Source of the DNA: an uncultured Oscillospiraceae bacterium
GTDB taxonomy: Bacteria; Bacillota; Clostridia; UBA1381
DNA length: 28,476 bases
Assembly (NCBI GenBank): GCA_946531785.1
Contig: CAMNAT010000001.1
Span: 1-28,476, forward strand
Direction: 5' to 3'
Shown here: in pieces, positions 1 to 28,476 of the stretch
Layout: the number at the start of each line of letters is the position of its first letter
How positions within the stretch are numbered: the stretch's first letter is position 1
Program-made: the position numbers and the translations under genes
Notes under the pieces: generated by a model
The model's database searches: none
Seen by the model: only the letters and a program-made list of their open reading frames with translations
What the model was told of the DNA's origin: nothing

Positions 1-446
1 ATACGGTATTTTTACCCATGCAGCTCAGCCGCGACGAGCAGATATCACGCAGCATCATGGCAAAAATGAGCTCGCCATCGGCTTTGGTCGATATACGCCT
101 GAATGTCGGCGAGATAACCGCCGCGGTATCTGCGCTCGATCTGTGCATAGGGATGCGGCTTCATTCGCTCATCTACGCGACAAGCGCGGGAGTGCCGCTT
201 ATAGGCATTGAATACGATCCGAAGATAAGGAGCTTCATGGACTATGCCGGACAGCCTATGTGTCTCGGCGTGAAGGGGCTTGATCCCGAACAGGGCAAGC
301 GCCTTATAGATGAATGCTTTGAAAACTATGACGAGATAAAGGCGCAGCTATGTGAATGCGCGCGCGTTCTCGGCGAGAAGTCGCACGAGAATGCAAGGAT
401 AGCAATAGAACTTTACGAAAAAGAGATTGGAAGTGCAAAGGCTTGA
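1..446 (+). CDS. csaB: Polysaccharide pyruvyl transferase CsaB, C-terminal part (5' truncated by the window edge)
   Basis: The frame is open from the window start (T-V-F-L-P-M-Q...). It carries the pyruvyl-transferase motif DLCIGMRLHSLIYA...GVPLIGIEYDPKI and sits upstream of murJ/ligase/GT genes. Stop TGA at 444-446. Confidence 0.8.
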   Translation, partial: TVFLPMQLSRDEQISRSIMAKMSSPSALVDIRLNVGEITAAVSALDLCIGMRLHSLIYATSAGVPLIGIEYDPKIRSFMDYAGQPMCLGVKGLDPEQGKRLIDECFENYDEIKAQLCECARVLGEKSHENARIAIELYEKEIGSAKA

Positions 447-2020
447 GAAAAACAGATACAGGTAAGGGCATGCTCTTTACCGCGGGATTCATGGCGTTTG
501 CGACCTTCACAGCCAAGGCGCTCGGTCAGGTCAGGGACTCGCTCATGGCGGCGTATTTCGGGACAGGCATCGAGGCGGACGCATTCATGCTCGCCTCTAA
601 GATCCCGACAACGCTATTTGATGTCGTTATCGGCGGAGTCATATCCGCGTCATTCATCCCGATCTTCAACAGCATACTTCAAAAGGAGGATAAAAAAACA
701 GCCGCCGAGTTCGCAAACAAATTCATAACACTGATACTGCTCGCGACTGTGCTTATAGCACTGTTCGGCATCATCTTTGCCGGACAGCTTGTGCGGTTCA
801 TGGGGCCGGACGCGGCTCCGGAGACAAGCGCTTTGGCGATACAGCTCACGGCGATAATGTTCCCGATGATAATATTTACGGGTATTGCGTTCTCATTCGT
901 CGGGATACTGCAAAGCTACGGCGAATACAACATACCGTCAATAATCAGCCTTGTTTCCAACATCGCTATAATAGTATATTATATCCTGTTCGGAAAGAAG
1001 TTCGGAGTTATCGGACTTGCAGTAACTATGATAATCGCGTGGTCGCTGCAGGTGATCATACAGATACCGTCGCTCATAAAGCTGAAATTCCGCTACAGAC
1101 CGAATTTCAATTTTAAAGACAGGCACCTCAAAAACGCGATACTCCTTGCAATACCGATGCTTGTTAGCACATGGGTGCAGCCGCTTTATACTCTTATAAA
1201 CGCGCGGTTCGCATCCGGCATGGAGGGCGCGTATTCCTCGCTCGAATACGCAAACAGGCTCTATCTTATAGTTACGGGCGTGTTCTCGTTCATCGTAACG
1301 AACCTTATATTCCCCAAGCTCGCAAAGGCAAATGCCGGGGATAATAAAGCGGAGGCAAAGGCGCTTGTTATGACATCGTTAAAGGCTATAATCATCGTTA
1401 TCATGCCGCTGATGATGGGGATAATAATACTGGCGAAGCCCGTAACCGCGATAATATATGAGCATGGCGCGTTGGAGACCTCCGCATCCGGTATAGTCGC
1501 AAACGCCTTGAAATGCTATGCGGTCGGAATGATCTTCCTCGCGATAAACGAGGTCGCGTCAAAGACATTTTTCTCGATGCGGCAATCACTGATACCGATG
1601 CTGAACGCTATCATAAGCATGATATTCAACATCATACTTGTAAGCGTGATATTCAGATTCATAAACGGTGATGCAATGACGCTCACCGGCGGGCTTGCGC
1701 TTGCCGCCGCAGCCGGAAGCCTTGTGAACGCAACGCTGAACACCTTAGCGCTGTTTAAGCAGCTGCCGGACATGGCGCATAAGCGCGATCTTATAACAGT
1801 CGTAAAGGTGCTTATCGCTACCGCGATCATGGCGGCAGCGGTATATGGTGTATATATGCTTATCGGCACCAGATTTGAAGGCACCTTCGGCAATATCCTT
1901 ATATGCGGCATATGCGGCATTACGGGAATAATAGTTTACGGAATATCCGTGATCCTTTTAAGAGTAGACGAAATAACGGCGCTTCTGCCGAAAAGGTTCA
2001 GGAAAGGAGAAAGCCTATGA
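443..2020 (+). CDS. murJ: MurJ/MviN-family lipid-linked glycan flippase
   Basis: Motifs LGQVRDSLMAAYFGTG..ADAF..ASKIP, SSLEYANRL and IFPKLAK, with many hydrophobic segments. The start is moved from 356 to TTG 443, which overlaps the csaB stop (TTGA); ATG 470 is an alternative. Confidence 0.88.
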   Translation: MRKTDTGKGMLFTAGFMAFATFTAKALGQVRDSLMAAYFGTGIEADAFMLASKIPTTLFDVVIGGVISASFIPIFNSILQKEDKKTAAEFANKFITLILLATVLIALFGIIFAGQLVRFMGPDAAPETSALAIQLTAIMFPMIIFTGIAFSFVGILQSYGEYNIPSIISLVSNIAIIVYYILFGKKFGVIGLAVTMIIAWSLQVIIQIPSLIKLKFRYRPNFNFKDRHLKNAILLAIPMLVSTWVQPLYTLINARFASGMEGAYSSLEYANRLYLIVTGVFSFIVTNLIFPKLAKANAGDNKAEAKALVMTSLKAIIIVIMPLMMGIIILAKPVTAIIYEHGALETSASGIVANALKCYAVGMIFLAINEVASKTFFSMRQSLIPMLNAIISMIFNIILVSVIFRFINGDAMTLTGGLALAAAAGSLVNATLNTLALFKQLPDMAHKRDLITVVKVLIATAIMAAAVYGVYMLIGTRFEGTFGNILICGICGITGIIVYGISVILLRVDEITALLPKRFRKGESL

Positions 2021-3897
2021 ACAGTATGATAATAACCGCCGTCACCGGCTTCTGCCGCGGCTTATGGGCAAGGCTCATGGACAGCAGGCTTTGGGCGGTC
2101 ATAACGGCAATATACCTTGCATGCAGCCGTTCATGGCATAACAGCCGCATAATGCGGTTTTTAAAGGGCGGCAATGATACAGTTGAGGGGTCGCGATTTG
2201 CGCGGCGGCTCTTCGCGCCGTTTGATCTGCTTTCACTCATTGCCAAAAAGACAAATAAAAAGCTCTCAAGGGCGGTGGAGCAGAGCGTTATCTGCGAGCT
2301 GGGCAGGCTCTATGTGCACAACTTCATGGCGCTCAACACGCGCTTCTGGGGCACCATGCTGCTGGTGGGTACGGTAACCTTCAACACCCTCCACTTTATG
2401 CGCGGCATGGGATTGAATAAATATGTGCTCTGTCTTTCGGGATTATCGGCGATCATGCTCATATTCAACTACAATGTGACAGGGTTCTTTACCGGCTCCA
2501 AGGCGGCTGATCTTGTAAAGTCATGCGCGGGAGTGAAGGATATCACATTTGACTTCTTTGATGAGATGAGAACTGCCGGACGCGCAAGATTCGTCTCCGC
2601 GGTCGTTATAGGTCTTATAACCGGCGCGGTCATGATTATAAAGCCGCTCTACGGCGTGATGGTACCATTCGCGGCATTCGGAATGCTTCTGGTTCTCGAA
2701 TACCCGATAACGGGCGTATATGCCGCGGTATTTATAGCGCCGCTAATCCCGTTTTCATCAATGCCGCTTGCGGGCATCTGCATCTGGACATTGATAGCGG
2801 TGGTGATAAAGTCACTCACAGACAAGGACTTCACATGGAAAAAGGAAGGCACGGGCGCAGCACTCATAGCATTTCTGCTTGTTCTGCTCGTTTCGTGTAT
2901 ATTCTCATTCTCACAGAAGTCGAGCATGATAGTATGGATGATGTATCTCGTTTTCATATCCTTCTACTTTGCGGTGATAAACACAATAAAAACACGCGCG
3001 CAGCTTTTCGGACTGCTGAGATTGTTCGTGATCTCCGGTACTCTGGTAGCTCTCTACGGAGTTATGCAGTATGTTTTCGGCTGGACGACAACTAACGCCT
3101 GGATAGATGAGGAAATGTTTGAGGAGGACACGATGCGAGTATTCTCAACGCTTGCAAACCCGAATGTTCTGGGTGAATACCTCCTGCTCGTTCTTCCGGT
3201 CGCAGCTGTGTTCTTCTTAAAGGACAGCGTAAGGTCGCTTTCAAAGTGGGTGTATCTGGGCATCACGGGAATAATATTCGTTTGCCTTATCCTCACCCAG
3301 TCGCGCGGCTGCTGGCTCGGCTTCATGGTATCGGTGGCGATATTCGTCACCTTCTATGAGGGACGCTGGTGGGCGCTCATCCCGCTTGCGCTGTGCATTA
3401 TACCGTTCGTGATACCGCAGACTATAGTCGAAAGATTTTCCAGCGTCGGCAACATGGACGACTCCTCCACCTCATACAGAGTATATATCTGGATGGGGGC
3501 TATCGGGATGCTGCGGCATTATATCGCCGGAGGCATAGGCATGGGCGAGGGCGCGTTCGGAGAGGTATATCCGTTCTTCTCATATAACGCGATCATCGCG
3601 CCGCATTCGCATAACACCTTCCTCCAGCTTCTGGTCGAGGGCGGGATACCCGCGCTTGCGACCTTCATAGCGGTCATGGTAGTGACATTCAGATCAGCGC
3701 AGAAAACGATAAAGGCAGAGCCGGACAAAAAGGCGCCGGCACCCGCGATGGTGCTCGGCATATGCGCCGGACTTTGCGGCTTCCTGTTCCAGAGCCTGTT
3801 TGACTACACATTCTATAACTACAGAGTAATGGCGGTGTTCTTTATGCTTATCGCTATAGTTATAAGCTTCCGCTATATAACAAGGGAGGCTGAGTGA
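2017..3897 (+). CDS. O-antigen ligase/Wzy-like polymerase family membrane protein with a long N-terminal membrane extension
   Basis: Motifs RVFSTLANPNVLG, LTQSRGCWLG, SYRVYIW and PHSHNTFLQLLVEGG. ATG 2017 overlaps the murJ stop (ATGA) and has AGGAGA upstream, so the ORF-track start at 1903 is not used. Confidence 0.85.
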   Translation: MNSMIITAVTGFCRGLWARLMDSRLWAVITAIYLACSRSWHNSRIMRFLKGGNDTVEGSRFARRLFAPFDLLSLIAKKTNKKLSRAVEQSVICELGRLYVHNFMALNTRFWGTMLLVGTVTFNTLHFMRGMGLNKYVLCLSGLSAIMLIFNYNVTGFFTGSKAADLVKSCAGVKDITFDFFDEMRTAGRARFVSAVVIGLITGAVMIIKPLYGVMVPFAAFGMLLVLEYPITGVYAAVFIAPLIPFSSMPLAGICIWTLIAVVIKSLTDKDFTWKKEGTGAALIAFLLVLLVSCIFSFSQKSSMIVWMMYLVFISFYFAVINTIKTRAQLFGLLRLFVISGTLVALYGVMQYVFGWTTTNAWIDEEMFEEDTMRVFSTLANPNVLGEYLLLVLPVAAVFFLKDSVRSLSKWVYLGITGIIFVCLILTQSRGCWLGFMVSVAIFVTFYEGRWWALIPLALCIIPFVIPQTIVERFSSVGNMDDSSTSYRVYIWMGAIGMLRHYIAGGIGMGEGAFGEVYPFFSYNAIIAPHSHNTFLQLLVEGGIPALATFIAVMVVTFRSAQKTIKAEPDKKAPAPAMVLGICAGLCGFLFQSLFDYTFYNYRVMAVFFMLIAIVISFRYITREAE

Positions 3898-5021
3898 TGG
3901 AAAAGCGGAAAATAATCGAGGTGTCCTCCGACACCAACATAGGCGGCGCGGGAAAATGCCTGATAGCGCTGCTTAAAAACTTTGACTACGGCAAGTACGA
4001 GATAAAGGTTATTCTCCCGCCGGACAGCCTGTTAAAGCCGGAGATAACCGCACTCGGCATCGAGGTCATAGAGGTCGACGGGATAGCCGAAAAGTCGCTG
4101 AGTCTCGGCTCGATACGCGCGCTGCGTGATGTATTTAAGAAAGAAAAGACCGGGCTTGTCCACACGCACGGCAGCATGTCCGCGCGTATCGCGGCAAGGC
4201 AGGCGGGCGCAAAGGTCGTATATACCCGACACAGTGTTTTCCCACAGCCGAAAAAGCTGACAACTCAACCCGGAAAGGCTGTAAACGGATTCATCAATAA
4301 CCACTATGCAGACGGCATAATCGCCGTTGCGGAGGCGGCAAAGGATAATCTGACAGAAACAGGCGTTGATCCGAAGCTCATACGCGTTATCTTAAACGGC
4401 GTAAAGGGGCTCTCCCCTGCCGATGCGGATGAAAGGCAGCAAAACAGGCTCAGGTTCGGTATCACAAGCGATGATGACAAGGTGATCTCAATAGTCGCAA
4501 GGCTTGAGGACATAAAGGGTCATGAATACTTTATTGATGCCGCTGATATCCTTCTTAAAAACGGAATAAAGGCAAAATTCCTTATCGCAGGCACAGGCTC
4601 ATATGAGCCGAAGCTCAGAGAAAAGGCAAAGAATATGGGACTTGACGGCAAGGTGATATTTACCGGTTTCATAAAGGATATTGAAAATCTGATGAAGATA
4701 ACCGATATCCAGGTGAACGCCTCCTACGGCACCGAGGCGACGAGCCTTGCGCTGCTAGAGGGCATGAGCATCGGCATACCGGCTGTCGTTTCCGACTTCG
4801 GCGGCAATCCCGGAGTTATAAAAAACGGCGAGAACGGCTTTGTTGTTCCTAAGCAGAACGCCGAAGCGCTTGCGACAGGCATAAACAGGCTGCTCACCGA
4901 TGAAAAGCTATACAGAAAGATGTCCGAAAAAGCTATTGATATCTTTAATACCACATTTACCGCCGAGGCAATGACACGCAGCACCGAGGCGCTCTATGAT
5001 GAACTGTTAGAAAGGGGTTAA
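3897..5021 (+). CDS. Glycosyltransferase family 4 (GT-B fold)
   Basis: N-terminal IGGAG, VHTH, VARLEDIKGH and the EX7E-like motif EATSLALLEGMSIGIPAVVSDFGG. ATG 3897 overlaps the upstream stop (TGATG) with GGAGG upstream; GTG 3894 is an alternative. Confidence 0.9.
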   Translation: MEKRKIIEVSSDTNIGGAGKCLIALLKNFDYGKYEIKVILPPDSLLKPEITALGIEVIEVDGIAEKSLSLGSIRALRDVFKKEKTGLVHTHGSMSARIAARQAGAKVVYTRHSVFPQPKKLTTQPGKAVNGFINNHYADGIIAVAEAAKDNLTETGVDPKLIRVILNGVKGLSPADADERQQNRLRFGITSDDDKVISIVARLEDIKGHEYFIDAADILLKNGIKAKFLIAGTGSYEPKLREKAKNMGLDGKVIFTGFIKDIENLMKITDIQVNASYGTEATSLALLEGMSIGIPAVVSDFGGNPGVIKNGENGFVVPKQNAEALATGINRLLTDEKLYRKMSEKAIDIFNTTFTAEAMTRSTEALYDELLERG

Positions 5022-5031
5022 GAAAACAGAT

Positions 5032-5520
5032 ATGGCAGAGAATAAAAAGAAATGGACCGTTGTTGATACCATTATAGTTATCGCAGTTATCGCGGCAGGC
5101 TTTGCCGGATTTAAAATGTTCGGCGGCAGGGTAACACACGGCGACAAGACAAAGATCGAGACACAGATACTTATAGCAAACCAGCCGCAGGAGCTTGGCG
5201 AGGCGATAAAGGACTGTATCGGCGAGGATGTTACGCTGAGCCTTACCGAGAAGGACTCCGGCGTTTTAAAGGATGCAAGGGTCGTTCCGGCTGAGGTCAT
5301 CGTGTACGATTCGATAAACGGCGCATATAAGGTGCAGCACTCAGAGTCAAATGTCGATATATACGCGACTGTCGATATCGATGTTGAAGAAAATGACTAC
5401 GCCTTTCTTGCTGGGACCACTCCGGTCAAGGTAGGCAGCCCCATCCCGTTCAGAGGCAAGGGCTATGCCACAGAGGGCAATGTTATAACTATAACCAAGG
5501 AGGGCGGCAAAAATGAATAA
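5032..5520 (+). CDS. DUF4330-family membrane-anchored protein (copy 1)
   Basis: N-terminal KWTVVDTIIVIAVIAAG single TM segment and C-terminal VKVGSPIPF...G.VI.I pattern; paralogous to the next gene. Confidence 0.7.
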   Translation: MAENKKKWTVVDTIIVIAVIAAGFAGFKMFGGRVTHGDKTKIETQILIANQPQELGEAIKDCIGEDVTLSLTEKDSGVLKDARVVPAEVIVYDSINGAYKVQHSESNVDIYATVDIDVEENDYAFLAGTTPVKVGSPIPFRGKGYATEGNVITITKEGGKNE

Positions 5521-6007
5521 AAACGGAAATATAAAGGGAAAATTCAATATAATAGATATTCTCGTTATTGTTCTTATTATTGCGGTAATAGCGGGTATCG
5601 CGCTTCGCTACGGCAGTAAGATAACGGCCGCAGTAAAATCCGATGAGGAGTTCTCCTATGTTGTAAGAGTGCAGTCAGTACGCGAATACACGATAGACGC
5701 TTTGAAGGAAACCATGAAGACAGCGAGTAAGCTGTCTGACAAAAAGGGCACAGTTGATCTCGGCAAGATCGTAAACATTGATGTAAAGCCGGCAACTGTG
5801 ATCTCGGAAAAGGCTGACGGAACGATCGTAGAGGCGCCGCAGGACGGCAGATACACAGCATATGTCACGATAGAGACACGCGGCAAGGAGTCCGACAACA
5901 GCTATATAACAGCAGACTCGAACGAGCTGTCGGTAGGCCGCTCCACCGAGATATTCTCAAAATATGTACACACCTCAGGTCTCATAATGGAGGTCAACAA
6001 GAAATAA
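5513..6007 (+). CDS. DUF4330-family membrane-anchored protein (copy 2)
   Basis: Characteristic N-terminus GKFNIIDILVIVLIIAVIAG and C-terminal LSVG...G.IMEV. GGAGG RBS; overlaps the previous gene by 8 nt. Confidence 0.8.
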   Translation: MNKNGNIKGKFNIIDILVIVLIIAVIAGIALRYGSKITAAVKSDEEFSYVVRVQSVREYTIDALKETMKTASKLSDKKGTVDLGKIVNIDVKPATVISEKADGTIVEAPQDGRYTAYVTIETRGKESDNSYITADSNELSVGRSTEIFSKYVHTSGLIMEVNKK

Positions 6008-6013
6008 GGTCAA

Positions 6014-6050
6014 GGGGCTGTAAACAAGTTTTACAGCCCCCTTTTTTTTT
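6014..6050 (+). terminator. Intrinsic terminator of the csaB operon
   Basis: Stem GGGGCTGTAAA (6014-6024) / TTTACAGCCCC (6030-6040), followed by C and T9. Confidence 0.9.
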
Positions 6051-6052
6051 GC

Positions 6053-6256
6053 AAAAAAAGACCCCGGGATAACCGTGGTCAGAAGTCAGAATTCTACCTG
6101 CAATTGCAGGTGGGTCGCTTCCCGTCAGCTTTACAAGTCCACTGGCAGTCACAAAAGTGAAAGGAGGCATGTGCGCCGCAAACGGAGTCAGCATCCCGTA
6201 TAAGATGTGTTGGTAAAATAAATGACTTCCCCACGCGAAATCCCAGGGTTGTTTGT
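6053..6256 (-). ncRNA. ssrS: 6S RNA (probable)
   Basis: About 200 nt on the minus strand fold into a long rod: ACCCTGGGAT pairs with ATCCCGGGGT, CGTGG with CCACG, GAAGTCA with TGACTTC. There is a large central bubble whose 3' side holds the hairpin CCTGCAATTGCAGG. The closing stem is followed by T7, and a dedicated sigma-A promoter lies upstream. Ends are approximate; an Rfam RF00013 scan would confirm. Confidence 0.8.
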
Positions 6257-6262
6257 AATATT

Positions 6263-6291
6263 AGTATAGCATAAGTCCTTGAAAAATACAA
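6263..6291 (-). promoter_or_regulatory. Sigma-A promoter of the 6S RNA
   Basis: Minus strand TTGTAT-17 nt-TATACT with an extended -10 (TGn). Confidence 0.75.
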
Positions 6292-6337
6292 GTGTTATTT
6301 ACTAACAATTTAATTACAGGACTATTACGCAGATATT

Positions 6338-6604
6338 TTATTCTGCCGCTTCCTCATCGCGCTTTAAAAACTCGTCAAACGCACGCTGCAGAAGCGCTTC
6401 ATCCTCGACCATGACGAGCTCAGCATCATCACTTTCAAGATCGCCCTCTACCATCATGATAAGAACATCATCGTTTTCCTCTTCCTCGGGCAGGCACTCA
6501 ACAAGTGCAAAGAAGGTATGTCCTTCAAACTCATATACATCTATGACCGCAAACTCTACCTCTACGCCGTCCTGATCCTCTAAAATAATTATATTGTTTT
6601 CCAT
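6338..6604 (-). CDS. DUF1292 (YrzB-like) small acidic protein
   Basis: IILEDQDGVEVEFAVIDVYEFEG..FFALV pattern, very acidic, and directly downstream of ruvX/yqgF as is usual in Firmicutes. Confidence 0.85.
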   Translation of the reverse strand: MENNIIILEDQDGVEVEFAVIDVYEFEGHTFFALVECLPEEEENDDVLIMMVEGDLESDDAELVMVEDEALLQRAFDEFLKRDEEAAE

Positions 6605-6665
6605 AATTGATTCCTTCCCATAAAAACTATTCTATAATATATTCTAATATATTTTTCCCATCTTG

Positions 6666-7079
6666 TCAACTCTTATTTTTTGATAACCAGCTTTCAAGGA
6701 TAAGACAAGCCGAGACCGTATCGATAACTCCCTTCCTTTTTTTACCGCGGGTGTTTGTCGTATTCAGAAATCTGGACGCGCCCATTGTTGTGAGCCGCTC
6801 ATCCATATATTCTATTTTCCCATCATATACGGTCTTTAATCTGTCGGCAAATTTATAGGTCGTCTCAGCGCGGAAGCCCTCCGTCCCGTCCATGTTTTTC
6901 GGCAGCCCGATAACGATGACCTCCGGTGTATATTCCTCGATAAGCTTTGAAAGAGCGGAAACCAGACCGTTAAGTCCGGTGTTCTTTACAGTACCCACGC
7001 CCTGTGCCGTAAGTCCAAGAAGATCTGATACCGCGACGCCCACTCTTGCATCGCCGTAATCTATTCCCATAACACGCAT
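6666..7079 (-). CDS. ruvX: YqgF/RuvX RNase H-like nuclease (pre-16S rRNA maturation / putative Holliday junction resolvase)
   Basis: Motifs MGIDYGDARVGVAVSD, GLPKNMDG, DERLTT and IDTVSACLIL. The start is set at ATG 7079; the ORF-track extension to 7142 runs through promoter DNA. Confidence 0.92.
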   Translation of the reverse strand: MRVMGIDYGDARVGVAVSDLLGLTAQGVGTVKNTGLNGLVSALSKLIEEYTPEVIVIGLPKNMDGTEGFRAETTYKFADRLKTVYDGKIEYMDERLTTMGASRFLNTTNTRGKKRKGVIDTVSACLILESWLSKNKS

Positions 7080-7113
7080 AAATAATATTATCCCTTTCTC
7101 GTATAATATTATT

Positions 7114-7142
7114 ATAATATCACAAAAAATCATTTTTTTCAA
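7114..7142 (-). promoter_or_regulatory. Sigma-A promoter for ruvX-DUF1292
   Basis: Minus strand TTGAAA-17 nt-TATTAT with TGn upstream of the -10. Confidence 0.6.
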
Positions 7143-7162
7143 TACAAATCAGTCCGTTATTC

Positions 7163-7190
7163 TTGACATTATTTTATTTTAGTTTATAAT
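7163..7190 (+). promoter_or_regulatory. Consensus sigma-A promoter for the DAG-kinase operon (divergent from the ruvX promoter)
   Basis: TTGACA (7163-7168)-16 nt-TATAAT (7185-7190); AGGAGG RBS before ATG 7230. Confidence 0.8.
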
Positions 7191-7229
7191 ATAATAGATA
7201 GTATTTAAGCTGATACAGGAGGATAGCTG

Positions 7230-8141
7230 ATGGAAACAAAGAAAATGCTGTTTATTTATAATCCCGAGGCAGGAAAAGGCAGGATAAAGGCAGCTTTATT
7301 TGAAATAATCGATATATTTACCAAGGGCGGCTATCTGACAAGCGCTTATCCCACTCAGGACAGAGGCGATTGCACAAGGATGATCAATGAATTTGCTTCA
7401 ACCTATGATCTGGTAGTCGTTTCCGGCGGAGACGGTACCCTGAGCGAGGCCGTAACGGGAATGCTTTCACTCCCCCGCGATCAGCGCGTGCCTCTCGGAT
7501 ATATCCCATCGGGAACGGTAAATGATTTTGCATCAGGCAACTCGATCCCCAAATCAATGACAGAGGCCGCGCATGCTATTGTTCACGGCAAGCTGATAAA
7601 CTACGATATAGGCGAGCTTAACGGAAACAATTTTGTATATGTTGCCGGCTTCGGAGCGTTCACGGATGTATCATATGACACTCCGCAGTTTACAAAGAAT
7701 ATATTCGGAAACGCGGCATATCTGTTTGAGGGACTGAAAAGACTTCCCACTATCGAGAGCATTTCAGTTAACATAAAGACAGATGACGGCACAGAGCTGC
7801 ACGAGGATGTATATGTCTGTCTCATTATGAATTCGATAAGCGTTGCCGGGTTGGAATTCGGAGATTTTTATGATATAAATACAAGCGACGGTCTTTTTGA
7901 GATCGCCCTTATACCGAAAACAGACAATCTGCTCGAGCTTGCAGCGATCGTGGGTAATATTCTGAACGGCGAGCTTAAGCATGAGGGCATTAAGCTGATA
8001 TCGGCATCGTCTGCGGAAATAACGACCGAAAAGCCCGTCCGCTGGACGCTTGACGGCGACTTTGGCGGCGAAGCAGATCATGTAACATTTAAGGTCGATC
8101 ATAATGCTATCAACTTTATTATGCAAAACGGAGGCAACTAA
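7230..8141 (+). CDS. Soluble diacylglycerol/lipid kinase family protein (YegS/BmrU/DgkB-like)
   Basis: Motifs YNPEAGKG, VVSGGDGTLSE, GYIPSGTVNDFA, AGFG and WTLDGD. Confidence 0.9.
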   Translation: METKKMLFIYNPEAGKGRIKAALFEIIDIFTKGGYLTSAYPTQDRGDCTRMINEFASTYDLVVVSGGDGTLSEAVTGMLSLPRDQRVPLGYIPSGTVNDFASGNSIPKSMTEAAHAIVHGKLINYDIGELNGNNFVYVAGFGAFTDVSYDTPQFTKNIFGNAAYLFEGLKRLPTIESISVNIKTDDGTELHEDVYVCLIMNSISVAGLEFGDFYDINTSDGLFEIALIPKTDNLLELAAIVGNILNGELKHEGIKLISASSAEITTEKPVRWTLDGDFGGEADHVTFKVDHNAINFIMQNGGN

Positions 8142-8657
8142 ATGGATCAGATAACACACGCATTGGTCGATTCCCTTGCGGCTCATAATATTTCGCCGCA
8201 TATCATCACATTTCTGGTATCAATGATCCCGCTTCTGGAGCTAAGAGGAGGAATTCTTATCGCAGGCACCGTACTAAAGCAGCCGTTCATACTGACATAT
8301 ATCACAGCTGTTCTCGGCAATATGCTGCCTATCCCGTTCATCCTGCTCTTCATAGAAAAGATATTCCAGTGGATGAAAAAGATAAAGTATATAGAGAAAT
8401 TTCCGCACTGGTGTGAGGCGAAGGCGTTGAAGCATTCAGACCAGATAAAAAAATACGGCTACTTCGGACTTTACCTCTTTGTTGCCATCCCCTTGCCCGG
8501 AACGGGTGCGTGGACCGGCAGTCTGCTTGCGGTCCTGTTGGGATTAAAGCGCGGAAAGAGCCTGCTGTGTATCTTTTTAGGCGTGCTGACGGCGGGACTT
8601 ATCATGTCACTTGTAAGCTACGGCGCATTGAATTTTATCCTGGATATGTTTAAGTGA
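8142..8657 (+). CDS. Small multi-drug export family membrane protein (COG2426/PF06695)
   Basis: Motifs SMIPLLELRGGI, GNMLPIPF and FVAIPLPGTGAWTGSL. ATG follows the kinase stop directly, with GGAGG inside the upstream gene. Confidence 0.85.
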   Translation: MDQITHALVDSLAAHNISPHIITFLVSMIPLLELRGGILIAGTVLKQPFILTYITAVLGNMLPIPFILLFIEKIFQWMKKIKYIEKFPHWCEAKALKHSDQIKKYGYFGLYLFVAIPLPGTGAWTGSLLAVLLGLKRGKSLLCIFLGVLTAGLIMSLVSYGALNFILDMFK

Positions 8658-8692
8658 CGGATACATATATAAATAACGATAAGAGGAATAAT

Positions 8693-9226
8693 ATGAACAG
8701 CGCATATATCTATCTTCAAATATACAGATTGTTTGACAAGAGCACTCCGCTCCCGCTCGACTGCGGGCGCTATTGCAGCGAGGCGTGCTGCAAGGGCGAC
8801 AGTGAATCGGGCATGTACCTTTTCCCCGGCGAAAAGGCTGTTTTTGACATGGTGTGTCCTGACGGATGGAGAATAACCGATTCCGAGCTTACCTACAGCT
8901 ATAACGGAAAGGAGCGAAAAACTCCCATCCTGATCTGTGACGGAAGCTGCGACAGATATTTCCGTCCGCTTGCATGCCGGATATTCCCGCTGACGCCGAT
9001 CCTCGACAATGAGGGGCATATAAAGATCATTATTGATCCGCGCGCAAGATCGGTATGTCCGCTTGCAAACACATTCGATAAAGACGAATTCGATAAGGAC
9101 TTTACCGAGTCTGTAAAAAAAGCCTTCATATTGCTCTCAAAAAACAAGCATGTCTATGAATTTTTGAAGACCTATACAGAATATATAGAAGAATACAACA
9201 GATTTTTTAAAGATCTGAGAGGGTGA
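8693..9226 (+). CDS. YkgJ-like cysteine-cluster protein (putative Zn/Fe-S binding)
   Basis: Cys pattern DCGRYCSEACC...CDGSCDRYFRPLACRIFP...VCP. ATG 8693 has GAGG upstream; GTG 8654 is an alternative. Confidence 0.6.
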   Translation: MNSAYIYLQIYRLFDKSTPLPLDCGRYCSEACCKGDSESGMYLFPGEKAVFDMVCPDGWRITDSELTYSYNGKERKTPILICDGSCDRYFRPLACRIFPLTPILDNEGHIKIIIDPRARSVCPLANTFDKDEFDKDFTESVKKAFILLSKNKHVYEFLKTYTEYIEEYNRFFKDLRG

Positions 9227-11028
9227 CATACTACATGGATTTAGAAATAAATAACAACAAAGAGCCGGAGGGCTCAGATCAAGATAAAGATGTCGGCAGG
9301 GATCCGGCGCGCCCATCGCGCACTGAATTTATGCAGGCAGCCGCAGAAAATCTCGTTGCGGCAACAGAAGAAAATCCGTTCTCGGAGCTTGATGATGACG
9401 ACTTCATTCCCGATGAGAACGCGTATAAGGAGACAGAACAAGACATTGAAGAGACCAAAGATGACAGTCTGGAGTCAAAGACTATGAGCGCGGCAAAAAG
9501 AAGTCCCGCAAAAAAGAGAAAAACGACAAAGAAAAAGAACAGCTTCAAAAAGTTTTCCGCAAAGCATAAAACGGCTATGAAGCGCGTTTATATGGGCTTA
9601 GGCGCGGTATTCTGCATCATCTTCGGAATATATATATACGCATGCATAACTGCTCCGACAGACAGGATGGGCAGAAATGTATATATTGAAAATGTAAATG
9701 TCAGCAATATGACATTTAACGAGGCAGTGTCTGCCGTAAAAAAGGAAGAGCTTTTGCAGACACAGAATATCGTTTTAAGATGCGGCGGGCAGAAGTTTGA
9801 GATAGGCGGCGCAGAGCTTGGTATGACAGCCAAGATCGAGGATACCGTAGACAAAGCGATGCGATTTGGTAAAACAGATAATGTGTTCATAAACGGCTTT
9901 GCAAATATGCTGCAGATGATAAGCCCGCACAAGGTCATGCCGAACGCGAATATAGATGAGACAGTGCTGCGCGAAAAGCTCAGGCAATTCGGCGTGCAGA
10001 TATACGGTGAGCTGCAGGAGCATGTTCTTGAGATAGGTGATGGCGTTGTGGTCGCAACTCCCGGACATACCGGCTTCGACACAAGTGAGGGCTCCACAGC
10101 CTGCGATAAAGCCGCCGGCGAGGTGCTTAACGCTATCAGCTCCGGAGAATCATACCATAACATCAGCGTGACACTTGAAAAGACCGCGCCGAGGGATTGT
10201 ACAGCAGACGATATCAAGAGCTTTGCAGACAAGGATCCCGAGGATGCCAAATATGCACTTGAAAACAACGAGATCTCTATAGTTCCCAATGCTGACGGAC
10301 GCGTTGTAGACGCGGCACAGGCGGCAGATCTTGTAAAAGGACTCAAGGAGGGCGGCGAGGTAGTTTATATCCCGTTCAGCTCCACTCCGGCATCGGTTAC
10401 CGTTGACACACTTCGCGAAAAGCTCTTTAACGCGACAATAGGCTCATATTCGACAAACTACGGATCCTCGAGTGCAAACCGCTGCGAAAATGTCGCAAGG
10501 GCGGCAAGCAAGATCAACGGCAAGATACTTCTGCCGGGAGATGTGTTCTCATTCAACGCCACAGTAGGGCCTCGTTCAAAGGCTAACGGCTTCTACCCCG
10601 CTCAGGAATATCTGAACGGAGAAACGGTCGAGGGTATCGGCGGCGGTACGTGCCAGGTAAGCTCGACATTATACAATGCCTGCATATATGCCGATCTTTC
10701 GATAATCACGAGAACAAACCACATGTTCCCTGTCGGCTATTGTCCGCTCGGTCAGGATGCAACTGTAGCGGATACAGGTGTTGACTATAAATTTGTAAAC
10801 AGCATGGATTATCCGATAAAGATATCGGCAACCACCAGCGGATACAGGATAACGGTCAGCATCATCGGTACTCAGCGCGACGATCCCCGATCGGTAAAGA
10901 TCGTCAATACCGTTACCCGCGAGGGCGAGGATACAAGAGTTCAGACCAAGCGTGAGGTCTACAACAGCGCCGGTGAGCTTATAAGCACGGATCAGCTTCC
11001 GGCAAGCTACTATAAGCCGCACCACTAA
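9223..11028 (+). CDS. VanW-domain envelope protein: acidic cytoplasmic N-terminus, one TM segment, PG-binding-4-like region, VanW domain
   Basis: VanW motifs R.ENVARAASKING..LLPG.VFSFNATVGPR, GIGGGTCQVSSTLYNA, RTNH...GQDATV and DYKFVN. GTG start overlaps the upstream stop (GTGA); ATG 9235 is possible. Confidence 0.9.
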   Translation: MTYYMDLEINNNKEPEGSDQDKDVGRDPARPSRTEFMQAAAENLVAATEENPFSELDDDDFIPDENAYKETEQDIEETKDDSLESKTMSAAKRSPAKKRKTTKKKNSFKKFSAKHKTAMKRVYMGLGAVFCIIFGIYIYACITAPTDRMGRNVYIENVNVSNMTFNEAVSAVKKEELLQTQNIVLRCGGQKFEIGGAELGMTAKIEDTVDKAMRFGKTDNVFINGFANMLQMISPHKVMPNANIDETVLREKLRQFGVQIYGELQEHVLEIGDGVVVATPGHTGFDTSEGSTACDKAAGEVLNAISSGESYHNISVTLEKTAPRDCTADDIKSFADKDPEDAKYALENNEISIVPNADGRVVDAAQAADLVKGLKEGGEVVYIPFSSTPASVTVDTLREKLFNATIGSYSTNYGSSSANRCENVARAASKINGKILLPGDVFSFNATVGPRSKANGFYPAQEYLNGETVEGIGGGTCQVSSTLYNACIYADLSIITRTNHMFPVGYCPLGQDATVADTGVDYKFVNSMDYPIKISATTSGYRITVSIIGTQRDDPRSVKIVNTVTREGEDTRVQTKREVYNSAGELISTDQLPASYYKPHH

Positions 11029-11038
11029 ATGACACATG

Positions 11039-11075
11039 CGGGATGTAAAAACCGGGTTTTTACATCCCGTTATTT
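11039..11075 (+). terminator. Hairpin/terminator after the VanW gene
   Basis: Stem CGGGATGTAAAAAC / GTTTTTACATCCCG (11039-11069), followed by a weak TTATTT tract. Confidence 0.7.
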
Positions 11076-11091
11076 ATAGGAGAAAATCGCT

Positions 11092-12402
11092 ATGCAGAAT
11101 ATAGACGGCATGATAATTAATAATGAGATCACCCCGGACAGACTTAAAAGCTCTGTCGGAGAAGACGCTGCCTTCCACGCATGTGTGCATAAGATACGAA
11201 GCGCGTCGGGCTTTTCGTTTGTAATGGTACGCACGGGCAGATACATCATCCAGACAGTACATGATGCGAAAATGTGCGGAAAGGGACTTGATAAGCTAAA
11301 AGAGGGCATGTATATAGAGCTTTGCGGCACGGTAAAGGAAGAGCCGCGCTCAGAGCTCGGAGTTGAGATAGTACTTAAAGACTTTACACTCATTTCCCGC
11401 CCTGCGGCAGAAATGCCGCTGCATGTTTCAGACAACGCTTTGGGCTGCAGTTTAGATACGAGCCTGGCTCACCGCACCGCCGCGCTGCGCCATCCGAAGG
11501 AAAGAGCCGTTTTCAGGATATCGGAGGGTGTTGTAAACGCATTCAGGGAGCTCATGCAAGAAAACGCTTTCACTGAGATACATACACCAAGGATAACATC
11601 ATATCCGACCGAGGGTATCAAGGGAGCTTTTCCGATGAAGTATTTCGGCGATGATGCATTTTTATCGCAGAGCCCGCAGCTGTATAAGCAGATCTGTATC
11701 GCCTTCTTTGACCGCGTGTTTGAGGTCGGCCATGCTTTCTGCGCAGAAAAGCACAACAGCGCGCGGCATCTGAATGAGTTCATATCGCTCGATCTGGAAA
11801 TGGGATATGCCAAAAGCATTTCAGATATTATGTCAACTCAAACAGCTGTCATTAAATACATCATCGCATATCTCAATGAACATTACAGCTATGAGCTTGC
11901 GCTTCTCAGTGCAAGCCTGCCGGAGGTCACAAGCATACCATCCGTCACATTTTATGAGGCTTTAGATATACTTAAAAAGCCTCACGAGCAAGTCGATCTT
12001 GATCCGACAGATGATGTAAAGATATCAGAATACGCAAAAAAAGAGTATGGGAGCGAGTTTTTGTTCATCACTCACTTCCCCGCCGTAAAGCGTCCGTTTT
12101 ATATAGCCGATTCAACGGACGATCCGGCACTTACGGAGAGCTTTGATCTGCTTTTCCGCGGAATGGAGATAGCCTCGGGCGGACAGCGGATACATACTTA
12201 TGCCGAGCAGCTTGCAAAGCTTGAGCGCTCCGGCATTGACTCCGAGGAGCTTGAATGGTTTCTTTCATCCCTGAAATACGGTATGCCGCCGCACGGCGGC
12301 TTCGGGATGGGACTTGAGCGATTTGTAATGAAGCTGCTTGATCTTGAAAACATCCGTCAGGCATCGCTTTTCCCGCGCGATATGCACCATCTTATCCCAT
12401 AA
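11092..12402 (+). CDS. aspS: Short archaeal-type aspartyl-tRNA synthetase (aspartate--tRNA(Asp/Asn) ligase-like) with a variant motif 2
   Basis: 436 aa with an N-terminal OB fold and no GAD insertion. Motifs LSQSPQLYKQ, RHLNEFISLDLEM, DLLFRGMEIASGGQRIH and GMPPHGGFGMGLER...LFPRD. AGGAGA RBS. Confidence 0.88.
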   Translation: MQNIDGMIINNEITPDRLKSSVGEDAAFHACVHKIRSASGFSFVMVRTGRYIIQTVHDAKMCGKGLDKLKEGMYIELCGTVKEEPRSELGVEIVLKDFTLISRPAAEMPLHVSDNALGCSLDTSLAHRTAALRHPKERAVFRISEGVVNAFRELMQENAFTEIHTPRITSYPTEGIKGAFPMKYFGDDAFLSQSPQLYKQICIAFFDRVFEVGHAFCAEKHNSARHLNEFISLDLEMGYAKSISDIMSTQTAVIKYIIAYLNEHYSYELALLSASLPEVTSIPSVTFYEALDILKKPHEQVDLDPTDDVKISEYAKKEYGSEFLFITHFPAVKRPFYIADSTDDPALTESFDLLFRGMEIASGGQRIHTYAEQLAKLERSGIDSEELEWFLSSLKYGMPPHGGFGMGLERFVMKLLDLENIRQASLFPRDMHHLIP

Positions 12403-12418
12403 ACACATCTTGCTTTTC

Positions 12419-12447
12419 AAGCCGCAGCATCAGTTGCGGCTTTCTCA
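12419..12447 (+). terminator. Probable intrinsic terminator after aspS
   Basis: Stem AAGCCGCAGC / GTTGCGGCTT (one G-U pair), followed by an imperfect T-rich tail. Confidence 0.6.
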
Positions 12448-12509
12448 TATTTACAGCAATATCCGCAAACATCTCAGCAACATATGCAATTCCTTTTTTT
12501 ATACACTTA

Positions 12510-12518
12510 TGTTACAAT
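12510..12518 (+). promoter_or_regulatory. Extended -10 element of the probable GH2 promoter (no good -35)
   Basis: TG-T-TACAAT; the hexamer 17 nt upstream (TTCCTT) is a poor -35. Confidence 0.4.
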
Positions 12519-12583
12519 TATATTAAATAAAAATGTCTTTTTGTGCAATAATCACAGAAAGAACAGAGAGGAGACGAAAATCT

Positions 12584-15500
12584 ATGAAAAGAAAAGGCTT
12601 TGCTTTTCTCGCGGCAGTGATCGCTTCGCAATTATTGCTGTCGGGAGCTGCAACGGTCAGTGTTTCGGCTGAGAGCGATGGTATCGGCGAGGCTTATACC
12701 GCGCCGGAAAGCCCCGCGGTGACCTACAACATGAACCTTGACTGGAAGTTCTATGACACTCATTCAGACAAGGAAATATGGTCGGCTATGGCTATGGCTG
12801 ACAAGGACGGCAAGAAGTTCTATGAGGTCGGTTATGACGACAGCGAATGGGAGACCGTCAGCATCCCCCACGGCATCGGCGGCGGCACAAATTCATTCAC
12901 CAATGCCAATACCGACGCGGGCGGCGGCTACAGAAGCGTGCTGCTCTACAGAAAGACATTTACCGTACCGGCATCGGCAAAGGGCGGCAAGGTGTTCTTT
13001 GAGCTTGAGGGCATCCGTCAGGCGGCATATGTTTGGGTGAACGGCGAGAAGGTCGGCTACTATGAGGCAGGCATCGCCGCAATGGGCTTTGACCTCACCA
13101 ACTATGTAACTCCCGGCGAAGAGGCTGTTATCGCTATCTTAAATGACGGTACCACAGCCCGCGGCACGACAGGCAGGATACCGTACGAGACCATACCCGG
13201 TGATGAATGGGGTTCAAGCTACACTCCGGATAACTATAAGCATCAAAGCAAGGATGTTGTCGGAGCACAGTATCAGTGGAACACAAAGGACTTTAACGAG
13301 CCGCAGATAGGTCTCGAATACGACGCATATCTGCATGTTAAGGGCAATGTGTACCAGACACTTCCGCTCTATAACAACCTCAAAACAACAGGTAACTATA
13401 TCTATGCGGACAACTTCGACATCCGCTCAAAGAAGGCTACCATACATGTTGACGCTGAGGTAAGGAACGAGTCTGACACGGACGGCAATTATACATTAGA
13501 GGTAAACGTTGTCGATATGGACGGCAACCTCAAATATAACTTTGAGAGTTCTGCAGCAGAGGTCAAAAAGGCATCTGATAAGGGTGTTGTATACCAGACA
13601 GCAGTAGAAAGCGATGTATACAATGAGGATAAGCTCACAAACTACACAGGCATCACAGATGTAGTTACCCCTGATGTTACATACATAAATGCGAGCTTCG
13701 ACGCAGAAGATATGCGCTTCTGGTCAACAGAAGATCCGTATCTTTACACCGTTTATACAGTATTGAAGGACGGTGACGGAAAGGTTGTCGATGTACAGAA
13801 GAAGGACACCGGCTTCAGAAAGATCACCTTCGATCAGAACAGCGGTATCATGATAAATGACAAGTCCGTATGGATGCCGGGTTACGCTCAGCGTTCAACA
13901 AATGAGTGGGCAGTTTTAGGTGTCTCCCCCGACTGGCTCGAGGACTATGACATGGCACTCTTAAAGGAGAACAACTCCAACTTCATCCGCTGGATGCACG
14001 TTGCCCCGAAGCCGTTTGAGGTACGCTCATCTGACCGCTACGGCGTGGCAGTCGTATGCCCCGCAGGTGATAAGGAGGGCGCATCCTCAGGCAGACAGTG
14101 GACACAGAGAACAGAGGCTATGCGCGATGTTATGATCTATTTCAGAAACAGCCCGTCAGTTGTATTCTGGGAGACCGGTAACTCCGCTGTGGGCGACGCT
14201 GCAAGAGCAAACGACATGGCGCGCATCCGCGACAAGGTTGACCCGCACGGAATGAGATTTACAGGCGCGCGTTCAACACAGGCGGCAGATCAGCTCAATT
14301 TTGACTACAACTATGCCGGAACAATGTACGGCAACTACGGTGCAAACGCAGTCAACGCAATGAAGTCAAACGGCATAATGGGTCCGATCATGGAAACAGA
14401 GTATGCCCGCGACGAGGCACCGAGGCGTGTATGGGATAAGTTCTCTCCACCGGACTTTGACTATGTAAACAAGTTCATATCCAAGGGCGGTAAGCTCGAC
14501 GGCTACGATGTATGGAACAAATCACAGGAAGAAGCATCTGTAGACAACGTAAGAGAATACAACGGCTACTATTCAAACCGTAACGGCTACGGCTCAAGCA
14601 TATATTCAGCGGCGGCAATGATGGTATGGTCAGACTCGAACATGCATACAAGAAATACCGCAACAGAGAACTGCCGTACAACAGGACGCGTTGATCCGGT
14701 TCGCCAGACTAAGGAAATGTTTGAGGCGACAAAGGCGGCGCAGTCATCGGAGTCAGCGATCCACATTATCGGTCACTGGTCATATCCGGAGCTTACAGAT
14801 GACACATACAACTACTACGGCACAAACCAGGTAGCGGTTGACGGCTCACACTCATATGAAGCGTATGACATGACAAAGAAGTATAAGAGAGACCCGATCC
14901 ATAAGACAGTATATGTTATAGGCTCGGCGGATATCTCAAAGGTAGAGCTGTACCGCATTGACGGCTCAGATGAAACCCTTCTCGGCACAGATGATGCGGC
15001 TGAGGCAAACTTCATCTATCAGTTCGATAATATAGATGTCACAAAGGGTGACGGCGTTATTGCAAAGGCATATGACGCACGCGGCACAGAGGTGGCAAGA
15101 GACGAGATCGCGCGTACATATGATGCGGTATCATTAAGGCTCACGCCGCACACCGCAGTTAAGGAGGATGCTGACGGCAATACAGTTACCGACTGGAGAG
15201 CGGATGGCGCGGATATAGCGTACTTCGATGTTGAGGTGGTTGATAAGAACGGTAACGTATGCGCTCTTAACTATGACAAGATAAACTTCACCTACAGCGG
15301 CAACGGAACATATCTTGGCGGCTACAACTCAGGTTCAGGCGCGGGCTGCTTCCAGAACTCATCCGATACGACAGGTCTTTCCTTCTACTTCGGCGGAGCA
15401 AAGGACGGCGTGAGCACGATCGGCAAGGATTATGTGTATGCTGAGAACGGCACGAACAGAATATTCGTTCGCTCAACAAGAACAGCCGGCGACTTCACGC

Positions 15501-15985
15501 TCAGCGCATCAATGGACGGTATGCTCCCGGTATCGGCAACTATCTCATCAGAGCCGGTAGCAGTTGAGGGCGGTCTGACACTCGCTATGCCGTCAGTATT
15601 GAAGCCCGGCGCATCAGCAGCACCGGTGACATCAAATGTCGCTCCCATGAAGCCGCTCATGCTCAAAAAGCTTATTATCGACTGGGCAAAGGTAAAGACT
15701 GTAACTGAGCAGGATACAACAGATTATTATGATGTATACCTCGGCGATACAAAGCTTGAGCTCAGTGCAAGAGCATACAAGGGCACAATGGACAACATGT
15801 TCGGTCCGGCTTATGAGATACTCACAGCAGCTAAGAACGCGGGTATAACAGGCTTTGATGTTGCAATGGTCAATGATGACGGTGTTGACACACTCGTTAT
15901 CACAGCTCCTGACAGCACGACATATCACTACCCTGTTAACAGCAACCAATATTTCATTGGCGGCAATAAGTCAAACACAAATTAG
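12584..15985 (+). CDS. Secreted glycoside hydrolase family 2 (sugar-binding, Ig, TIM-barrel and DUF4982-like domains) with a truncated C-terminal copper-amine-oxidase-N-like domain
   Basis: Signal peptide MKRKGFAFLAAVIASQLLLSG..., GH2 motifs NMNLDWKF, LYRKTF, FELEGIRQAAYVWVNG, NSNFIRWMH, RNSPSVVFWETGN and METEY, and HIIGHWSYP. GAGGAG RBS before ATG 12584. The frame continues past the TAG to TAA 16108 (see findings). Confidence 0.88.
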   Translation: MKRKGFAFLAAVIASQLLLSGAATVSVSAESDGIGEAYTAPESPAVTYNMNLDWKFYDTHSDKEIWSAMAMADKDGKKFYEVGYDDSEWETVSIPHGIGGGTNSFTNANTDAGGGYRSVLLYRKTFTVPASAKGGKVFFELEGIRQAAYVWVNGEKVGYYEAGIAAMGFDLTNYVTPGEEAVIAILNDGTTARGTTGRIPYETIPGDEWGSSYTPDNYKHQSKDVVGAQYQWNTKDFNEPQIGLEYDAYLHVKGNVYQTLPLYNNLKTTGNYIYADNFDIRSKKATIHVDAEVRNESDTDGNYTLEVNVVDMDGNLKYNFESSAAEVKKASDKGVVYQTAVESDVYNEDKLTNYTGITDVVTPDVTYINASFDAEDMRFWSTEDPYLYTVYTVLKDGDGKVVDVQKKDTGFRKITFDQNSGIMINDKSVWMPGYAQRSTNEWAVLGVSPDWLEDYDMALLKENNSNFIRWMHVAPKPFEVRSSDRYGVAVVCPAGDKEGASSGRQWTQRTEAMRDVMIYFRNSPSVVFWETGNSAVGDAARANDMARIRDKVDPHGMRFTGARSTQAADQLNFDYNYAGTMYGNYGANAVNAMKSNGIMGPIMETEYARDEAPRRVWDKFSPPDFDYVNKFISKGGKLDGYDVWNKSQEEASVDNVREYNGYYSNRNGYGSSIYSAAAMMVWSDSNMHTRNTATENCRTTGRVDPVRQTKEMFEATKAAQSSESAIHIIGHWSYPELTDDTYNYYGTNQVAVDGSHSYEAYDMTKKYKRDPIHKTVYVIGSADISKVELYRIDGSDETLLGTDDAAEANFIYQFDNIDVTKGDGVIAKAYDARGTEVARDEIARTYDAVSLRLTPHTAVKEDADGNTVTDWRADGADIAYFDVEVVDKNGNVCALNYDKINFTYSGNGTYLGGYNSGSGAGCFQNSSDTTGLSFYFGGAKDGVSTIGKDYVYAENGTNRIFVRSTRTAGDFTLSASMDGMLPVSATISSEPVAVEGGLTLAMPSVLKPGASAAPVTSNVAPMKPLMLKKLIIDWAKVKTVTEQDTTDYYDVYLGDTKLELSARAYKGTMDNMFGPAYEILTAAKNAGITGFDVAMVNDDGVDTLVITAPDSTTYHYPVNSNQYFIGGNKSNTN

Positions 15986-16122
15986 TGCGTTGACTCAACA
16001 GTTATGAAGGACGGCGTGCTGATAGCCAACCTCACACAGACGCTCGGATGGGCAGGTCTTGATGTAACATACAATGATACTGCCAAGACCCTGACTATAA
16101 ATAAATAAGGAGGTACGGGAAA

Positions 16123-18399
16123 ATGAAAAAGATTTTATCAACAATTATATCTATATCAATGATCGCGGCCTCCGCGGCTGTGCCGGTGTATGCAGACTAT
16201 ACAGCGCCGGAGGAGTCATATGATATCACAGAGGTAAACAATACATACGATGATGGTACTGCTGAAAATGCAATAGACGGCACCCCGGCATTGAAAACAG
16301 GTGATAGCTTTGAGAAAATTTTCGCTACCGGCATTGATACAACAAAGGAATTCTACCTCGGCTTTGATTTCTGCTTCGACAGCGAAGGCGGCGAGATACA
16401 GATACCCAGGTTCAAGAGCAACGGCACAGATGTCGATAAGGTAGGTCCTATCTTCACCTATTCCGGCGGAAATCTGCGCACACAAACAGGCGGCAGCTCG
16501 TACCAGAATCTCGGCGTGTTTGAGATCGGCGCATGGTACCACGGCGAGATAGAGGGCAGAACGGGCATAGGCGCGCAGTACACCACCTTCCGCCTCTACA
16601 AGGGCGGAGAGCTCGTTCAGGAAACGACCAACTTCAATATGCGTAACCTCAGCTCCGAGAGCAGAAGCTTCAACGGTATGCAGGCGAAAAACATCAGCAT
16701 AGATAATGTTCTGCTCGTTCAGGAGAAGCCGGACACTATTACAATTTCCTCCGGCAGCGATGAGATGGACGCAGGCACTGACATAGCTCTTGATTATGTT
16801 ATGACAAGGCGTGACAAGGAATTCTACAAGTACGGTGTTACATGGTCACTCTATGACGAGAGCGATACACAGCCTCTTACGGATGAAAACCTTGTCATAT
16901 CCGCAGGCGGTATCCTTACAGCACTCATTTCAGCCGTGGATCAGACTGTAACAGTCAGGGCAACAGCGGCCTTTGGTGATAAGGAGCTTTACGGCTCAAA
17001 GCAGATAAAGATCAATTCGGTTGATGTTTCGGACGAAAAATGCGATACTATCGTTGTTTCGGGTCCGACATCCGTTAAGGCGGGTACATCGACTGAATAC
17101 AGCTTTACAGCGACAAAGGGCGGAGAGGATGTTACCAACACCCTCACAGATGACGACATTGTTTGGAGCATATACGATCCAACAGGCATCACAAAGAATA
17201 ATAACAAAGCTATAAAGGCAGAGAACGGCGTTCTCACGATCGATGACAGTGTTATAAAGCAGGATATTACGATAAGAGCTTCATCAGTCAGCGGTGCTAT
17301 CTACGGCAATCTTCCGGTTTCGATAGATTGGTCAGATAACCAGTCGGAGACAGTCCTTTCCTATAATGCATGCGAGACTGATCTTACCAATACTATTTTA
17401 GTCGATTCATGGGACGGCTCAAAGGCGTATCAGACAAACGATAACATTACTTTCGGCTTTGGTGATCAGAGCGCGTACACGATAACCGAGGTCGATATAA
17501 AGTTTGACGGCACGGACGGTCACGGCCTCACGCTCTTTAACAACAACGGCTCAGAGAACTCCAATATCCGCGCTCACAGCGGCGGTCTTGGTCAGCAGAC
17601 CGGCGGCAGCAGCTGGGCATCAATACTCGCGGAGCTTGACACGAACGCATGGTATCACATAGAATTTGTATACCTTAACGGCGCGGAATCAGGCTATAAT
17701 GTGTACAAATACAACGATGCTGGCGAGAAGGAGCTTGTAAAAACGATCGCAAACTGTAACAGGCGTAACGATAAGACCTACGGAAAAATCACGTTTACAA
17801 TGGGTCTTGTTATAGACAACTTCAAGGTATCTGTTGTTATCCCCGATGATGTTGCCGTAACCGCACCGGGAAAGAATATGTTCGCAGGCGAGACCGCGCA
17901 ATATACCGCAACGGCAAAGAGAGCGGGTCTGTCGCTTTCAAACACATCAGGTATTACCTGGTCGGTGCTTGACAGCGATAAGCTGCCGATCATTGATGGT
18001 ACTGTTACTATAGACGACAGCGGCCTTCTCACAGTTGACTCCATGGCGCAGGCACAGACCGTAACGGTAGAGGCAAAAACAGCATCAGGCGCATCGGACA
18101 GTGCCGAGATGAATATACAGGTAGCTGAGATATTCACCGTTACAAATATCGGTATAAACGAGGCGGGCGATAAGATCGTTAAGCTCTATGTAGACAAGAA
18201 TTTCTACTATCCAGATGATGTCGTATTCATTATCGCCATAAAGGATGCGGACGGTATCCTGAAGGGGGTTAAGACGATACAGACCTTCGGCGACAGACTT
18301 GCGTTAGGCTCAAATGAGCTCAATGCAGAGCTTGATATCCCATCAGGCTTTGATCCGGAGACATGGAAAATAGAAACCATGGTATGGACAATGTTCTGA
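16123..18399 (+). CDS. Secreted multidomain surface protein with two lectin/ConA-like repeats and three Ig-like repeats; function unknown
   Basis: Signal peptide ending AVPVYA, GGAGG RBS and internal repeats. No catalytic motif recognised. Confidence 0.75.
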   Translation: MKKILSTIISISMIAASAAVPVYADYTAPEESYDITEVNNTYDDGTAENAIDGTPALKTGDSFEKIFATGIDTTKEFYLGFDFCFDSEGGEIQIPRFKSNGTDVDKVGPIFTYSGGNLRTQTGGSSYQNLGVFEIGAWYHGEIEGRTGIGAQYTTFRLYKGGELVQETTNFNMRNLSSESRSFNGMQAKNISIDNVLLVQEKPDTITISSGSDEMDAGTDIALDYVMTRRDKEFYKYGVTWSLYDESDTQPLTDENLVISAGGILTALISAVDQTVTVRATAAFGDKELYGSKQIKINSVDVSDEKCDTIVVSGPTSVKAGTSTEYSFTATKGGEDVTNTLTDDDIVWSIYDPTGITKNNNKAIKAENGVLTIDDSVIKQDITIRASSVSGAIYGNLPVSIDWSDNQSETVLSYNACETDLTNTILVDSWDGSKAYQTNDNITFGFGDQSAYTITEVDIKFDGTDGHGLTLFNNNGSENSNIRAHSGGLGQQTGGSSWASILAELDTNAWYHIEFVYLNGAESGYNVYKYNDAGEKELVKTIANCNRRNDKTYGKITFTMGLVIDNFKVSVVIPDDVAVTAPGKNMFAGETAQYTATAKRAGLSLSNTSGITWSVLDSDKLPIIDGTVTIDDSGLLTVDSMAQAQTVTVEAKTASGASDSAEMNIQVAEIFTVTNIGINEAGDKIVKLYVDKNFYYPDDVVFIIAIKDADGILKGVKTIQTFGDRLALGSNELNAELDIPSGFDPETWKIETMVWTMF
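16732..18123 (+). repeat. Three degenerate Ig-like (Big-type) protein repeats at about 16732-17013, 17044-17331 and 17845-18123
   Basis: Shared pattern of T/V-rich strand, AG(T/E), (V/I)TWS(L/I/V)(Y/L)D, G(I/V/L)LT, Q(T/D)(V/I)T(V/I)(R/E)A. Confidence 0.7.
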
Positions 18400-18416
18400 T
18401 AAACAGGCAAAAATAC

Positions 18417-18452
18417 GGGTGCTGCGAATTTCGCAGCACCCATTATTTTTTT
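18417..18452 (+). terminator. Intrinsic terminator of the GH2 operon
   Basis: Stem GGGTGCTGCGA / TCGCAGCACCC, followed by ATTATTTTTTT. Confidence 0.85.
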
Positions 18453-18498
18453 GAGGTATCTCAAAATTACAGTGCATGGCAAAGCACTGATTTTTCTA

Positions 18499-18527
18499 TT
18501 GTAAACCATCGGTTTATATGATAAAAT
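18499..18527 (+). promoter_or_regulatory. Sigma-A promoter for the copper-amine-oxidase-N-domain gene
   Basis: TTGTAA-17 nt-TAAAAT with TGn. Confidence 0.6.
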
Positions 18528-18558
18528 AAAGAAAAATAATATACAAAGGGTGATCCAT

Positions 18559-19359
18559 ATGAAAACAAAAATGATCTCTTTGCTTGCCGCTGCGGCAACG
18601 GTCACGGCTTCCTTATCAGCTGTTGCAGACGCGCCGGAGGTAAGCGTAAGACTGAACGGCGGACTGCTCAATTTCGATGTGCCGCCTCAGATAATCAACG
18701 AGCGCACCATGGTACCGCTGCGCGCGATATTTGAAGCCTTGGGTGCAACGGTGGACTGGGATCAGGCAACAGAAACAGTCACATCCGTAAGAGATGATGT
18801 CACGATAAAAATGACCATAGGGAAAAATGTTATCTACATAAACGACAAGGCGACCGAGCTTGATGTGGCGCCGCTCATAATCGACGAGCGCACGCTCGTT
18901 CCGGTACGCGCGATCGCCGAGGGCTTCGGCGCGTCTGTAGACTGGGATCAGGACAGATACTGCGTCATAATCTCATCGGAGATCGAAAACCAGAACGCGC
19001 CGATCTATCTTCCCACACCGGAACCGACGGAGACACCGCCTGCTGCAACTACCGCTCCGGCAAACGCCGAGCTGCCGTTTACGCTCAATAATCAGGAGCT
19101 GCAGTCAAGCTCGGTATCATTATTCAAGATCACAAGCTGTGAAAAGAACGCTGACGGCGATTACGATATAACCTTCACCTTCGAGACCTTCTTAGAGGGC
19201 TCCGGCTCGGTATCGGCTATATTCAACTGTCTTGATGCTGACGGAAAGAAGCTCGACAGCTTCGGCGGCAGCTTCAAAACAACTGATTACACATGGACAC
19301 ATCAGAGCTCAAAAGCAACTATACCGGCAAAGACTGCGTCTATAGTACTGAGTAAATAA
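18559..19359 (+). CDS. Secreted copper amine oxidase N-terminal (stalk) domain protein with a Pro/Thr linker and a C-terminal Ig-like domain
   Basis: Signal peptide, then VRLNG..LNFDVPPQIINERTMVPLRAIFEALGATVDWD...LDVAPLIIDERTLVPVRAIAEGFGASVDWD, linker PTPEPTETPPAATTAP and a C-terminal CLDADGKKL motif. ATG 18559 preferred over GTG 18550. Confidence 0.85.
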   Translation: MKTKMISLLAAAATVTASLSAVADAPEVSVRLNGGLLNFDVPPQIINERTMVPLRAIFEALGATVDWDQATETVTSVRDDVTIKMTIGKNVIYINDKATELDVAPLIIDERTLVPVRAIAEGFGASVDWDQDRYCVIISSEIENQNAPIYLPTPEPTETPPAATTAPANAELPFTLNNQELQSSSVSLFKITSCEKNADGDYDITFTFETFLEGSGSVSAIFNCLDADGKKLDSFGGSFKTTDYTWTHQSSKATIPAKTASIVLSK

Positions 19360-19398
19360 AAAATTACGGGATGCCATCGGCATCCCGTAAATCATTTT
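19360..19398. terminator. Bidirectional terminator between convergent genes
   Basis: Stem TTACGGGATGCC / GGCATCCCGTAA (19364-19390), with A-rich sequence on the left and T-rich sequence on the right. Confidence 0.8.
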
Positions 19399-19402
19399 AT
19401 TC

Positions 19403-20821
19403 TTATCTTGTAATTATGTCCACCGGAACATTGAATATCTTTGCTACCTTTAAGATAGTGTCGATCCATCTGCCGCTTGCAGCAGCCATATGATGTGTCG
19501 GGCCTGCCTCGCTCCACTTGTTGCAGAACTCTCTTGCACCGCAGGTGAAGCGTGTTCTCATGTTCGTATCGCCGAATGTGAAGATCGGGCCTTCCTCGTT
19601 GATACCCTCAGCTACAACAAACTTGAAGTTGCCGTCCTTATCCTGTGTGATACCCAGATATGTAACAGGTCCTAAATGCGGATAGAACTGTGTAAGATAA
19701 CCGCCGCCCGTCTTGCCGTGGAATACCGGAACGATCTTCATTGTCGGCTTCTTAGCTGAAATATCAGCATCACCGGAGCCGCTGTGGCCTATGATGCAGA
19801 TGTCCTCATCAAAGTCGATCGAATACATCTCTGAGAGCTGACCCATGCCTGAGATCGTCTTTAAGATGCTCATAGCCATAGATACCTTTATATCGCCCTC
19901 AACGGCACATGCTGTGCCCTGCTTGATGAGCATTGAGAATGCCGGGATAAGCATACTGTCAAGCACGCCTGCCTTGCCCTGAGCAAAGCCGTCATAGTGC
20001 GATGCGATAAAGCCGAGCTTCTCGTCCTTTACCCACTGCTCAAACGCAACGACATACTTTGCCATTTCCCAGACCTCTTCTATGCTGCCGCCGCCCTCGA
20101 TATCGAAGGTATCGAGGATATCCTGAGCCTTTGCACGGATCGCGTCCTCGTCTGTGATATCATCAGCGATAGCCCACATCTTTTCCCAGTCGAACTGCTT
20201 TGTATACAGGAACATTCTGTGGTAGAGGTTGGTCTCGTCTATGTACAGATCCATCATGCCCGGATACGGTCTGCCGATCTGCGCCAGATTTGTGTCACGG
20301 AAGCGGCGTCTTACCTGCGCTGCACGGCACCAGTCCTCGATCTCCTTCTGTACCCACGGGTCGCCGCCCTCAACAACGCCTGTGATAACGGCATGACGCT
20401 TACCTGCGCGCTCAAGATCTGCTACCATCTCTCCTACAGCACCGCAAGCGTACAGCTCGCCAAGCCATGTAGCGGTATCTGTATTCGCATAATCCGGAGC
20501 CTTCTTCTTCTGGATATTTACCAGAACTACAGGCACATCGAGATCACGAACAGCCGGAAGCATGTTGTACGAGGTCGCATATGTGAGAAGCTGCAAAATT
20601 ACAAGGTCAACATCTGCGGCACGGAACTTATCGCCCGCCTCCTGCGCCTTTTCCTTTGTTGTAACTATACCGCCGTCGATTATCTCGACTGAATCCGGAA
20701 TAGTCTTTTTGAACGCATCATACTGACCCTCAAATTCCGGCACGAGTGACGGGAACTGCGGCAGATATGCGCCGAGCGCGATCGAGAATACGCCGACCTT
20801 GGCTTTTGTTTCAACTAACAT
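19403..20821 (-). CDS. L-fucose/L-arabinose isomerase family sugar isomerase
   Basis: 472 aa with FucI/AraA-type metal-ligand motifs CAVEGD, IGHSG and GPTHHMA. The substrate cannot be assigned from sequence. Confidence 0.8.
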   Translation of the reverse strand: MLVETKAKVGVFSIALGAYLPQFPSLVPEFEGQYDAFKKTIPDSVEIIDGGIVTTKEKAQEAGDKFRAADVDLVILQLLTYATSYNMLPAVRDLDVPVVLVNIQKKKAPDYANTDTATWLGELYACGAVGEMVADLERAGKRHAVITGVVEGGDPWVQKEIEDWCRAAQVRRRFRDTNLAQIGRPYPGMMDLYIDETNLYHRMFLYTKQFDWEKMWAIADDITDEDAIRAKAQDILDTFDIEGGGSIEEVWEMAKYVVAFEQWVKDEKLGFIASHYDGFAQGKAGVLDSMLIPAFSMLIKQGTACAVEGDIKVSMAMSILKTISGMGQLSEMYSIDFDEDICIIGHSGSGDADISAKKPTMKIVPVFHGKTGGGYLTQFYPHLGPVTYLGITQDKDGNFKFVVAEGINEEGPIFTFGDTNMRTRFTCGAREFCNKWSEAGPTHHMAAASGRWIDTILKVAKIFNVPVDIITR

Positions 20822-20860
20822 AGTAATTACATCCTTTCTATACTAAATTATTCTGATTAT

Positions 20861-20889
20861 ATTATACAATATTTCCCCAACATTTTCAA
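20861..20889 (-). promoter_or_regulatory. Sigma-A promoter for the isomerase
   Basis: Minus strand TTGAAA-17 nt-TATAAT. Confidence 0.7.
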
Positions 20890-20929
20890 TAGTAAATTCA
20901 GAAAACACCGGATATCATACAAAAAAACT

Positions 20930-23074
20930 TTAATATTCCATCTCTATATACCTTGCAGCAAGAGTTACCGCCTCGGCTCTGGTCGTATTATCCCGCGGTG
21001 CAAGCATATCATTATCTCTGCCGTTTATAAGACCCTTGCCTGCTGCCCACATCAAAGGATCCTTTGCCCACGATGATATATCGGCAATATCCTTGAAATC
21101 AGAACTTACGGCAGCTTCTTCGGCACTGTGCCCCTCGTATTTATAGAGTCTTGACAGGATCACCGAGATCTGCTCACGGGTTATGGCATCATCCGGTCCG
21201 AACTCGGTATCCGAATAACCGTCAACTATTCCGTTTGCGCTTGCCCACATGATATATTCCGCACCCTCCGGCGCGACATCCTCAAAGGTCAGCGTATATT
21301 CCCCGTCAATACCCTTATAATAGTCATACATCCTGCCGATGAGCCTTACGAACTCGCCGCGTGTTATCGGCTGTTCGGGCGCAAACAGATATTCTGTCCG
21401 TCCGTCTGATATATGCGAGGTAGAAAGCAGCGGCTTTGCATACCATGAATCATATTTTGTATCTGTATATGCATATCCGCAATCGATGCCGATTTCCCGT
21501 GATATCCTCTCGATCGTCTTCGGATCAAAAATATTATCAAGGTCTATATTCTCCGTCGCCTCGGTAAATGTCAGAAAGCCGCCGTCTGCTGACAGCTGCA
21601 TATACATATCCACAGCCGCGTCACGATCTGTCAGCGAGATGGTGTACAAATCAAGCGCTGCCGCCGCCGAAACACCGTATGCCAGATAATACATAGGCGA
21701 AACAAAATTATGCGGCACGCTCGTCCACATACGCTGCGCTTCGGATTTCCTGAAATCCGAAACTCCGTAATACTTTTCCATCAGCTCCGCGGCTATCTCG
21801 TTTGCACGGTCTACTGTAAGTATCTTTTCCTTATATACTCTTGTCTGCCACTCGTTATAGAAGCAGCCGTCTATCACGCTTTCGGCTATGGTCGCGAGCG
21901 TCGAAAATCTCTCGTTTGCCGCATCCTCGCCGAAAAGCCTTCCGTATTGATCGAGCGCAAGAAGCTCCAGAGCCTGTGAATGGATCTCACAGGTGTCCTC
22001 AACCAGCGAGTACTTGAACAGCGCCCACGGCTCATCAAGCTCGGGAGTATTCAGCAGCGAGCTAAAATGTCCGCTCTCATGTATAAAGGTCTTTATACGC
22101 CACGGATCGTCAAGCTCATTGTTAAGAAACAGATACGGAACACCCTTGCTCTCCAGAAGTGTTGTATAAGCGCCGCTTGCGCGGTTCTTCCCATCCCGTA
22201 TCTCAATATCATAAAGCCCGTTATCGAGCATAAAATCATATGAATCGCCCAGCTCGTCGTTTATCGAATACATGACGCTGCCGACGCGCTTTTTGATCTC
22301 ATCGTCGGTCATGGAGCCGTAGCTGTCGGGGATATCCATTTCTGTGGATATGAGCGCCATCATGAGCGGCGCGAGATAGGTAGCGACCGCTTCTGAAAAT
22401 CTGCCTATCCTGTCGATATAATCCCGCCCGAAAAGCTCGGTATGCGCATAATCGGCATAGTCGGCATAGCCTTCCTCCTTAGCCATATCATTTCTGATAT
22501 TCACAAGCTTTATATACAGCTCCGCGCATGCATCACTATCACCGTATATATCCCCGTATCGGGTCTCCAGCTCCGTCTGCTGGTGCATCAGCTCAAAATA
22601 TCTTTCGCTCGGGATCGTGTTTATGAGCTCCTTGAGCTCATCTTCATCTGCACCGAGCACCTCAAGGAGCACAGAGCCGTAGCCTGCATTATATGCCTCT
22701 TTGAGTACATTCGTGATCTTTTGGATAACATCTATACCGATGCCTATAGCTTTTGTATAATTCTCGACATTCTCATCGGTATAATTCTTGTTTGAGATGA
22801 GCCCTGCCGAAACACCCGAATACTGCACATCCAGAAGCTCATCATAAAGCTCTGATAAAAGCGCCTTCAGCTCATCCTCGTGTCCGGGCTGTGCTATCTG
22901 CGCCTTTATTTCTGCAATGGTCTTGTCGGATCTATTTACATCGAACGGCTCATACACTATCGACCTGCCGTCAAACGGCTTTATACCCGTTCTCCTGTAG
23001 TATCCGGCAAACACTGTTGTGTTTACCGCAAGCGCCGCGGCGATCACCGCGGCTGCTATTCGTTTTAGCCTCAT
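20930..23074 (-). CDS. Secreted M3-family (oligoendopeptidase F-like) zinc peptidase with three C-terminal SLH domains
   Basis: Signal peptide MRLKRIAAAVIAAALAVNTTVFA, zinc motif TFIHESGH (22067-22081) with downstream EIHSQALE, YYLAYGV, and three SLH repeats (FAPEQPITRGEF, FGPDDAITREQI, LAPRDNTTRAEA) at about 20933-21470. Confidence 0.85.
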   Translation of the reverse strand: MRLKRIAAAVIAAALAVNTTVFAGYYRRTGIKPFDGRSIVYEPFDVNRSDKTIAEIKAQIAQPGHEDELKALLSELYDELLDVQYSGVSAGLISNKNYTDENVENYTKAIGIGIDVIQKITNVLKEAYNAGYGSVLLEVLGADEDELKELINTIPSERYFELMHQQTELETRYGDIYGDSDACAELYIKLVNIRNDMAKEEGYADYADYAHTELFGRDYIDRIGRFSEAVATYLAPLMMALISTEMDIPDSYGSMTDDEIKKRVGSVMYSINDELGDSYDFMLDNGLYDIEIRDGKNRASGAYTTLLESKGVPYLFLNNELDDPWRIKTFIHESGHFSSLLNTPELDEPWALFKYSLVEDTCEIHSQALELLALDQYGRLFGEDAANERFSTLATIAESVIDGCFYNEWQTRVYKEKILTVDRANEIAAELMEKYYGVSDFRKSEAQRMWTSVPHNFVSPMYYLAYGVSAAAALDLYTISLTDRDAAVDMYMQLSADGGFLTFTEATENIDLDNIFDPKTIERISREIGIDCGYAYTDTKYDSWYAKPLLSTSHISDGRTEYLFAPEQPITRGEFVRLIGRMYDYYKGIDGEYTLTFEDVAPEGAEYIMWASANGIVDGYSDTEFGPDDAITREQISVILSRLYKYEGHSAEEAAVSSDFKDIADISSWAKDPLMWAAGKGLINGRDNDMLAPRDNTTRAEAVTLAARYIEMEY

Positions 23075-23076
23075 AT

Positions 23077-24060
23077 TTACTCCCAATTGTATTCACATGC
23101 AGCGATCAGCAGCTTTATACACTCTTCCATATCGCTCACGCTTGCCATCTCTGACGGTGAATGCACATACCTTGTCGGCAGCGATATCCCGCCGGAGCGC
23201 ACTCCGCCGCCTGTGAGCGCTATAGCGCCCGCATCGGTGCCTCCGTCGTCCATTATCTCGTTCTGATACCTTATCCCGTTCTGCTTTGCTATGCCGCGTA
23301 ACGCGTCTACAACATGCACATCGCACATAACTGATCTGTCCATGATCTTGATAGCCGCGCCGCCGCCGAGCTTTACATCCATCGGCTTGCATGAGGGTGT
23401 GTCGCCTGTATCGGTAACATCCACAGCTATCGCGTAATCCGGCATTATCCTGAACGCCGCGGTCTTTGCGCCGCGCAGACCGACCTCCTCCTGAACGGAG
23501 AACACAAAATACAGATCGTTTTCTGTCTTTTTCAGCTTCTTCATGACCTTGAGCAGCATATAGCAGCCGGCTCTGTCATCGAGCGCCTTTGATATAATGG
23601 TGTCGCCTATCTGATGGAACGAGCCGTCAAACACAGCGGTATCGCCGGTTTTTACTAGCTTTTGCGCCGCCTTCTTATCAGCCGCGCCGATGTCTATATA
23701 CATTGCGGAGGGGTCCGCCTTCTTTTCAAATTTCTCTTCCTCGGCGGCAATTACCCCCACTGTGCCGTTTGCAAATCTTACACGGCGTTTATGCAGCTCC
23801 TTTATATCCAGTCCTCCGACCGCGCCGAACCGTATAAAGCCGTTATCCTCAACATATGTTGCGATCACGCCGATCTCATCCATATGCGCGTCCAGCATCA
23901 GCTTTTTGCCCTTTCCGGGTCTATGCGCTATCACAGAGCCGAGAGCATCTGTATTTACCTCATAGCCGAGCTTCTCTGCCTCGGAAATGATTATATCTCT
24001 TATCGCGCTTTCAGCGCCCGAAGGCGCGTCAGCTTCGATCAGCTTCTTTAACAATCTCAT
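23077..24060 (-). CDS. M42-family (TET-type) aminopeptidase, third copy; active site intact
   Basis: Motifs AHMDEIG, KALDDRAG, VQEEVGLRG, AVDVT and RYVHSP. ATG 24060 overlaps the upstream stop (ATGA). Confidence 0.9.
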   Translation of the reverse strand: MRLLKKLIEADAPSGAESAIRDIIISEAEKLGYEVNTDALGSVIAHRPGKGKKLMLDAHMDEIGVIATYVEDNGFIRFGAVGGLDIKELHKRRVRFANGTVGVIAAEEEKFEKKADPSAMYIDIGAADKKAAQKLVKTGDTAVFDGSFHQIGDTIISKALDDRAGCYMLLKVMKKLKKTENDLYFVFSVQEEVGLRGAKTAAFRIMPDYAIAVDVTDTGDTPSCKPMDVKLGGGAAIKIMDRSVMCDVHVVDALRGIAKQNGIRYQNEIMDDGGTDAGAIALTGGGVRSGGISLPTRYVHSPSEMASVSDMEECIKLLIAACEYNWE

Positions 24061-25064
24061 ATCCTTACCCCTTCCTTTACGAACGCCGCGCACAATGCCG
24101 ATACCGCGCTCAGATCATTCTTGTTCATCATGCATACCGGAGTATGAGAGTATCTGCACGGTATCCCTATACATGCGGTCGGCGCTCCGTCCGCCGCTGT
24201 GCCTGCCGCGCCCGCGATAGTCCGCTCCGTTGCTGCTGTCATGTTCTGCGTCTTTATCTTTTTTGCCGCCGCGAGCCTTGCAACAGCCGCGGTCATTGCG
24301 GTATCTGAGATATTCGTCCTGTCCATGTATTCTATCACAGCGCCGCCGCCGAGCCTCGCCCGCACATGCTCTGAGCGGTACACATCAGCCGCGTCCGGAG
24401 TATCTACAATTAGTATCATATCCGGCCGTATCGAGTACGCCGCGACCATCATGCCGCGCCCGCCGGTCTCGCGCTGAGCGCTGAATACAAAATATGTGTC
24501 ATATGCCGGAGTTTCGTCCATGGCCTCGATAAGACACACTGTTCCGAAACGGTCTAGCGCCTTTCCCTTTATAGAGTCGCCGCTGCTTTCAAACTCGGTG
24601 TCAAAGGTGATATAATCACCCTTCCGCACGCGCTTTGACGCCTTCTTCTTGTTCGCCGCGCCGATATCTATATACATATCAGACAGCTTCACAGCTGTCC
24701 CGCGCTCATCACGAGTTGTAAGATGCACAGCCTTTATGCCGATAACACCCTTTATCTTGTCTTCGCCTATCACTACCCTCTTGGCTATCAGCATACGCGG
24801 ATCGATCCTGCCCACTGCGCCGAATTTTATATATCCGTCGTCGGTGATATCCGTTACTATAAAGCCCGGCTCGTCGATATTCGTGCCGATAAGCACCTTT
24901 TTCTCAGGGCTTATTCCCCGCTTAAACGCGATAACATTGCCGAGGACATCTGTTTTTACACTGTCGCACTTTTCCTTTATCTCAGCTATGATATAGCTTC
25001 TTGCCTCATCCTCACAGCCGCAGACAGCGCACAACTCACTGAGCTTTTTTAAAGTGAAAGCCAT
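24057..25064 (-). CDS. M42-family protein, second copy; degenerate active site
   Basis: Same fold motifs but with TNIDEPG, KALDRFG and AQRETG; VDTP and RYSHTP are retained. Confidence 0.85.
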   Translation of the reverse strand: MAFTLKKLSELCAVCGCEDEARSYIIAEIKEKCDSVKTDVLGNVIAFKRGISPEKKVLIGTNIDEPGFIVTDITDDGYIKFGAVGRIDPRMLIAKRVVIGEDKIKGVIGIKAVHLTTRDERGTAVKLSDMYIDIGAANKKKASKRVRKGDYITFDTEFESSGDSIKGKALDRFGTVCLIEAMDETPAYDTYFVFSAQRETGGRGMMVAAYSIRPDMILIVDTPDAADVYRSEHVRARLGGGAVIEYMDRTNISDTAMTAAVARLAAAKKIKTQNMTAATERTIAGAAGTAADGAPTACIGIPCRYSHTPVCMMNKNDLSAVSALCAAFVKEGVRI

Positions 25065-26068
25065 TCTGTATCGCCCTCCGTTCCTTTAATAAACTCCGCA
25101 AGCAGATCTGCCACTGCCTTGACATCAGATACGGCAAGCGTTTCCACTGGAGTGTGCATATACTTGAGCGGTATCGACAAAAGCGCTGACGCCGAGCCTG
25201 CGCCCGAGACCTGCATCTCCCATGCGTCTGTGCCCGTGTCGCCGCCCTCTGCCTCGATCTGATACTTTATCCCGTTATCCTTGGCGGTCTCTATAAGCCG
25301 CTTTGCAAGCTTCGGATGGATATTGGGTCCTACCGATATGACCGCGCCGCCGCCTGTTCTGAATGCGTTCTTGCTGTTATCCGGCGTTATGCCATGTGTG
25401 ACATCTACCGCGATAGCTATATCCGGCGCGATACCGAATGAGGTCGTCTTTCCGCCGCGGCAGCCGACCTCCTCCTGAACGGCAGCGACTGCGTATACAT
25501 CACAGCTCAGCTTCTCGCCGCGCAGCTTTTTCATCGCGCCGATAAGCGCCGCAACGCTTGCGCGGTCGTCCATCGTCTTTGCACTGAGCTGCTTTTTGCC
25601 GAGCTGCCCCACCGACTGCGGCAGGGTTATGCTGTCGCCGACGGTCACAAGCGCGCGTACAGTCTCCGGATCAAGTCCTGTATCTATGGCCATATATTCC
25701 TTTTTAAAGCTTTTACCTTCCTCCGCGCATGCCGCCGAGATCACGCCCGAAACATCCATCTTTCCGTGGATCGTTACCTCAAGCGACGGCAGGATCCTCT
25801 GATCGACTCCGCCGATATCCGTAAAGGTGACAAAGCCCTCCTCGGTTATGCCCGAGACCATCAGACCGATCTCATCCATATGCGCCTCGATCATGATCTT
25901 CGGTGCATTCTCGCGTCCGCATTTTTTACAACCGATCACCGAGCCGAGCGCGTCACGCTCAACGCTGTCGCAAAACGGCTTCATCAGCCGCGCGACCTCG
26001 CGGTTTATGCGGTATTCAAACCCTGACGCTCCCCTCAGATTGCTGAGGTGCCATATAAGCTGCTGCAT
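25049..26068 (-). CDS. M42-family (TET-type) aminopeptidase, first copy; active site intact
   Basis: Motifs AHMDEIG, KTMDDRA, VQEEVGCRG, AVDVT and KYMHTP. Confidence 0.9.
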   Translation of the reverse strand: MQQLIWHLSNLRGASGFEYRINREVARLMKPFCDSVERDALGSVIGCKKCGRENAPKIMIEAHMDEIGLMVSGITEEGFVTFTDIGGVDQRILPSLEVTIHGKMDVSGVISAACAEEGKSFKKEYMAIDTGLDPETVRALVTVGDSITLPQSVGQLGKKQLSAKTMDDRASVAALIGAMKKLRGEKLSCDVYAVAAVQEEVGCRGGKTTSFGIAPDIAIAVDVTHGITPDNSKNAFRTGGGAVISVGPNIHPKLAKRLIETAKDNGIKYQIEAEGGDTGTDAWEMQVSGAGSASALLSIPLKYMHTPVETLAVSDVKAVADLLAEFIKGTEGDTEWLSL

Positions 26069-26074
26069 ATATTT

Positions 26075-27436
26075 TTACTCCAATTCACTAACTATCTTCT
26101 TAAACAGATTTCCGCGCTCCTCAAAGTTGCGGAACATATCAAAGCTCGTCGATGCCGGTGAGAGCAGTACCACATCACCGTCCGACGCCTTACTGCGAGC
26201 GGTGTTCACCGCGTCCTCATAGCTTTTTGCATCAATGACCTCGACCTCTCCGGCTCTTCCGGTCGCCTCCAGCGCTGCCTTTATCTTGCCGCTCGTCGCT
26301 CCGATAAGTATGAGCGTTTTTACATGATCTGCCAGAGGCTCGCCAAGCTCATCATACGGAATGCCCTTGTCCTTGCCGCCCGCGATCATTATGACCTTAT
26401 CGGGGAACACATTCAAGGTGTTTATTGTACGGTTAGGGCTTGAATCTATCGAGCTGTTGTAATATTTTACGCCGTCAAGCGTTCTGACAAGCTCTATCCT
26501 GTGCGGTACGCCGCCGAAGCTCTTTGCCACCTCGCGAACAACTTCAGCGCCTACAAGCTCATATACCGCGCCTATCGCCGCCATATAGTTTTCAACATTG
26601 TGCATTCCCGGTATCTTTATATCCGAAATATCGAGTATCTTATCCTTGCCGAAGCAAATAACTCCGTTATCAAGATAAATATCCGCCTGACTTTTGCGCG
26701 AGAAAAGCACCAGATCGGCATGAACGCCGGATATCAGCGCCGCGCTGTCGCGGTTATCAGCATTCAGTACGAGCCTGTCGCGGCTGTTCATGTATTTATA
26801 TATATTCGTTTTTGCCTCGATATACTCTCTGTAGTCCTTGTGCCAGTCAAGATGGTTCGGGCTGAGGTTTGTTATCACGCCTATCTCCGGCGAGCATTTC
26901 ATAGTGTGCAGCTGGAAGGATGAAAGCTCAAGAATAACATAGTCGTCCTCTGTCATCTTATCCACATCTGAAAGCAGCGGATTTCCGATATTGCCGCCGA
27001 GCCAGGTCTTATATCCCGCGCGCTCCATCATCTCATGGATGAGAGTTGTTGTGGTAGTCTTTCCGTCAGAACCGGTCACCGCGATCATATGCGACGGGCA
27101 AAGCTCAAAAAACGTTTCCATCTCAGATGTTATATGCGCGCCGCGCTCAGCAGCCTTTACAAGAGCCGGATTGTCTATACGCATTCCCGGTGTCTTGAAA
27201 ATTATATCATCGGTTATGTTGTCAAGATACCCGTCCCCCAATACAGTCTTTACGCCAAGCTCGCAGCACACCTTATAGTTATCGCCGAGCCAGTCGGCAT
27301 CATGCGCGTCACACGCGGTAACATTCGCACCCGCCTCAACAAGAAATTTTATAAGCGGCAGGTTGGATATGCCTATTCCGATAACGGTTATATTCTTTCC
27401 GTTTATTCTTTCCTTAAATAGATCAGCCTTAGTCAT
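26075..27436 (-). CDS. murD: UDP-N-acetylmuramoyl-L-alanine--D-glutamate ligase
   Basis: Motifs IGIGISN, AVTGSDGKTTTT, GGNIG, LELSSFQL, NLSPNHLDWH, HRIE, IAGGKDKG and LLSPASTSFDMFRNFEERG. AGGAG RBS. Confidence 0.95.
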   Translation of the reverse strand: MTKADLFKERINGKNITVIGIGISNLPLIKFLVEAGANVTACDAHDADWLGDNYKVCCELGVKTVLGDGYLDNITDDIIFKTPGMRIDNPALVKAAERGAHITSEMETFFELCPSHMIAVTGSDGKTTTTTLIHEMMERAGYKTWLGGNIGNPLLSDVDKMTEDDYVILELSSFQLHTMKCSPEIGVITNLSPNHLDWHKDYREYIEAKTNIYKYMNSRDRLVLNADNRDSAALISGVHADLVLFSRKSQADIYLDNGVICFGKDKILDISDIKIPGMHNVENYMAAIGAVYELVGAEVVREVAKSFGGVPHRIELVRTLDGVKYYNSSIDSSPNRTINTLNVFPDKVIMIAGGKDKGIPYDELGEPLADHVKTLILIGATSGKIKAALEATGRAGEVEVIDAKSYEDAVNTARSKASDGDVVLLSPASTSFDMFRNFEERGNLFKKIVSELE

Positions 27437-27453
27437 GATTTACTCCTTATATT

Positions 27454-27490
27454 AAAAAAGTATTATCCCCCATATAAGTATATGGGGGAA
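27454..27490 (-). terminator. Probable terminator between the topoisomerase B-subunit gene and murD
   Basis: 10-bp stem TCCCCCATAT / ATATGGGGGA (27466-27489), followed on the minus strand by TAATACTTTTTT. Confidence 0.65.
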
Positions 27491-27498
27491 TTTTTATC

Positions 27499-28476
27499 TT
27501 ATATATCAAGGTTTGAAACATACTTCGCGTTCGCTTCGATGAAGTCGCGGCGCGGCTCTACCTTCTCACCCATGAGCAGAGAGAATATCTTGTCAGCCTC
27601 GATGGCGTCCTCAACATCCACACGAAGGATAGTGCGCTTTTCGGGATCCATAGTCGTCTCCTTGAGCTCCTCCGGATCCATCTCTCCGAGACCCTTGTAG
27701 CGCTGTACCTTTGCGCCCTTGCCGAGCTCGGCTATCGCAGCGTCACGGGCTGCCTCGTCAAACACAAATCTCTCCACGATATCCTTGTTCTTGCCCTTGA
27801 ACACCTTATAAAGCGGCGGCTGGGCAATATACACATGACCGCCCTCTATAAGCGGACGCATATATCTGAAGAAGAAGGTCAGAAGCAGCGTTCTTATATG
27901 CGCTCCATCGACATCGGCATCCGCCATGATGATTATCTTGCCGTAGCGGAGATTTTCTTCATTGAACTCCTCGCCTATTCCGGCGCCCAGCGCCTGGATG
28001 ATAGGCAGAAGCTTTTCGTTTGCATATACCTTGTCTATCCTCGACTTCTCAACATTGAGCATCTTGCCCCACAGTGGCAGTACGGCCTGATAACGCCTGT
28101 GTCTACCCTGCTTTGCGCTGCCGCCCGCGCTATCACCCTCGACGATGAACAGCTCTGCATAATCCGAACCTTCGTCCGTGCAGCGGGCAAGCTTGCCGAG
28201 AAGCGATGAGTTGTTTGCCATCGCGCCCTTTCGCGAGTTCTCGCGTGCTCTGCGCGCCGCCTCTCTTGCGCGTGACGCGGATATGGTCTTTTCGATTATA
28301 GCCCTTGCTACCTTCGGATTCTCCTCCAGGAACGCCGCAAACTTGTCTGACAAGGCGCTTTCAACAAGATTTCTTGCTCCGGAGTTGCCCAGCTTCGTCT
28401 TTGTCTGTCCCTCAAACTGAGCCTCCGCGACCTTTACGCTGATGATCGCCGTAAGTCCCTCTCTGGTGTCCTCGCC
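27499..28476 (-). CDS. gyrB: Type IIA topoisomerase B subunit (GyrB or ParE-like), C-terminal part (5' end outside the window)
   Basis: The frame is open from the window end ([31 protein letters not shown]). TOPRIM motifs [14 protein letters not shown] and [12 protein letters not shown], then RYKGLGEMD and RRDFIEANA...LDI. gyrB versus parE is not resolved. Confidence 0.8.

Follow-up and report, generated by a model that had tools for sequence, protein, structure and literature searches.

Why does an archaeal-type aspartyl-tRNA synthetase (AspRS) encoded by a clostridial genome carry a cysteine at the position of the motif-2 arginine, the residue that holds the alpha-phosphate of ATP in class II synthetases? 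The gene concerned, aspS2, encodes a protein of 436 residues and lies within a stretch of 28,476 nucleotides (the window) from the assembly of an uncultured Oscillospiraceae bacterium (G000; 2.49 Mb, 410 contigs, 78% complete). Proteins of two genomes of the same genus (G001 and G005) are named Candidatus Ornithomonoglobus in NCBI records. An earlier note on this DNA, made from the letters alone, had offered two explanations: a redundant second aspS hit by a recent inactivating mutation or by an error, or a catalytically altered paralog that still binds tRNA or aspartate. Here we examine the residue, its locus and its relatives, and weigh these explanations against others. The features of the window are collected in Table 1.

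Table 1. Positions of aspS2, its motifs and neighbouring features in the window
Feature	Position	Strand	Basis or remark
6S/SsrS RNA	6057-6252	-	Rfam RF00013, 68.4 bits (gathering score 46.4)
orf190, synteny anchor upstream of VanW	8654-9226	+	flank comparison; no Pfam family
VanW-like gene	9223-11028	+	flank comparison
VanW-aspS2 junction, 63 nt	11029-11091	+	canonical relatives have about 3.4 kb here, including gatC-gatA-gatB
Terminator-like hairpin, 15 bp, directly upstream of the aspS2 ribosome-binding site	11038-11070	+	predicted; -24.1 kcal/mol, z -4.35
aspS2, orphan copy of gatCAB-linked non-discriminating-type AspRS	11092-12402	+	NF003483 473 bits; PF00152 259 bits; 3nel/1b8a/1n9w E 1e-83 to 1e-85
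QSPQLYKQ (193-200), aspartate-binding loop, intact	11668-11691	+	family consensus match
Motif 2 region (213-237); E219, R225, H226, E229, D234, E236 intact	11728-11802	+	homolog alignment
TGC, Cys217 at the motif-2 arginine position	11740-11742	+	sequence, 3nel alignment, homologs
SGGQRIH (362-368; Q365, R366, H368), intact	12175-12195	+	family consensus match
Motif 3 GLER (407-410; R410), intact	12310-12321	+	family consensus match
Terminator-like hairpin 3' of aspS2	12419-12442	+	predicted
TAG in adjacent GH2 gene	15983-15985		in frame near the gene end

Cys217 and its surroundings in AspRS2

The aspS2 product (AspRS2, P0001) scores 473.3 bits against the NCBIfam model for aspartate--tRNA(Asn) ligase (NF003483; cut-off 353) and falls just under the cut-off of the older model TIGR00458 (349.1 versus 368.4 bits). 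The Pfam class II D/K/N core (PF00152) is clearly recognised, and the GAD insertion domain is absent; an OB-fold anticodon-binding domain followed by a class IIb core is the archaeal/eukaryal-type layout. The best solved relatives found by phmmer are the AspRS of T. kodakarensis (3nel/1b8a, E 4e-85) and AspRS2 of T. thermophilus (1n9w, E 2e-83), and residues 28-436 align end to end with residues 21-438 of the 438-residue 3nel. The N-terminal domain excludes identity with asparagine synthetase A (AsnA/AS-A), which lacks the anticodon-binding domain, whereas AspRS2 keeps it. As a structural template the T. kodakarensis enzyme (1b8a, 3nel/3nem/3nen) is the best available: all residues of the aspartate and ATP sites align, with R214 standing where the window protein has C217, and the template is a discriminating, essential enzyme. 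Judging from its sequence, AspRS2 is probably of the non-discriminating type. In the phmmer alignment its His33 lies opposite W26 of T. kodakarensis AspRS; replacement of this tryptophan by histidine relaxes discrimination, and His33 is presented as a lead only.

The codons at 11737-11748 read ttc tgc gca gaa (F216-C217-A218-E219), and C217 is placed by phmmer opposite R214 of the FRAEE motif-2 strand of 3nel/1b8a, and both the DNA and this alignment confirm the arginine-to-cysteine replacement first noticed in the earlier note. The missing residue is the N-terminal 'arginine tweezer', one of two invariant in class II synthetases, where it forms a salt bridge with phosphate (PMC5919687). The earlier note had named it an essentially invariant ligand of the ATP alpha-phosphate. 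Its replacement is rare: 133 of the 150 nearest representatives at 50% clustering have arginine. In this respect AspRS2 departs from a catalytically competent class II synthetase. The rest of the site is in good order. E219, R225, H226, D234, E236 and E359 agree with the family consensus, the motif-3 arginine and the acidic metal/ATP ligands are present (R410, E359, D352, E219), and so are the determinants of aspartate specificity (QSPQ loop, K199, D234, R366). The claim that everything outside motif 2 looks intact therefore stands for QSPQLYKQ, SGGQRIH and GLER and is weaker for the OB-fold, a borderline but still recognisable match (PF01336, 26.4 bits against a cut-off of 27). Motif 2 has a further peculiarity, P214H, common to the whole clade of 82-97% identity. 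Since codon 217 is CGC in G016, the closest orphan-copy relative compared at the DNA level, a single C-to-T transition is a plausible origin of the cysteine; the earlier note had pointed out that TGC is one transition from CGC.

The cysteine is not a property of the clade. A search of 5.8 billion protein clusters returned a small group at 82-88% identity (P0002-P0005), followed by more than 100 Clostridia proteins at 56-63%. Arginine occupies position 217 in 41 of 41 aligned homologs, including the 82-88% group and P0121, a full-length protein from the query's own 90% cluster that is 97% identical (11 differences). The earlier note had reasoned that arginine in all close orthologs would reduce the case to a private SNP or an error, and this is where the comparison leaves it. 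Two fragments, P0122 (ENA, 13.7-kb contig) and P0123 (Logan, 1.2-kb contig), do carry the cysteine; over their 282 and 255 residues, respectively, they match the query at 100% identity. Cys217 is thus reproduced across three assemblies, which may derive from one sample, and by these comparisons is private to one strain-level lineage; because the same residue recurs in fragments from other assemblies, a one-off assembler glitch is unlikely. Searching metagenome_contigs and genome_contigs for the exact nucleotide pattern, the variable base written as Y, gave zero matches. The related-loci search with P0002 returned only relatives of at most 60% identity and gave no nucleotide sequence from the 82-97% clade.

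Among the 150 representatives, 13 of the 14 aligned non-Arg exceptions are also altered at other active-site residues. The remaining one, P0379 from Tilletia maclaganii (995 aa), is a fungal ErdS-like AspRS-DUF2156 fusion with a lone R-to-C change (FCAEN). Of its other relatives examined, 116 of 118 have arginine and two gave no motif match; three other Tilletia proteins among the matches listed (82-84% identical to P0379) have arginine, and the cysteine of P0379 is a private singleton. Lone R-to-C changes at motif 2 were seen only as singletons and never as the fixed state of a clade. Two of the deviations of the window protein at near-invariant positions are private to it, R217C and E308D, and R217C alone is radical.

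A gatCAB-less locus in a genome with redundant enzymes

In 12 canonical genomes of the genus, gatB is the gene immediately before aspS2; in genomes of the genus, 30-70 nt separate the end of gatB from the aspS2 ortholog. The order orf190-VanW-gatC-gatA-gatB-aspS2 is found in G002, G005, G011 and G031, with G012 cut at a contig end and G006 carrying a divergent version, and the order orf190-VanW-aspS2(-like), lacking gatCAB, in G000, G009, G013, G016, G018, G032, G033, G036, G037 and G038. At this locus, each species of the genus that was examined has the VanW-like gene as its conserved neighbour on the upstream side. Because the orf190-VanW anchors are shared with the canonical locus, as represented by G005 (= P0014) and G011 (= P0007), the window gene is the positional ortholog of the gatCAB-linked AspRS2 of same-genus species; unlike the window copy, those of the G005/G011 type have the complete catalytic set, with gatCAB in place. 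The earlier note was written without this context: gatCAB is missing exactly at the site that it occupies in the relatives, directly upstream of aspS2, and orphan copies are fast-evolving (see below). In three species without aspS2 (G017, G034, G035), orf190 was not found with the window-locus query.

The junctions themselves differ. An element TTGCAA-17-TG-TATTAT lies upstream of gatC in G005 and upstream of aspS2 in G016, whose 206-nt junction thus retains the promoter-like element of the operon, as against the 63-nt junction with its hairpin in G000, where the hairpin is overlapped by only a weak promoter-like match. Neither a T-box nor another leader was detected upstream of gatC/aspS2 at Rfam gathering thresholds in the window and four relatives. 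Across 27 species of the genus, aspS2 is divergent or absent in 10 of 10 genomes that lack gatB, and 12 of the 17 genomes with gatB carry a canonical aspS2. In a two-gene species tree the gatCAB-less species fall in two groups. Six derived residues (M38A, Y108M, M243I, L254I, C312S, T362S) are common to the G000 clade and to the remodelled AspRS2-like copies described below, which instead suggests a common ancestry of the orphan alleles; gatCAB may have been lost once or several times.

Three other arrangements were observed in the genus. G006 (L086:4281-8763) keeps VanW-gatC-gatA-gatB-aspS2 with the whole unit divergent (identity to G005: GatC 33%, GatA 63%, GatB 60%, AspRS2 about 50%), and its aspS2 has lost QSPQ and R366 and kept R217. 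G037 has a canonical-like gatCAB (L084, G037:C36:11000-23000; 79-87% identical to that of G005) without VanW upstream or aspS2 downstream, and its VanW locus holds a remodelled aspS2-like gene; this split may reflect relocation or a binning error, or AspRS1 may act there as the non-discriminating enzyme. G018 encodes a distant GatB/GatA pair (L085, G018:C44:5650-7712; 38% and 31% identical to those of G005) at a distance of a few kb from AspRS1; this pair is of another type than the VanW-linked operon.

The second, GAD-containing aspS and the asnS envisaged in the earlier note are both present in G000, as a bacterial-type AspRS1 of 591 aa (NF001750, 811 bits) and an AsnRS of 463 aa (NF003037, 693 bits). 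GlnRS, two AsnA and one AsnB are also encoded, and given this set aspS2 is redundant in the genome; with AsnA and AsnB present, the tRNA-dependent route to asparagine would not be needed. Of the asnA copies, at G000:C13:804-3216 (L003) and G000:C151:2262-2942 (L007), one lies directly 5' of asnS on the same strand, in what looks like an asnA-asnS pair. The gatCAB genes, also considered in the earlier note, were not recovered: the gatA and gatB TIGRFAM models had no match in the 78%-complete assembly, and tblastn with GatC, GatA and GatB of two relatives found nothing in the whole of it. The linkage to or co-occurrence with gatCAB that marks a non-discriminating AspRS is therefore seen neither at the window locus nor in the assembly. 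GatCAB could sit on an unassembled piece, since the assembly is incomplete and the gatCAB of G037 lies on a different contig. A GlnRS was detected in all but one of the genus's 27 genomes (26; the exception, G016, is 71% complete), which makes GatCAB in the genus an accessory module with the asparagine route as its only task.

Comparison with the AspRS2 of Thermus thermophilus and Deinococcus radiodurans (1n9w, 3kfu) places these observations. That enzyme too is about 420-440 aa long, has no GAD domain and consists of an N-terminal OB-fold and a class IIb core, and it too accompanies a bacterial-type AspRS where AsnRS and GlnRS are also encoded; the adjacency of aspS2 and gatCAB in the window's relatives is a further likeness to this system (background in PMC4206432). 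The window genome differs in having AsnA and AsnB, in the absence of gatCAB from the operon and from what was found in the assembly, and in the cysteine at motif 2. By homology AspRS2 is an archaeal-type enzyme like those of Thermus and Deinococcus, but as sequenced it lacks two features needed for that role, the motif-2 arginine and a GatCAB partner.

Orphaned and remodelled copies of AspRS2

G000 and other species of the genus are 85-93% identical in AspRS1 and 86-91% in AsnRS, but only 58-62% in AspRS2, whereas canonical AspRS2 proteins are mostly 79-97% identical among themselves, in step with the housekeeping enzymes. In the maximum-likelihood tree the canonical copies are short-branched and cluster with families from other Clostridia, every gatCAB-less lineage is long-branched, and the G000 clade has a stem of 0.4 substitutions per site and is weakly joined to G016. 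The divergence of the window protein extends over its whole length and follows background conservation: of the 178 columns with a conservation of 98% or more, 85% keep the consensus, compared with 15-57% in the less conserved classes, and the 26 near-invariant columns that did change did so mostly conservatively. The NG86 dN/dS between G000 and G016 is 0.18, with dS near saturation, versus 0.04-0.07 for canonical pairs. On these sequence measures the orphaned aspS2 copies evolve several-fold faster across the genus, and that of the window lineage is under relaxed but real purifying selection. A long-term dN/dS below 1 argues that the gene was useful in this lineage until recently.

Two other accounts of the lineage were considered. 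We rejected a plain decaying pseudogene: the ORF is intact, 85% of the most conserved columns are retained and dN/dS is about 0.18. Replacement by a xenolog is a poor explanation of the low identity, as the synteny anchors are the same and the clade groups with the gatCAB-less copies of the genus and not with a foreign taxon, although long-branch effects in the tree make this exclusion less firm.

In eight gatCAB-less genomes (G009, G013, G018, G032, G033, G036, G037, G038) the gene after VanW encodes a protein only 37-43% identical to the window protein. In this remodelled set, R217 is replaced by Ser (also by Cys and Thr), E219 by Lys/Arg, D352 by Val, Q365 by Glu, R366 by His and H368 by Ser/Thr; Phe and Tyr occur at 217 among database relatives of the class, and Cys in G013, P0154 and P0155. 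Most members retain R225, H226, E229, D234, E236, E359, G363 and E409, and all retain R410. About 40 such proteins, none of them named, are present in the protein collection (P0127-P0165, 36-77% mutually identical), and the review of AspRS paralogs in PMC9437257 does not include them; they may constitute an undescribed family of synthetase-derived paralogs. Their ORFs are intact and the G032-G036 pair gives a dN/dS of 0.12 at dS 1.2, which argues that the proteins are maintained and functional rather than decaying. The genes themselves, for instance at L077:6065-7321 (-) in G036 and also in L076, L075, L088 and L080-L083, lie directly after VanW in 8 of 8 genomes of the genus examined. The window protein stands outside this class because none of the coordinated changes of the G036/P0127 group is present except the loss of R217; E219, D352, Q365, R366 and H368 are all kept. 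Six further proteins (P0263, P0268, P0274, P0284, P0294, P0307) combine a non-Arg residue at 217 (S/T/M/L) with K219, N366, mostly K359, D234N/S and E236Q, and look by sequence like a different remodelled paralog lineage.

Like HisZ, AsnA/AS-A and EpmA/PoxA (PMC9437257), AspRS2 is a duplicated class II synthetase freed from translation. Those families, however, are ancient and fixed, each with a defined new role, whereas the window allele is a single private residue away from an apparently working enzyme.

Origin and meaning of the Cys217 allele

We consider it reasonably probable that Cys217 marks a recent loss-of-function allele in an orphaned, redundant AspRS of the non-discriminating type, reached through loss of gatCAB, fast evolution and finally R217C. 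The ancestral-type aspS2 would have ended a gatC-gatA-gatB-aspS2 unit downstream of orf190-VanW and fed Asp-tRNA(Asn) to the amidotransferase. With gatCAB missing from the site in the window lineage, the cell would rely on the bacterial AspRS, AsnRS, GlnRS and AsnA/AsnB, and the orphaned gene would then have changed several-fold faster under weakened purifying selection while its catalytic residues were kept. In one strain, a single CGC-to-TGC transition would finally have replaced the arginine holding the ATP alpha-phosphate, a change that should abolish or cripple the formation of aspartyl-adenylate; from the conservation of the residue, AspRS2 activity has presumably been lost. Redundancy of the enzyme would make the change tolerable, and selection may even favour it, since in a cell lacking GatCAB the Asp-tRNA(Asn) product would be useless or harmful; a reference cited by PMC4206432 reports heterologous toxicity for AspRS of the non-discriminating kind. 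In the window strain aspS2 is probably dispensable and R217C selectively neutral. The first of the two early explanations, in which a redundant second aspS has recently been inactivated or contains an error, fits this picture, since the other synthetases are present and the cysteine is absent from the 97%-identical strain and from the other relatives.

It is unlikely that the true codon is CGC and that the T arose in the metagenome assembly as an error of consensus, polishing or strain mixture. In favour of this, the source genome is metagenome-assembled and fragmented, mixed populations are possible because a 97%-identical strain with arginine exists, and lone R-to-C singletons occur in other draft genomes, such as that of Tilletia maclaganii. 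There is also a second damaging change 4.2 kb away, the TAG in the adjacent GH2 gene. The corresponding codon is GAG (Glu) in the G009 ortholog, and Glu is also found in G002; the G009 and G002 frames run about 40 residues further and are homologous to the frame that follows the TAG in the window. This TAG is either a G-to-T nonsense change or an error, and could point to consensus errors in the contig. Against an artefact, the cysteine is carried by P0122 and P0123 from different assemblies, and random read errors would not survive three consensuses.

The second early explanation, a catalytically altered paralog, found no support for the Cys allele, which has none of the coordinated changes of the remodelled relatives. 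In the form that Cys217 is an early step towards a remodelled AspRS2-like paralog, with tRNA or aspartate binding or another role and no adenylation, we find it improbable. The arginine has been lost recurrently after VanW in eight gatCAB-less species, with cysteine in some members, the remodelled proteins appear to be maintained, and the G000 clade shares with them the six derived residues given above; but E219K/R, D352V, Q365E, R366H and H368S/T are all absent from the window protein, and the cysteine is unfixed even within the species-level cluster, where P0121 has arginine. That AspRS2 is still active, another residue compensating for the lost guanidinium, is highly improbable: the clade does have an unusual motif 2 (P214H) and the remainder of the active site is intact, but the arginine of class II structures is described as invariant and salt-bridged to phosphate (PMC5919687), a residue other than arginine is fixed at 217 in none of the clades whose AspRS active site is otherwise intact, and His214 is equally present in Arg-bearing relatives and so did not arise as compensation.

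We propose, more tentatively, that the genus forms a natural series in which a class II synthetase is dismantled or repurposed after loss of its partner. The series would run from the canonical gatCAB-aspS2 unit, through an orphan aspS2 with an intact site and a several-fold faster rate (the window clade and G016), to a remodelled and maintained VanW-linked paralog whose altered pocket is itself conserved, and Cys217 could possibly be a first step caught in the act, at a residue that the remodelled lineages have lost as well.

Taken by itself, the Cys codon is a lesion of one strain in a spare gene and of little consequence. Its setting, together with positional orthology, shows the fate of a non-discriminating-type AspRS after the loss of GatCAB: selection is relaxed, the ATP-binding arginine is lost repeatedly, and some species end up with a non-canonical paralog that is conserved. 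The setting also carries a warning for annotation, as the label 'aspartate--tRNA(Asn) ligase' is attached here to a protein that, on its sequence, is probably unable to form the aspartyl-adenylate, in a genome that yielded no amidotransferase. More notable than the single codon is the progression across the genus from an enzyme linked to its operon, through an orphan, to a remodelled paralog.
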